Positions 1 to 64,000 of a DNA stretch of 64,000 nt are shown here, piece after piece. Source of the DNA: Acidobacteriota bacterium (GTDB taxonomy: Bacteria; Acidobacteriota; CAIWXX01); contig JBFMAF010000015.1 in NCBI GenBank assembly GCA_040755995.1, positions 50,696 to 114,695 of the forward strand, written 5' to 3'. Under the pieces are notes generated by a model. The model saw only the letters and a program-made list of their open reading frames with translations, was not told the DNA's origin and did no database searches. The stretch's first letter is position 1, and every line of letters starts with the position of its first letter. The translations under genes were made by a program, and so were the position numbers.

Positions 1-93
1 GATTGCGGCGGTTGCGATGAAAGCGCAGCCGTACTACGATGTTCACGTGCTCCGTCTCATCGCCGACCTTTACGAATCATGCGAGGTGCTGCA

Positions 94-1749
94 ATGACGA
101 CGCATCCACTGGCGGGCAAATCAGTGCCCGACGAGCTCCTTATCGACGTCGAGGCGCTCGAGAGAGCCTACTGCGACCGCGGGCCGGATCCCGCAGATCC
201 GAATCAGCTCGTGAGCTTCGGCACGAGCGGCCACCGCGGCTGCTCGCTCGATGGGACCTTCAACGAGGCCCACATTCTGGCCACCACCCAGGCGATCTGT
301 GACTACCGGCGGGCGCGGGCAATTCACGGGCCGTTGTTCATGGGCAAGGACACGCACGCTCTTTCTGCGCCTGCGCAACGGACCGCCATCGAGGTGCTGG
401 CCGCCAACGGGGTTGAGGCCTTCATACAGAAGGATGACGGCGTCACGCCGACGCCATCGATATCGAGGGCGATCATTCAGTTCAACCGTGGTGGAAGCGG
501 GCTCCAGGCGGACGGGATCGTCGTGACACCGTCGCACAACCCGCCCTCCGACGGCGGCTTCAAGTATAACCCGCCCAATGGCGGTCCCGCCGACACGGAG
601 GTGACACGCTGGATCCAGGATCGCGCGAACCTGCTGCTGAGGGCGGGCAACGCGGAGGTCAGGCGGATTGCGTACGAGGCGGCGCTCAAGGTGCCGACCA
701 CGCACGAACACGACTTCATCGCCCCCTACGTCCGGGACCTCGTCACGGTCGTGGACATGGACGTGATCCGAGCCGCAGGCGTGCGCGTCGGAGTCGACCC
801 GATGGGAGGCTCAGCCATTGGATACTGGGACCCCATCAGAGAGCGGTATGGGATCGACCTGGCAGTGGTGAATACGCTCGTGGATCGCACGTTCCGCTTC
901 ATGACGGTCGATCACGACGGCAAGATCCGGATGGACTGCTCGAGCCCGTACGCCATGGCGAGGCTCGTCGGCCTCAAGGACAGCTTCGACGTGGCCTTCG
1001 GCAACGACACCGACGCGGATCGCCATGGGATCGTCGCGAAGTCCACGGGGCTGATGAATCCCAATCACTATCTTTCGGTGGCTATCAACTACCTGTTGAC
1101 CCACCGGCCGGCCTGGACGAACTCGTCGGCCGTCGGCAAGACCCTGGTGAGCAGCGGGCTCATCGACCGCGTGGTGCGCGACCTCGACAGGAGGCTCGTC
1201 GAGGTCCCCGTGGGCTTCAAGTGGTTTGCCCGGGGGCTGCTCGATGGAACGATCTGCTTCGGAGGCGAGGAGAGCGCCGGCGCAAGCTTCCTGCGAATGG
1301 ACGGCACCGTCTGGTCGACCGACAAGGACGGCCTCATCCTGGGGCTGCTTGCTGCCGAGATCACGGCCCGAACGGGGAAGGATCCGGGGGAACACTACCG
1401 GGAGCTGGCGGCGCGGTTTGGCGTGCCGCACTACGTTCGCATCGACGCTCCTGCCACACCGGCGCAGAAGGCTGCTTTGAAGGGGCTGTCGGCGGAGTCG
1501 GTAGTCGCACAGGAGCTCGCCGGCGAACCCATACTCGGGAAGCTCACACGAGCCCCTGGCAACGGCGCGCCGATCGACGGCTTGAAGGTCGTCGCTGAGA
1601 ACGGCTGGTTTGCCGCCCGGCCGTCGGGCACTGAGAATATCTACAAACTCTACGCGGAGAGCTTCAAGAGTCGCGCCCACCTCGACGAGATCGTCCAGGA
1701 GGCTCAGCGGATCGTGCTCCAGTCCCTCCGTGGCAGCCGAACTGCCTGA
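94..1749 (+). CDS. pgm: Phosphoglucomutase (alpha-D-glucose-1,6-bisphosphate-dependent)
   Basis: Motifs [15 protein letters not shown] (phosphoserine), DTDADRH (metal loop), GEESAG, RPSGTE. ATG at 94 follows a GAGGTG RBS; the ORF track starts at 79. Confidence 0.95.
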
Positions 1750-1753
1750 CCCT

Positions 1754-1781
1754 TCTGCACTTTGCACTTTGCATCCTGCAT
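1754..1781. repeat. Four heptamer repeats (TCTGCAC TTTGCAC TTTGCAT CCTGCAT) after pgm
   Basis: Directly visible tandem 7-mers followed by a T-rich run. Confidence 0.6.
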
Positions 1782-1839
1782 TTTTATTTTGCCTTGCCCC
1801 CTGGGAGGGAGTCTGGTATAGTGCGACCGGTTCAGTGAC

Positions 1840-2298
1840 ATGAGGACAACGGCTGGCCGCGCAATTCTCACGTTCGTCCTGATCCTGGCGCTGTGTAGCC
1901 CGGTGGTGTCGAGCCCCGTGAAGCCGGCTATCTCGATGGAGATAAAGGGCCCCGGCAAACCGGTGCAGCCCGGGCCGCTGACGATACGCATCGAGATCGT
2001 CGCCAAGATCCAGGTCGCATCGGTCAACGTGAAGGCCTACATGGACAAGATGCCGGCGCAGACGACACCGCAGCCTCCGTTGGCGTTGAACCGGGGCGAC
2101 AGGCGAAGCGTCGATGTCATCCTGCAGATCACCGACAGGAAGGAACATTGGTTCTTCGCCGAAGCCGAGGTCACGCTTCTCTCAGGCGAGCGCCTGAGCG
2201 TGATGAAATCCCTGGTCCTCAACCCCAGCAAGAGCGGTAAGAGCAACAAGCCCGACACGACCTACGATACTTACCGGGCCGAAAAACCGCACAAGTAG
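1840..2298 (+). CDS. Secreted hypothetical protein, probably a beta-sandwich
   Basis: N-terminal signal-peptide-like hydrophobic stretch; upstream TTGCCC-N17-TATAGT promoter-like sequence. Confidence 0.65.
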   Translation: MRTTAGRAILTFVLILALCSPVVSSPVKPAISMEIKGPGKPVQPGPLTIRIEIVAKIQVASVNVKAYMDKMPAQTTPQPPLALNRGDRRSVDVILQITDRKEHWFFAEAEVTLLSGERLSVMKSLVLNPSKSGKSNKPDTTYDTYRAEKPHK

Positions 2299-2424
2299 CC
2301 GCCACCTCCCGCGATAGACAGGTCGGGGCGCCGAAATTGCAGGCGCCTGGGCAGCCGCGGTTGCGCGACTTGCGCGTGCAACATCCTCTCGCAAGAACCG
2401 CCCGGAGCGTCTATAATGGGCCGC

Positions 2425-2988
2425 ATGCCGTTCAGAGCTGAGCACCAGGCGCTCAACGAGTTCCTGGACAAGAGGAGCATGAAGCGGTCGCGCAAGCGAC
2501 AGCTCGTGCTGGAGTGTTTTCTCAGGAGCGAGTCCCACCTGAGCGCCGAGGATCTGTACCGGCTCGTGCACAGGGAGCATCCTGAGATAGGCCGATCTAC
2601 TGTGTACCGGGCGCTCAAGCTTTTCTGCGAAAGCGGAGTGGCCCGCCAGGTGGACCTGCGCGACGGGCGCGAACGCTATGAGCACCACTTCCAGCATCCG
2701 CACCACGATCACATGGTGTGCACCACTTGCGGCCGCACCTTCGAATTCGTCTGCCAGGAGATCGAAGCCCTGCAGGGGCGAGTCGCCGAATCGATCAAGT
2801 TCGCTGCTGCGAGCCACACCCTGCAGATTTTCGGCGAGTGCGCTGCCTGCCGCCGGAGGGCGAGGAGGCGCCGGCTCACCGCGCCTCCGACCTCACACAG
2901 GTTGATCGAGCTCGATCGCAACACGACCAGGCAGAAGGCGGTCACGGCCGGCAGTGATCCGGCGGTGCGGGGCACGCGCCACCGGTAG
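2425..2988 (+). CDS. Fur-family transcriptional regulator
   Basis: HLSAEDLY, STVYRAL, HHDHMVCTTCG and C-terminal CAAC motifs. The ATG at 2425 lies 7 nt after TATAAT; the ORF track starts at 2416. Confidence 0.9.
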   Translation: MPFRAEHQALNEFLDKRSMKRSRKRQLVLECFLRSESHLSAEDLYRLVHREHPEIGRSTVYRALKLFCESGVARQVDLRDGRERYEHHFQHPHHDHMVCTTCGRTFEFVCQEIEALQGRVAESIKFAAASHTLQIFGECAACRRRARRRRLTAPPTSHRLIELDRNTTRQKAVTAGSDPAVRGTRHR

Positions 2989-3118
2989 ACACGGCTTGCG
3001 CCGGCCGGGGTCCGCCGCTTTCCGCGACGTCCCCTGCACGGCAGCGCGTGAAACCGGCGCAGCGCCCGGCGCGGCCGGACCGGCCCCGCGTCCGCCACCG
3101 GTCTGAGGCAACTCCTCG

Positions 3119-3967
3119 CTAGTTCCCGGCCAGATCGGGGCTCAAGCTTCGCTGAATCTCCTCCACGAAACGCGTCTCCTCGGCCAGCGCCTCCTGGGCC
3201 GCAGCGTTGAGCCGGTGGCGTTCCTGCCACGCGGCTCGCAAGAGCGACTCGACCTCAGGCCCCGGAGAGCCTCCGTCGACCGCTTTGGCCCATTCCCCCT
3301 CGAGCATCCCGATCAACACATCCATGTCGTGAATCTCGCCGAGCCGGTCCTGCACCCGCTTGCACGAGGAGAGCCAGGCATCGGTGTGGGCACCGAGCGC
3401 CTCTGCAAACAGCTCGAGACGATACCGCAGACGCTTGAAACAAATACGCAGCTGGTGAACCGGTGCCGCGTTGTCGGACCGGCTGACCTCCGGCATGACC
3501 TCGCGGATCGCCTGAAGCTGTGGCAGCAGGTGGGCCGGGGCCTCGGCGACGAAGCGCCGGTGATCATCCGCCGTCACCACGACTGTGACGACAGGCATGG
3601 GTAGCCATAGCATCGGCCGCAGCTTCTTGAGAATCTCGCGGCGGTCGGACATCAGGCGCGTCAGGTAGGCCTGGCCCTGTGTCGCGCTTGAGTCCGATTG
3701 CAGGGCGAGCTTCCGCATGTTCTCCAGTGCGACATCCAGATCCCGAAGCTGCCCGAGCTTCTTCCTGATGCGCGATGCGACCTTCTTCAGCCTGCCCAGC
3801 TCCTCCACCGGAAACACCCCTTGAGCGGCGGCCAGCCGCCTGGCGCTCACCCGCAAGTCGTGGATATTGTCAGGCGTGGCTCGCCTGGCCGTCTTCCGGC
3901 AGAGCCTGGCGAAGATGGCGATGCGCTCCTCGAGGATTCGGGCGCCCGCCTTCCAGAATGTTTCCAT
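3119..3967 (-). CDS. CHAD-domain (polyphosphate-binding) protein
   Basis: IHDLRVSARRL, LGQLRDLDV, VHQLRICFKRLRY and QDRLGEIHDMDV motifs. The METFWK start has a GAGG RBS and an upstream promoter. Confidence 0.85.
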   Translation of the reverse strand: METFWKAGARILEERIAIFARLCRKTARRATPDNIHDLRVSARRLAAAQGVFPVEELGRLKKVASRIRKKLGQLRDLDVALENMRKLALQSDSSATQGQAYLTRLMSDRREILKKLRPMLWLPMPVVTVVVTADDHRRFVAEAPAHLLPQLQAIREVMPEVSRSDNAAPVHQLRICFKRLRYRLELFAEALGAHTDAWLSSCKRVQDRLGEIHDMDVLIGMLEGEWAKAVDGGSPGPEVESLLRAAWQERHRLNAAAQEALAEETRFVEEIQRSLSPDLAGN

Positions 3968-3988
3968 GGACCTCACCAGGGTGGGCAC

Positions 3989-4017
3989 ATTATAGTTGGC
4001 ATCTATCGCAGATTCAA
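3989..4017 (-). promoter_or_regulatory. Sigma70-type promoter for the CHAD gene
   Basis: TTGAAT-N17-TATAAT on the minus strand. Confidence 0.6.
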
Positions 4018-4229
4018 AACGGACGCGCCCGCGGCCATCGCGGCCGCCGTGATGGTCGATCCTGTGCTGGTATCCCCCGACAACGAAAGCGACCACGACG
4101 ACTGTGGCGATCACGATTCCTCCCGCAAGATTCGAGTCGCTGGACAGACGCAACTCGCACACGCGCACGACGCGCACGCTCGCAACTTGACTCCGCCGGT
4201 CACGGAATGCTATTAGTTAGGCGCTCAGC

Positions 4230-4306
4230 GGGGTCGTAGTTCAGCTGGTTAGAACGCCGGCCTGTCACGCCGGAGGTCGCGAGTTCGAGTCTCGTCGGCC
4301 CCGCCA
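4230..4306 (+). tRNA. tRNA-Asp (GTC)
   Basis: Acceptor stem GGGGTCG/CGGCCCC, anticodon arm CCGGC-CTGTCAC-GCCGG, GTTCGAG T-loop, encoded CCA; upstream TTGACT..TATTAG. Confidence 0.97.
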
Positions 4307-4427
4307 TTCTTCTCCGGCATCCCGAAGGTTCTTGCGCGCCGCGGGGGGCCGCATTGAAATCGGGCGCCGGAGAGATGTCGCGCGCAGTGCGCCCATACGC
4401 AACACGGCGGGCCGCGGTGGCCGGCGT

Positions 4428-6791
<2,364 letters not shown>

Positions 6792-6845
6792 GATCTCGCT
6801 CCTCTCGCCGCCGACTTACCTTCGATTCATCCGCTCACAATTCAC

Positions 6846-6874
6846 ATTATGACTCATCCGGCGGGCCGCATCAA
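6846..6874 (-). promoter_or_regulatory. Putative internal sigma70 promoter for clpA
   Basis: TTGATG-N17-CATAAT in the clpS-clpA spacer. Confidence 0.45.
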
Positions 6875-6911
6875 TCGCGCGTGCCGGTCTCTCTCCTCGA
6901 TAGGACTCCGG

Positions 6912-7226
6912 CTACTCCTCCTCCAGGCTCGCGCGCAAGGGGAACCCGTTCTCTCGCGCCAGCTCGTGCACGTGATCGACCTTCGTTTCGGCGATCTCGT
7001 AGGGATAGACCCCGCAGATTCCCGCCCCCTCGACATGCACCTGGAGCATGATTCTGACGGCTTCGCCCGGGGGTTTGTTGAAGACGGCCATGAGAACCTG
7101 CACCACGAATTCCATGGTTGTGTAGTCGTCGTTGTGGAGGATCACCTTGAACAGGGCCGGCTTCTTGGTGACAGGCCGCGTCTTCTCAAGGACTTCGCCG
7201 CCCGGTTTCCGCTCTTCGGTCGCCAT
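6912..7226 (-). CDS. clpS: Clp protease adaptor ClpS
   Basis: KVILHNDDYTTMEFVV and GVYPYEIAETK motifs. Confidence 0.96.
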   Translation of the reverse strand: MATEERKPGGEVLEKTRPVTKKPALFKVILHNDDYTTMEFVVQVLMAVFNKPPGEAVRIMLQVHVEGAGICGVYPYEIAETKVDHVHELARENGFPLRASLEEE

Positions 7227-7314
7227 ACCCCCTCACTCCTCCCGCCGCGCGCCTCGAACGCCCCCACGCGGGTGAGGTGAGTCCCGCGCGGACAAGCCGC
7301 GCGGGACTGCGCTG

Positions 7315-7620
7315 TTAGGCAGGTTTAGTTTCCGAAGAAACGCGGGTCTCGCTGGAGCTGTCCTGCGAAGTTGCCTTCGTCGAGGGTTTCTCTCCAGCGG
7401 ATGTTTCAGGTGAGCTCTTCGCGCCGGAGCCGTTCGGCCCCTTTCGCGCATAATCCGTTATGTACCACCCACTCCCTTTGAAGTGAATAGCAGGAGACGA
7501 TAGAAGTTTCTCAACTTCGCCTCCGCACGCCGGGCAGGTCTTGACCGGTGGCTCGGAGAACTTCTGGATGACTTCCGTCCGTCTCCCGCATACGAGACAT
7601 CCGTACTCGTAAAGTGGCAC
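7315..7620 (-). CDS. FmdB-family zinc-ribbon protein
   Basis: MPLYEYxCxxCG...CPACGG...FKGSGWYITDY with a low-complexity tail; GTG start. Confidence 0.9.
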   Translation of the reverse strand: MPLYEYGCLVCGRRTEVIQKFSEPPVKTCPACGGEVEKLLSSPAIHFKGSGWYITDYARKGPNGSGAKSSPETSAGEKPSTKATSQDSSSETRVSSETKPA

Positions 7621-7655
7621 CTACTCGTTACCTCCGTCGTGCAATCAAGCCTCTA

Positions 7656-7684
7656 ATCATATCCCCTGATTCCCGGGGTGTCAA
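7656..7684 (-). promoter_or_regulatory. Sigma70 promoter for fmdB-clpS-clpA
   Basis: TTGACA-N17-TATGAT. Confidence 0.65.
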
Positions 7685-7774
7685 GGTCGCGCGATTCCCC
7701 GCAATCCGGCGGTCGTATGCGTCGTTCAGTCGCCGTCCATCAGAGGGGGCTGAGGCCGGACCCGATACCGAAGC

Positions 7775-7803
7775 TTGATAATCGGGACCAGAGTCCGTAA
7801 TAT
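7775..7803 (+). promoter_or_regulatory. Sigma70 promoter for the ORF at 7843
   Basis: TTGATA-N17-TAATAT. Confidence 0.5.
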
Positions 7804-7842
7804 AGCAGCAGGAGGAGGGGAGCTCTCACAGCACGACGCCGG

Positions 7843-8481
7843 ATGATCACCGGGTTCAACACGGACATCAAGCACAAGGGCCAGGTCTACCACATACAGA
7901 CCGAGGACAAGGGTCTGTCCAACCCAGTCATCGAATCCCTCGTGTACAAGGGGGGCGAGATACTGGCCACGCGTCGCAGCTCATACAAGGACCAGCTTGA
8001 TGAGGGGTTCGATGAGAAAGAGCTTACGAAGCTCATGGAGGAGCAGCACCGGCGGGTGATCTTCGACATCCAGAACGGCCGGCTGGATTCGAAGGAAGGC
8101 AACCTGCTGGAAGGCTCTGACGAGAGGACCCTCGACGAGCTGGTGATCGAGTACCTGGCCACGTTGCTCGGCGGTGAGAGATTGAAGATCAAGCTTCCCG
8201 ATTCGCTCGACATCCTGCCGGGCCTCCCGACCGAGTTCGTGGTGTCGACGCGCAAGGACCTGACGCTCGAGCCTGTGCCGGGCTCGCGGGTCACCGTCGA
8301 CCTGGTGGTCTCTGACAAGACTCACTCTCTGTTCGTCGGAATAACCGACAGGTTCGGCAAGACCACGGCGCGTTTCACTGTGCCGGAATCGATCGGCGAG
8401 GACGCGATGCTGGTCATCTCGGCGGCGAGCGAGCGGGGTCAGGCCGAGTGCAGGCACGCCATACGGCGAGCCCGCAAGTAG
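7843..8481 (+). CDS. Conserved hypothetical protein (MITGFNTD...YHIQTED N-terminus)
   Basis: Recognisable conserved N-terminal block, upstream promoter, typical codon usage. Confidence 0.8.
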   Translation: MITGFNTDIKHKGQVYHIQTEDKGLSNPVIESLVYKGGEILATRRSSYKDQLDEGFDEKELTKLMEEQHRRVIFDIQNGRLDSKEGNLLEGSDERTLDELVIEYLATLLGGERLKIKLPDSLDILPGLPTEFVVSTRKDLTLEPVPGSRVTVDLVVSDKTHSLFVGITDRFGKTTARFTVPESIGEDAMLVISAASERGQAECRHAIRRARK

Positions 8482-8583
8482 CCGCAAAGCGCGTCGACCC
8501 AGCCTGCGCCCTTACCTGAGGTGGCCTCCGCAGCTCTACGCCGGCCCGGCACGAGCCCCGGCGCTGAAGCGCCCGGCGTGTCG

Positions 8584-9630
8584 TCAGAAGTAGTAGAACG
8601 CCAGCCCCAGTATGGCGTAGATCGCAAGCAGCTCCACCCCCTCGAACCAGTTGCTCTGGCCGTTCAGAATCACGAACGGCACGGCGATGGTCGAAGCGGC
8701 GATGGCTACGATCTCGATCGAAGTGAAGGCCAGTGCGATGGGCTGCCCGATGAAGTACCCGATGATGACCAGAAGGGGCCCCACGAAGAGTGCGATCTGG
8801 AGGCTCGATCCGAGGCAGATGTTCAATGAGACATCCACCTTGTTCTTCATGGCCATCACGACCGACGACGCATGCTCCGCTGCATTGCCGACCATCGCGA
8901 GCAGGATCGCCCCCATGAAGAGGTCGTTGAATCCGATCTTGTGGCCCACGTCGCCGACCGTGTGGACGATGTTCTCGCTCAGATAGCTGACCACGACCGC
9001 CGCCACCGCGAGCAGCAGGCCGGCGGTCTTTGCGCCCCACTCAGGCTTCTCGTGCTTCTCTTCCCCGCCGAACAGGTGCCGATGTGTCTTCAGCGAGAAG
9101 AGCAGTGAAATGAGATAGGTTCCGATGAGGACCACTGAAACCCAGAGCGTCAGGCGGATCTCCTGCGCCTTGGCCAGGCCCGGATCGGTGATGTGGACCG
9201 CCGCCGGGATGAGAACCCCGATCACGGATAGCACCAGAAGCGACGACCCGGATTCGGCAGCGATCGGTGAGAAGGTTTGAACCGAATGCTTCCAGCCACC
9301 CAGGAGGATCGAAAGCCCGAACACCAAGAGCAGATTGCCAATCATGGATCCCGTGAGCGTTGCCTGGACGAGCGGAATCAGGCCGCCCTTGAGCGCGTAA
9401 ATGGCGAGAATCAGCTCGGCCGCGTTTCCGAACGTGGCGTTCAGAAACCCGCCCATCGCCGCGCCCGTGCGCGCAGCCAGAGACTCCGTCGCGCGCCCCA
9501 TCAGCGCGGCCATGGGCACCATGGACACGCAGCTGAGCAAGAACAGCGGCATCCCGCCGATACCCAAGAGATGAACCAGCACGGTCGCAGGAATGGGTAG
9601 GTAGAATGCCAGCTTGAGCGCCCTGCGCAT
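8584..9630 (-). CDS. Ca2+/H+ antiporter (CaCA/CAX family)
   Basis: Two alpha repeats (NATFGNAAELI, GNAAEH) and about 11 TM helices; start MRRALK. Confidence 0.92.
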   Translation of the reverse strand: MRRALKLAFYLPIPATVLVHLLGIGGMPLFLLSCVSMVPMAALMGRATESLAARTGAAMGGFLNATFGNAAELILAIYALKGGLIPLVQATLTGSMIGNLLLVFGLSILLGGWKHSVQTFSPIAAESGSSLLVLSVIGVLIPAAVHITDPGLAKAQEIRLTLWVSVVLIGTYLISLLFSLKTHRHLFGGEEKHEKPEWGAKTAGLLLAVAAVVVSYLSENIVHTVGDVGHKIGFNDLFMGAILLAMVGNAAEHASSVVMAMKNKVDVSLNICLGSSLQIALFVGPLLVIIGYFIGQPIALAFTSIEIVAIAASTIAVPFVILNGQSNWFEGVELLAIYAILGLAFYYF

Positions 9631-9777
9631 GGTCGCGATGATACCACGCCGAACTGCGGATCGCCAGCGGCACGCTCGGGGTGTATATCCCATGGCCGGC
9701 CGCTCCAGGGCCGGAAAGACCGTGGGTTCGTGTCGTCGGGTTGACCGCGCACAGGTCGGCACTATACAATCCGCCCC

Positions 9778-10338
9778 ATGAGCGATGCGAAAGACTGGGA
9801 TGAACTGAAGGCGCTGCTGCTGCAGCGATCGCTTGCGTTTGGGGACTTCGTCCTGACGTCGGGCAAGCGCAGTAATTACTACTTTGATAGTAAAATCACG
9901 ACGCTTCATCCGCGCGGCATCTACCTCGCGGCCCGCGCGATTCTGGGCATCGTGCGGGAGCAGGGCCTACGAGCCGACGCGGTCGGCGGGCTTACCCTGG
10001 GCGCCGATCCGCTGGTCTCAGGGTGCGCACTGGTCAGCCAGCTGGAGGGGCCCTACCCGCTTCAGGCTTTCATCGTCCGGAAGGAACCCAAGGGGCACGG
10101 CAGCAAGCGGCTCATCGAGGGGCTCTGGGAGAAGGATACGGTGCGCAGCGCGATCATCGTCGAGGACGTCTGCACGACCGGATCGTCGAGCCTGAAGGCG
10201 GTGGAGGCGGCCGAGGAGTACCCGATGGAAGTGAAAGCGGTGATCGCGCTGGTAGACAGGGAAGAAGGAGGCAGCGAGAGGATACGCGCTCGATACCCGT
10301 TCTTCCCGGTGTTCCGTCGAAGCGATCTGTTTACATAG
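9778..10338 (+). CDS. pyrE: Orotate phosphoribosyltransferase
   Basis: FVLTSGKRSNYY, RKEPKGHG and PRPP-binding VEDVCTTGSS motifs. Confidence 0.95.
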   Translation: MSDAKDWDELKALLLQRSLAFGDFVLTSGKRSNYYFDSKITTLHPRGIYLAARAILGIVREQGLRADAVGGLTLGADPLVSGCALVSQLEGPYPLQAFIVRKEPKGHGSKRLIEGLWEKDTVRSAIIVEDVCTTGSSSLKAVEAAEEYPMEVKAVIALVDREEGGSERIRARYPFFPVFRRSDLFT

Positions 10339-10353
10339 GCTGGAGGCCGGATC

Positions 10354-10929
10354 ATGCAGGCAATCGAAGCGGTAACGGACAGGAGGCCGGCGGCGCGCAG
10401 GGCTTTTCTGGAATTGCTGGCGGTCGTCGGATTCGCTGCTCTCACGGCGTTGTTGTCGCAGGTGTCGTTCCACGTTCCGGGAATCCCCGTCCCAGCGACC
10501 CTTCAGACGCTGGCGGTGCTCGCATCCGGCTACTACCTGGGCGCGCGTCGAGCCGCGGCCAGCCAGCTCACCTATCTGGTGATGGGTGTGATAGGCCTGC
10601 CTGTGTTCGCGGCCAGCCCGATTCTTCCTGCCGGCGTCGGGCGCCTCTTGGGTCCGACCGGTGGATACCTGCTGGCGTTCCCGGTGGCGGCGGCGATAGC
10701 GGGGTATCTGCTGCGGCGGCCGCTCGCCCGGAGCTGGTGGTTCAGGTTGGCAGCGTTCAGCGCCGCGGGCCTTGTGATTCACCTGTGCGGCCTGCTGTGG
10801 TTTGGGATTGTGTTCAAGGCACTGGCTTCTCAGCTGCTTCTCGTCAGTTTGCTGCCATTTCTGCCAGTCGACGCGGCGAAGAGCGCCCTGCTGGCATCCA
10901 TCGCGCGGCGCCCCTCGCTCGGCAAGTAG
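10354..10929 (+). CDS. bioY: Biotin transporter BioY
   Basis: PVPATLQT, GLPVFA and GPTGGYL motifs; hydrophobic protein. Confidence 0.92.
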   Translation: MQAIEAVTDRRPAARRAFLELLAVVGFAALTALLSQVSFHVPGIPVPATLQTLAVLASGYYLGARRAAASQLTYLVMGVIGLPVFAASPILPAGVGRLLGPTGGYLLAFPVAAAIAGYLLRRPLARSWWFRLAAFSAAGLVIHLCGLLWFGIVFKALASQLLLVSLLPFLPVDAAKSALLASIARRPSLGK

Positions 10930-11029
10930 GCACGGGAACGACGCCCCGCGGCCGGTGGGCCGCGGTGTGCCAGCTCGACGGCCGGCTGGCGCCCTGCTCG
11001 TAGCCGTGGTCCGCGGCGCCGGACAAGGC

Positions 11030-11434
11030 TCAGCTGCGTGCCCGGCGCACGAACCTGATCGCGTACTCTTTCTCGCTCACGCGGGCCACCTTGTTGTCGA
11101 CCAATCCTGCCTTGAGTGCGGCGTGCTGGACGTCGCCGAACAAGACGTTGACTCCCTTTTCCAGGGCGACTTCCTTTCGGGGGATGACCGCCCAGACGGC
11201 GCCGTTGGCCTTGAGCAGCATCTTGAGCACCTTGAACAGATCCGTCCACTCGCCGCCCTCTTCCGGCCAGACGAAGATCAGGTCGGCGGTCTCGTCAGGG
11301 GCCAGCTTGCGGCGGATCGCAACGCCCGTAGGCATCATGGACTTGGCTTTTCGGAAAAAATTCTCGTGCCCGTTGAAGAAGTACACGAGGTTGTTCGGCT
11401 TGACGCCCAGTTTCCGATAGATGCTCCATTCCAT
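11030..11434 (-). CDS. DUF3052-like hypothetical protein
   Basis: KLGVKP...GAVWAVIP...GLVDNKVA pattern. Confidence 0.6.
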   Translation of the reverse strand: MEWSIYRKLGVKPNNLVYFFNGHENFFRKAKSMMPTGVAIRRKLAPDETADLIFVWPEEGGEWTDLFKVLKMLLKANGAVWAVIPRKEVALEKGVNVLFGDVQHAALKAGLVDNKVARVSEKEYAIRFVRRARS

Positions 11435-11512
11435 ATTCAGGACCCCTCCCGTGCGGCGCGCTTCCATGATATGGAATCACCGACCCGATTTCAACGAGGA
11501 AGATGGGGCCCT

Positions 11513-11540
11513 GTAGGGGCGATGCATGCGTCGCTCCTAC
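11513..11540. repeat. GTAG-type REP-like palindrome
   Basis: GTAGGGGCGATGCATGCGTCGCTCCTAC; a related GTAG-ended palindrome lies at 12969-12995 on the minus strand. Confidence 0.5.
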
Positions 11541-11546
11541 CGCGCC

Positions 11547-12761
11547 CTACCGTGCGGACCAATCGATTCGAGCGGTGAGCTGCATGACCACGAAGAGAGT
11601 CACGATTGCGCCCACGGTCACCGCCAGCCCCGTGAAGCCCTCGAAGAAGAAAGCGTACGAGAATCCGACCAGATAGACAAGTTGAGAGAGCGCCGTTTCG
11701 ACGAAGGCGAACCGCGTGCCCACGACCAGCCTCATGTACGAGACGACGAGGAAGAGCGAGACGGCCGAACAGATGGCGAAGGCCGCATGGATCGAGATGT
11801 GGTCGACGAGATATGCGAGGAGCAGGTGGAATGCGAAGAAGGCCGCAGCCAGGAAGAAGTAGTTCATCGGATGCACATCGACGCGCTTGAGAACGCAGAC
11901 GATGAATATGAGGAAGAAGAAGAAGCCCAGCGACACCGGCGCGAAGAACGAGATGCGCGCGGCCATCGGTCCCGGGTTGATCTTCTTTGGCATCTGCAGG
12001 CCGATGCCGTTGCCCGAGATGAGGTTCTTGTACGTCCACGCGAGCTCCCAGCCGTCAGCCTTTCGATTCTTGACGGTCGGCGACATCGTATTTCCCGGAA
12101 AGTCGAAACCGTCGAAGTCGGTTGTCATAACAAGGCTGAAGTCTCTGACCTCGCCGATGCCGTCGGCGAATCTGTACGTGAACGTATCGAGCCCCTGCGA
12201 CACGTATGCCACCGAGAGCGTGTGGCGTGCTTCTACCTCCGTTGGCACGCGGGCCAGAACCTTGTCGCCTCCCACCCGCTCGAACGGCGTCGCCGCGTCA
12301 TCCACCGTGAACACGAAGTCATCGTAGATGCCGTTGGGCGCGGGGAATGCGAAGAGGATCTCGACATCGTCGGGCCGGCCGGTTGTGTTCTGGAAGACGT
12401 ACTTGCCCGCAAACTTGACGCGATAGGTTGAGTACCACAGCAGTCCCTTTCTCCTCTGGTCCAGATGGATGTCCAGCCGGACCCGGCTCTGGATGACTGG
12501 TATCGCGTGCTTGTCCACGCACGTGTGCTTCACCCACGCCTTCTTCACCTCATCCCATTTCTCCTCTGTTGCGGGCCGCTCGACCAGCACGTAGGTGTCT
12601 GGGGCGCGCTGCTGGAGCGGCGTGCCCCAGAGCTCGCCAACGGCCTGCCGCAATCGGTCGTCCTGCTGCGACGTCCTGACGGAAATGCTCGACCCCAGGA
12701 TCATCCAGCCTGCGCTCGCCATGAGAAACACGGCGATGATACCTGCGATCTTCTTCGACAT
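11547..12761 (-). CDS. Inner-membrane CreD-family protein
   Basis: N-terminal TM, periplasmic domain, then 6 TMs with VHPMNY and LMQLTARIDW-like motifs. Confidence 0.75.
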   Translation of the reverse strand: MSKKIAGIIAVFLMASAGWMILGSSISVRTSQQDDRLRQAVGELWGTPLQQRAPDTYVLVERPATEEKWDEVKKAWVKHTCVDKHAIPVIQSRVRLDIHLDQRRKGLLWYSTYRVKFAGKYVFQNTTGRPDDVEILFAFPAPNGIYDDFVFTVDDAATPFERVGGDKVLARVPTEVEARHTLSVAYVSQGLDTFTYRFADGIGEVRDFSLVMTTDFDGFDFPGNTMSPTVKNRKADGWELAWTYKNLISGNGIGLQMPKKINPGPMAARISFFAPVSLGFFFFLIFIVCVLKRVDVHPMNYFFLAAAFFAFHLLLAYLVDHISIHAAFAICSAVSLFLVVSYMRLVVGTRFAFVETALSQLVYLVGFSYAFFFEGFTGLAVTVGAIVTLFVVMQLTARIDWSAR

Positions 12762-13058
12762 GGCTTACAACCTCCTGTGAATGGGCGCATCGCGCCAACC
12801 AGCCTGAGCCGATCGAAAGGCGCTCGGCTACGGGATACGCAACGCGACATGAATTGTCGTGCACGGATTCAGTAGACCAGAGCTGGAAGGAGCAAGAATG
12901 ACGAGATCGAGGAAAGGTTGTGGAGAAATGTGGCAGCCATGAGGCAAGGCGAAGTTGCGCGTGCGTCCGGGCCGGGTACGAAGGCCGGTCCCTACAGAGT
13001 CCACGCACGGTCGTTTATGATCTGGTCGGGCTCGAAGTGCAGAAGGAGAAGCTGAAGT

Positions 13059-14465
13059 ATGGGTGAGAGATACGATCTCGTCGTCATCGGATCGGGGCCG
13101 GCCGGTGAGAAGGGGGCGGCGCAGGCTGCCTACTTCGGGAAGAGGGTGGCGCTGGTGGAGCGGTCGGAGCATCTCGGGGGGGCCGGCATCAACACGGGGA
13201 CCATCCCGTCCAAGACGCTCCGCGAGACTGCGCTCTATTTCTCGGGGCTTCGCCAGCGCGGCCTGTATGGCATCGACTACTGCCTTCGCGACGGCCTCAC
13301 GATCGCCGACTTCATGCACCGGAAGCAGAAGGTGATCGAGACTGAGAGGAGCATCGTCAGCACGAACCTGGCCCGTCACCGGATTGAGGTGATCCGCGGT
13401 GACGCCATGCTGAAGGATGCTCACACGGTCCAGGTTTCTACACCGGGCGGCGGCATCCTGGAGCTTCAGGCCGAGATCATTCTGATTGCCGCCGGCTCGC
13501 ACCCTCACCATCCGCCGCATGTCCACTTCGATCATCGGCTCGTTTACGACTCGGACTCGATCCTCTCCATGAGTCGCATCCCCGGAGAGATGGCGGTCAT
13601 TGGAGGAGGCGTCATCGGAGTTGAGTACGCGTCGGTATTCGCCGCGCTGGGCGTGCGCGTGACGCTCGTCGAGAAGCGCGAGAGGCTTCTCTCCTTTGTC
13701 GATTCGGAAATCGCCGGGCGTCTCCGGTCCCACCTCGAGAAGATCGGCGTTCGCTTCCGTTTCTCCGACTACGTCCAGAGCGCCGACACAGCGGGAGGCA
13801 GGACGCGGCTGAGCCTCGGCAGCGGCGTCATCCTCGAACCAGACATCGCACTCTTCGCCGCGGGGCGGGAGAGCAATGTGGATGGCCTCGGTCTGGAGTC
13901 GGTCGGTATCGAGGTCCTCTCGCGCGGTGTGATACTAGTGAACGACAAGTTCCAGACCCGCGTCCCCAACATCTATGCGGCGGGCGACGTGCTCGGCTTT
14001 CCGGCCCTCGCATCGGTGTCGATGGAACAGGCGCGCGTCGCCATGGTGCACGCGTTCGATCTGAAGTACAAGGAGCACGTCTCGCCGGTCATCCCTCTAG
14101 CAGTCTACGCGATTCCCGAGATCGCGATGGCGGGCCTGACCGAAGAGGCCTGCTCGAAAGACGGTGTCCCCTGCGAGGTGGGACGCGCATACTACGAGGC
14201 CAACGCCCGAGGCCAGATCATCGGTGACACCTCCGGCATGCTGAAGCTCGTGTTCTCGCCGGCGGACAAGAAGGTCCTGGGAGTTCACCTGATCGGCGAG
14301 GGCTCATCGGAGCTAGTTCACATCGGCGCCCACGTCATGGGCATGGGCGGCACGATCGATTCCTTCATTCATGCCGTGTACAACTACCCGACGCTCTCCG
14401 AGGCATACAAGTACGCCGCCTACGACGCCCTCGGAAAACTGGCCGCGTCAGGAAACGCCGGATAG
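13059..14465 (+). CDS. sthA: Soluble pyridine nucleotide transhydrogenase
   Basis: GSGPAG FAD motif; GTIPSKTLRE without the redox-active CxxxxC; C-terminal NYPTLSEAYKYAA. Confidence 0.9.
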   Translation: MGERYDLVVIGSGPAGEKGAAQAAYFGKRVALVERSEHLGGAGINTGTIPSKTLRETALYFSGLRQRGLYGIDYCLRDGLTIADFMHRKQKVIETERSIVSTNLARHRIEVIRGDAMLKDAHTVQVSTPGGGILELQAEIILIAAGSHPHHPPHVHFDHRLVYDSDSILSMSRIPGEMAVIGGGVIGVEYASVFAALGVRVTLVEKRERLLSFVDSEIAGRLRSHLEKIGVRFRFSDYVQSADTAGGRTRLSLGSGVILEPDIALFAAGRESNVDGLGLESVGIEVLSRGVILVNDKFQTRVPNIYAAGDVLGFPALASVSMEQARVAMVHAFDLKYKEHVSPVIPLAVYAIPEIAMAGLTEEACSKDGVPCEVGRAYYEANARGQIIGDTSGMLKLVFSPADKKVLGVHLIGEGSSELVHIGAHVMGMGGTIDSFIHAVYNYPTLSEAYKYAAYDALGKLAASGNAG

Positions 14466-14536
14466 GGAGATCAGGCAGGCGACGAGCCCTGTGTGCCGCC
14501 GCCGAAACGGCGCAGCGGCGGGTCTCCGCGAGACTC

Positions 14537-15808
14537 TCATCGCGGTGGGCAGATGTCCTTGATCCTGGGCTCGGGTATGCTGACTCGAAGCTTGGTGGCG
14601 ACGCCCTGGACGGTGGTCGGGGTGACGATGGAGGTGACTGGCGTGGCGGTCACAACGCGATCTTCAACGCACAGCTGGGTCGCGACAATGTGTTTGCAGC
14701 CTCCCGCGTACTGCCCGTCGGGCTCCAGCCGGGCTGCGGACAGGTCACCGTGGTAGTCTGCCGTGGCGCTCTGCCCAGCGAACACGCACCCACCGTCACT
14801 TGCGAGGGCAACAGCATCCAGGCTCCTCCCGGAAGCACCCTTGAACTCGATAGCACCGGTCCTATCGAACTTGCAGTACCACCCAACATCAGGTAGGTCC
14901 ATGGAGGCTGGATACTGCCCACATGCTGCAACTCCCCCGTCCGGAGTGATCTCCAGTGCGTAGCCCCAGGTCGAGCTATGTACCGGGTGCCTGAGCCACT
15001 TGGCCCAGAGAACGTTGCCTCCGGAATCCAGTCTCATCAGCGTGTTGGATAAAACGAGAAGGTCTCCGTCAGGAGCCTGCCGGATCGCGGCGCCCCTGCC
15101 ACTCGCACCGTATGTCCTCTCCCACAGGATGTTGCCTGACGGGCCCAGCCTCAATACCCACAGCCCTGTCGAGTGCGTGCCGGCGACCAGATACCCTCCA
15201 TCGTCGGTCTGAATCACCGAGTAGGCACTGTCCCAGCCCGGAGTGCCGATCGCCTCTTGCCACTCCACCGCCCCGCTCGAACTGAGTTTCAGGCACCATG
15301 CATCGTATTCACCTGCCCCAAACGAGTCAGTGTCTCCTACCAGAAGGCACCCGCCATCCGAGGTGGGGGCCGCCCCATGCAACTGGTCATCTCCATCGCC
15401 CCCGAAACGTCTCTGCCACCGGACGCGCCCTGTTCCTGAGAGGCTGAGGCAGATGATGTCGTGGTAGTCGCCTCGCCAGTAGCCTCCGGCCACGTAGAAG
15501 CCACCCACCGCAGATGGAACAACACCGTCGGCCCACTCGGAGCTGCCCGTGCCGTATGCTTTCATCCACTTCACTTCGCCGCGTTGTTTCAGTCTGACCA
15601 GAAAGACGTCCGCTGATCTGGCACTCTTGATCTCCGTGCTGCCGGCCAGGACGAAGTCGCCGTTGTCAGCAGTCGTCATGGCGTACGCGGCGTCGGCTCT
15701 GTGATCGCCAATGACGCGCGCCCAGCTCTCGCCGCGGGCCGGTGTAGGAAAGGCCATCCAAAGGATCGCTGAGGTGATGCCGAGTAGGCGGCGGGCTGGA
15801 AACATCAT
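14537..15808 (-). CDS. Secreted beta-propeller repeat protein (paralog 1)
   Basis: Signal peptide, repeated (T/S)xDGGxxxAG...LxxxGxVxW units, Thr/Val-rich tail. Confidence 0.8.
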   Translation of the reverse strand: MMFPARRLLGITSAILWMAFPTPARGESWARVIGDHRADAAYAMTTADNGDFVLAGSTEIKSARSADVFLVRLKQRGEVKWMKAYGTGSSEWADGVVPSAVGGFYVAGGYWRGDYHDIICLSLSGTGRVRWQRRFGGDGDDQLHGAAPTSDGGCLLVGDTDSFGAGEYDAWCLKLSSSGAVEWQEAIGTPGWDSAYSVIQTDDGGYLVAGTHSTGLWVLRLGPSGNILWERTYGASGRGAAIRQAPDGDLLVLSNTLMRLDSGGNVLWAKWLRHPVHSSTWGYALEITPDGGVAACGQYPASMDLPDVGWYCKFDRTGAIEFKGASGRSLDAVALASDGGCVFAGQSATADYHGDLSAARLEPDGQYAGGCKHIVATQLCVEDRVVTATPVTSIVTPTTVQGVATKLRVSIPEPRIKDICPPR

Positions 15809-15933
15809 GGTCGTCCTCCTTTATGATTTCGCACACCCGAGCTGAGTGAATCGCACGACGCGGCGTTCGTGGAATCAAGAGGCATGCCGCCGAATCCGGC
15901 CGCCTGGGGCGGTGGCGCGGAGCTGCGGAGCAG

Positions 15934-17202
15934 TCAGCGTGCGGCGCAGACTGGCTTGATCCTCACCTCCGGTGTGCTGGATCGAAGCTTGGTTGCGACG
16001 CCCTGGACGGTGGTCGTGGTGACGACAGAGGTGACGGGGGTGGCGGTGACAGTGCAGTCCTCGACGAACATCCGGCCCGGGCCAATGTGGCTGCATCCGC
16101 CCTCGAATTGCCCGTCGGGCTCCAGGCGCAGCACCGACATGTCCTCGCTGCGACCTACGATGTCCCTGTATCCAGCGAATACACACCCGCCGTCGCTTGC
16201 CAGCCCCACAGCACCCAGGTACTTCCCGAAATTGCCCTGGAACTTGATCGCCCCAGTCTTGTCGAACGCGCAATAATGGCTCCAACCCGGCTGGTGATAG
16301 TAAGTCGGGTATTGCACGCATGCTGCCATCCCTTCGTCGGGAGTCATCACCATGGCGCTGGCCCCGATGGGGAAAATTGGATCCTTGAGCAGCTTAGCCC
16401 ACAAGACGTTGCCGCTGGAATCCAGTCTCAACAGGCCACCCGCCAGCACGACGCAGCCTCCGTCAGAAGTCAGGCGTATCGCTGCCCCGGAGCCTATCCC
16501 ATGGTAGGCTGTCTCCCACAGGAGGTGGCCTGACGGGTCCAGCCTCGCCAGCCACAGGCCTAAGGCTTGCCACCCGGCGACCAGATACCCGCCGTCCGCA
16601 GTCTGCGTGACTGACAGAGCTCCGTCCGAGCCGGCCGTGCCGATTGCCTCTTGCCACTCCACCGACCCGTTCGAAGCCAGCTTCAGACACCACGCGTCAT
16701 ATTCACCCGCCCCAAACGAGGTGGTGCTTCCCACCAGAACGCACCCGCCATCCGACGTGGGGGCCGCCCCTTGCAGCAAGTCATCTCCATCGCCTCCGAA
16801 ACGTCTCTGCCAGCGAACTCGCCCTGTTGCAGAGAGGCTGAGACAGAGGATGTCGTGGTAGTTGCCTTGCCAGCATCCGCCGGCCACGTAGAAACCGCCC
16901 GTGACACATCGAACAACGGCGTCGGCCCACTCAGAGCCGCCCGTGCCGTACGCTTTCGTCCACCTTACTTCGCCATTCTGCGCGAGCCTGACCAGGAAAA
17001 AGTCATCGGTTCCCGCCTTGATTCGCTCCGTGGCTCCGGCCAGGATGAAGTCGCCGTTGTCGGCTGTCGTCATTGCAAAGGCGGCGTCGCCGTTCGCGGT
17101 ACCGATGGAGCGCGCCCAGCTCTCGCCAGGAGCCGGCGCAGGGAATGCCGCCCAGAGGATCACTGAGATGATGCCGGCCAGCCGGCTCGCTGGAAACCGC
17201 AT
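15934..17202 (-). CDS. Secreted beta-propeller repeat protein (paralog 2)
   Basis: Colinear with and highly similar to 14537-15808; same GGAGGACGACC-ATG RBS. Confidence 0.8.
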   Translation of the reverse strand: MRFPASRLAGIISVILWAAFPAPAPGESWARSIGTANGDAAFAMTTADNGDFILAGATERIKAGTDDFFLVRLAQNGEVRWTKAYGTGGSEWADAVVRCVTGGFYVAGGCWQGNYHDILCLSLSATGRVRWQRRFGGDGDDLLQGAAPTSDGGCVLVGSTTSFGAGEYDAWCLKLASNGSVEWQEAIGTAGSDGALSVTQTADGGYLVAGWQALGLWLARLDPSGHLLWETAYHGIGSGAAIRLTSDGGCVVLAGGLLRLDSSGNVLWAKLLKDPIFPIGASAMVMTPDEGMAACVQYPTYYHQPGWSHYCAFDKTGAIKFQGNFGKYLGAVGLASDGGCVFAGYRDIVGRSEDMSVLRLEPDGQFEGGCSHIGPGRMFVEDCTVTATPVTSVVTTTTVQGVATKLRSSTPEVRIKPVCAAR

Positions 17203-17360
17203 GGTCGTCCTCCCTTCTGAATTCGTACGCCTGATCTGCTTCCATCGTGGCACATGATCTTCGCAGAATCAAGAAACAGCAGCCGGGGCCCTGGATCGTG
17301 ATCGGATGCACCATTGAAATTTTGGCTTGCCAGGGAATATGATTCGGATAAAATGCCCAT

Positions 17361-18539
17361 ATGGGTAAGATTATCTCGCGACAGCTTCAGCTGCCTGACC
17401 TCCAGTCTCATTCGGTTTTCTTGTGGGGTCCGCGGAGAACCGGCAAGAGCTTCTGGATCCGGCATCACCTGCCTGACGCCCCCCTCATAGATCTCCTCCA
17501 GACCGATACATTCGCAGAGTATGCCTCTCGGCCGTCGCTGCTTCGCGAGCGGTTCGGCGAGGCGCGATCCGTGGTGAGGAAGCGGCCGATCGTGATAGAT
17601 GAGATTCAGAAGGTCCCCGCGCTGCTGGACGAAGTCCACTGGCTCATTGAGAATCGCCGGTCTACCTTCCTGCTCACCGGATCGAGTGCGCGTAGGCTCC
17701 GTCGGGGCCACGCCAACCTGCTTGCGGGGCGGGCCCGCCGGAGGGAGATGAGGCCCCTATGCTTCCCTGAGGTGGACGAGATCAATCTCGAGAAAATCGT
17801 CCTCAGCGGGCTCTTGCCGCCGCATTTCCTCTCAGCCGATCCACTCGATGAGATCCGGGGATATGTCCACGACTACTTGAGAGAGGAGATCGCGGCTGAG
17901 GGGATCAGGATGAACCTGCCGGCATTCTCGGATTTCCTTCGAGTCGCCGCGCTGACGAGCGGGGAGCTGCTGAACTACACCAATGTGGCCCGAGAAACAG
18001 GCGTGTCGGCGAAGGTGGTCCGCAGCTATTTCCAGATCCTGGAAGACACGTTGCTTGGATTCAGACTTGCCCCGTGGAGTCGCAGCAGGAATCGACGTTT
18101 GGTTGAAACCGAGAAGTTCTATCTCTTCGATGTTGGGATCTCCAACTACCTGGCGCGCCGCAGCCCGCGCCTCGGGACGCCGGAATTTGGTAAGAGTTTC
18201 GAGCAGTACATATTGATGGAGCTTCTTGCCTACCGATCCTACCGCGCCCCCGAGATGGATGTTCACTTCTGGCGAACGAGCACCGGTAGAGAGGTGGACT
18301 TCGTGATCGACCAGATGGAATTGGCTATCGACGTGTCGGCTTCGAGAATGACACCCGAGGTCGGGATCAGGAACCTCACGGCCCTGCGCGAAGATGGACC
18401 GGTCCGGCTGAGACTTGTCGTCTGTCTCGAGTCCCAACGCCGTGAGCTGCGGGATAGACACGGCAGTGTCTTGCTGTACCCATGGCGGGAGTTCCTTGGA
18501 GAGCTATGGGCTGGCGAGTTGATTCGCGCACACGTTTGA
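17361..18539 (+). CDS. AAA+ ATPase (AAA_14 plus DUF4143-type C-terminal domain)
   Basis: GPRRTGKS Walker A, IDEIQK, LTGSSAR, KFYLFDVG, FWRT..GREVDFV. Confidence 0.88.
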   Translation: MGKIISRQLQLPDLQSHSVFLWGPRRTGKSFWIRHHLPDAPLIDLLQTDTFAEYASRPSLLRERFGEARSVVRKRPIVIDEIQKVPALLDEVHWLIENRRSTFLLTGSSARRLRRGHANLLAGRARRREMRPLCFPEVDEINLEKIVLSGLLPPHFLSADPLDEIRGYVHDYLREEIAAEGIRMNLPAFSDFLRVAALTSGELLNYTNVARETGVSAKVVRSYFQILEDTLLGFRLAPWSRSRNRRLVETEKFYLFDVGISNYLARRSPRLGTPEFGKSFEQYILMELLAYRSYRAPEMDVHFWRTSTGREVDFVIDQMELAIDVSASRMTPEVGIRNLTALREDGPVRLRLVVCLESQRRELRDRHGSVLLYPWREFLGELWAGELIRAHV

Positions 18540-18633
18540 TCGGTGCGCCGGACTGGGTTAGATTGTCCGGGCACGAGACAAGCCAGCGCGGGAGCCGGTG
18601 TGGCGAAAGGGATTCGCCTCGGGCGGGAGCAAG

Positions 18634-19365
18634 ATGAGAACGCCAGCGAGCAGTCGCGTGGCCGTCGTCGATGACGAAGAGAACATCCGCGAAACCGTGG
18701 CGTTTGCGTTGCGCCGGGAGGGGTACGATGTCGAGACCTTCAGCGATGGCCAGTCCGCTCTGGAGGCATTCAAGCGAGGGCTCCCCGATGTGGTCGTGTT
18801 GGACATTCTGCTGCCGGGCATGGACGGACTAGAGCTGTGCCGCGCGCTCCGGCAGATCTCCGAGCAGCTGCCCATCATCTTCCTGACCTCGCGAGATGAT
18901 GAGATCGACCGGGTAGTGGGGCTCGAGCTCGGCGCAGACGACTACCTGTGCAAGCCGTTTTCGATGCGCGAGTTGGTCGCGCGAATCCGCGTGCTCCTCC
19001 GGCGCGCGGCGCTCCTGCGGACCTCCGCCCCGTCGCCCGATGAGAAGATCCTGCGTGTCGGCGACCTGCGTCTCGACCTCGATCGCTACCAGGCTTTCTG
19101 GAAGCAGACACCGGTGGCTCTCACCGTGACCGAGTTCATGATGCTGCGCGCGCTGGCGCAGCGGCCCGGGGTGGTCAAAACCCGACAGCACCTGATGACC
19201 GAAGGCTACCCGGACGATACCTATGTCTCGGAGCGCACGATCGACAGCCACATGAAGCGGCTCAGGAAGAAGTTCGCCGCAGTAGACTCTCAGTTCGACG
19301 CGATCGAAACGGTATATGGAGCGGGCTACCGATTCGTGGAAAAGAGATCTTCCACGGTGTCGTGA
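18634..19365 (+). CDS. OmpR-family response regulator, ChvI-like
   Basis: Receiver domain (VVDDE, LDI, KPF) plus LTVTEF..ALAQRPGVVK..RTIDSHMKRLRKKF winged helix. Confidence 0.9.
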   Translation: MRTPASSRVAVVDDEENIRETVAFALRREGYDVETFSDGQSALEAFKRGLPDVVVLDILLPGMDGLELCRALRQISEQLPIIFLTSRDDEIDRVVGLELGADDYLCKPFSMRELVARIRVLLRRAALLRTSAPSPDEKILRVGDLRLDLDRYQAFWKQTPVALTVTEFMMLRALAQRPGVVKTRQHLMTEGYPDDTYVSERTIDSHMKRLRKKFAAVDSQFDAIETVYGAGYRFVEKRSSTVS

Positions 19366-19368
19366 CAC

Positions 19369-21045
19369 ATGAGCGAGGCCGGGGCGCAGAGGAGCTCGCC
19401 GGGGGTATTGAAGGAGCCCGCCTGCGGGCCTGATTCCCCGATCGTTCGCGGTACCGCCGGAGGTCGATGGGGCCGTGTGTGGGATTGGCTCAGGCGAGCC
19501 TCCGCGCGCATATCGATCCGGCTGCTCGCCTTCAACATGCTTTTGGTCTTCCTCCCGGCCGCGGGTCTCCTGTACCTGGACACGTTCGAGAGGCAGCTCT
19601 TGATAGAGCAGGAGCGCTCGATGGTCCAACAAGGCCGGCTGCTGGCCGCGGCGCTCTCGAGCGGAGCCGCGCTGGATCAGGCCGCGGCCACGCTCGTGCT
19701 CGAGCGCCTCGACATGCGACTGGACGCGCGCATCCGGATCGTCGATCGCGATCGAAACGTTTTGGCAGATTCCAGCCTCCTCGGGCCATCCCGCCGGGGA
19801 GGAGAGGAGGCAAGCGGCGAGGAGCTCAGCGCACGTCGCTACTGGAGCTATCGCCTGGGGGCACTTCTGTACAGGGCCTACGTGCGGCTGTTCCACAGCA
19901 GACCGGAGTCGCCCGAGCCGGCGGATCTCTACGTTTCGGCGACGCGAGCGGCGGGGCCCGAGGTGCAGGCGGCGCTGGACGGGCGGTATGGGGCCACGAC
20001 CCGCATATCGGGCGGCGGCCAGCGCTCCGTGAATCTCTACAGCGCGATTCCGATCAGGAGCGGCGGGCAGGTGATCGGAGCCGTGCTGGTATCGCAGTCC
20101 ACCTTCCGCATTCTGCAGTCTCTCTACGAGGTGCGAATTGATATCTTCCGAGTGTTCCTGGTGTCGGTGGCTGCCGCCGCCATGTTGAGCCTGCTGCTTT
20201 CCACCACAATCGCGCATCCGCTGAAGCGCCTCCGGTCGCAGGCTGGGGCGATTCTGGATCGTCGCGGGCGGCTGACGGGGCATTTCAAGGGATCGAGGCG
20301 GAGCGACGAGATCGGTGATTTGGCTCGCGCGCTGGAGGAACTGACGCGGCGCCTGGAAGAGAGAATGCGGCTGGTGGAGGCGTTCGCCGCCGACGTCTCT
20401 CACGAATTCCGCAACCCGCTTGCAGCCATCCGCACGGCGGTGGAGGTACTGCAGGAGGTGGAAGACCCTGGTGAACGAAGGCGCTTCGTGGCGATCGTAG
20501 AGCGCGAGGTGGCGAGGTTGGAGCATCTGCTTGCAGACGCCCGCGAGGTCGCGCGTATCGATGCAGGGCTGCACGAGGAGCCGCCGCAGCCGGTGGCGCT
20601 CAACGCCCTGCTCGAGGACATCGTCTCCGGATATCGTCTCAGGCTCGGCGACAGATGCGAGTTCGAGGTCTCGGCGCCGCGGGAACCCGTCCTGGTGCGG
20701 TCATCGCCCGAGCGGCTCACGCAGGCGCTGGAGAATCTGCTCGACAACGGCGTCAGCTTCTCGCCTCCACGCGGCAAGATCCGAGTCACCATGGCGGTGG
20801 ATCGCCGCACGACGACCATCGCGGTCTCGGACCAGGGTCCCGGCATCCCCGAGCAGCACATGAGCCGCATCTTCGAAAGATTCTTCACCTGCAGGCCGGA
20901 CGCGGATCGATCGGCCGGAGACCACACCGGCCTCGGGCTCTCGATAGCACGATCCATCATCGAGGCGTACGGTGGCTCCATCCGAGCTGCAAACAACGCC
21001 GGCGGCGGCGCGACATTCACGATCGAGCTGCCCCTGTCTCACTAG
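19369..21045 (+). CDS. HAMP sensor histidine kinase, ChvG-like
   Basis: Two TMs, HAMP (DEIGDL), H-box ADVSHEFRNPL, N/D/G boxes (NLLDN, DQGPGI, GLGLSI). Confidence 0.9.
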   Translation: MSEAGAQRSSPGVLKEPACGPDSPIVRGTAGGRWGRVWDWLRRASARISIRLLAFNMLLVFLPAAGLLYLDTFERQLLIEQERSMVQQGRLLAAALSSGAALDQAAATLVLERLDMRLDARIRIVDRDRNVLADSSLLGPSRRGGEEASGEELSARRYWSYRLGALLYRAYVRLFHSRPESPEPADLYVSATRAAGPEVQAALDGRYGATTRISGGGQRSVNLYSAIPIRSGGQVIGAVLVSQSTFRILQSLYEVRIDIFRVFLVSVAAAAMLSLLLSTTIAHPLKRLRSQAGAILDRRGRLTGHFKGSRRSDEIGDLARALEELTRRLEERMRLVEAFAADVSHEFRNPLAAIRTAVEVLQEVEDPGERRRFVAIVEREVARLEHLLADAREVARIDAGLHEEPPQPVALNALLEDIVSGYRLRLGDRCEFEVSAPREPVLVRSSPERLTQALENLLDNGVSFSPPRGKIRVTMAVDRRTTTIAVSDQGPGIPEQHMSRIFERFFTCRPDADRSAGDHTGLGLSIARSIIEAYGGSIRAANNAGGGATFTIELPLSH

Positions 21046-21232
21046 CGCGACCGCGGCACCGCTGCGATTCAGACAGTAGGTTGCGCCGGTCCGCCGACCC
21101 CGTGACCGGGGGGAGGTTACCGACCCTCGGATCTGCGAGGGGAGGCCGCGGGGCAGCGTCACCGGCCCGGCGTGTATCTCCGTGCCGGATCGTGCTTGAT
21201 GCGCAGCGCCCGCTGCGCTATATTGAACGCGC

Positions 21233-21309
21233 GCGCCCGTAGCTCAATCGGATAGAGCGACAGACTTCGAATCTGTAGGCCGGGGGTTCGATTCCCTCCG
21301 GGCGCGCCA
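21233..21309 (+). tRNA. tRNA-Arg (TCG); integration target
   Basis: Acceptor stem GCGCCCG/CGGGCGC, anticodon arm ACAGA-CTTCGAA-TCTGT, GTTCGAT, CCA; promoter TTGATG-N17-TATATT at 21196-21224. Confidence 0.96.
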
Positions 21310-21336
21310 ATCTTTTCAGTGACTTAGGCTCACCGG

Positions 21337-21741
21337 TCACAGCGGCCTCAAAGATCGCGCTCCCACTGTGCTCCCAGGCGACGACAACTCGAAGGGCAAG
21401 CATCCCCCCTCGGAGGCTCGTGCAATAGGCTCCCAGACGCGCCAGGGTGCCCCACGCGTGGCGCTCAGCGCGCAGGCTGGCGGTCTGGCCTTGGCCTCGG
21501 CTTCCACAGCGTCCAGGGCCATCATGGTAAGCTTGCGGAATTCGCCGGCCGCGGCGGAGAAGGCCCTCGGCGCATGCGTGCCGATGTCGCGCACGCCGAG
21601 AGCGATCTTCGCCCTGGCGTCCGCCTCGATTCGCTCGGCCGATCGCCTGTGCTTCGTGCCTGTGCTGGCGCGATACCGCGCGGCGCCGAATTCGAACTCG
21701 TGCCAGAAGAGACCTCTCTTGCCACGACGGCATAGGCTCAT
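21337..21741 (-). pseudogene. Truncated tyrosine integrase, N-terminal arm-binding fragment (copy A)
   Basis: RRGKRGLFWHEFEFG..RYRASTGT..RRSAERIEA; homology to 33483 ends at about 21529; no catalytic residues. Confidence 0.65.
21359..21382 (+). repeat. 24-bp direct repeat, putative integrase arm-type site (second copy at 30200-30223)
   Basis: GCTCCCACTGTGCTCCCAGGCGAC occurs just inside both att sites and has an internal GCTCCCA x2. Confidence 0.75.
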
Positions 21742-22518
21742 GAGTCACTCCTTCGCGGTGAATCCGATCCTCCGAGTGTCCTTCGCGGGCGGAGTCATCA
21801 GCTCGCGGATGGCGTCGAAGACCACCTTGAATTGAGCGTCGTACTTCCGTTCGAGAGCGTCGAGTCTGCGGGACAGCTCGGCGTGTGACGAGAGCATGGC
21901 GCGCAGCTTCACGAAGGTCCGCATGATGGCGATGTTTACCAGGACGGCGCGTTCACTTTTCAACACGCCGGACAGCATCGCTACCCCCTGCTCCGTGAAG
22001 GCGTGAGGCAGGTATCGCCGACCGCCCCATCTTGAGATGCCAATTTGTGACCTTGAACTTGAGATGCCAATTTGGCATCTCAAGTCATCCAGCTCCAGAG
22101 CCGTGAGCTGGAACATGAAGTCTTCCGGGAAGCGTCCTCGATTGCGCTTCACGGCGCGTGTGAGCGCCCCAGTCTCGACGCCATAGAGCGCCGCCAGGTC
22201 CGCATCCAGCATCACCCTCTGGCCGCGAATGGTGTAGATGCAACCCTCGATCCGGTCCCGCGGGACTACTGCCGTCTGTTCCGGCATAACCGGCTCAGTG
22301 TTTCTCTTCGGCCAGTGAATCAAGGCTCGCGAGTATCAACGTCTTGGCGAAGGTCGCAGTCGGTAGCCCTCGCTTCTTCGCCTCATGCTCCAGCCGCCCG
22401 CGCTCATCGTCCGTGAGCCTGACATTGAGAGGCGTTGTTGCCGGCTTCTTCGTGGTCACGCGCCTGATCGTGGCTTCGAGAACCTTCTCAAGTCGGTGTC
22501 CTGCTCCGATCGTGCCCT
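21529..22518 (-). repeat. 990-bp inverted repeat, copy A (RHH-ORF6N-int' module)
   Basis: Reverse complement aligns colinearly with 32706-33695. Confidence 0.9.
21745..22287 (-). CDS. ORF6N-domain DNA-binding protein
   Basis: [17 protein letters not shown]...[10 protein letters not shown]...[18 protein letters not shown]...RRIGF. Confidence 0.9.
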
Positions 22519-22528
22519 TCGGTTTCAT
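22295..22528 (-). CDS. Ribbon-helix-helix (CopG-like) protein
   Basis: [38 protein letters not shown]17-TATGGT promoter at 22548-22576. Confidence 0.7.
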
Positions 22529-22605
22529 CGTCTCGCCTCCGTTCCTCACCATATCTCCGTCGCACGCTACAGTCAAGAGTGCCCCTTCTACACTACCATC
22601 CGGTA

Positions 22606-22633
22606 GGGTCGCATAAGAATGATTATGTCAACT
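22606..22633 (+). other. dif-like XerC/XerD recombination site
   Basis: GGGTCGCATAA-GAATGA-TTATGTCAACT has the 11-6-11 layout of E. coli dif (GGTGCGCATAA-TGTATA-TTATGTTAAAT). Confidence 0.75.
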
Positions 22634-22723
22634 CCATCCCGGTGATCTTGATTGAGACCGATGGGGCCTGTTGACAGACGCTCCGGCTAGGCGCATAGTG
22701 ATGCCAACAAACAGGAGGCTACA

Positions 22724-23965
22724 ATGAGACCACCGGTGTCCTTCCTGGGTGTCGCTCTGCATGCTTTCATTGGCATCGCGGCCTGCTCCTCGGCTGGTGC
22801 GCAACAGATGGCGTGGGTTCAGAAGAGCCCGTCAACGAGCCCAGCAGCGCGACACCGCCACGCCATGGCCTACCACATGGCGAGAGCGCAGGCAGTGCTC
22901 TTCGGTGGCATCGGCGATAGTGGCGTACTCGGCGATACGTGGACATGGAACGGCTCAGCGTGGAGTCAAGCAGTGCCGTCATCGTCGCCTCCAGCGCGTA
23001 TGCATCATGCCATGGCATACGATGCAGCCCGCGGCCAAGTGGTCCTGTATGGCGGAATGGGAGCGTTCGCTTTCGGTGACACTTGGGTCTGGGATGGCAC
23101 CACCTGGCACCTCAAGGCCCCGTTCCCCAACCCGTCGTTTCGCAGCTACCACGCGATGGCCTATGACAGCAGTCATGCGGAAGTGATTCTCTTCGGCGGC
23201 TATGAATGGACACGAATGAACGATACGTGGGGCTGGGATGGCACAAGCTGGACCGTCAAGACTCCGGCAACAAGTCCGTCTGCCAGAACGTTCCACGCGA
23301 TGGCGTACGATGCAGCCCGCAGCGAGCTAGTGCTCTTTGGCGGCTGGGACGGTGCTTCTCCACTCGGCGATACCTGGGTGTGGAACGGAAGCGACTGGAC
23401 ACGGAGATACCCTCTGACTAGTCCGCCTGCACGCGACTCCCATGCGATGGCCTACGACGCCGCACGGGGACAGGTTGTACTCTTCGGTGGATGGAATCGA
23501 GTCACCGACTTCAACGACACATGGACTTGGGATGGAACGACCTGGACGCAACAGACTCCCTCAGCAATGCCATCACTGCCGCTGGCACTGCCCCCCGCTC
23601 GGAGTTTCCACGCGATGACATACGACGTGCTCCATCAAGAGGTGGTCCTATTCGGCGGCAGCAATCCAGATGCTCTGCTCTCGGATACCTGGGTGTGGAG
23701 GCCGTGGTCTGGGCCGCTGATATCGTCGATCAAATCGAAAAGCAGCAGGCCCGGCACTTCTGCAACGATCACCGGTAGTGGGTTCTCTGCCACGAAGACG
23801 GCGAACACGGTGAAGTTCGGAAAGTACACAAGCAGTGTGACGAAGGCAAGGACGACACAGCTGACGGTGACGATACCTACGAAGTGCAAGTCAGGGAAGA
23901 CGTACCGAGTGCAGGTAACGGTCAGCGGAAACAAGAGCAACGTCGTCCAATTCCTGATCAAATAA
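22724..23965 (+). CDS. Secreted six-bladed Kelch-repeat protein with C-terminal IPT/TIG-like domain
   Basis: Signal peptide; six ARxxHAM(A/T)YD...VVLFGG...DTWxW repeats; ITGSGFS..NTVKFG Ig-like tail; AGGAGG RBS. Confidence 0.88.
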   Translation: MRPPVSFLGVALHAFIGIAACSSAGAQQMAWVQKSPSTSPAARHRHAMAYHMARAQAVLFGGIGDSGVLGDTWTWNGSAWSQAVPSSSPPARMHHAMAYDAARGQVVLYGGMGAFAFGDTWVWDGTTWHLKAPFPNPSFRSYHAMAYDSSHAEVILFGGYEWTRMNDTWGWDGTSWTVKTPATSPSARTFHAMAYDAARSELVLFGGWDGASPLGDTWVWNGSDWTRRYPLTSPPARDSHAMAYDAARGQVVLFGGWNRVTDFNDTWTWDGTTWTQQTPSAMPSLPLALPPARSFHAMTYDVLHQEVVLFGGSNPDALLSDTWVWRPWSGPLISSIKSKSSRPGTSATITGSGFSATKTANTVKFGKYTSSVTKARTTQLTVTIPTKCKSGKTYRVQVTVSGNKSNVVQFLIK

Positions 23966-24009
23966 GGACAGATGCCCCGAGAGGGCGCATGTTTCACAGG
24001 AGGCAAGAG

Positions 24010-24333
24010 ATGAGAACCCGCGTTTCGACAATCCTCATCGCTGTTCTCGGCCTGATTGTGTTGGCACTCTTCACCCGATGCGAATCCACGCCCACACAGC
24101 CAGCAGCTTCATCTTCGCCCGCCAGTTCGACTCCGCCCGCTACGTCAAGCCCGACCGAAACGTGCGCGGATCTTGAGAACTACTGCACGGGCTTGGTGTG
24201 GACTGAGGTCAAAGGTGCCAGTAACATCCGGAGTTCGTGTTCGTACAATGCGTCAACTGGGACCTATACGGTGACCACGACCTACGACATGCCAGGCGGG
24301 ATCAGTCGATCCGTTCAGCACCAGTTCAAGTGA
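24010..24333 (+). CDS. Small putative lipoprotein
   Basis: Hydrophobic signal ending FTRC, Ser/Pro linker, small Cys-containing domain; GGAGG RBS. Confidence 0.65.
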   Translation: MRTRVSTILIAVLGLIVLALFTRCESTPTQPAASSSPASSTPPATSSPTETCADLENYCTGLVWTEVKGASNIRSSCSYNASTGTYTVTTTYDMPGGISRSVQHQFK

Positions 24334-24484
24334 TGGAGTCACTGAGGCAGCCAGCGCCACGACTTCCGGGAGGCTGGGGCGACGGCCCGAGAGCTGGCCA
24401 CTCCGCAGTCAGCCCGCCCCCGCTTCCTTGGTGATGGAGCATTCTCGGCGATCATCAATTGATCAATGCCCTCAACGCGGGTCG

Positions 24485-24757
24485 TTATGAACTGCGCCTC
24501 GGACGAGTGAAGCGTATTCCCTTCTGTTCCGCTTCTCTCATCGCTTGCTCCTCGTTGCGTCTGCGGGTCTCATAGGCTTTGCGGGCAACTTCACTGCGCC
24601 ATTCGGCAGATCCGGGGACGAGCCCCTGGTATCTCGGATCAGGCTCCATCTCCTCTTTCCCTGCCCACTGCCCGGTGTGGAACTTCCTAGCCCATGACTT
24701 CAATCCCGGAGTCAGCTGATTGAACTCCCAGGTTCCCGGCTTGGGGTACTTGGACAT
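24485..24757 (-). CDS. Hypothetical protein
   Basis: ATG with AAGGAG RBS; co-oriented with the element's replication genes. Confidence 0.6.
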   Translation of the reverse strand: MSKYPKPGTWEFNQLTPGLKSWARKFHTGQWAGKEEMEPDPRYQGLVPGSAEWRSEVARKAYETRRRNEEQAMREAEQKGIRFTRPRRSS

Positions 24758-24806
24758 GGCCTTTCTCCTTCACAGATGATGAAATCAAGGTCTCCCTGTT
24801 TCCGCA

Positions 24807-25013
24807 CTAACCGACAAGCTTCTGAATCTCCGCGGCCTGAATGATGGACAGCACGAACAGGATCACCGAAAGGATGAACATCAGAATCATGAACGTGTTG
24901 CCTGTGTTGGCTGTTCTCTTCTCGGGCGGTGCAGCCAACACCTCCAAGCACTTGCCGAGATACCCGATTCCGAAGATGACCACGCACACTGCCCATATGA
25001 GTATCTGGAGCAT
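24807..25013 (-). CDS. Small two-TM membrane protein
   Basis: Two hydrophobic helices; GGAGG RBS. Confidence 0.6.
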   Translation of the reverse strand: MLQILIWAVCVVIFGIGYLGKCLEVLAAPPEKRTANTGNTFMILMFILSVILFVLSIIQAAEIQKLVG

Positions 25014-25414
25014 ACGCACCTCCCTTTGTGGTTGGACTTCGTGATCAACCCGCCCCGAATGCTTGGCTCGCATTCGGCCAGCGCCCCCACAGCCCGCTGC
25101 TGCGAAACCACCGTGATAACTCCTCGCTCGCAGAAAACGATGCACAGATTATGCGCCGAACTCGGTTGGAAGTCCACCGACAAACACGACGCTCGGGGAG
25201 TGAATAGAAGCCACGACCGGCAAGCACTGCTTCGGACTCAAGAATGCCATGTCACACCACTGTAACTCCTTCGTATCTCAAGGCTTGGGCCACCATCAGC
25301 ACGGACGGCGAGTGCACGGGCTGTGCCCAAATGTGCGTGCACGCGGAACCGGTAGGGGGTCCCCCCAAAAAACACCCAGGCGCTAGCCGCCCACAGGGTC
25401 GTCATGTGTTTTGT

Positions 25415-25852
25415 TCACCTATTCCGTTTCCTACCTGCTGCGTACAACCTACGTGCCTTCCCCGAAGCCTGGCCTGCTCTCCTTCGACCCTCTCGTGTCC
25501 AGTCATGCTGCTTGTCGGTGAGGCTCCGTTCGTCAGGCGGAAACACTCTGGGACCTGGATTCGGACCGCGGCCGTTTGACCCGCGGTCCTCCGCGTCCTC
25601 CAGATCGAACGGTTCGAGAGGTTCGTTGCAGAATGGCGCAAGGATTTCCTCAAGCGACTTGTCTGAGAGCCCCCAGCTGTCCGACATCTCCTGTAACAGC
25701 TCCGCCGGGTCCCCCAGATCGAAGGGTAGCTCCTCTAATCCCTTGCACATATCGCTGTCTCCTTCGCGCGATGTGCTGCGTTTTACCTGGTCAGTGCGAA
25801 TCCTGTTCCTGGTCTTCTTCTTCATGATCGGAGTTCCTCCAACAAGGTTCAT
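25415..25852 (-). CDS. Hypothetical protein (acidic middle, basic C-terminus)
   Basis: ORF downstream of the rep gene; start uncertain. Confidence 0.45.
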   Translation of the reverse strand: MNLVGGTPIMKKKTRNRIRTDQVKRSTSREGDSDMCKGLEELPFDLGDPAELLQEMSDSWGLSDKSLEEILAPFCNEPLEPFDLEDAEDRGSNGRGPNPGPRVFPPDERSLTDKQHDWTREGRRRAGQASGKARRLYAAGRKRNR

Positions 25853-25990
25853 GGCCCTTCAATCATCATCACGAAGGCCCTTATACATTCATGATGATGA
25901 ACATCACTGCGTCCCCTCCTGTATTCCTTCCACACCTTTTGGGGAAAGGTGGAGAGAAAAAACGTGATGATCCAGGACGTGGATGCAATC

Positions 25991-27859
25991 TTACATGCCA
26001 CTCTGGCTTGCGATCTCATAGCAATTCTCGCGCCCTTCTTTTCCGGCGATCTTGAGGACACCGTCCTTGCACAGATCCCTCAGCAAATTCGATGTCGATC
26101 TTGAATGGAGTTTCAGCTTGCAGCTGATGGCCGCACATGTGAGCGGCCCGTCTTTCTTGAGCAATTCGAGAGTCCTGAAACGAGCACCGCTCCTGCCTGG
26201 GTACTGGCCGCCCTTCGCTTCACCAAGAATGGTCCAGCCTATGGGCTCCTGCCAGTGCAGGTCGAGGGATTGCGGTTTGACACGTCGGCCTCTCACCTTG
26301 AGGGTTGCCTGCACATCGCCTCTCCGTTGCAGATAGAGCACGCTCTCGGCTCCACCGGGGATCGCCATCGTCCCCTGCATGCGGTGCAGAAAGGATGTGG
26401 CCAGCTTTGATTTCGTGGTATGGTGGATGAGCAGAATGCAGACCTTGTGTTTGTGTGCCACGGCTCGAAGACCCGACATCGTTACATTGTCGCCCAGGTA
26501 AGCGTTGCCTCCGTCTTTCTGCATCGGCATCACTTCGACGAACGGATCAATGATCACCAGGCGACACTCGGTGTGCTTTCCAAGGTACTCGTCCATTTGC
26601 TCGATTCCCCTCTGGTCAATTCTGGGCCACGAATGCCCAACCGTGATCCGTTTGACTCGTTCAGGTGACACGGTGTCTCCGATCAACAGCTGTCTCTGCT
26701 GAAGCAGTCCCGTAGGGTAGTCTTCGAGGCTCAGAAACAACACACCGGCTCCCTGGAGCTCCCGCGTGGGAGACTTCTCCGGGAGCAGTTTGGTGTCGAT
26801 ACCCACAACAGCAAGCGCCAGTTGAAGGGCCAGTGTTGATTTCCCTTCCTTCGGCGAACCAGCCAGCACGTGGAGTCCCATTGCCAGAAGGACGCTTGGC
26901 AAGATCCAGGGTGGACTCTCGTCCTCGCAAGGCGCATTGTCCCATGTGTATAAGTCAGGCTCGTTCGCGGTCTCATCCCGTTCACGGCCCCATTGTTCGC
27001 GAGGCTCGCCTGTGAAGGCTGACTCAATGGTTTTGCGCAGTTCGGCAAGCGTGTACGGTCTAGACTGGCCTGCGCCGTCTTCCTGGGGAACGTGTGGGAG
27101 ATAGTCGCGCACGAGAATCTCTGTGGCCTCATCTTTGTGGAAGCCATGGTCTCTAAGCTGCAATGCCGCATCGAACCCGCATTTGTTCCGTTTCCCTACG
27201 CAGGCTTGCAGCATGTACTTCATGGCGATCGCGCGCGCCAAATCCCCACGCCCATTCCCGCCCCCCGCGGCCTTCTCCCCGGCTCGACTGAGCAAGGAAT
27301 CTCCAAGGCTGCCTTTGCCGTTTCCGCGACCTGTGAGGTATCCGAGTAGCTCCTCGGGCAACTCGCTGAGGAGATAAGGCGCATGTTTCCCAATGCGCCG
27401 ATATTCGCCATTGTGGTTCCGGCCATGGAAGACGACATACCCGCCCTCGCCCTTGAGATCCATCCCCGGAAACGATAGGTTCTTGGTCTTGCCCCGGATC
27501 TCCTCGTCGCCACACAGAAAATAGACGTGCGCGCCGCCACTGCCGCTCCTGACGTGCGGACGAAGGCCCAGCTTCTTCATCGTCTCTAGCCCCTGCTCCC
27601 CGTCGAAGTCTGCGACAACGAGCCTGCTTACGCGACCGGTGATGATCGCCCATGCTGGAGGGGCCAACTCTGCGTTCCACTTCCTCAGTTGACTGAGGCT
27701 CGGCCTCTTCGTTTGAAACTCCATCCAACGGACCATGGCCGCCTTGTTCGCCCCGCATGGGATGATTGAACCTCCGTCCCGGTAGGCTCGAATGACCGCA
27801 TTGGGTAAGCGGCTTGATTTTTTCGACATTTGTGGTAAATTCTTGTTGCTCACATTCAC
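25991..27859 (-). CDS. Bifunctional primase-polymerase fused to an AAA_25/RepA-type helicase
   Basis: Prim-Pol motifs VVADFD, SGSGGAHVYF, DLKGEGGYVV; Walker A GSPKEGKS; Walker B LVIIDP; IHHTTK; C-terminal wHTH. Confidence 0.88.
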   Translation of the reverse strand: MNVSNKNLPQMSKKSSRLPNAVIRAYRDGGSIIPCGANKAAMVRWMEFQTKRPSLSQLRKWNAELAPPAWAIITGRVSRLVVADFDGEQGLETMKKLGLRPHVRSGSGGAHVYFLCGDEEIRGKTKNLSFPGMDLKGEGGYVVFHGRNHNGEYRRIGKHAPYLLSELPEELLGYLTGRGNGKGSLGDSLLSRAGEKAAGGGNGRGDLARAIAMKYMLQACVGKRNKCGFDAALQLRDHGFHKDEATEILVRDYLPHVPQEDGAGQSRPYTLAELRKTIESAFTGEPREQWGRERDETANEPDLYTWDNAPCEDESPPWILPSVLLAMGLHVLAGSPKEGKSTLALQLALAVVGIDTKLLPEKSPTRELQGAGVLFLSLEDYPTGLLQQRQLLIGDTVSPERVKRITVGHSWPRIDQRGIEQMDEYLGKHTECRLVIIDPFVEVMPMQKDGGNAYLGDNVTMSGLRAVAHKHKVCILLIHHTTKSKLATSFLHRMQGTMAIPGGAESVLYLQRRGDVQATLKVRGRRVKPQSLDLHWQEPIGWTILGEAKGGQYPGRSGARFRTLELLKKDGPLTCAAISCKLKLHSRSTSNLLRDLCKDGVLKIAGKEGRENCYEIASQSGM

Positions 27860-27894
27860 ACTCCTTCGAAACCCCGCTCCAGGGGTTTAGCATG

Positions 27895-28128
27895 CTAAGT
27901 TTGCGTTGATCGCCGTCGCCTTGGTCTTCGGTCGCCTCCGCTCCCTCGGGAGTGCATCCTGAGCCACCTCACAAACTCGTCCTCCCGGTAGAGTGCCGCG
28001 CCTGCCCCTCCGCTGAACCTGATCCAGGGTGGTCCGATGCCGCGCATACGCCACAGTCGCAGTGTTTGCGCTCGCAAGCCCAGACGCTCCGCTACCTCAT
28101 TCGTTCGCAACAGCCTTGCTTCGCCCAT
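27895..28128 (-). CDS. HTH_17/AlpA-like (excisionase-type) DNA-binding protein
   Basis: LLRTNEVAERLGL..TLRLWRMRGIGPPW. Confidence 0.8.
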   Translation of the reverse strand: MGEARLLRTNEVAERLGLRAQTLRLWRMRGIGPPWIRFSGGAGAALYREDEFVRWLRMHSRGSGGDRRPRRRRSTQT

Positions 28129-28330
28129 CGCTCCCTCCGTCGGAAGTGGACCTGCGTCGCCTGTTCTCGCTCCAGGAGAGCAGATCTCGTTTCTCATAGA
28201 CTACCCTCGCGCCATGCTTGCGGAACTGCGGTCCTACTCCTGCCCATCGCCAGCGAGACATTGTGCGGTACTTCAGCCCCAGCATCTTGGCCGCGGCTTT
28301 GGTGTCCAGGAACATCGTCGACTCATCCAT
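28097..28330 (-). CDS. HTH_17/AlpA-like (excisionase-type) DNA-binding protein
   Basis: FLDTKAAAKMLGL..RTMSRWRWAGVGPQFRKHGARVVY. Confidence 0.82.
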   Translation of the reverse strand: MDESTMFLDTKAAAKMLGLKYRTMSRWRWAGVGPQFRKHGARVVYEKRDLLSWSENRRRRSTSDGGSDGRSKAVANE

Positions 28331-28438
28331 CTGCGCAAACCTCCTTCAAACGCTGCGGTATTGCAGCGTTCTCCAGCTATTCTGGAGGACGCAGGGGCAG
28401 CGCGGAATTGGGAGAGCCTCAAGACGGTTTCCCACCCG

Positions 28439-28906
28439 TCAGCGCAGCTTCTTCTTCAGATATCGAATGCGCTCACGAACCAAGCGAGCCTTTTCGTCGG
28501 GGCCCATGCGTGCCCAGCCTCGCTCGGTCACCTTCAAGCTGCGCAGAATCGCCTCTCTTGTAAGCGGTTCGTCCGAGTCTTCTTCCCGCTCGGATTGCTC
28601 AAGCCACCCATCGAAATGGTCGGCAATGCTGCGATAAGACCGCCCCTGCACGTGGAGGCTCAGCATGTAATCGCACAAGATAGGAATCGCACCGCGCACG
28701 GGGGCCGTGGGGCGCCTGGCGGCTTTGTCACGAATCTTCTTCACATAGTCCCATGCCACCATCCACTTCTCCCAGGTGATGGTCGGGTCCACGCGAAACC
28801 ACAGGCAGAGCTTCTTGGTAATGGGGTCACGCGAGGAGGCGAACTTGAAGTCTCGCCCAGTCCACTGGCTTTGACGTTTAACCCGTGACTGCTTCTTCTC
28901 CGCCAT
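28439..28906 (-). CDS. Hypothetical protein of the integrative element
   Basis: ORF between the integrase and HTH genes, same strand. Confidence 0.55.
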   Translation of the reverse strand: MAEKKQSRVKRQSQWTGRDFKFASSRDPITKKLCLWFRVDPTITWEKWMVAWDYVKKIRDKAARRPTAPVRGAIPILCDYMLSLHVQGRSYRSIADHFDGWLEQSEREEDSDEPLTREAILRSLKVTERGWARMGPDEKARLVRERIRYLKKKLR

Positions 28907-28962
28907 CGGGCAGCCAGCCAGTGGTCAATCCCGACGCTCGGGAAGGTAGGAGGCCCCGGTCC

Positions 28963-30168
28963 TCACACAGCCTCCCGTCTCGCCCTGTTCGCGAAATCAA
29001 GTACCTTCCCGGTGTCTTGGCCTAGACTCGCGGCAATCTCGGAGCATATCCTCTCGGCAGCATCCTTGATCGGGTCCGAAGGGACAACGCTGTAGTATCG
29101 CGCCGTCGTCTGGCTGTCCCTGTGCCCCAGAAGTTCGCCTACGACTTTCAGACCCATGCCGCGGACTGCCCCGAGACTCCCGAAAGTCCGCCGCAGGTCG
29201 TGCAGGCGCACATCCTTCATACCGGCCGCGGCCCGTATTCGTCTCCACGGCTTCTCAAGATCGGTTAGATGTGCGCCTTCCTTGCTGCCCCATATCACGT
29301 GCGGATTGCCTTCAAACCGTGTGGCGGCTCTCAGGACTTGAAGCGCTGCACCGCCCAAGGGGATGGTCTTGGTGCCGGTCTTGCTATCGGGCAGACGCAG
29401 GCAGGAATGCTCGAAGTCAACCTGATCCCATCTCAGCCTGAGAATTTCTCCGAGCCTCGCGCCAGTCAACAACAGGATCTTGATGGCAGTCACTGCGGAG
29501 GGAACTGCGAGGTTCTGTTGAACCGCCTCATCCAGCGCCTTCCCGAGCCTTGAGGGTTCATCTCCGCTGAGAATCCGGTTGCGAGGGTGTTCACGGAAGC
29601 GTTCGATGTGCCTGCACGGATTGGTTCCATCAGTACGCAGTCCCCACCGCTCGGCGAGGTTGAACATCTTCGACAGCAGCGCCAATACTCTGTTGGCCTC
29701 ATATGGCGTTTCGCGTAGGCCCTGATGGAGTCGATCGACATCGAAGCGCGTCACATCCTTTGCGGCGATTCTCCCCAGCCGTGGCAGGATGCGGTTGGCC
29801 AGGAGACGGCGGTCCTCGTAGACACTGCTCGGCTTCTTGCGTGCCTCGGCGTAGTCTCGGATGTACCGTTCTGCCAGGTCCGCCACGGTGGGAGCCTCCG
29901 CGCCCGATGCCTTCATCTGTGCAGGATCATTGCCCGTCAGGACACCGGCGAGAAGCGTTCGCGCTTGTTGTCGCGCCTGCTCTGTGGTGATTTGACCATG
30001 ATGACCAATCGTGAACCATCGGCGACGGCGGCCAACTCGATATCGGATGACGTAACTGCGCATTCGGTCAGGCGTCATGCGGCAACCGAACCCAAGGACC
30101 TCCGTGTCCCAAAGTTGTTGTCCGGGCCTGAGAGACTCGACTTTCCGTTTCGTGATCCTGATCCGCAT
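28963..30168 (-). CDS. Tyrosine integrase (P4-like, N-terminal arm-DNA-binding domain)
   Basis: LWDTEVLGFG..RWFTIG arm domain; catalytic residues in TGARLGE, SKTG, LHDLRR, LGH, TTARY; adjacent to the att repeat. Confidence 0.95.
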   Translation of the reverse strand: MRIRITKRKVESLRPGQQLWDTEVLGFGCRMTPDRMRSYVIRYRVGRRRRWFTIGHHGQITTEQARQQARTLLAGVLTGNDPAQMKASGAEAPTVADLAERYIRDYAEARKKPSSVYEDRRLLANRILPRLGRIAAKDVTRFDVDRLHQGLRETPYEANRVLALLSKMFNLAERWGLRTDGTNPCRHIERFREHPRNRILSGDEPSRLGKALDEAVQQNLAVPSAVTAIKILLLTGARLGEILRLRWDQVDFEHSCLRLPDSKTGTKTIPLGGAALQVLRAATRFEGNPHVIWGSKEGAHLTDLEKPWRRIRAAAGMKDVRLHDLRRTFGSLGAVRGMGLKVVGELLGHRDSQTTARYYSVVPSDPIKDAAERICSEIAASLGQDTGKVLDFANRARREAV

Positions 30169-30332
30169 GACGTTTTCCTACTATGCTTGTAGTATCCGTG
30201 CTCCCACTGTGCTCCCAGGCGACATCAATTCAGAGCATAACACAGCGCACAAGAACAAACAACAGACAGATCGAAGTGATTGATTTTTCGAACTGGAACG
30301 TCCGTTCTCGTACTGGAGAAAACCGTCGATCT

Positions 30333-30381
30333 CAGACTTCGAATCTGTAGGCCGGGGGTTCGATTCCCTCCGGGCGCGCCA
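30333..30381 (+). repeat. att site: duplicated 3' 49 nt of tRNA-Arg
   Basis: Identical to 21261-21309. Confidence 0.95.
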
Positions 30382-30705
30382 GCACCTTCAAGCATTTCCC
30401 AGAGAAATCAGCGAGATAGCTCTCCGAGCTCAATCCCGCCCGGGACCGTCCAGACCCCCCGAAACCCCCTCAGGATGCTCGGTGGTCCCCACAAAAGTCC
30501 CCACAGGCTCTACGCTTGTAGTAAGCCCCTGACAAGCGGCTCCCTGGGATGCTGCGAACATCCCCGGAGCCTGCCAACCCACGCGAGGAGTCCGCGCGGA
30601 TGGCTACCCTGATTTTAGCACACCGTCACCCCAGCCGGCACAGGCCGAGCTCGGGGCTTCTCTACACCAACGATCGAAAGCGGGCGAGTCCCGCGAGGAG
30701 GAGTC

Positions 30706-31020
30706 ATGTCTAATCGACCGGACGACGACTACTTGTTCGAACTACGGCGCCATGTGCACCCGGGCTTCGAGGAAATCGAATCGGCCGCGGGGTGCGTGCT
30801 TCGGTGCGCGCTTCCACAAGGCGGTGAGATCGTTCTGTTGGCAGACCGAATCGAGAGGCCAGGGAACATCTCTATCAGGCGGCGCGGAGCGCGGACGATG
30901 GTGGGCGCGATCTTGACCTACGAAGGTTCCGAGGCTTGCGGCCACCCCGACGACGCTGTGGTTCGAACTCTCGTCGAGAACGCGCTTGACTTCCTGTCTG
31001 GAGCGGCGGCTGCGGGGTAG
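30706..31020 (+). CDS. Hypothetical protein
   Basis: Strong GAGGAGGAG RBS before the ATG. Confidence 0.55.
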   Translation: MSNRPDDDYLFELRRHVHPGFEEIESAAGCVLRCALPQGGEIVLLADRIERPGNISIRRRGARTMVGAILTYEGSEACGHPDDAVVRTLVENALDFLSGAAAAG

Positions 31021-31096
31021 AATCAAGCGAACACTTCCGGAGGGGATGGGCGGCGACAAACGCGGGGCGCTCTGTCCCGCGCTTCCCCTCCAACCG

Positions 31097-31546
31097 TCAG
31101 GTATGAGACTTCTGGGAGGGGCAGACCCGATGCTGAGGATCCCACCAGAGCAATTCCAGCGTGCCCTCCTGCCGAATGCCGAAGATCCTCTCCTCACCCG
31201 TCACTCGGAGGGATACCAGTTCTTCAATATCATCGGCGTGAATCTCCAGGAGTCGAGCACGCGCCTGCGCGCAGAGGTCCCCCACTTCAACTGTGTGGTT
31301 CTGTTTCCTCCCCTGGATCAGGATTTCGTTCCACGTCATCCCTTCGAGGTCCGCTAGGCGTCGCCGAATCCTGTCCAGCACATCTCCTGCGACTCCCTTC
31401 CAACTGAAGGGGCCATCCAGGTCCAGGCGGCGGATTCTCCATGCTGGCATGCGTTGGTTCCAGTCGGGCCCTGGCTGAACCCGCGGTTCTTTCTTGGGAT
31501 GGGGCGACAGTCCGCGTCCGATCCGCGGGCGCTTCTGTTTCGCCAC
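31097..31546 (-). CDS. Putative RelE-like toxin partner of the Panacea antitoxin
   Basis: Starts 6 nt after the DUF4065 gene; LVSLRVTGEERIFGIR..LELLWWDPQH C-terminal pattern. Confidence 0.65.
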   Translation of the reverse strand: MAKQKRPRIGRGLSPHPKKEPRVQPGPDWNQRMPAWRIRRLDLDGPFSWKGVAGDVLDRIRRRLADLEGMTWNEILIQGRKQNHTVEVGDLCAQARARLLEIHADDIEELVSLRVTGEERIFGIRQEGTLELLWWDPQHRVCPSQKSHT

Positions 31547-31552
31547 TGCCGG

Positions 31553-31990
31553 TCAGGACTTCGCCAGACCCCCGTAGTACTCGGCCAAGCTCGCGTGGCT
31601 AATCCGCCGACTGCCCCTTTCACCTGGGGCGAGACCCTTCCGCGCCCTCAACCAGGGCGTTTCAGAGTGAGTCAAGTCACTGAGCCACTGTGAGGGCCGG
31701 TGACCGTAGAACTTCAGGACTGCACGAACTGTCTCTCTCTCTTTCTTGGTTAGAGTCGACGGATCGCCGCTTGGCCATTCACTCACTCTGAACTGTCCCC
31801 GATGCAGTTGATACAGCGCGGGAATGACTGGGCCGTTAGCCCACGCCTCGATGTTCTCGGGAAAGAGCGGCGCCTCGTCCCAGACCAGCGACCACGCCTG
31901 GGCGTAGTACACGAGCTTCTGGAGTTTCATGGCGGTCATCTCGCCATGCTCCTTCAGGATGAAAGCAGCGATGTCATGAACGCTGGCCAT
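31553..31990 (-). CDS. Panacea-domain (DUF4065/SocA-like) antitoxin
   Basis: MKLQKLVYYAQAW, IEAWANGPV, LSDLTHSETPW motifs; TTGCAG-N17-TATACT promoter at 32015-32043. Confidence 0.9.
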   Translation of the reverse strand: MASVHDIAAFILKEHGEMTAMKLQKLVYYAQAWSLVWDEAPLFPENIEAWANGPVIPALYQLHRGQFRVSEWPSGDPSTLTKKERETVRAVLKFYGHRPSQWLSDLTHSETPWLRARKGLAPGERGSRRISHASLAEYYGGLAKS

Positions 31991-32204
31991 GTCTCCTCCC
32001 TCGGTGTTGGTTCAAGTATACAAAGGCCTGCGCTCGTCTGCAAGTGGGCCTTGCGCGCGGGCGCGCGGACGGCGCTTCCCCTCCACCGCCGGACGTGAGA
32101 CTTCAGGGGACATTCAGGAGCTAGCCGACGACGGGCCGACAAGCGCGGGTGACTCCGACCCCGCGTGTCCGCCCCTCTTCCAGTCGGACCACGCGGAGGT
32201 GGGA

Positions 32205-32768
32205 ATGGGCAACCCGCAAGGCAAGAGGCGCAGGGAGCCGAATGTCATCGAGCGCTACAAGGGAGTCTGCCGTTTCCTCCCAGACCGGGAACACCCACCG
32301 GGTGAAGCGGAACTGAGATGGTATCGCTCTCACGCGCTGGGCTCTTCTGCACAGATCAAGCAACGCGCGCGGGTCAAATTCGACGCGCTCAAGAAGTCAG
32401 AAGCGGAATGGGCAGAAAGACAATCTGCCAAACGGGCGACCGAATACCCTGCATCTCTGCGGGAAGTCTTGGAGACGTTCAAACACATCCCTCGCGAATT
32501 TCCAGGAGGGAGAATCGAATTCACCGTACCGGACGCGAAGGAGAGTATCCCACGTGTTTGTGTGGAAGTGACAGGCGACATCAGACGCGAGCATTGGCGC
32601 GCTGCCCACCGTTTGGTGAACAGGTGGAATGAGGCGTTGAAAACGCACTGGTTCGGCGTTGACGCCAAACGTAGTCTGCTCCTGTGGCTGCTCCAGATTC
32701 GCCATAGGGCACGATCGGAGCAGGACATCGACTTGAGAAAGTTCTCGATGCCACGATCAGGCGCGTGA
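32205..32768 (+). CDS. Hypothetical protein; 3' end replaced by the duplicated module
   Basis: GGAGGT RBS; the last ~20 codons read through inverted-repeat copy B starting at 32706. Confidence 0.45.
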   Translation: MGNPQGKRRREPNVIERYKGVCRFLPDREHPPGEAELRWYRSHALGSSAQIKQRARVKFDALKKSEAEWAERQSAKRATEYPASLREVLETFKHIPREFPGGRIEFTVPDAKESIPRVCVEVTGDIRREHWRAAHRLVNRWNEALKTHWFGVDAKRSLLLWLLQIRHRARSEQDIDLRKFSMPRSGA

Positions 32769-32929
32769 CCACAAAGAAGCCGGCAACAACGCCTCTCAAC
32801 GTCAGGCTCACGGACGACGAGCGCGGGCGGCTGGAGCAGGAGGCGAAGAGGCGAGGGCTACCGACTGCAACCTTCGCCAAGACGTTGATACTCGCGAGCC
32901 TTGATTCACTGACCGAAGAGAAACACTGA
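32765..32929 (+). CDS. 5'-truncated RHH protein copy (possible GTG restart)
   Basis: Same [15 protein letters not shown] core; the GTG overlaps the upstream TGA (GTGA). Confidence 0.45.
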
Positions 32930-32936
32930 GCCGGTC

Positions 32937-33479
32937 ATGACGGACCAGGTGGCAGTGGTTCCGCTCGAACGGATCGAAGGCTGCATCTACACCATTCGCG
33001 GTCAGAGGGTGATGCTTGACGCTGACCTGGCACGGCTCTACGGGGTCCTGACGAAGGCGCTCAACCGGGCCGTCAGGCGCAACCTGAGCCGCTTCCCTGA
33101 GGACTTCATGTTCCAGATCACGACCGAAGACATGGAGGATTTGAGGTGCCAGATTGGCACCTCAATCTTGAGGTCACAACTTGGCACCTCAAACCGGGGC
33201 GGCCGGCGATACCTGCCCTACGCCTTCACTGAGCAGGGGGTCGCGATGCTGTCGAGCGTGCTGAGGAGCTAACGCGCCGTACTGGTGAACATCGCCATCA
33301 TGCGGACCATCGTGAAGCTGCGCGCCATGCTCTCGTCACACGCCGAGCTGTCCCGCAGGCTCGACAAGCTGGAGAAGAAGTACGACGCTCAATTCAAGGT
33401 GGTCTTCGACGCCATCCGCGAGCTGATGACTCCGCCCGCGAAGGACACTCGGAGGATCGGATTCACCGCGAAGGAGTGA
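32937..33479 (+). pseudogene. ORF6N-domain gene with an in-frame stop
   Basis: Same 543-bp length as copy A; TAA at 33270-33272 where copy A has GAA. Confidence 0.85.
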
Positions 33480-33482
33480 CTC

Positions 33483-33977
33483 ATGAGCCTATACCGTCGT
33501 GGCAAGAGAGGTCTCTTCTGGTACGAGTTCGAGTTTGGGGGCAGGCGCTATCGCGGGAGCACCGGGACGAAGCAGAGGCGATCGGCAGAGCGAATCGAAG
33601 CGGACGCGCGGGCGAAGGTAACTCTCGGCGTGCGTGACATCGGCACGCAGGGTCCTACGATGTTCTCTGCGGTCGCCGGCGAGTTCCGCGAGCTGGCGGA
33701 GCAGAAGGCACGGGGCGTCTACCCGACGAACGTCCTGTACCAGCTTGCCTTCTGGGAGACTGTCTTTGCCGATGTCTCCGTCGATGAGGTGAAGCTGCCC
33801 GCGATCGAGGCGGCGATCAAGATGCGACGGCGGGCACCATCTGCCGAACGCGCAGGAGATGGGGCAGCCGGTCGCAAATTGCGACCATCTGTCGAGTCAC
33901 ACACTCTCGCCTGCGCCGGAGCGGGCGTTCACAGGGGCTGCGAGACTTTGCGATCCGGGAATTCCGCCGCGAGATAA
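33483..33977 (+). pseudogene. Truncated tyrosine integrase, N-terminal fragment (copy B)
   Basis: Arm-binding-like N-terminus plus part of a core-binding region; no catalytic domain; runs into the rfbD 3' end. Confidence 0.65.
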
Positions 33978-34804
33978 TCCTGCAGCGCTGCCTGCCATGG
34001 GCGTGGCCTGCGGCCGGTCAGGGCACGATAGCGCGCGCAGTCTAGCGTCGAGTAGGCCGGGCGGACCGCCGTCTGCTGTAGCTCCGCAGTGAGCCTCGGT
34101 GCGATCTCGTAGTCCGGCCCGGCGCCCAGCTGCCGCGCTATCTCCCTGGCGTATTCCAGCCGGGTGCAGTCACCGTCATTACAGAAGTTCATCAGGCCGC
34201 GCGCGCCGGTCTCCAGGAGCCTCATCGTCGCGTCCGCAATATCGCGCGCATATGTGGGAGACCCACGCTGATCGCATACGACGCGAAGCGGCTCTCGCTC
34301 GAGCACCTTCCGCGCGATCGCCAACACGAAGTTCTTCGGCCCGTGACCGAATACCCACGACGTGCGGATCAGCAGGTGCTGCGGGGCCGTCTTCAGCACC
34401 TGCAGGTCTCCATCCAGCTTCGTCCGCCCGTAGTGAGACAACGGATTGGGCGTGTCTTCTTCTGTGTACGGGGCCGCCTTCAGGCCGTCGAATACGAAGT
34501 CGGTCGAGTAGTGCACGAGAAGCGCTCCGCACCTTGTCGAGAGCTCCGCCAGGTGCATGGGGCCGTCCCGGTTGGCGCGCATCGCCGCTTCTCGATCGGT
34601 CTCGGCTCTCTCTACGTCGGTATAGGCCGCGCAGTTGACCACGAGATCGGGATGAATCCGTTCGAGCTCCGATTCGACCGAGGACCTGTCGCCGATGTCA
34701 AGCTCGCGAAGATCGGATGCGAGAATCTCGTGTCCCGCAGTTCGCAGCAGTCGCACGATCTCGCGGCCGAGCTGCCCGGAGGCACCCGTGACGACGACCT
34801 TCAT
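33929..34804 (-). CDS. rfbD: dTDP-4-dehydrorhamnose reductase
   Basis: TGASGQLG, NCAAYTDV, STDFVFDG, YGRTK, DQRGSPT, RPAYS. Confidence 0.94.
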   Translation of the reverse strand: MKVVVTGASGQLGREIVRLLRTAGHEILASDLRELDIGDRSSVESELERIHPDLVVNCAAYTDVERAETDREAAMRANRDGPMHLAELSTRCGALLVHYSTDFVFDGLKAAPYTEEDTPNPLSHYGRTKLDGDLQVLKTAPQHLLIRTSWVFGHGPKNFVLAIARKVLEREPLRVVCDQRGSPTYARDIADATMRLLETGARGLMNFCNDGDCTRLEYAREIARQLGAGPDYEIAPRLTAELQQTAVRPAYSTLDCARYRALTGRRPRPWQAALQDYLAAEFPDRKVSQPL

Positions 34805-34834
34805 GTCGCACAATCCTCGATCGCTCGTCCCGGA

Positions 34835-35860
34835 TCAGGCCTGACCCGGCGGGGCGCCGTACTGAGCCACATGGTGCCTGCGATAGTCTTCGCTCTTCTG
34901 CTTGATCGCTTCCCACCAGGCCCGGTGCTGCGCATACCACTCGACCGTCTCCCGCAGCGCCGAGTCGAACGGGGTGGATGGGCTCCAGCCGAGCGAAGCT
35001 GCACGCGAAGAGTCGAGCGCATAGCGGCGGTCGTGCCCCAGACGGTCGGCGACAGGCCTGATGAGCGACTCGGGCTTGCCGAGCAGCCGCAGTATCCTGT
35101 GCGACAGCTCCCGGTTTTCGAGCTCGTTGCCACCGCCGAGGTTGTATGCCTTGCCCGGCTGCCCTTTCTCGATCAGCGTCCCGAGCCCGCGGCAGAGGTC
35201 TCCTACGAAAAGCCAGTCCCGGACATTTCGCCCGTCGCCGTAAAGCGGCAGCGGCACGTCGTCAAGCGCATTGGTGGTGAAGAGCGGTATCACCTTCTCT
35301 GGATACTGATAAGGCCCGAATGCATTGCTGGGCCTGGCAATGATCACCGGCACGCCGTACGTGACGAAGTACGAGTAGGCCAGCCGATCCCCACCCGCCT
35401 TCGAGGCGGAGTACGGCGAGCTTGGGTTCAGCGCGTCTTCCTCCCGGAATCGCCCCTGTGCGATGCTGCCGTAGACTTCGTCTGTCGAGATGTGGAGAAA
35501 CAGGCGCCCGCCTCTCTTGCGAAACGCTTCGAGCAGCACGCCGACCCCCAGCACATCCGTCCGGATGAAGGACAGTGGTTCGAGTATGGACCGGTCCACG
35601 TGCGTCTCGGCCGCGAAGTTTACTACTATCGTAGTAGACTCGATGAGGGACTCCACCATCGGCCCGTCGCAGATGTCTCCCTTGACGAATGAGTAGCGCG
35701 GATCCCCGACCACGCCCTCGAGATTGGCGAGATTGCCCGCATAGGTGAGCTTGTCGAGATTCGTGACACGGCAGTCAGCCTCCCGCTCCAACAGAGATCT
35801 GATGAAGTTGCTGCCGATGAATCCGGCTCCGCCGGTGATCAGGTAGTGGGTTTGGCTCAT
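34835..35860 (-). CDS. rfbB: dTDP-glucose 4,6-dehydratase
   Basis: TGGAGFIGSN, DKLTYAGN, AAETHVDRSI, STDEVYG, YSASK. Confidence 0.95.
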   Translation of the reverse strand: MSQTHYLITGGAGFIGSNFIRSLLEREADCRVTNLDKLTYAGNLANLEGVVGDPRYSFVKGDICDGPMVESLIESTTIVVNFAAETHVDRSILEPLSFIRTDVLGVGVLLEAFRKRGGRLFLHISTDEVYGSIAQGRFREEDALNPSSPYSASKAGGDRLAYSYFVTYGVPVIIARPSNAFGPYQYPEKVIPLFTTNALDDVPLPLYGDGRNVRDWLFVGDLCRGLGTLIEKGQPGKAYNLGGGNELENRELSHRILRLLGKPESLIRPVADRLGHDRRYALDSSRAASLGWSPSTPFDSALRETVEWYAQHRAWWEAIKQKSEDYRRHHVAQYGAPPGQA

Positions 35861-35864
35861 ACGC

Positions 35865-36929
35865 CTAGTGGACTCCCACTTCGCTGTTGTCGCCGATGTT
35901 GAATCTCCATGCGCGAGGTTTCATCGGGTGCTTGTAGATTCTCACGTTGCGGCCGATGAGGCTGCTTTCGATCCGGCTGCCGATCGACTCGATCGCGCTG
36001 CCCTCCATGACGATCGAATGCTCGATCTCGCTGTGCACGATCCGGACGCCGGCGCCGAGCGAGGTGAAAGGGCCGACGTACGAGTGGTGCACGTGGGCGT
36101 CCCTTCCGATGATCACGGGGCCTCGAACCACACTCTCCTCGACCGTCGCTCCGGGCTCGATCACCACCTTCCCTTCGATGCGGCTGGCTGCGTCGACTGT
36201 CCCGTCGATCCGTTCGTCGAACGTCTCGAGGATCAGCCGGTTTGCCTCCAGCAGATCCTCCACCTTTCCCATGTCCTTCCACCATCCGCTGACTACGTGC
36301 GGTTCGACCACGTGTCCTCTGTCCACAAGGTACTGGATCGCATCCGTGATCTCGAGCTCGTCGCGCCACGAGGGAGAAATGGCCTTGACGGCGGGGAAGA
36401 TCGAGCGATCGAACATGTACACGCCGACAAGCGCCAGATCGCTGCGGGGCACCTTCGGCTTCTCCACCAGCCGCTTCACTCGCCCGTCCTCCAGCTCCGC
36501 CACGCCGAACTGCGACGGGTTGCGCACGTGCGCCAGAAGGATCTGGGCGTTGGGCTTGCGCTCGCGGAATTCGTCCACCAGCGTCCTGATGCCGCTCTTC
36601 AGCAGGTTGTCGCCCAGGTACATCACGAACGGCTCTTCACCCAGGAAGCGCTCCGAGATAAGCACGGCATGAGCCAGGCCCAGAGGTGCCTCCTGCGGGA
36701 TATAGGTCACGCTGCAGCCGAGCGACGACCCGTCCCCGACGGCGGACTCGATCTCGCTTCTCGTGTCTCCCACCACGATCCCGATGTCCCTGATACCCGC
36801 CTGCACGAGCGCATCGATGCCGTAGAACAGCACGGGCTTGTTGGCCACCGGCACGAGCTGCTTGGCATTGGTGAACGTCAGCGGTCGAAGCCGCGTCCCT
36901 TTTCCTCCGCTCAGTATCAATCCACGCAT
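35865..36929 (-). CDS. rfbA: Glucose-1-phosphate thymidylyltransferase (long form)
   Basis: LSGGKGTRLRPLT..KQLVPVANKP, PLGLAHA, ELEITDA, hexapeptide C-terminus. Confidence 0.92.
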   Translation of the reverse strand: MRGLILSGGKGTRLRPLTFTNAKQLVPVANKPVLFYGIDALVQAGIRDIGIVVGDTRSEIESAVGDGSSLGCSVTYIPQEAPLGLAHAVLISERFLGEEPFVMYLGDNLLKSGIRTLVDEFRERKPNAQILLAHVRNPSQFGVAELEDGRVKRLVEKPKVPRSDLALVGVYMFDRSIFPAVKAISPSWRDELEITDAIQYLVDRGHVVEPHVVSGWWKDMGKVEDLLEANRLILETFDERIDGTVDAASRIEGKVVIEPGATVEESVVRGPVIIGRDAHVHHSYVGPFTSLGAGVRIVHSEIEHSIVMEGSAIESIGSRIESSLIGRNVRIYKHPMKPRAWRFNIGDNSEVGVH

Positions 36930-37060
36930 CTGCCTATCTCCAGTCGGGACGGCGACGCGGCTTCCTGTCTGAAGGCCGGATCGCGAGACCCGCATCTTGG
37001 CGCGCGAACGCACCCGGTTCCTGCCGTCACACAAGAGATATCACACGGAGAGCGACGCGT

Positions 37061-37216
37061 TCAAATGCGGAACGACTCGAATGCGGAGTGCGGAATGGGG
37101 CCGCGGTGCAATCGGTGGCCATGCGCGACCGTTGCAGTCCACGGAGAAGGACGTCAAATGCGGAATGGGAGTCCGTCGAACGATCGGTGGCCGCGCGCCG
37201 CGGTTCCAGCCCACGG
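37061..37216. repeat. Degenerate ~70-bp tandem duplication in the rfbA / GWxTD spacer
   Basis: TGCGGAATGGG..ATCGGTGGCC..GTT(G/C)CAG(T/C)CCACGG at 37089-37144 and 37159-37216; TCAAATGCGGAA at 37061 and 37154. Confidence 0.55.
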
Positions 37217-37344
37217 CACACGGTGAGACAACCCCGATGCGGAGGCTGCCCCAGCGTTGCGGCCCGCCGTGCAGGGCCACGATTTGACGTTTCAGAGGCG
37301 CGGTTGGTAGACTGCCGAGTATCACGCTATTGAGGAGTATCCGC

Positions 37345-38712
37345 ATGTCGCTATCCAACAGGGTCGTGGTTCTCTCGATGACTGTGCTCCTGTCCGTTCC
37401 GCTCGCCCGGGCCGGCAAGGTGTCCGATCAGCACAAGAAGTGGGTTGAAGAGGACGTCCGGTTCCTGATCAGCGGTGATGAGGCGAAGGCCTTCAAGGAC
37501 CTCAAGGATGATTCCGAGTGTGATCATTTCATCCAGCTATTCTGGGCCCGGCGTGATCCGACACCGCTGACCCCTGTCAATGAGCTCAAGGACCAGTACT
37601 CCGACCGGCTGGTGTTCGTCGGAAGCGACCGGTTTCCTCGATCGCGAGGCGGAGTCAACTCCGACATGGCGCGAGTCTTTCTGCTGCTGGGGCAGCCTTC
37701 CGAGCAGCAGCGCGACGGCGGAGTGCTCATCTGGGTCTATCCGGCGCTTCCACAGTTCGGCTCGACCCACCCGATCCGATTCGCGTTCATCGATCCGGAC
37801 GGGGCGGGCTACGAGTTTCTCCTCGACAGAACTGACGGTCTGGACCTTCTTGCAGCCGTGCCGAAGTCCCTGGTGCTTCACCCGGAGCTCAAGGATCTAC
37901 CCGTCTACCCGCACATGATGGACCAGAAGATGACCGCCATCATCGATGAGTTCATGAGGACGGGGCAGGCGCGGGACGAGATCCCGTGTGCGATCAATCC
38001 GCTGTACTTGAAATCAGAGGGCGGCGCCACGTACGTCAGTCTTATCGCAGACTTCGAGGCAGACCCTGGGAAGTCAGCGAAACTGGCTGCATTCGGCAGG
38101 TGCGCAGGTCCGGCTGAGGCTCGCGAGTTCAATGAGCCGATGATTACGACCCAGGCGGTCGACCGCCCGGTGGCATACACGGGGTTCACCCTGATGCCCG
38201 GGAAGTATGACCTCTTCGTGGGGATCATGCAGATGGAATCCGGAAAAGTATCGCTTCGCAAGGTTGCCATTGATGTGCCGGCCTTCGAGGCCGGCAAGCT
38301 CGCCATGTCCGGCCTGGTCGCATCGGACAGGATCGAGGGCGCCGAGGCAAGGCCGCCATCTGCTCCGACCAGCCCCTTCGTCTTCGGCCACTACCAGTTG
38401 GCTCCCAAGACCGCGCAAGTCTACAAGAAGGATCTTTCGATTTTCGTCTTCTACAACGTTTACGGCTACGGAATCGACAACGGAGTGATGAAGGTCTCGG
38501 CGGAATATGTCTTCAACAAAGACGGCCAGTACTTCAACCGCGTTCCGCCGGATGCGACCTCGCAGAAAGCCGCCGAGAATCAGGCTGTGGTGATGGGTAC
38601 CGAGGTCCCCTTGGCGACGTTCCCTCCGGGCAAGTACACCGTGGTCGTGAATCTGGAGGACAAGCTCACGGGAGCCAGGACCGGCCGGGAGCTGGCATTC
38701 GAGGTGAAGTAG
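37345..38712 (+). CDS. Secreted GWxTD-domain protein
   Basis: Signal peptide; W..EDV.FLIS..E..AF..L, FIQLFWARRDPTP.TP.NE, degenerate GVNSDMARVFLLLGQP. Confidence 0.82.
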   Translation: MSLSNRVVVLSMTVLLSVPLARAGKVSDQHKKWVEEDVRFLISGDEAKAFKDLKDDSECDHFIQLFWARRDPTPLTPVNELKDQYSDRLVFVGSDRFPRSRGGVNSDMARVFLLLGQPSEQQRDGGVLIWVYPALPQFGSTHPIRFAFIDPDGAGYEFLLDRTDGLDLLAAVPKSLVLHPELKDLPVYPHMMDQKMTAIIDEFMRTGQARDEIPCAINPLYLKSEGGATYVSLIADFEADPGKSAKLAAFGRCAGPAEAREFNEPMITTQAVDRPVAYTGFTLMPGKYDLFVGIMQMESGKVSLRKVAIDVPAFEAGKLAMSGLVASDRIEGAEARPPSAPTSPFVFGHYQLAPKTAQVYKKDLSIFVFYNVYGYGIDNGVMKVSAEYVFNKDGQYFNRVPPDATSQKAAENQAVVMGTEVPLATFPPGKYTVVVNLEDKLTGARTGRELAFEVK

Positions 38713-38909
38713 AGCGGGCGCGCAGCGTTGTGCCGGTGACCCGGAGACGCGGGGACAAGGTGAGGAGCACAGGTTGGGTGCCACGCGCTTCCCACTCGCG
38801 GCGCCTCTGCCTCATTGTGAGGGGAGTGTCGCAAGAAGCCGCGGCTGTGTGGACCGGCCACAACCTGTAGTGGTCAGTCACTCGAGCCACCTGAGCGCCG
38901 GGACATCTC

Positions 38910-40865
38910 ATGAGTCACCGTGAGCACGGGGTCGCCCGCCGATGGCATCTCGCCGCCGTTGCGCTGCTGGTCTGGTCCTGCGCTCTGACCTGGCTCTATC
39001 TCGCCCAGCGGCCTGCTCCGCCCACTCTCGAAGCCGCCGGCCGACTCGGCTTCGGGATCATCACGATCGTGTTTTTCCTGTGCGTCCTGACGGCGCTCGG
39101 GAGACCTGTGGTGAAACTGATCCTCGGAACGGAGGGGGCGGCCGCGGGGGAGCTCGAGGTCTCGATCTACGGCTTCGGTATGGGAGCGGCGGTCGTGTCG
39201 CTTGCGGTCTTCACGATCGCGAACCTCGGGATAATGTACCGCGGCGTGCTGCTTGGCGCCCTGACGGCAGCGGCTCTCTTGGCGGTGATGAGCAATTTCG
39301 CCAAGACCATGAGGGAAACCGCGACCGTGATTCCCGCGCGCACGCTGGTCATTCTTGTTCCTCTCCTCGCTCTGGCCGGAATGTGCGCACTTGTAGAACC
39401 CGGATCCACCGACGCATTGCTTTACCATCTCTCGATACCGGCGACTTACCTCCGCCAGCACTCCATGGCCCCGATCCCGAACAACTTCTTCTCCTTCTGG
39501 CCCATGGGGTGCGAAATGCTCTACGCGATCGGGCTGGCAGTTGCCGGCGAGATCGCTCCGGCGCTGATCAATCTCACCTTCGCGCTGGTCACGCTCGTGT
39601 TGTTGCAGCGGATCGCGTCCGCGCCGAGGCTCATAGGTCCGGCAGCGCTCTTCTACATGGCGCCGGCCGTAACTATAAACTCGGGCTTCCCATACGCCGA
39701 CTTCGGCCTGACCTTCTTCGTCCTTGTCGCATTTCGTTCGCTGGGGCACTTCTTCCAGACACGGCGTGTGCGCTGGGCAGTGCTGGCAGGACTGTTCTCC
39801 TCGGCGGCGATCGCATGCAAGTACACCGGGTTCTACGCATTGGCCGGCTTCCTCGTCCTGTTCGCGGTGAGGCGTTTCCCGGGCGGATGGCGGGCGTTGG
39901 TCGTGTTCCTGGCGGCCAGCGCAGTCCTGGCGGGGCCGTGGCTGGCGCGCAATGCCGTGTACACGGGCAACCCCGTCTACCCGTATCTCGATTCGATCTG
40001 GGGCCGACATTGCGGTGACACGTATAGGGCCGACCGGCAGAGCTTCGAGCTCAAGAACATCGAAGGCGACCTCCACCTGGGATGGAAGTCCCTTCTGTTG
40101 CTCCCTTTCTACTACACCTTTGCTCAACCGTTCCTCGACTATGCACTGGGGCCGATCCCCGTCATCTTGCTCCCTCTGGTCCTCCTCGTCATGGCCCGGC
40201 ATCGCGACATCCTTATCTTCTGCATCTCGTTCGCGGCGTTATGGGTCCTCTTCTCCCCGCAGACCCGGCACCTGTTCCCCGTCCTGGCGCTGCTGGCCGT
40301 GGCCGAGGCCGACGCGTTGGCCGAGTTCGCTGCAAGAGCCGGACCACTGATCAAGCCGATCATCGCTGCCGTTCTTCTGCTCGGTGCAGTGAGCTTCTTA
40401 CACCTTCTCTATTTTTACAGGATGACGTGGGACCCGCTGCCCAGGCTGCTCGGCGCAGAGACGAGCGAGCAGTTTCTTGCGCGGACGATGTCCGATTATC
40501 CGGCGATCGCCTTCATGAAAACGCTGCCGCCGGACGCCACCCTTCTCACAGTCGGAGAGATGCATCCGTTCCGAGTCCCGCGAAGGTGCTTTCCGGAGAG
40601 CAAGTTCGACACGCCGCTCATTGTCACTCTTTCCCGCGGCTGCCGGAGTTCCCGAGAGGTCACCCAGAAGGTCACCGCACTCGGCGTGACCCACATCCTA
40701 TACAACCTTCCCGAGATAACACGGATGTCGTGGATTCCGGGCCAATACCTCGACTGGTCGAGCCCCGAGGATGAAAGAGCGTTTTTCGATTTCCTCCGGG
40801 AACGCTGCACTGCTATCTTTGACCGGAATGGCGTCGTGGTTTACAAGATCCTGCCTACCAAGTAA
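38910..40865 (+). CDS. Polytopic membrane protein, GT-C/ArnT-like glycosyltransferase
   Basis: Many TMs; DALLYHL, KYTG, PWLARN..YTGNPVYP motifs. Confidence 0.7.
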   Translation: MSHREHGVARRWHLAAVALLVWSCALTWLYLAQRPAPPTLEAAGRLGFGIITIVFFLCVLTALGRPVVKLILGTEGAAAGELEVSIYGFGMGAAVVSLAVFTIANLGIMYRGVLLGALTAAALLAVMSNFAKTMRETATVIPARTLVILVPLLALAGMCALVEPGSTDALLYHLSIPATYLRQHSMAPIPNNFFSFWPMGCEMLYAIGLAVAGEIAPALINLTFALVTLVLLQRIASAPRLIGPAALFYMAPAVTINSGFPYADFGLTFFVLVAFRSLGHFFQTRRVRWAVLAGLFSSAAIACKYTGFYALAGFLVLFAVRRFPGGWRALVVFLAASAVLAGPWLARNAVYTGNPVYPYLDSIWGRHCGDTYRADRQSFELKNIEGDLHLGWKSLLLLPFYYTFAQPFLDYALGPIPVILLPLVLLVMARHRDILIFCISFAALWVLFSPQTRHLFPVLALLAVAEADALAEFAARAGPLIKPIIAAVLLLGAVSFLHLLYFYRMTWDPLPRLLGAETSEQFLARTMSDYPAIAFMKTLPPDATLLTVGEMHPFRVPRRCFPESKFDTPLIVTLSRGCRSSREVTQKVTALGVTHILYNLPEITRMSWIPGQYLDWSSPEDERAFFDFLRERCTAIFDRNGVVVYKILPTK

Positions 40866-40891
40866 GATTTCGCGGCGAGGCAGAGATTCTC

Positions 40892-41635
40892 ATGGACAGT
40901 GCGCAGCATCTTCAGGCGGGCCTCCTGGCGCTGCTCGCCGGCTTCTCCAACTTCATGGGAGGGCTGGCGATCACGTCGCGGAAGAGCTGGGACAGAGCCG
41001 CTTTCGGCATGTGCCTCGCGCTGGGCGCCGGCTTCATGCTGGCCCTTTCGGTTCTGAAGCTGCTGCCTCTCTCGCTCGAGTACTCCTCAAACGCCACACT
41101 ATATATGCTCGTTGGGTACCTCATCGTGCACTTTTTCGAGCATACGCTTTCGCCGCACTTCCATTTCGGCGAGGAGGTGCACCACGAGGAGCTGGTGAAG
41201 CCCGTTGTCGGATGGACGGCGTTCATCGGCCTGGCGATCCACTCCCTTTTCGATGGCATTGCTATGGCGTCGGGGTTCGCGATCGACTTCTCGCTGGGCC
41301 TGATCATCTTCGTGGCTCTGCTGCTGCACAAGCTCCCAGAGGGATTCACTGTCGCGACCATTTTTCTGGTCTCTGGGCGCAGCCGCGCTGCCGCGCTCCT
41401 CGCCTCGACCGCCCTCGGACTGCTCTCCATCACCGGGTTTTTCCTTCTCATTCGATTCAAGCAGCACCTCGGCATAGCGCTTCCTATCTCAGCCGGCGCG
41501 ACCCTCTACGTCGCGGCGAGTGATCTCATCCCGGCCGTCAACGAAGAGAAGGGGATTCGAATGAGCCTGTGCGTCTTCGTGGGCGTCTGTCTCTTCTATA
41601 TCACGGAGTCCCTGATCGATAAGTTCGGACTCTGA
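40892..41635 (+). CDS. ZIP-family metal transporter
   Basis: HSLFDG and LHKLPEG metal sites; His-rich loop. Confidence 0.92.
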   Translation: MDSAQHLQAGLLALLAGFSNFMGGLAITSRKSWDRAAFGMCLALGAGFMLALSVLKLLPLSLEYSSNATLYMLVGYLIVHFFEHTLSPHFHFGEEVHHEELVKPVVGWTAFIGLAIHSLFDGIAMASGFAIDFSLGLIIFVALLLHKLPEGFTVATIFLVSGRSRAAALLASTALGLLSITGFFLLIRFKQHLGIALPISAGATLYVAASDLIPAVNEEKGIRMSLCVFVGVCLFYITESLIDKFGL

Positions 41636-41646
41636 GGACGGCCGGC

Positions 41647-42564
41647 ATGGGGTCAGGATCCCCGCCTTTTGCAGGACGGCGGTACCGCAGACTCGCAGAC
41701 GAGATCAGGCGCGAGTTCGGCGAGCGTCTTTACAAGGTGACAATCGACGCGGGCATGACCTGCCCGGTTCGCGACGGCCGGCTCGGAGCCGGCGGCTGCG
41801 CGTTCTGCGGGCCCGAGGGCTCGGGGCCGGGTCGAGACTCCGCGCTGTCGATTGAGGAGCAGATACGAATCAGGAGGCGCGGCCGCCCGGGACGCTTCAT
41901 CGCCTACCTGCAAGCCTTCACCAACACCTACTGTGCGCCGGAGACGCTGGATTCGATCCTCGAAAGACTCTCGGCGGAGGCCGGTGTCGCCGCCATCGCG
42001 ATCGGCACCCGCCCGGACTGCGTGCCGGAGGAGACGCTTCGAGTGATCGCACGATGGGCCCAGCTGAGGAAGATCTGGATGGAGTACGGCCTTCAGAGCG
42101 TCCATCTGCGCACACTGCTGGCTATCCGACGCGGCCACACGCCGGCGGATTTCAGCGACGCGTGCACCCGCACACGCGCGCACGGGCTGGAGGTCGTCGC
42201 CCACGTGATCCTCGGGCTGCCCGGAGAAACCCGAGAAGACATGAACGAGACAGCGCGAGCGCTGACTGCGCATCGTGTCAACGGCGTGAAGATCCACATG
42301 CTCAATATCGTGAGAGGATCGAAGATGGCGGAGGCCTACGAGCGAGGTGAAATCGAGCTTCTCACGTGCGAGCAATACGTCGGTGCGGTATGCGACTTCC
42401 TGGAGAGGCTCGACGAGTCGATCACGATCCACAGGCTGACCGGCGAGCACCCCCCGTGGGAGTTGATCGCGCCGGAATGGGTGCTGGACAAGAGTCGAGT
42501 GCTCAGGATGATCGACGAGGAGCTCATCAGGCGCGACAGCTGGCAGGGCCGACTGGCCCTGTGA
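41647..42564 (+). CDS. TIGR01212-family radical SAM protein (YhcC/YtqA-like)
   Basis: TCPVRDG..GGCAFC, YLQAFTNTY, IGTRPDC, HRLTG, DSWQG. Confidence 0.9.
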   Translation: MGSGSPPFAGRRYRRLADEIRREFGERLYKVTIDAGMTCPVRDGRLGAGGCAFCGPEGSGPGRDSALSIEEQIRIRRRGRPGRFIAYLQAFTNTYCAPETLDSILERLSAEAGVAAIAIGTRPDCVPEETLRVIARWAQLRKIWMEYGLQSVHLRTLLAIRRGHTPADFSDACTRTRAHGLEVVAHVILGLPGETREDMNETARALTAHRVNGVKIHMLNIVRGSKMAEAYERGEIELLTCEQYVGAVCDFLERLDESITIHRLTGEHPPWELIAPEWVLDKSRVLRMIDEELIRRDSWQGRLAL

Positions 42565-42622
42565 TTCATCTCACACATTCCTCGGCCCGGAATAGCTATA
42601 ATATAGACGAGGAGTGACTGCA

Positions 42623-43006
42623 ATGAAGAGCTTGGTTGTGTTGGCCGGGATGCTTTGCCTGTTTGCCGTCAATGTGTCTGCGGACTATTACGAGTACAAC
42701 GGGGACTGGCGATCGGTCTACATCTACAATAAGCCGTCGCAGCAGCAGGGTGGCTACTATGCCTATCCCGGGGACTGGCGCGCCGTCTACATGGCACCCT
42801 ACAGCCCGTACCGTTGTGACAGGCCGCATTACTCGCGCGGACTCTGGATCGGTCCCTGCGGGCCGACCCTGATCATCTGGACGCCTTACTATCCGTATCT
42901 GAGAGGATGGTTCGGCCCCAGCTTCTCCGGACACGATCGTGGTCATTTCTACTTCGGCGGCCATGCCCGGCGCGATCCGCGGTTCACGTTCGGCCCGCGC
43001 AGGTGA
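42623..43006 (+). CDS. Small secreted Tyr/Arg/Pro-rich protein
   Basis: GAGGAG RBS, signal peptide, GDWR(S/A)VY repeated twice. Confidence 0.65.
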   Translation: MKSLVVLAGMLCLFAVNVSADYYEYNGDWRSVYIYNKPSQQQGGYYAYPGDWRAVYMAPYSPYRCDRPHYSRGLWIGPCGPTLIIWTPYYPYLRGWFGPSFSGHDRGHFYFGGHARRDPRFTFGPRR

Positions 43007-43223
43007 ATAGCGCCCGTTCCGCCCGGCAAGACGTGTCCGGCCGGGATCCATAGGGCCGCGCTCGACTGCCACCTCAAGGCGCCTCTGGTGCCGGACGGGC
43101 GGGCAGCGCGCGGTTGCCGCTGCAATGCGCGTCTGCTTCCCGTGCCGGATGAGGCCCGTCTATTGCGCGTCGGACGCGGGGAGGCTGTAAGGGGGAGAAG
43201 CGGAGAGCGGGGCTGCAGCTCTT

Positions 43224-43255
43224 CACCGCGTCTCCGCGTCACCGCGCTTCCGCGT
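43224..43255. repeat. Four octamer repeats (consensus CACCGCGT)
   Basis: CACCGCGT CTCCGCGT CACCGCGC TTCCGCGT. Confidence 0.5.
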
Positions 43256-43343
43256 CGCACGCGACCGTGAACCGCCATATCTTGTAGCTGCCCGCTCCGC
43301 AGCCGGAACAACCTGCTATAATAGGCGGTTCGAAGTGTGCGAG

Positions 43344-43988
43344 ATGAAACTGTATCTGATTCGGCATGGTGAGACCGACTGGAACAAGAGCAATCTTGTC
43401 CAGGGATGGAGCGAGTCGGACCTGAATGCGAACGGGCAGTGGCAGGCAGAGATGCTTGCGAAGAGGTTCCAGCAGTCCGGTGAGCGTCTCACTGCCGTGT
43501 ACACTTCGCCGCTCAGGCGCGCGCTGCAGACGGCCATGCCGACCGCAGAGATGGCCGGCATTCGGCCCGTTGAGGATCCCGATCTGAGGGAAATGCGATG
43601 CGGGGCCTGGGAAGGGCTCAACTTCGATGAACTGAAGGTGATCCATCCGGAGGCGTTTCAGGCCTGGGCCGACTCGGCCGAGAACCGCATACTCGGTGGA
43701 GGCGAGAGCATCCGCGACCTGCTGGAACGCGCCGTCGGTTCACTCGGCCGCATAGTCGGCGCGCATGAGGACGGCGACAGCGTGGCCGTTTTCACGCACG
43801 GCGGTGTCATCCGCGTGCTGCTGGCTCACCTTCTCGGTGTCGACCTCCAGATCGCCCGCCGCTGCAACCAGGACAACGCATCCATCAACTTTTTTCATCG
43901 CAGGCTGGGGATCTTCCTGTTGGTTCGCTGGAACGATATCTCCCATCTGATCTGCGGGGGAAACGGGCGCCAGCCGAGCCGGTCATGA
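43344..43988 (+). CDS. Histidine phosphatase (phosphoglycerate mutase) family protein
   Basis: LIRHGETDWN, SPLRRA.QTA, LREM..G.WEG, THGG. Confidence 0.92.
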   Translation: MKLYLIRHGETDWNKSNLVQGWSESDLNANGQWQAEMLAKRFQQSGERLTAVYTSPLRRALQTAMPTAEMAGIRPVEDPDLREMRCGAWEGLNFDELKVIHPEAFQAWADSAENRILGGGESIRDLLERAVGSLGRIVGAHEDGDSVAVFTHGGVIRVLLAHLLGVDLQIARRCNQDNASINFFHRRLGIFLLVRWNDISHLICGGNGRQPSRS

Positions 43989-45904
43989 TCCAATTCCAGC
44001 GAAAACTCCGGGAGGCCCTGACACAGAGGGCCCCGCAGCTCGCTGAGATACCGTTCTCATTCGAGTATCCTCCGAGCCCGGCCATGGGTGACTTGTCGAT
44101 CGCGGCGGCGTTCGATCTGGCCAAGCGGCTCAGGCGCAAGCCTAGGGAGATCGCGCAGGAGATCGCGGGCCTGTTGAAGGACCTCCCGATGGTTCGCAGA
44201 GTGGATGTTGCAGGCGGCGGCTACGTGAATTTCTTCCTGGACCGGCCTGCGTTTCTGCGGTATCTGCTCGATGGCGGATCGGAATCGGCACGTACCGGCG
44301 GCGAAAAGGTGATCGTCGAGCACACCAATATCAATCCGAACAAGGCCGCACACGTCGGCCATCTGCGAAACGCCTGCCTCGGGGACACGCTGGTGCGGCT
44401 TTTGCGATACCAGGGGCACAGAGTCGAGGCTCAGAACTACATCGACGATACCGGCGTCCAGGTCGCGGACGTTGTTTGTGCCTTCATGCACGTGAAGGGC
44501 CTGAGCACGGAGCAGGTCGCAGCCATCCCCGACCCTTTCGATTACTTCTGCTGGGATCTGTACGCCGATTTCTCCGCGCGACTCGCGGGGGACCGGGAGC
44601 TGGAGGCGAAGCGCGACGAGACTCTGCACCTGATCGAGCAGGGCGGAAACGCGACGGCCGAGCTGGCGCGCGTTGTGGCGACTCGAATCGTCCGCGCCCA
44701 TCTGGCCACGATGGCGCGCCTCGGCGTGCGATACGACCTGCTCGCCTGGGAGGGCGACATACTTCAGCGCCGCTTCTGGGCAAGCTGTTTCGAGATGCTG
44801 AAGAGGTCCGGAGCCGTGCAGCTCGCGACCGAGGGCAAGAACGCCGGATGCTGGGTCATGGAGATACCCGAGCTGCCCGAGGCCGAGAAGGTGATCGTGA
44901 GGAGCAACGGAGTCGTGACGTACGTGGGGAAGGATATCGCCTACCAGATGTGGAAGCTGGGTCTTCTGGGGCTCGACTTCCACTACGCCCCCTGGGACAA
45001 GTATCCCGACGGCTCGGTGCTCTGGACGACCTCGCGCACGCCGTCGGGCCCGCACCCGCCCTTCGGCCACGCGAGCCGCGTCTTCAACGTGATCGACGTC
45101 AGGCAGAGCTACCTGCAGAAGGTGGTGTACAAGGGGCTGCGGGCACTGGGCTACGAACGTGAAAGCGAGAATTCAGTTCACTTCTCCTACGAGATGGTGG
45201 CGCTGACTCCGGCCTGCGCCCGCGAGCTCGGATACGAGCTCAGCGCGGAGGATGAGAAGAGGGCCTTCATCGAGGTCAGCGGGCGCAAGGGGCTGGGGGT
45301 CAAGGCGGATGACCTTCTGAACGCCTTGGAGAAGCGGGCGCTCGACGAGGTGGCCGGTCGAAACCCGCAATTCGACGCGGAGACTCTGCGCGATATCGCG
45401 CGCGCGGTGGCTTCTGGAGCGCTGCGGTACTTTATGCTAAGATTCGGCCGCTCCAAGGTTCTGGCTTTCGACTTCAAGGAGGCCCTGAACTTTGACGGCG
45501 AAACCGGTCCTTATCTGCAGTACTCCGCAGTGAGGGCGCGGAACATTTTTCTGAAACTGCGGGAGCGAGAGGGAGTCACCGGCGAAACGATCGCGCAGAT
45601 CGCAGGTCAAGATGAGAGTTATACGTATCTGGACGAGGCCGACGATATATGGGAGCTTGTTCTGCAGGCGGGCCGGCTGCCCGAGACGGCCGCTCAGGCG
45701 GTCTCCTCGTTGGAGCTCTCCCTGCTCGCCAAGTACTCGCACGGCCTTGCCCAGAAATTCAACACCTTCTATCACAAGCATGCGATTCTCCACGAGTCCG
45801 ATCCGCGAAGGAAGCAGGCACGGCTGCTCGCCGCGCACTATGTGTTCTCCGTCATGAGCACCGCGCTGGGACTGATGGGTATCGACATGCCGGCTCGCAT
45901 GTGA
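43985..45904 (+). CDS. argS: Arginine--tRNA ligase
   Basis: GYVNF, NPNKAAHVGHLRN (HIGH), DVRQ, GETGPYLQY, DALR-type C-terminus ending RM. Confidence 0.93.
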   Translation: MIQFQRKLREALTQRAPQLAEIPFSFEYPPSPAMGDLSIAAAFDLAKRLRRKPREIAQEIAGLLKDLPMVRRVDVAGGGYVNFFLDRPAFLRYLLDGGSESARTGGEKVIVEHTNINPNKAAHVGHLRNACLGDTLVRLLRYQGHRVEAQNYIDDTGVQVADVVCAFMHVKGLSTEQVAAIPDPFDYFCWDLYADFSARLAGDRELEAKRDETLHLIEQGGNATAELARVVATRIVRAHLATMARLGVRYDLLAWEGDILQRRFWASCFEMLKRSGAVQLATEGKNAGCWVMEIPELPEAEKVIVRSNGVVTYVGKDIAYQMWKLGLLGLDFHYAPWDKYPDGSVLWTTSRTPSGPHPPFGHASRVFNVIDVRQSYLQKVVYKGLRALGYERESENSVHFSYEMVALTPACARELGYELSAEDEKRAFIEVSGRKGLGVKADDLLNALEKRALDEVAGRNPQFDAETLRDIARAVASGALRYFMLRFGRSKVLAFDFKEALNFDGETGPYLQYSAVRARNIFLKLREREGVTGETIAQIAGQDESYTYLDEADDIWELVLQAGRLPETAAQAVSSLELSLLAKYSHGLAQKFNTFYHKHAILHESDPRRKQARLLAAHYVFSVMSTALGLMGIDMPARM

Positions 45905-46079
45905 ACGAAGTCGTCTGAGCTCGATGCCGACTGCACCTGGAGTTGAACCATGCTCTGTTGCGGACCCGTTTACGCCGACGATCACGGACGCAGGGACCAC
46001 GCCGCCGGATTCACGGCAACCAGAGCGGCTTTCCCTGAGTATATAGAAAGGAAATAGGGGGAGATAGGACGGAGGAAGC

Positions 46080-47033
46080 ATGATTGAGGTCGAAAACCTT
46101 AGCAAGAAGTACGGGAACAACTACGCGGTCCGAAACCTGAGTTTCTCGATCAAGAAAGGTGAGATCCTGGGCTTTCTCGGACCGAACGGGGCCGGCAAGA
46201 CCACGACGATGCGAATACTGACGTGCTACCTGCCTGCCACCGAGGGGTCGGCGCGCGTTGCCGGCTTCGACGTGTTCAAGGAAAGCCTGCAGGTGCGCAA
46301 GCGGATCGGGTACCTGCCGGAGCATCCGCCGCTGTATCGCGAGATGCCGGTCACGTCCTTTCTGGACTTCGTGGCGCGGATCAAGGGAGTGCCAAGGAAG
46401 AGGCGAAAGGAGCGGATCGAGTACGTCGCCAGGAGGTGCCGGCTCGAGGACGTCAAGAACAGGCTGATCCAACACCTGTCGAAAGGCTACAGGCAGCGCG
46501 TCGGTCTGGCGGCTGCCCTGATACACGACCCCGAGATACTGATCCTGGACGAGCCCACCATCGGCCTCGATCCGAAGCAGATAATCGAGATACGTGAGCT
46601 CATCCGCGAACTGGCGGGCGAGCATACCGTCATTCTGTCGACACACATACTGCCCGAGGTCACGCAGACCTGCCAGCGGATACTGATCATCAACGAGGGC
46701 AAGGTCGTAGCCGAGGACTCGTTCGAGAATCTATCGGACCAGCTCAGGCAGGCCGAACGCGTTTCGGTGCGAGTGAAGCGGGACGACCCGGCGATCGCCG
46801 AGCGGTTGAGAGCGATACCGGGTGTTGTCAAGGTGACCGCCGTTCAGGCCGGAGACGGCACCTATGCGATCGAGTCAAGCCTCGACGTCGACGTGCGCGA
46901 GGATGTCGCCCGCATGGTCGTGGGCGAGAACTGGGGCCTGCTCGAGATGAGGCCGGTCAGAATGAGTATGGAGGACATCTTCTTGAAACTGACGACAGTC
47001 GAAGAGGATGTCGCCTCCGAAGAGAAACAGTGA
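46080..47033 (+). CDS. ABC transporter ATP-binding protein (GldA-like)
   Basis: GPNGAGKT, LSKGYRQRVGLA, LDEPT. Confidence 0.92.
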   Translation: MIEVENLSKKYGNNYAVRNLSFSIKKGEILGFLGPNGAGKTTTMRILTCYLPATEGSARVAGFDVFKESLQVRKRIGYLPEHPPLYREMPVTSFLDFVARIKGVPRKRRKERIEYVARRCRLEDVKNRLIQHLSKGYRQRVGLAAALIHDPEILILDEPTIGLDPKQIIEIRELIRELAGEHTVILSTHILPEVTQTCQRILIINEGKVVAEDSFENLSDQLRQAERVSVRVKRDDPAIAERLRAIPGVVKVTAVQAGDGTYAIESSLDVDVREDVARMVVGENWGLLEMRPVRMSMEDIFLKLTTVEEDVASEEKQ

Positions 47034-47041
47034 GGTGACAG

Positions 47042-47809
47042 ATGCGTAACATCTGGGCAATATTGCTGCGCGAGCTCAAGGCTTATTTCGTCTCCCCGAT
47101 CGCGTATGTCTTCACGGTCGTGTTCCTGGTGGTATCGGGATTCTTCTTCTTCAGCATACTGCAGTGGTTCAACATGCAGTGCATGCAATTCATGCAGTAC
47201 CCGCAGTACGCGAAGGAGCTCAACATCAACGAGATGGTCATGCGGCCGCTTTTTCACAACATGAGCGTCGTCTTCCTGATGGTCATCCCCTTCCTGACCA
47301 TGCGGCTCTTCTCTGAAGAACGTCGCAGCGGGACGGACGAGCTGCTGCTGACTTCGCCGGTCACGATGAACCAGATCATCCTGGGCAAGTTCCTGGGCGG
47401 TATCTCCGCAGTGCTGCTGATCCTGCTCCTCACCGGGCTCTACCCCCTGTTCGCGTTCAAGTATTCGAGCCCCGAGGTCGGGCCGATCCTTAGCGGCTAC
47501 ATCGGCCTCCTTCTGTTGGCGGCGTCATTCATTCCGATCGGCATGCTCTGCTCCGCTCTCACCGAGAACCAGATCGTTGCCGCCGTGCTCACGTTCGGAG
47601 TGCTTCTCATCTTCTGGGTCATCGGCTGGTCGGCGGAGTCGGCGAGCTACTCGGCCCGTGAGATCATCCAGTACATGTCGATAACGGACCACCTCGAAGA
47701 GCTCACCAAGGGGGTGATCGACACCAAGGACATCGTGTTTTACGTGAGCTTCTCGGTGTTCGGTCTGTTCTTGACGAAGATGGCGCTTGAGAGCCGGAGG
47801 TGGAGGTAG
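47042..47809 (+). CDS. ABC-2 permease (GldF-like)
   Basis: RELKAYFVSPIAY, MRLFSEERRSGT.ELL, TENQIVAA. Confidence 0.9.
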   Translation: MRNIWAILLRELKAYFVSPIAYVFTVVFLVVSGFFFFSILQWFNMQCMQFMQYPQYAKELNINEMVMRPLFHNMSVVFLMVIPFLTMRLFSEERRSGTDELLLTSPVTMNQIILGKFLGGISAVLLILLLTGLYPLFAFKYSSPEVGPILSGYIGLLLLAASFIPIGMLCSALTENQIVAAVLTFGVLLIFWVIGWSAESASYSAREIIQYMSITDHLEELTKGVIDTKDIVFYVSFSVFGLFLTKMALESRRWR

Positions 47810-47814
47810 AAATC

Positions 47815-49404
47815 ATGAGCACGCTCGAGAAAGTGAAACCCTACATAGGCACCGCCGGCCTGCTGGTCATGGTCGCGGCCGCCGTCGTATACCGGATCAA
47901 GCCCGACTGGAAGCTCTATTGCCTGATCGTGGCGGGCGTCGGGGCGGCCCTCTTCCTGGCCTACTTCGTCATCAACTTCCGCGAGGTCAAGCAGGCGCTC
48001 GGCGGCCGTACGACTCTTTACAGCCTCAACACCCTGCTGGCCGTCCTGCTGGTTCTGGCGATCATCGGGCTGCTCAACTTCCTGTCCTCCAGACACCACA
48101 AGCGGTGGGACATCACCGAGGGCAAGATCCACTCGCTCTCGGACCAGTCCGTTAAGGTGCTCCGGAATCTCGACAAGAACCAGCGCGACGTCGAAGTGAA
48201 CTGCTTCTTCAAGGAGGGCGATGCACCCGAGGCCAAGATGAAGGACATGCTCGACATGTACCAGGCCGAAACACGCCGGCTCAAGGTGCAGTTCTTCGAC
48301 CCGGCCAAGAACCCCGGACTGGCCAAGAAGTACAACATTGAGGAGTACAACACCACGGTCCTCACGAGCGGCGACAAAGAGGTCAAGATCAAGGGGCTCG
48401 GCGAGGAAGACATCACCAATGCGCTCATCCAAGTCAGTCGCGATGCCCGAAAGACGCTGTACTTCCTTGAGGGGCACGGGGAGATACCGATCGACCAGGC
48501 GGATGACAACGGGTATTCCCTTCTGAAAGAGCAGCTGGAGAAGGAGAATTACGTCACAAGGAAGTTGATGCTGGTCAGAGAACCCGGCATTCCGCACGAC
48601 TGCTCGGTGCTCATCGTGCCCGGGCCGCGCGTGGCCGTCACGTCACCGGAAATCCGCGTGATCAACGACTACCTCGTGGCCGGCGGACGCGCTCTGTTCA
48701 TGATCGATCCGCAGACGAATTCGGGGCTCGAAAACATGCTGCTGCAGTGGGGTGTGAAACCCGGCAACAACGTCATCGTTGACCGTGCCGCGCGCGTGTT
48801 CGGCGCATCCGAGCTGATGCCCATCGGCGCCGAGTACGAGGAACACCCGATTACCAAGCGGTTCAACTATGCCACCGCCTACCCGATGGCGCGATCGGTC
48901 GACGTCGCGGACAAGAACGAACACGGCGCGACGCCGACGGTGCTCGCGCGGACCAGCCAAGCGAGCTGGGCCGAGACGAATATGCAGATGCTCGAAAGCG
49001 GAATGGCCCAGTACGACGAGGGGCAGGACCAGGAGGGCCCAATACCCATCATCGTGGCAGTGACGGCCGAGGGCAAAAGGAAAGAAAACGCGGAGAGCTC
49101 GGAGAGCGAGAAGAAGCTCGAAGAGAAGCCGCCCCAGACCAGGATGGTCGTGATCGGCGACGGCGAATTCCCCAACAACACCTACATCGGGTTCTCGGGC
49201 AACGGCAACCTCTTCCTGAACACCGTGGCCTGGCTGGCGGAGGAGGAGGACCTGATCAGCATCAGGCCTTCGACCCAAGCGCCGAAGACGATTTCATTGA
49301 CCCGCGAGCAGGCCAGCCTGGTCTTCTACTCTTCGCTCATTCTGCTCCCCGGACTGGTGCTCGTCGCAGGCATCGTCATTTGGGCCCGCCGGAGGAACAA
49401 GTAG
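47815..49404 (+). CDS. GldG-family ABC auxiliary protein
   Basis: RWDIT....SLS..S, YFLEGHGE, GNGNLFLNTVAWL, C-terminal TM plus RRR. Confidence 0.88.
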   Translation: MSTLEKVKPYIGTAGLLVMVAAAVVYRIKPDWKLYCLIVAGVGAALFLAYFVINFREVKQALGGRTTLYSLNTLLAVLLVLAIIGLLNFLSSRHHKRWDITEGKIHSLSDQSVKVLRNLDKNQRDVEVNCFFKEGDAPEAKMKDMLDMYQAETRRLKVQFFDPAKNPGLAKKYNIEEYNTTVLTSGDKEVKIKGLGEEDITNALIQVSRDARKTLYFLEGHGEIPIDQADDNGYSLLKEQLEKENYVTRKLMLVREPGIPHDCSVLIVPGPRVAVTSPEIRVINDYLVAGGRALFMIDPQTNSGLENMLLQWGVKPGNNVIVDRAARVFGASELMPIGAEYEEHPITKRFNYATAYPMARSVDVADKNEHGATPTVLARTSQASWAETNMQMLESGMAQYDEGQDQEGPIPIIVAVTAEGKRKENAESSESEKKLEEKPPQTRMVVIGDGEFPNNTYIGFSGNGNLFLNTVAWLAEEEDLISIRPSTQAPKTISLTREQASLVFYSSLILLPGLVLVAGIVIWARRRNK

Positions 49405-49513
49405 GCTTGCAGATTGACGAAATTCGGGCGTCGGTGGCTGGAAACTGGATCTCGGTATCCAGGATGAAAGGTTGAGATAGCAGAAAAGGCTTGTCTCAAG
49501 ATCGGAGGAACAC

Positions 49514-50929
49514 ATGAGCTGGAAAGGTACGGTTTTCCTGTTGTTGATATTGGCCGCCTTGGGCGGGTACGTGTATTGGACGGAGATACGAGGCCAGGCG
49601 GACCGCGAGGAGGCTGATCGGAAGAAGGACCGCGTTTTCGACTTCAAAGAAGACGACGTCGAGAAGATCGATGTCTTTACGAAGATGGACGAGAGTGCGC
49701 CGGTGGTAATCGAGCGCGCAGGCGCGGACAAGAAGGACTGGCGGATATCGGCGCCCCTGCAGACCGAGGCGGACAAGAGCTCGGTCGACGGGTTCCTCAG
49801 CAGTCTCGTGTACCTGACCAGCCAGCGCGACGTCGACGAGAATCCCAAAGACCTCGCCCAGTACGGCCTCAAGGACCCGCGGCACTACGTGTCGCTCTGG
49901 CTCAAGGGCAAGAAGGAACCTCTGTCGCTCCGGATCGGGGAAAAAAGCACCATCGGGAACTCATACTATGCCATGCGCAGCGACGCCAAGAAAGTGATGA
50001 TCCTGGATTCGTCCTTCGAGTCCAGCCTCAGCAAAGGGCTCTTCGATTTCCGCGACAAGAACGTCTTCCCCATCGAGGACGAGAAGGCCCGGCGCATCGA
50101 GGTCCGCAGGGAGAAGGACTCGGTCGTCCTTGAAAAGTCGGCCGACGGCACCTGGCGCCTCCGCGAGCCACTCGACGTCGTGGGCTCCAAGTCAACCGTC
50201 GAAGACGTGCTCAGAGAACTGAAGAACGCCCAGGCTACCAAGTTCGTCGCCGAGGAGGTGACCGATGGGAGCCTCTACGGATTCGACAAGCCTCAGGTGC
50301 TGGTGAAGGTCGACTTCGAGGGCACCGCCATGCCCGCCGAGCTGACGATCGGGAAGAAGGGGGACGTCGAGGCGGATTACTACGCTCACGCGTCGATGAA
50401 GAAACCGGTGGTGATGGTAAACGAGTACCTGTTCAAGAGCCTGACGAAGGAGAGCGCGGAATTCCGCGAAAAGCACGCCGTCACGTTCGATCACTACGAA
50501 GTGCAGAAACTCTCGCTCGTGTATCCCGACAAGACGTTCGACCTCCTGAAATCCGGCGAGGACGCATGGAAGCTCGACGCACCGGAGAAGGCGGATGCCG
50601 ACGCGTCGCAGGTGGACAATGTGCTGTACGCAGTGGACGGTCTGGAGGCCAAGGAGTTCGTCGACAAGCCCGACAAGAACCAGGCTGCATACGGCCTGGA
50701 CAAGCCACGTGCGAAGATCCAGATCTGGCAAAAGGGAGACAAGGAGCCTCGCGAGGTCTGGATCGGAAACGCCGATGCCGCCCGCGGCCTGACCTATATC
50801 AAGAACCCAAAGCTCGGGAACATCCTTTTGGTTGAAACGACGCAAACGGAAGAGCTCTTCCCGAAACTCGATGACCTGAAGAAGAAACCTGAGAACGCTG
50901 CCGTGGAGGAAGCCACCAAGGACGAATAA
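49514..50929 (+). CDS. DUF4340-domain protein
   Basis: N-terminal TM and three repeats of W.(I/L)..P....AD....YGL..P; usual partner of GldAFG. Confidence 0.82.
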   Translation: MSWKGTVFLLLILAALGGYVYWTEIRGQADREEADRKKDRVFDFKEDDVEKIDVFTKMDESAPVVIERAGADKKDWRISAPLQTEADKSSVDGFLSSLVYLTSQRDVDENPKDLAQYGLKDPRHYVSLWLKGKKEPLSLRIGEKSTIGNSYYAMRSDAKKVMILDSSFESSLSKGLFDFRDKNVFPIEDEKARRIEVRREKDSVVLEKSADGTWRLREPLDVVGSKSTVEDVLRELKNAQATKFVAEEVTDGSLYGFDKPQVLVKVDFEGTAMPAELTIGKKGDVEADYYAHASMKKPVVMVNEYLFKSLTKESAEFREKHAVTFDHYEVQKLSLVYPDKTFDLLKSGEDAWKLDAPEKADADASQVDNVLYAVDGLEAKEFVDKPDKNQAAYGLDKPRAKIQIWQKGDKEPREVWIGNADAARGLTYIKNPKLGNILLVETTQTEELFPKLDDLKKKPENAAVEEATKDE

Positions 50930-51047
50930 GGGTCTCGCGGTGCCACGGTCAAGGCCCGATTCAGGTCCGCGTTCACGAGTGCTCGATCGACAACGCGAGG
51001 TCTGGTTTCGGGCAGCGTCCGGTTAGTGCTATGATGTTCGCGGCCCG

Positions 51048-51818
51048 ATGAAGAGAGTCCCACTCCTGTTGCTGGTCGCGGCGGCGACCGCCGGCTGCTA
51101 CCCGAAGATCCAGCTCCGTGTCTACACGGAAGTAATGGAGGACGGCGGCGCCTCCCGCACCCTCACCTACATGGGCGACGATCTCTCGTGGATCAAGCTC
51201 CCGCTGGGCTCGCCGTGGAAGATCGAGCAGAAACCGAACTTCTACAAGGCGTCTGCGTTCTTCCCGGACGGACGGGCGCTCAAGACGGATTTCTTCTTCC
51301 CCCGACATTACCCGTCGGAGGATTCATACAGCGAAGAGGACCGCGCTCTGCTCGCACGACTGCGCATCGACAAGCTGTCTCCGGAGACGTTCTATTCCAG
51401 GAACAACGTATCCATCAGCCGCCGCAACTGGTTCTTCTTCACCGTATACCGGTACGATGAGACGATCGACAATCGCAAGGTCATTGAGCTGCTCCGCAGA
51501 GTCGAGGGGATCGACTCGATCAAGTTCAAGATCACGGGCAAGGACGACAAGCTCGAGTCGATACTCTCGAACATGCAGTTCGTCTACGAAGTGAAGATGC
51601 CGGGCAGCCTCATAAAGACCAGCTCCAAGAACGTGCGCGGCGGGTACTGCAGCTGGAGCTTCTCCATGGGCGACTTCTACTGGGGATACCGCAAGTACGC
51701 AATCAAGGCGACCTCCATCAAGGTCGACTATCTCGCCCTCACTCTCTTCGGCCTCACAATCGTCCTTCTGGTCTTCGGCCTGTTCTGGGTCCGGACGCGT
51801 CGATCGGCCCGCGAATAA
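51048..51818 (+). CDS. Putative lipoprotein with C-terminal TM anchor
   Basis: Lipobox TAGC; C-terminal hydrophobic helix followed by basic residues. Confidence 0.7.
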   Translation: MKRVPLLLLVAAATAGCYPKIQLRVYTEVMEDGGASRTLTYMGDDLSWIKLPLGSPWKIEQKPNFYKASAFFPDGRALKTDFFFPRHYPSEDSYSEEDRALLARLRIDKLSPETFYSRNNVSISRRNWFFFTVYRYDETIDNRKVIELLRRVEGIDSIKFKITGKDDKLESILSNMQFVYEVKMPGSLIKTSSKNVRGGYCSWSFSMGDFYWGYRKYAIKATSIKVDYLALTLFGLTIVLLVFGLFWVRTRRSARE

Positions 51819-51992
51819 CCCATCAGTCGCGCCCTGGCGATGATGTCAACTATACAGCGCGTCATGAGTCTACAACGCACTCGGCTAGTCGACAGACGCG
51901 CCGTATAACGGAACGTTGCCGAGGCTCCACCCGTAATACCAGATGGGTCGAGATTATGGCTCGCGTCTATCGACAAGCCTGAAGGAGGACAC

Positions 51993-52196
51993 ATGGCCAG
52001 TACGACCAACCAACTTCGCCGGTCGCGCAGTAAGCGCGTGATCGCGGGCGTCTGCGGTGGAATCGCCGACTGGCTCGGCTGGGACCCTACGCTGGTGCGA
52101 GTGCTCTACGTGCTCATCTCCGTCGTCTCAGTCGCGTTTCCTGGAATCCTGGTCTACATCATCCTTTGGATCGCCATGCCGAAGGAGCGGGTCTGA
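51993..52196 (+). CDS. PspC-domain protein
   Basis: LRRSR..RVIAGVCGGIA.WLG.DPTLVR, YIILWIAMP. Confidence 0.92.
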   Translation: MASTTNQLRRSRSKRVIAGVCGGIADWLGWDPTLVRVLYVLISVVSVAFPGILVYIILWIAMPKERV

Positions 52197-52242
52197 TGCC
52201 AGCTATCGAGCAGGGCGCAGCCCGGTAGTATCGCGGATCCTG

Positions 52243-53100
52243 CTACGCGATCGCCGCCGAGAGATAGCCGACCACGTCCGATGCGGGCGCGTGCCCATCG
52301 GGCGAGTCCGACGAATCCGCGCGCTTGAGAACGCGCGCCGTCTTGCAGCCGGCCTTTCGAGCAGCCAGCAGCACCGCCACGGCCGGCCCGCCGCCGCACA
52401 TCTCCGTCTCGCCCCGCTCGAGCGCCGTCCCCAATCCCTCGCCGTCCATGTTCTCGATGTAGTGCTCCGCACGCCCATCCAGCCGCGCCGCCACTTCCTT
52501 GGGGTAGTAGTGGGAGAGGTCGGTGGAGGCAACCAAGAGCGTCGTGTCGTTCCACACCTTCGCCAGACCCTCGGCAAGCTCCTGGCAGCGCGGAAAGCTC
52601 TGGCTCGTCATCAGCACCGGGACAATGCTGAAATCGCTCGAGATCTCCTGCAGGAAAGGGAGCTGCACTTCGAGGCAGTGCTCGTGCCTGTGGCTTTCCG
52701 GCCGGTGAGCGAAGCTCTCGCTGCTCTTGATGAGCGCGCCAGCCACCCCTGCATCGATCGGCACGCGCCCGAGGGGGGTCTCGAAAGCACCCTGCGCAAC
52801 AACCGGGAATCCGCCGAACACCACCTGGTGATGACTGGGCCCAACCATCACGACTGTGGTGAACGAGTGACCTCGCAGCAGCGCGTAGGCATAGGCAGCG
52901 ACCCATCCCGAGTAGATCAGGCCCGCATGTGGCACGATCAGCGCGCGCGGCGCGCCCGGCCAATCGGGCTTCGCCCCGTCCAGGTAGCGTCTTACCATCG
53001 ACCGGAGTGCCGAGGCGCTGGACGGGTAAAAAGAGCCGGCCACTGCCGCCTTGCGGACGTCGGGATCGCCGAAGGTCGCGAGGAACGGAAGTGGAATCAT
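52243..53100 (-). CDS. amrB: AmmeMemoRadiSam system protein B (MEMO1 family)
   Basis: RKAAVAGSFYP, PHAG..YSG, GPSH, EHCLEVQLPFLQ, STDLSHY, VVGY. Confidence 0.9.
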   Translation of the reverse strand: MIPLPFLATFGDPDVRKAAVAGSFYPSSASALRSMVRRYLDGAKPDWPGAPRALIVPHAGLIYSGWVAAYAYALLRGHSFTTVVMVGPSHHQVVFGGFPVVAQGAFETPLGRVPIDAGVAGALIKSSESFAHRPESHRHEHCLEVQLPFLQEISSDFSIVPVLMTSQSFPRCQELAEGLAKVWNDTTLLVASTDLSHYYPKEVAARLDGRAEHYIENMDGEGLGTALERGETEMCGGGPAVAVLLAARKAGCKTARVLKRADSSDSPDGHAPASDVVGYLSAAIA

Positions 53101-53288
53101 GACTACTGTGGTTGAGGCGAAGAAGTCGTTGCGATTGAGTGGAGTTCCTCGGAGCAGTGCGTCATCGGCCTAATCCGTACCCGTACCCGACCGTGTACGC
53201 GCACGGGTACAGGCCTTCGGCCCGGGTACGGCGGAGTGTGTTGCTTCATCGATCAGAGACCCGCCTCCCCGGGCGCCATTGGCTCGTC

Positions 53289-53714
53289 TCAGTAGTGCGG
53301 ATCGAGATCATCTTCGCCGGACACATCGGAATCGCCTTCGAACGAGTCGTAGTGGTCATGATGCGCGCCCGGACGATGGTTGTTTCTCGGTGCCACCAAT
53401 TTCAGCTCGCTTGCGATAACCTCGAAATTCAGCCTCTTGATGTTCTCCTTATCGGTGTACTCCCGCGTGCTGATGCGACCCTCGATGTACACCTTCTTCC
53501 CCTTCAACAGGTTCTCTTTTGCGATCTCGGCCATTCGTCCGAAGAGCACCACCCGGTGCCACGTCGTCGTCTCGACTACGCTGCCGTCACGTTTCCGAAT
53601 TCGCTCATTGGTAGCGATGTTGAGGTTCGCGACCGGAGTGCCTGCCTGCGTGTATCGGATTTCGGGGTCCTGTCCCAGATTCCCAAGCAAGATCACCTTA
53701 TTCACAGTACCCAT
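53289..53714 (-). CDS. ssb: Single-stranded DNA-binding protein
   Basis: VNKVILLGNLG.DPE.RYT, WHRVV.FG, KGKKVYIEG. Confidence 0.93.
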   Translation of the reverse strand: MGTVNKVILLGNLGQDPEIRYTQAGTPVANLNIATNERIRKRDGSVVETTTWHRVVLFGRMAEIAKENLLKGKKVYIEGRISTREYTDKENIKRLNFEVIASELKLVAPRNNHRPGAHHDHYDSFEGDSDVSGEDDLDPHY

Positions 53715-53744
53715 GACCGACTCCCTTTCCCTATCCGAGGCGCT

Positions 53745-54809
53745 CTACACACTCATCTTAGGTTCCGAGAACAGTGAAGTCAAGGCGAGCGGCAAACCTG
53801 GAATCCCGAGTCGCAGCCTGTAGATTGCGCTGGTGCCGGCTAGAATCATGTTGCCGGCCTGGTCAATGGCGACGCCGACAAGCACGGGCCCCGAGGCGAT
53901 CATCGTGGCCTTGCCCTTGGGGGTGATGCGGATGACCCCGCTGTCTCCGGCCATGGCTTTGGCCACGTAGAGGTTGCCCTCGACGTCGAAAGCCATGCCC
54001 TGCGGGCGCTTGATGCCTGGGTAGAACACCGAGGGTTCGCTCTCTCCCGGGCCGATCCTCAGGATCGCGTCGTAGGTCGAGATGTCCGGATTGGTGATGT
54101 ACAGCGAGCCGTCCGGACCGAGACAGAGGTGGAAGGCGGCGACCGATGGTGGAATCGAGAACATCGGCACGACTCTTTTCTGTGCGGTGACGCAGTACAC
54201 AGTGCCCGACCGGTCTCCGACCAGCAGGTTTCCGAATCGATCGAAGACGATTCCGGTGGCTGTGCCGAGGTCGCCGGCGTAGACCGAGACGTCCTTCGGT
54301 GAAGAGACTCTGTATACGACACCGTTGAAGCGGCTGGAAACGTAGAGAGCATGATCGGGGCCGAAGGCCATCGAGGTCGGGTTCATGATATCCGTGAGGA
54401 AGGATTCGCAGGTCCCGTCGGGCCTGATCACGAAAACAGACACGGGGCACTTCTCGCCGCGGCTGCCGCTCAGCGTCGTGTAGATGTTTCCTTCGTCGTC
54501 GAGGACCGGGTTGTCCACCGGGTGCACGTTCTTGGCGAGCGTCTTCGCGATCTGCAGGTCCACGTCATCGATTGTTTCGCCTGCAATGCTCAGGCCGACA
54601 TTCTCCCCCTCGATCTCATCCGGAAGGCTCACCGTCAGCGACCTGCTGGTCGCGCAGTTGATATGGGCCGGCGTTCCGTTGACCTTTATCTCCGACGTAT
54701 TCCCGATACGGCCGTTGAAACCGCTTCCCATGATGGTCATGCGTCCGCCGGGCACGACGTGGCGCGGCACGATTCGCTGGATGCTGGGCTTCTCTTTCAG
54801 GAAGTTCAT
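53745..54809 (-). CDS. IPT/TIG plus SMP-30/gluconolactonase-like beta-propeller protein
   Basis: N-terminal Ig-like segment; repeated P.GMAFD..GNLYV blades. Confidence 0.75.
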   Translation of the reverse strand: MNFLKEKPSIQRIVPRHVVPGGRMTIMGSGFNGRIGNTSEIKVNGTPAHINCATSRSLTVSLPDEIEGENVGLSIAGETIDDVDLQIAKTLAKNVHPVDNPVLDDEGNIYTTLSGSRGEKCPVSVFVIRPDGTCESFLTDIMNPTSMAFGPDHALYVSSRFNGVVYRVSSPKDVSVYAGDLGTATGIVFDRFGNLLVGDRSGTVYCVTAQKRVVPMFSIPPSVAAFHLCLGPDGSLYITNPDISTYDAILRIGPGESEPSVFYPGIKRPQGMAFDVEGNLYVAKAMAGDSGVIRITPKGKATMIASGPVLVGVAIDQAGNMILAGTSAIYRLRLGIPGLPLALTSLFSEPKMSV

Positions 54810-55712
54810 CTACCGCTCTCCCCACTTGAGCTTTCCGCGCAGCACGTCGAAGTGGTTCTTGTGGGCCGCCTGTACCAGGGTCAGCGAGGACGGCGCACGC
54901 GCGACGGAGATGGCCTCTCCGGCCCCGATCGGCACTCCTCGCTGGCCGTCGAGCGTCAGAAATACATCTTCCCGCCGCGTCGTCAGGCGGATGTCGAGCC
55001 GCGAGTCCCCCGGCAGAACGAGGGGGCGGTGAGTCAGGGTGTGGGGGCAGATCGGCGTGAGGATCAGGGCGGAGAGCTCCGGAGCGAGGATCGGTCCGCC
55101 CGCGGCCAGCGAATAGGCGGTGGATCCGGTCGGGGTCGAACAGATCAGCCCATCCGCCAGGAATCGGGACATGAATCTGCCGTCCAGCCTGACCTCCATC
55201 TCGACGATCCGCGCCAGTGTGGCCTTGTGCACGACGGCGTCGTTGAGAACGATGTGGGTCGCGCCGCTGTAGCGCACCTCGAGCATCAACCGCCGGCTCA
55301 TGGTGCACTCGCCGCGCTCGAACTCCTCGAGCGTCTCTTCCATCTCGTCGAGCGTCACCTCCGTCATGAAGCCCAGGCTACCGAGGTTTACCCCCAGGAC
55401 CGGGACGCTCCGCACCGCGGCATAACGCGCTGTGGCCAGCAGCGTGCCGTCGCCTCCCAGCACGATAATCAGCTGCGCCCGATCCGCGATCTCCTCGAGC
55501 GTGAGCCCGTCCGGCTGCCCCAGCACCTGTGCGCTCCCCGAGTCCAGCAGAATTTCGAGACGGCGTCCCTTGAGCCACGGGAGCAGGCGCCGGAGCGCGT
55601 ACTCGGCGCGGTCAGCGTGGGGCTTGACTGTGACGCCTACGCGGTCGATGGCCCCGAATAGGGCCACCTTCTCGGTGAGGGTGCTGGTCTCCGCTACGGG
55701 AGTTTCCTGCAT
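54810..55712 (-). CDS. nadK: NAD+ kinase
   Basis: LGGDGT, GSLGF, LND, DG.I.STPTGSTAYSLAAGGP, KLKWG. Confidence 0.95.
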   Translation of the reverse strand: MQETPVAETSTLTEKVALFGAIDRVGVTVKPHADRAEYALRRLLPWLKGRRLEILLDSGSAQVLGQPDGLTLEEIADRAQLIIVLGGDGTLLATARYAAVRSVPVLGVNLGSLGFMTEVTLDEMEETLEEFERGECTMSRRLMLEVRYSGATHIVLNDAVVHKATLARIVEMEVRLDGRFMSRFLADGLICSTPTGSTAYSLAAGGPILAPELSALILTPICPHTLTHRPLVLPGDSRLDIRLTTRREDVFLTLDGQRGVPIGAGEAISVARAPSSLTLVQAAHKNHFDVLRGKLKWGER

Positions 55713-56051
55713 ACGCGGCTCGACTCAGCCTCTGCCTTCCCGGCGATCTGCCGATCGGGAATCGAGGATTCCGAACTCCACACTGTGTACTCGGAATGGA
55801 GTCATCTCGCAAGTACCGCCAGACTCCGTTCTCAAACTGCTCCCCCCTCACCGAATCGAGCGTCTCTTCTACCTTAGGAGTCTATAGGGTGAGAGGAGCA
55901 GTTTCAACCCTGGGAAGCTGGGAAGGAGTATCCGGATGGCGGCGTCTCTTGCTGCGACGACTGCGTGCCGTGGGCGTGGCAATCGAGTCCCTGCTCCGAC
56001 GTCGAGTCGCCGATCCGGAGGATCCAGTGCTCGCGGTCCCGAGTCCGGAAG

Positions 56052-56636
56052 CTACTCGACACTCCTGGTTCTGGTGCGGTGTTTGAGGTAGTGGCAGTCT
56101 CGCCGGGCCTTGGATCGCACGAGGCATCGTTCGTGGAAAAAGATGCCGCACTGCAGGCATGTTTCACGCGATTTCTCCGGCGCCCGATCGAGGAGGGCGA
56201 CAGAGAGCGTCTCGAGCAGCGTCGAGACCTCTTCCAGCTTCGACTCGCTCAGCTCCGCGAAAACGCCCGGCATGTCGGCCGCTCGCAGATCGTCGAACTC
56301 CTTCACCAGGCGCGCCCCGTCGTCGGTCAGCGACAGTTGCACGGTGCGGCGATCTTGCTCGAGGTCGGCTCTAACCAGCAAGCTCTTTCTTACCATGCGA
56401 TCGACCGCCTTGCTGGCGGCTGCATTGCTGATCGTGAGGAAGGCGGCGACATCGCCGATCGAAGGCAGGGTCGACGTGGCCACGAATTTCAGCAGCTTGA
56501 ACTGAGGGTACGTCAACTTGCCGCCGGTCACCTGCCTGACCAACGCCTCCAGCATGACGTCTTCCACCACCGCGGCGAAAAGATGGCTGCTGGCCAAGAA
56601 CCGCTCTATGGCACGCGACGGTGGCCTGGTGCTCAT
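56052..56636 (-). CDS. MarR-family regulator with C-terminal Cys cluster
   Basis: wHTH with DRR..LSLT..G; tail CLQC-X7-C-X9-C. Confidence 0.85.
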   Translation of the reverse strand: MSTRPPSRAIERFLASSHLFAAVVEDVMLEALVRQVTGGKLTYPQFKLLKFVATSTLPSIGDVAAFLTISNAAASKAVDRMVRKSLLVRADLEQDRRTVQLSLTDDGARLVKEFDDLRAADMPGVFAELSESKLEEVSTLLETLSVALLDRAPEKSRETCLQCGIFFHERCLVRSKARRDCHYLKHRTRTRSVE

Positions 56637-56792
56637 CGTTGCCGCCTGAATCGCATCCCGTGCAGAATATCACAGGGCCGGCTCGGAGTCACGCTGTCTC
56701 AGCGGTGCGGCGGTGCGGCGGCAGTCTCGAGCAGGTTCCGTGAAACTTCGGCCGGGCGATTCGCGTAGATCATGGTTTGAGGAGGCCGAAGC

Positions 56793-57545
56793 ATGTTGAG
56801 AAAGAGCGTATTCATTGTTGGGGTTTTTGCACTGTTCTTCGCTTTCAGCGCGACGGCACAGACGGTCGATGAGCTGATCGCGAAAAACACGGAGGCGCGA
56901 GGAGGACTGGACAAGGTGAAGGCGATCCAGTCCGTCAAGATCAGCGGCCGCTCGATGATGGGCGGTGGAATGGAAGCGCCGTTTGTATTGCAGATCAAGA
57001 GGCCTGGCCTTGCGCGCCTGGACGTCACGATTCAGGGAAAGACCCTTGTGCAGGCCTACGATGGCGAGGCCGGATGGCAGATCATCCCGTTCATGGGATC
57101 CACTGATCCTGAGAAGATGCCGGAGGAGGAGCTCAAGCAATGGAAGGAGCAATCCGATCTCGATGGTCCGCTGGTGGACTACAAGGCGAAGGGGCACACG
57201 GTGGAGCTCATGGGCAAGGAAGACCTCGAGGGGTCGCCTGCTTACAAGCTCAAGCTCACCTTGAAGGACGGCGACATGAAGTACGTCTATGTCGACGCCG
57301 AGAACTACCTGACGCTGAAGGAGACCACCAAGACGAAGCGCGAAGGGACCGAGATCGAGGTCGATAGCTATTTTGGGGATTTCAAACCGGTAGAGGGCGT
57401 GATGTTCCCGCACTCCATCGACAACCGCGTCCAGGGCAACTCGGTCGGCCAGATGGTGGTCGACAAGATCGAGGTCGGGGCGGCGATGGACGACGGGATC
57501 TTTAAGATGCCGCCCAAGGCGGCACCGGCCGAGCCAGCGAAGTAG
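56793..57545 (+). CDS. Secreted LolA-like / lipoprotein-sorting family protein
   Basis: Signal peptide; QTVDELIAKN.EARGG...GVMFPH...IFKMP pattern. Confidence 0.7.
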   Translation: MLRKSVFIVGVFALFFAFSATAQTVDELIAKNTEARGGLDKVKAIQSVKISGRSMMGGGMEAPFVLQIKRPGLARLDVTIQGKTLVQAYDGEAGWQIIPFMGSTDPEKMPEEELKQWKEQSDLDGPLVDYKAKGHTVELMGKEDLEGSPAYKLKLTLKDGDMKYVYVDAENYLTLKETTKTKREGTEIEVDSYFGDFKPVEGVMFPHSIDNRVQGNSVGQMVVDKIEVGAAMDDGIFKMPPKAAPAEPAK

Positions 57546-57589
57546 CGGACCTGCGAAGCGCGAACTCGAGAAGCTAAGGGAGAACCAAG

Positions 57590-60500
57590 GTGCGCAGGGC
57601 GCTATTACTCATCGCCGTCGTCTTCACACTCGCAGCGTCGCCGGTCGGCGGCGCCGTCAAGATCGACTCGAACACGTTTGGCGCGATTGAAGCCCGCGAT
57701 ATCGGTCCTGCTACGATGGGCGGCCGCATCATGGCGATCGACGCGGTCAACGGTGATCCGCGCATCATCTACGTCGGCAGCGCCAGCGGCGGGGTCTGGA
57801 AGTCCATCAGCGGCGGCACGACATTCCAGCCGGTCTTCGACAAGTACACGCAGTCTATCGGTGCGGTTACGATCGATCAGGCGCACCCCGATACTGTGTG
57901 GGTGGGCACGGGCGAGACATGCACCCGGAACAGCGTCTCGGTAGGAGCGGGTGTCTACAGGACCACCGACGCGGGCGACAATTGGACGCTGGTGGGGTTG
58001 GAGGCGACCGAGCGGATCAGCCGGATCATCGTGGATCCGACAGATTCGAAGATCGTCTATGTCGCCGCAACCGGACACCTGTGGGATTCCAACGAGGAGC
58101 GGGGCGTATACAAGACCACCGATGCCGGGAAGACGTGGCAGCGGGTGCTCTTCGTGGACAAAGAGACCGGCTGTGCCGACCTCGCGATGGACCCGCAGGA
58201 GCACAATACCTTGTATGCGGCGATGTGGCAGTTCCGTCGCAAGCCGTACTTCTTCACCTCGGGTGGGCCCGGCAGCGGCATCTACAGGACCAAGGACGGC
58301 GGCAAGACCTGGGCCAAGGTAACCAAGGGTCTTCCAGAGGGCGACCTGGGGCGAATCGCGCTCGCAGTGGCTCCGTCCAGGCCGAGCGTCGTGTACGCGA
58401 ATGTCGAGGCCCGGAAGAGCGGGCTTTACCGTTCCGATGACATGGGGGAGAGCTGGACGCTGATGAATGCGTCTTTCAACGTGATCTCGCGACCCTTCTA
58501 CTTCAGCCATCTCATCGTCGATCCCAAGGATTACCGCCGCGTCTACAAGCCGGGCTTCTCGCTCTCCGTCAGTAGCGACGGCGGCCAGTCGTTCTCGGGG
58601 ATTTTCTCCGGTTTCGGCGGGAACGTGCACTCGGATCACCACGCGCTGTGGATCAATCCCAACAATACGCTTCACATGCTGCTCGGCACCGACGGTGGGG
58701 TCTACGTCTCCTATGACAAGGGCAACACGTGGAATTTCCTGAACAACCTGCCGGTCTCGCAGTTCTATCATGTGGCATTCGACATGGAGCAGCCGTACAA
58801 TGTCTACGGCGGCCTCCAGGACAACGGATCGTGGATGGGCCCCTCAGCCAGTCCAAACGGCATCGAGAACAAGGACTGGAAAAACGTGGGCTTCGGTGAC
58901 GGGTTCTGGGTGCTCCCGGACCCGGCCGACAAAGACATCATCTACTGCGAGTATCAGGGCGGCAACCTGCTGCGGTTCCACAAGTCAGTTCACGAGACGA
59001 AGGAGATCAGGCCGTATCCGAAGGAAGGCGAGCCGAAGTTCCGCTTCAACTGGAACACCCCGATCGCCATCAGCCCCAAGAGCCCGAGCGCCCTGTACGT
59101 CGGCGCGCAGTACATGTTTCGTTCTACCGACAAGGGCGAGTCATGGGTGCGCATCTCCGGCGACCTCACCACCAACGACCCCGCCAAGCAGAAGCAAGAG
59201 GACTCGGGCGGTCTCACGATCGACAACTCGACTGCGGAGAATCACTGTACGATTTACACGATCGGGCTCTCGCCGCTCGATGAGAAGGAGATCTGGGCGG
59301 GAACTGACGACGGGAACCTCCAGCTTACGCGCGACGCCGGCAAGACGTGGACCAACGTCGTCGCCAACATCCCCGGACTGCCGAAGTGCACATGGTGCAG
59401 TTGGGTGGAGCCCTCCCGATTCAACGCCGGCACAGCCTACGTCACCTTCGACGGCCATCAGACGGGCGACATGAAACCTCACGCCTTCAAGACGACCGAC
59501 TTCGGCAGTACCTGGAAGAGCATCACCACCGATGCTCTCAAGGGATGGGCACACGTCATCCGTGAGGATCTAGTGAAGCCGGACCTGCTCTTCGTCGGCA
59601 CCGAGCTCGGCCTTTTCGTGACCGTCGACGGCGGCGAACAGTGGGCGCAGTTCACCGGAAAGCTGCCAAACGTTCCAGTCTGCGACATCGCCATCCATCC
59701 GCGCGAGTCGGACCTGATTCTGGCGACCCATGGACGCGGCATCATGATCGTCGACGACATCACACCTCTTCGCCAGATCACGCCTGCGGTGCTCGATTCG
59801 AACGTCCACGTGTTCGAGTCCCGCCCGTCCAAGATCGTCCTTCCCAAGTTCGAACAGGACTTCGCAGGAGACTCCGAGTACGTAGGCTCCAATCCCGGCG
59901 ACGTGGCTCGCATCACCTACTACCTCAAGGACCGCCACGTTTTCGGCGACATGAAGCTTGATATTTACGATCCCGGCGGCAAGCTGATGAAAACCCTGCC
60001 GGGCGGGAAGCGACGCGGAATCAACCGCGTCACCTGGTACATGCGGATGAAGCCGCCCAAGGTACCGCCAGCGCCGGTACTCGCTGGCGGCGCCATGTTC
60101 GGTCCCATGGTGCCGGAGGGGACGTACACCGTGAAGCTCGTCAAGGGCAACGAGTCCTACACTGGCTCGATCAAGGTCATCATGGATCCGGCTTCTCCTC
60201 ACTCGGCTGAGGACCGGGCTCTTCAGCAGAAGACCGTCCGGAAGCTGTACGACATGCAGGACCAGCTCGGGTATGTCGCCGACTGTGTCACGAGCGCCCG
60301 CGACCAGGCGCGCGAGCGCGCGAAGAAGCTGGGCAAGGGAACTGGCCTGGCGAAAGAGCTGGATGCGTTTGCGGACAGGCTCGACAAGCTGCACAAGACG
60401 CTCGTGGCCACGAGGGAGGGCGGCTTCTTGTCCGGAGAGGAGCAGCTGCGGGAGCGGGTGGTGGACCTGTATCAGGCCGTCGCGGGCTATGGCGGGAGGC

Positions 60501-60682
60501 CGACGCAGTCGCAGCTCGATCGTATGGTAGTACTAGAGAACGAGCTTCGCAAAGCCGAGCAGTCGTACAAAGCGATCGCAGACGGGGATCTCAACGCTCT
60601 GAACGCAAAGCTGAAGGGCAAGAGTCTCGACCCCATCAGCATCCTCACCAAAGAGGAATGGGACAAGAAGGAATCGACATAG
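57590..60682 (+). CDS. Secreted BNR/Asp-box repeat (VPS10/sortilin-like) glycosyl hydrolase-type protein
   Basis: IGPATMGGRI, many (S/T)xDxGxTW Asp-boxes, GGLQDNGSW, RFNWNTP, ATHGRG. Confidence 0.88.
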   Translation: MRRALLLIAVVFTLAASPVGGAVKIDSNTFGAIEARDIGPATMGGRIMAIDAVNGDPRIIYVGSASGGVWKSISGGTTFQPVFDKYTQSIGAVTIDQAHPDTVWVGTGETCTRNSVSVGAGVYRTTDAGDNWTLVGLEATERISRIIVDPTDSKIVYVAATGHLWDSNEERGVYKTTDAGKTWQRVLFVDKETGCADLAMDPQEHNTLYAAMWQFRRKPYFFTSGGPGSGIYRTKDGGKTWAKVTKGLPEGDLGRIALAVAPSRPSVVYANVEARKSGLYRSDDMGESWTLMNASFNVISRPFYFSHLIVDPKDYRRVYKPGFSLSVSSDGGQSFSGIFSGFGGNVHSDHHALWINPNNTLHMLLGTDGGVYVSYDKGNTWNFLNNLPVSQFYHVAFDMEQPYNVYGGLQDNGSWMGPSASPNGIENKDWKNVGFGDGFWVLPDPADKDIIYCEYQGGNLLRFHKSVHETKEIRPYPKEGEPKFRFNWNTPIAISPKSPSALYVGAQYMFRSTDKGESWVRISGDLTTNDPAKQKQEDSGGLTIDNSTAENHCTIYTIGLSPLDEKEIWAGTDDGNLQLTRDAGKTWTNVVANIPGLPKCTWCSWVEPSRFNAGTAYVTFDGHQTGDMKPHAFKTTDFGSTWKSITTDALKGWAHVIREDLVKPDLLFVGTELGLFVTVDGGEQWAQFTGKLPNVPVCDIAIHPRESDLILATHGRGIMIVDDITPLRQITPAVLDSNVHVFESRPSKIVLPKFEQDFAGDSEYVGSNPGDVARITYYLKDRHVFGDMKLDIYDPGGKLMKTLPGGKRRGINRVTWYMRMKPPKVPPAPVLAGGAMFGPMVPEGTYTVKLVKGNESYTGSIKVIMDPASPHSAEDRALQQKTVRKLYDMQDQLGYVADCVTSARDQARERAKKLGKGTGLAKELDAFADRLDKLHKTLVATREGGFLSGEEQLRERVVDLYQAVAGYGGRPTQSQLDRMVVLENELRKAEQSYKAIADGDLNALNAKLKGKSLDPISILTKEEWDKKEST

Positions 60683-60866
60683 CGTGATCGCCGGGGGGCA
60701 GCGCTCGCCCCCCGCTCGCTCACCAACGGCGCTGGCCACCGACGGCAAGGTGTTCACCTCGCGCGCGGTGGTTCTGACCCAAGCGTCACGCTTGGCTGCA
60801 CCATCTTTGCAGCCTATGACTCCGTAACTGGTCGATGCGCCGATCAATGCAACTACATTCGCGCGA

Positions 60867-61109
60867 TTGCAGGAAGGCGTGGTGCCCTTTCCCAGAACGC
60901 ACGATCTCGAGGAGTTGCTGAAGCTGGCCGTCGGATTGGAGCCCGCATGGGCAAACATGCAAACGGCCGTGGCCCCGCTGACCGACTACGCAGTCGACTA
61001 CCGTTATCCGGGTCTCAGCGCCACCGAGGCGGAGGCACGCGATGCCGTTCAGAAGTGTGAGGCATGCCGAGGTGTTTTCCGCCACTCGCCAGGCCTCGCG
61101 CCCCAGTAG
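60867..61109 (+). pseudogene. HEPN-domain fragment
   Basis: FPRTHDL..L and LTDYAVDYRYPG motifs; N-terminal half missing or frameshifted; no adjacent nucleotidyltransferase. Confidence 0.65.
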
Positions 61110-61252
61110 ATGGGTGTCGAGAGTGACATCGACGTTCAGCGGCACGGGCATTCAGCCGCCGGCAGGGTTACTCTGGCCGGGCGATGCACCTCTCATTCGC
61201 GGATACGGGCGAGGGGCGCAGCCCGGATGACGTGTAGTGCTCGACGCGCCCG

Positions 61253-63163
61253 CTAACCTCCTACCCTCACCCCCACGCCGCCGTAGATCCGGCGCAGCGG
61301 CATCGGGTAGCCCGGCTCGGTGACGTAGTTCTTGTTGAAGAGGTTGTCTGCGCGCAGAAAGAGGCGCAGGACCGAGATGGTCCTGTCGACGCTGGCTCCC
61401 GCCACGAAGTACCCTGGCGCCTTGAGGGTGCCCGACGACGATGCAATGGTGCACTCTGAGGTGGCCAGTCCCCAGACGGCGAACGAGAAGCCTCTACCCG
61501 GCTTGCCGTTCAGCATGAAGTTGAACTGGTGACTGGGAACCAGGTCGAGTGGGAGGTCCTTGTCCTGGTTCCTCGCGTTCAAGTAGGTGTAGTTGGCGGA
61601 GAGGTCGAGCCACCGGATCAGCTTGCCCGCCTCCAGCTCGAACCCGCTGATCCGCGCTCTATCGATGTTCTCGTAGTATTTTGACCCGTCCGGGCGCCTG
61701 ACCGAGTTGATCAGGTCTTTGAATGAGTTGTAGAAGACGGCGCTGGCGAGCCTCACCTGCTTGTCATAAGCGAAGCCGACCTCGATGTCGGTGCCGATCT
61801 CGTCCTGCAGGTCGGGATTGCCGTCACTGGGGCTATAGAGCTCCTTCATCGTCGCAAACCTGGTCTTGCGCGACACCGAGAAGTGGATATCGGTGTATTC
61901 CACGGGATTGTACTTGACGCCGGCCAGTGGGCTGAAGGAGGTCGTGTTGTCACCGGTCATCTTGTCGAGGTAGTCGACTCCGGCGCCCGCGACCAGCTTC
62001 CATTTCTCGCCGATCCCGATGTGGTCCTCGACGCCGAACGAGACGGTGCGCTGATCATAGTGGTCCACCGGTTCATCCACGTCGTCCTGGGTGTTGGCCT
62101 GATCGGACCGGAAGCCGAAGCTGAACTTGAGGTCGTTGTGCTCGACCAGGGGCATCGAACCGATGACGGTGGCTCCGGCCGATTCGTTCTTGAAGGTCGA
62201 CTCCCAATCCAGCGTCTTCATCTCGGCCGTCTTGTAGGAATCCAGGACGTTGTAGTAACGCACGTAGTACGCGCGGACCTTCAGCTGGCCGTCCTCGCGG
62301 AAGCCGAACGTGCCGCCTGCGTTGAAGTTGAGCCGATTCCAGTCCTTGAAGTACCAGTACCGAGGCCTGTAGTACTGAGTCGCCCACGGGATACCGTAAT
62401 CGGACGTGTAGTACGACGCCTCCGCCATTAGCTCGCTCGTCTGTCCCGGGTAGTAAAGGAACTTGCCCGAGATGTTCGTGCGGTCGTAGTCGGAGTTGGC
62501 GCGGAGCTGCTCAGTGCCGCTCGCGTCCTCGTAGGGGAAGCCGTCGGACTTGTCGAAGGAGGCCGTGCCGGTGAACACCATGTCCTCGTGCACGAGCGAA
62601 CCGGCGCCACCGGCGAAATACGTGCTGCGCTCGGCGCCCATCAGCGTGAATGAGCCGTGCGTGGCAGTAGGCCGCTTGGTGATGATGTCGACGACACCTC
62701 CGAGCGCGTTCGGACCGTATAGCACCGACGAAGCGCCCTTGACAATCCGTATGTCCTCGATCTCGTCGGTCATGATCGTCTTGACGTCAAAGCTGCCGAA
62801 GTACGGTTCGCTGATCGGAATGCCGTCGTACATCAGCGAAAGCTTGCGGCTGTCGAGCCCGCGCACCTTCAGCCCGAACTCGTTCTTGGTGCCCACGGAT
62901 ACGAACGTGCCCGTGCTCATCGACAGGGGTTGCGTCAGGTCGGTTGCGTGCATCGCTTCGATGGTCTCGCGCTTGACCTGGCACGTCGAGGAAATAGGCC
63001 GGTCCTTGGGCGCTTCGCCCACGACCACGATCTCCTCGGTGACGGTGGTTCTCGGTTCGGCTTTCGACTGATCCTCCTGATCCTGCTCGGAAGCCCATCC
63101 AATCGATACGAATGCGAACGCCGCAATGAAAGGGAAGAAAACATAAGGCTGGCCGTGTCTCAT
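61253..63163 (-). CDS. TonB-dependent outer-membrane receptor
   Basis: Signal peptide, TonB-box-like EEIVVV, plug motif IRIVKGASSVLYGPNALGGVVDIITK, NPDL..E, NLFNKNY. Confidence 0.93.
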   Translation of the reverse strand: MRHGQPYVFFPFIAAFAFVSIGWASEQDQEDQSKAEPRTTVTEEIVVVGEAPKDRPISSTCQVKRETIEAMHATDLTQPLSMSTGTFVSVGTKNEFGLKVRGLDSRKLSLMYDGIPISEPYFGSFDVKTIMTDEIEDIRIVKGASSVLYGPNALGGVVDIITKRPTATHGSFTLMGAERSTYFAGGAGSLVHEDMVFTGTASFDKSDGFPYEDASGTEQLRANSDYDRTNISGKFLYYPGQTSELMAEASYYTSDYGIPWATQYYRPRYWYFKDWNRLNFNAGGTFGFREDGQLKVRAYYVRYYNVLDSYKTAEMKTLDWESTFKNESAGATVIGSMPLVEHNDLKFSFGFRSDQANTQDDVDEPVDHYDQRTVSFGVEDHIGIGEKWKLVAGAGVDYLDKMTGDNTTSFSPLAGVKYNPVEYTDIHFSVSRKTRFATMKELYSPSDGNPDLQDEIGTDIEVGFAYDKQVRLASAVFYNSFKDLINSVRRPDGSKYYENIDRARISGFELEAGKLIRWLDLSANYTYLNARNQDKDLPLDLVPSHQFNFMLNGKPGRGFSFAVWGLATSECTIASSSGTLKAPGYFVAGASVDRTISVLRLFLRADNLFNKNYVTEPGYPMPLRRIYGGVGVRVGG

Positions 63164-63167
63164 CGCA

Positions 63168-63262
63168 TCTCCTTTCCAAACACGGGAGGCGAGTCCGTTT
63201 CCAGGCTCACCCTATCGGCCGGCGTGCATGGCGTTGCGCTGTAGCCTCGCCGGCTCGGAGCG
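63168..63262 (-). promoter_or_regulatory. Moco RNA motif (molybdenum/tungsten-cofactor riboswitch candidate), P3-less variant
   Basis: Minus strand reads CTCC-GA-GCCGGCG..CGCCGGC-CGAT-AGGGTGAGCCTG-GAAA-CGGACTCGCCT-CCCGTGTTTGGAAAGGAG. The 3' block closely matches the E. coli moaA leader as I recall it (GCCTCCCGTATTTGGAAAGG). The SD forms the P1 3' strand. Confidence 0.82.
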
Positions 63263-63269
63263 TCCCGGC

Positions 63270-63300
63270 ATTCTACTCGAAGGCCGGGTCAGCCTGTCAA
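63270..63300 (-). promoter_or_regulatory. Putative sigma70 promoter for the riboswitch/TonB receptor transcript
   Basis: TTGACA-N19-TAGAAT. The spacer is long, but the predicted +1 falls at the riboswitch 5' end. Confidence 0.45.
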
Positions 63301-63360
63301 GGTTCTGGAAACCCCGTTAGTCGAGGCAACAAGAAGTGGGGAGTCGTAAAATGAGTCCCG

Positions 63361-63768
63361 ATGGAAGAACAGAGAAGAAGAAACATGGCAGGCGTCGCGA
63401 GAGGGTTTGCCTCCCGCCTTCGAAAGGCGCGCACGGATCGAAGCCTATCTGAGAAGCAGTTGGCTGACATGGTCGGTACGCACGTTATGCAGATCTCTCG
63501 GTATGAGCGCGGAGAGGTCTTGCCAGCGTTCGAGATGGCTTTGACGCTTGCGGAGGTACTCCACATTTCAGCCGACGTTCTGCTTCTTGGCCGGGAAGAA
63601 GCGAAGTCCCAGACAATCCCCGCTATCAATGACCTACGCCTCTATGAGCGATTCCTGGAAGCTGAGAAACTCGAACGTCAGGATCGCCAGGCCATCATCC
63701 TCCTCATCGACCGCGTCATCACCCACCGCTCTGTCGAAGCGCAGATCGACAAGCATCGCCGCGCCTGA
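63361..63768 (+). CDS. XRE-family HTH transcriptional regulator
   Basis: RLRKAR..RSLS..QLA..VG....QISRYERG..LP....LAEVL..SAD.LL; start could be 63385. Confidence 0.85.
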   Translation: MEEQRRRNMAGVARGFASRLRKARTDRSLSEKQLADMVGTHVMQISRYERGEVLPAFEMALTLAEVLHISADVLLLGREEAKSQTIPAINDLRLYERFLEAEKLERQDRQAIILLIDRVITHRSVEAQIDKHRRA

Positions 63769-63887
63769 GCCCGTCCCCGCGGGCGCGAAGAGTTAAAGAT
63801 CAAGAGGTGGCACCGCTCATCGTTCAAGGTCCCAGTCTAGCGCGACGCACGCCGGCGGCGAGAAATGTAAAATGTAAAGACACGGTC

Positions 63888-64000
63888 GTGCGTCCAGCGA
63901 AGGCTGGCGCGTTCTGCGGGAGACAGTCCCGCTGGGGTAGAAGCCAGAAGCCCCATAGCTTGGATGGCAGGGAGGAGGGAGACCAATGACCTGAAGCCCA
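63888..64000 (+). ncRNA. Probable 5' end (domain I) of a group II intron, IIC-like; truncated by the window edge
   Basis: Begins GTGCG; stems CCAGC/GCTGG, GCGGGA/TCCCGC and TGGGG/CCCCA; GAAGCCAGAAG, TAGCTT, GGAGAC and CTGAAG occur in the order typical of IIC domain I. Confidence 0.6.

Follow-up and report, generated by a model that had tools for sequence, protein, structure and literature searches.

To our knowledge, it is generally assumed that each bacterial cell produces its own molybdenum cofactor (Moco). The described supply systems for molybdenum and tungsten (Mo and W), namely ModABC, TupABC, WtpABC and MolABC, carry the free oxyanion over the inner membrane, and the passages of PMC6147048 and PMC3928620 that deal with them describe no TonB-dependent receptor for them. 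One outer-membrane route is mentioned in the relevant part of PMC11734730, in which ModA secreted by the T6SS of Pseudomonas aeruginosa acts with IcmP. Uptake of protein-bound Moco has been reported in C. elegans. In bacteria, Peng et al. (2018) counted 305 with molybdoenzymes and no complete synthesis pathway, for which incomplete assemblies are a possible cause (PMC6147048).

Cofactor riboswitches directly ahead of TonB-dependent receptor genes are known from other pathways, as in the pairing of the cobalamin riboswitch with BtuB and that of the TPP riboswitch with a thiamine receptor, for example in Caldithrix abyssi (PMC5317091). The targets described for Moco RNAs are moa, mod and tup genes and Mo/W enzymes, as well as two Fe-annotated ABC systems and focA in E. 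limosum (PMC11725836). The words “TonB” and “outer membrane” are absent from the main text, supplements apart, of the paper on the E. coli moaA leader and the P3-less “Tuco” type (Regulski et al. 2008, PMC2408646). The locus analyzed here joins an RNA of this family to a TonB-dependent receptor gene. It lies in a 64-kb stretch of an Acidobacteriota genome, called the window below.

A first-pass annotation had read a P3-less Moco riboswitch in the leader of this gene, and the covariance model agrees with it. In an Rfam cmscan of the window, RF01055 matches positions 63272-63152 of the minus strand with 70.7 bits (E 4.8e-15; gathering score 36), and the match spans the full model, positions 1-135, with a short junction in the P3 columns. 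All of the elements of this P3-less Moco/Wco riboswitch aptamer (63152..63272) are found on the minus strand where they had been placed. The 5' strand of P1, CUCC, is at 63260-63257, and P2 is formed by 63254-63248 and 63224-63218. A 5-nt junction, CGAUA (63217-63213), stands in place of P3, followed by P4 (63212-63206 and 63193-63187) with a GAAA loop at its end and by P5 (63186-63175). The Shine-Dalgarno (SD) sequence AAGGAG lies at 63169..63174, and the ATG start codon of the receptor, at 63163, comes 5 nt past it. The leader RNA is a member of the known Moco/Wco riboswitch family and of its P3-less type, and its P1 overlaps the SD of the receptor gene, the GGAG being the P1 3' strand that pairs with the CUCC at 63260-63257. 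This is the layout expected of a translational OFF switch, as had been proposed. Going by the riboswitch family and by what is described of E. coli moaA in PMC2408646, binding of the cofactor is predicted to turn translation off.

The stems are well supported by comparison. P1 is paired in 98% of the cells of an alignment of 60 RNA matches, and two-sided changes occur in 18 of 27 pairs in the homologue alignment fitted to the model, a level that 0 of 500 shuffles reached. In ligand-free folding of the leader, P1 is not formed in the MFE structure (z -1.84, a stability matched by 8 of 200 shuffles), and forcing it costs about 2 kcal/mol. Thermodynamic folding gives no clear ON/OFF pair, with -51.7 kcal/mol for the free leader, -49.5 with P1 forced and -48.2 with the SD held open. 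Since the ligand-free fold lacks P1, the RNA structure rests on the family model and the covariation of homologues and not on thermodynamics.

Upstream of the RNA there is a likely sigma-70-type promoter (63270..63300, minus strand), read from the sequence, with TTGACA at 63300-63295, TAGAAT at 63275-63270 and a predicted +1 near 63263. Both boxes of the promoter that had been claimed are present and the start falls near the 5' end of the RNA, but the spacer of 19 nt is atypical. A promoter scanner that accepts spacers of 16-18 nt reported no site in the leader because this spacer is outside its range. A loose regular expression picks out a promoter-like pattern with its -10 at the same position in 45 of the 56 leaders of homologues.

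The gene itself (61253..63163, minus strand) is an intact open reading frame for a TonB-dependent receptor of 636 aa, with a predicted signal peptide, a plug at about residues 59-157 and a beta-barrel. The plug (PF07715) and barrel (PF00593) both score above cut-off, the AlphaFold model (pLDDT 88.5) matches folds of the BtuB/OprC/PirA type, and the host genome has 13 TonB_C matches, all of which is in keeping with the original assignment. The solved structures that match the model have about 15-21% identity, the best being BtuB (TM 0.77, 18% identity). A cobalamin receptor of the BtuB type was considered and rejected, as TIGR01779 scores 119 against a cut-off of 600, a second model scores 93 against 836 bits, and the Rfam scan found no cobalamin RNA in the 64-kb window. 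A siderophore receptor was rejected as well, and heme, copper and PQQ receptors fit no better: 30 NCBIfam receptor models matched, and the 25 of them listed all score below their cut-offs. The receptor is best described as a member of an unnamed Mo/W-linked subfamily. Among its conserved residues are K93, E95, W270, W275, R277, R297, N305, D308, W320 and K433.

A scan of genomes with the single protein found no relatives, and an alignment-based search was needed. It gave 584 confirmed relatives in genomes. The loci of the best 80 of these 584 were compared, 74 of which are assessable, as six are too short upstream. According to an RNA model built from 19 P3-less RNAs, the query's included, the RNA is directly upstream of the receptor in 56 of the 74, and in the model alignment P3 is absent from 54 of these 56 RNAs. 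Rfam and this model returned the identical nine matches in 20 loci given to both. The neighbors include AOR, mobB, tup/wtp and sulfite-oxidase-fold genes in 44 of the 80 loci. The first-pass annotation had looked to a shared motif and to neighboring Mo/W genes as support for its proposal, and both are seen among these best 80 of 584. Nor do the homologues score at the NCBIfam cut-off for B12, siderophore, heme, copper or PQQ receptors. Homologues with database titles are mostly from Aminicenantes/Acidobacteriota, and a Moco RNA is likewise present at five homologues of only 27-30% identity. The RNA is missing from 18 of the 74 loci. Thirteen of these belong to a single clade, that of the homologues closest to the query (47-50% identity, among the best 80 of 584), in which the RNA is absent from 13 of 13 assessable loci. 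In another (L066), the RNA is followed in one run first by pruA and then by the receptor. A receptor tree made by a quick method, whose 79 rows comprise the query, two further host receptors and 76 of the loci (those under 480 aa left out), did not place the query receptor, which has a long branch and belongs to no starred clade; one outgroup branch is extreme.

The pairing was also seen in 151 genomes sampled independently from the phylum, in which 20 RNA candidates were scored per genome and at least 41 RNA matches were above cut-off. The first genes after 41 RNAs were named from BLAST, family matches or reading of the translation. They are the receptor in 12 cases (one truncated), moaA in 12, pruA in seven, moaC in two and a sulfite-oxidase-fold gene in two, with one each of moeA, wtpA, tupA, a ccsA-like pair, a xanthine-oxidase-type gene and an Fe-S enzyme. 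In this sample of 151 genomes, the RNA precedes the receptor just as often as it precedes moaA, in 12 of 41 cases each. Looked at from the side of the receptor, the RNA is directly upstream of 11 of 11 strong receptor genes and absent at four weaker ones. The presence of pruA on this list is an observation of its own, as the gene follows a Moco RNA in seven genomes and is a neighbor of the receptor at several loci.

The host genome (7.7 Mb, 99.8% complete) carries moaA, moaC, a MOSC/Mog-like gene and two moeA genes together with tupABC on contig C1. It also encodes five AOR-family proteins and gives three xanthine-oxidase-family and five Molybdopterin-domain matches. The tupABC cluster and the five AOR-family proteins show that the host has tungsten metabolism. 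The view of the host as a cofactor auxotroph is ruled out by moaA, moaC, the Mog-like gene, the moeA copies and tupABC. There are three Moco RNAs in the genome, none with a P3: the receptor leader, one on contig C9 that precedes a truncated receptor paralogue followed by a secreted sulfite-oxidase-fold gene, and one on contig C35 that precedes pruA, the gene for L-glutamate semialdehyde dehydrogenase (TIGR01236 above cut-off). The receptor gene in the window stands alone, without a partner gene.

What the receptor might bring in is best approached through relatives that have lost cofactor synthesis. For this purpose, 111 genomes of one class (Aminicenantia, going by homologue titles) were compared. 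They are mostly drafts, 85-100% complete, and overlap with the 80 receptor loci. Overall, 59 of the 111 have the receptor, 83 have moaC and 100 have AOR. Genomes without moaA, moaC and moeA were taken as non-producers; 28 genomes lack moaC, and five of these that have moaA and moeA were counted as producers. The receptor is present in 15 of 17 non-producers compared to 44 of 88 producers (n = 111; Fisher p 0.003, which is overstated because the sampled genomes are related). In one family (f64), the split between receptor and synthesis is clean, six genomes against six. Another family (f9) supplies the remaining six of the 28 genomes without moaC, which stand outside both groups; they are without AOR, moeA, a MobA-like protein and the receptor as well (moaA tested in one). 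The receptor is missing from two non-producers, G235 and G248 (85% and 93% complete).

All 15 of the non-producing carriers have pterin-dependent enzymes, which are AORs in 12 of them and of the xanthine-oxidase family only in the other three. The tungsten association proposed earlier fits the lack of P3 and the tupABC and AOR of the host, but specificity for tungsten is weakened by these three genomes. A MobA/MocA-like transferase is kept by 13 of the 15, and the RNA lies ahead of the receptor in 11 and is lacking in four. One of the carriers (G228) is a single-contig genome. As for transporters, TupA had no match in any of the 15, and the ModA/WtpA family had one strong match and two weak ones. 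Genes for molybdenum cofactor synthesis and for metal transport are often in one operon, so a single deletion or assembly gap can remove both together. Dependent enzymes without synthesis, the pattern looked for in cofactor salvage, are found in these 15 of 17 non-producers, and the window's host is a producer. In the established pathway, as set out in PMC2408646, free metal cannot be used without MoeA and MPT synthesis. In these genomes the steps through metal insertion are gone and the later ones remain, which is what a supply of metal-loaded pterin from outside would lead one to expect and points to import of the cofactor.

Two kinds of partner proteins accompany the receptor family. One is a membrane protein of 207 aa that matches no Pfam family and whose modeled structure resembles ECF S-components. 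Its structural neighbors in the Atlas are Trep_Strep, ABC_cobalt and TrpP, and in one neighboring cluster a domain of this kind is joined to Oxidored_molyb. The gene is found in 15 of 17 non-producers compared to 17 of 88 producers, by a profile seeded partly from the genomes scored, and in 13 of the 15 non-producing receptor carriers. In G030, G045 and G073, which lack moaA, moaC and moeA, it follows the receptor gene, and in the latter two a ferredoxin-like gene and AOR come after it. The other partner, present in 29 of the 80 loci (best 80 of 584), consists of two sulfite-oxidase/PruR-fold halves in tandem (Z 10-11.5) and has a signal peptide and no conserved Cys. It occurs in 43 of the 111 class genomes and in none of the 15 non-producing carriers. 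On this distribution there are two modules, the receptor with the S-component-like protein in non-producers and the receptor with the pterin-fold protein in producers.

Taken together, what the receptor under the riboswitch brings in over the outer membrane is probably, though by no means surely, metal-loaded molybdopterin, either W- or Mo-MPT or something closely derived from it. The main reason is that most relatives that lack the synthesis genes yet have the enzymes carry the receptor. When the cofactor is short, the SD would be free and the receptor would be made, and it would then take in W- or Mo-pterin with energy from TonB. Once enough is present, the cofactor would bind the RNA, P1 would close and translation would stop. 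In non-producers, the S-component-like protein may carry the cofactor across the inner membrane, and enzymes of the MobA/MocA type could finish it. In producers, this host included, the receptor would serve as a sparing route beside the cell's own synthesis, and the secreted, Cys-less tandem protein may retain the pterin in the periplasm or pass its metal on to TupABC. Several facts count against cofactor import. The host is a producer with tupABC, a profile search found no S-component-like gene in its genome, and its sulfite-oxidase-fold gene is located behind the truncated paralogue on C9. The receptor is also present in half of the producers (44 of 88), and free Moco is chemically unstable, as noted in PMC2408646. 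Further points on this side are the missing RNA in the clade of closest homologues and at four of the 15 non-producer receptors, the two non-producers that have no such gene, and the oxyanion-transporter genes next to a sister family. The first-pass annotation had named tungstate/molybdate, a metallophore complex or the cofactor itself as cargo. The link to Mo and W held, and within the close family the three options narrow toward the metal-loaded pterin; for the window gene the ligand is not settled, since cofactor synthesis and tupABC are both present in the host.

A less likely but still serious explanation is that the receptor imports the metal, as tungstate or molybdate in a complex with a catechol or another metallophore, and releases it to TupABC, WtpABC or ModABC, with the riboswitch turning it off when the cofactor suffices. 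The host and most carriers do make MPT and have TupA, and in genome G173 a single run joins the RNA, the receptor, the SUOX-fold gene and tupA-tupB-tupC. Moco RNAs are also known upstream of oxyanion transporters from what is described in PMC2408646. More distant relatives speak to the same point. In the profile search, relatives of the receptor form a continuum, and a sister group of 24-30% identity scores a median of 248 bits on the family profile, whereas none of the other receptors in the host exceeds 136. In metagenomes, 41 of 80 loci of the sister group have modE, modA, modB, modD or tupA within 5 kb, a raw count uncorrected for the rate among arbitrary receptors. The group extends to cultured Proteobacteria: in P. 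aeruginosa its neighbors are moaA/nar and a small gene resembling molybdopterin oxidoreductases, in E. coli it follows modD, and in Azospirillum the context is unrelated. When 80 sister loci were scanned for the Moco RNA, there was one match, not directly upstream, with a P3-less model that may miss forms with P3. The sister family makes the link to Mo and W stronger and keeps the metal-chelate reading alive. However, metal import fails to explain why 15 genomes without moaA, moaC, moeA and TupA have the receptor, which in 11 cases is still preceded by the RNA, and the query receptor lacks a conserved set of Cys/His metal ligands.

The cargo could also be co-regulated with tungsten metabolism and have nothing to do with the cofactor, for example iron needed by the Fe-S-rich AORs or a substrate derived from an amino acid. 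This is unlikely, even though iron has been proposed for E. limosum, where P3-less RNAs precede two iron-annotated ABC systems (in the part of PMC11725836 concerned), the pruA that shares the RNA and at times adjoins the receptor codes for an enzyme without a pterin, and databases label receptor homologues as “iron complex” or “cobalamin” receptors. The labels are generic, with no NCBIfam receptor model at cut-off. The partner proteins have pterin-binding folds, the receptor is enriched where cofactor synthesis is lacking, and the distant sister family is linked to Mo through a different regulator, ModE. Finally, the cassette in this particular genome could be a stray, poorly expressed remnant with no current role, as its surroundings look mobile. 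Its neighbors are a HEPN fragment, part of a group II intron and an HTH gene that has further copies elsewhere; besides the truncated paralogue on C9, there is a 589-nt partial copy of the receptor with 89.6% identity on C26, and the promoter spacer is the long one noted above. Such a remnant is very improbable in view of an intact reading frame that scores 909 bits on its own family profile and keeps the invariant residues, a host-like G+C content (0.605 vs 0.627) and an RNA score twice the Rfam cut-off.

With import of metal-loaded molybdopterin as the favored reading, a broader proposal can be made, which has about an even chance of being correct. On this proposal, bacteria exchange ready-made Mo/W cofactor among themselves. 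The receptor family, the ECF S-component-like protein and a periplasmic pterin-holder may form a dedicated system for Moco/Wco import that lets anaerobic lineages drop moaA-moeA and keep AOR and xanthine-oxidase-family enzymes. It would sit within a wider clade of TonB-dependent receptors for Mo and W, linked to ModE in Proteobacteria and controlled by the riboswitch in Acidobacteriota. The receptor and partner genes make cofactor salvage in bacteria directly testable. Such salvage could explain “orphan” molybdoenzymes and the resistance of some anaerobes to cultivation, and the receptor could be put to use in supplying engineered tungsten enzymes with Wco. If it is the metal that is imported, this would still be a TonB-dependent route for Mo or W, none of which was found described in the literature searched.

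In the open literature, with subscription journals, RegPrecise and supplements (including Fig. S4 of PMC2408646, which covers downstream genes) outside the search, no description of a TonB receptor under a Moco RNA or of bacterial Moco import was found, and the passages of PMC3766115, PMC8600466 and PMC4465626 that touch on the subject describe no such receptor. The parts do have known counterparts. In the case of the RNA, the family, the SD within P1 and the GAAA loop of P4 are shared with the Moco RNA and “Tuco” riboswitch as described in PMC2408646, and the absence of P3 is shared with the W-associated type; the receptor as a target sets it apart from the targets described. Like ModABC, TupABC, WtpABC and MolABC, the receptor appears to serve Mo/W supply, and such systems are co-located with both the receptor family and its sister family, although those covered in PMC6147048 and PMC3928620 act at the inner membrane. 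The tandem partner is comparable to PruR, a periplasmic pterin-binding protein (PMC13259868; PDB 7kp2 and 7rkb), in being secreted and Cys-less with a sulfite-oxidase fold (Z 11.1 and 10.9). It differs in being made of tandem halves of about 340 aa in all, whereas PruR, according to the sections of PMC13259868 concerned, is a signaling protein of about 170 aa that likely does not fit Moco. Another parallel is PqqU, the TonB-dependent importer of PQQ (bioRxiv 10.1101/2024.06.04.597491), for which the portion of the preprint concerned describes the same combination of dependent enzymes, no synthesis and a cofactor entering via a TonB receptor. The cofactor and the protein family are different, and NF041535 scores 42 against a cut-off of 1200. 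With the cobalamin-BtuB and TPP systems, the locus shares a cofactor riboswitch directly ahead of the receptor, and BtuB is the best fold match, but the RNA is from a different family, TIGR01779 stays far below its cut-off and no BtuFCD-like genes are next to the window receptor. While the RNA family itself is known, the proposed riboswitch-gated cofactor uptake by this receptor family appears to be new, and the receptor resembles BtuB and PqqU in its proposed working and belongs to neither.

The host genome (G000) carries a second Moco RNA and receptor paralogue on contig C9 (9720-11378; loci L002 and L113), with the RNA 5' of the paralogue and a gene for a sulfite-oxidase-fold partner 3' of it, and the paralogue stops after about 105 residues. 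In a related genome (G029), the run of RNA, receptor and sulfite-oxidase-fold gene is unbroken, with two intervening cytochrome c assembly-like genes. In the host's family, the partner contains a CxxCH insertion (L113:2255-3376 and L147:4004-5182). Because of this insertion, and because a CcsA-like gene (a weak PF01578 match) lies 5' of the partner in G029, the CxxCH form of the partner may bind heme as a c-type protein and is possibly redox-active. A short moaA-like fragment is also found near the C9 paralogue, on the opposite strand (C9:9294-9530).

Another host contig (G000:C26:15086-15674; L146) holds 589 nt that repeat the 3' portion of the receptor gene with 89.6% identity. This partial copy looks like a duplication remnant, and an ECF sigma factor-like gene on the opposite strand begins within it. 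In the window, the riboswitch-receptor cassette is flanked by a HEPN fragment (60867-61109, + strand), an HTH_3 regulator (63361-63768, +) with further copies on C36, C43 and C28, and, at the window end, a D1-D4 piece of a group II intron (63914-64000, +).

Some receptor loci have no Moco RNA. In G030, G045 and G073 (L129, L130 and L131), genomes without moaA, moaC, moeA, TupA or a Moco RNA, an S-component-like gene comes after the receptor; L130 and L131 continue with a ferredoxin-like gene and a tungsten aldehyde oxidoreductase (AOR). In a riboswitch-less clade (L013, L014 and L016), the receptor comes first, then the S-component-like gene, then a set of enzymes of the xanthine-oxidase family that is exported by Tat.

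The P3-less Moco RNA also lies immediately 5' of pruA (L-glutamate semialdehyde dehydrogenase, TIGR01236) in L066 and in seven of the genomes sampled from the phylum: the host (G000:C35:198356-200103; L003 and L145), G017 (L134), G035 (L135), G050 (L137), G077 (L132), G101 (L101) and G125 (L133). By analogy with MetE, which is under B12 control, the pruA product may be an NAD-dependent substitute, turned on when an AOR lacks its cofactor.

Two receptor-linked RNAs (L059:7780-7920 and L060:7720-7912) have an insertion at the P3 position and belong to a clade of otherwise P3-less RNAs; set against the P3-less members, they are natural pairs to probe the P3 rule of Mo/W selectivity. The sister receptors of Pseudomonas aeruginosa (L247:5977-9497) and Escherichia coli (L248:1416-7842) are tractable test cases in cultured hosts. 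In P. aeruginosa, the receptor gene is accompanied by a small molybdopterin-oxidoreductase-like gene, and the two face moaA and the nar operon in convergent orientation. The E. coli gene order (ABC "iron" transporter, SAM methyltransferase, modD, sister receptor) is similar to the molABC-modD cluster of Haemophilus.
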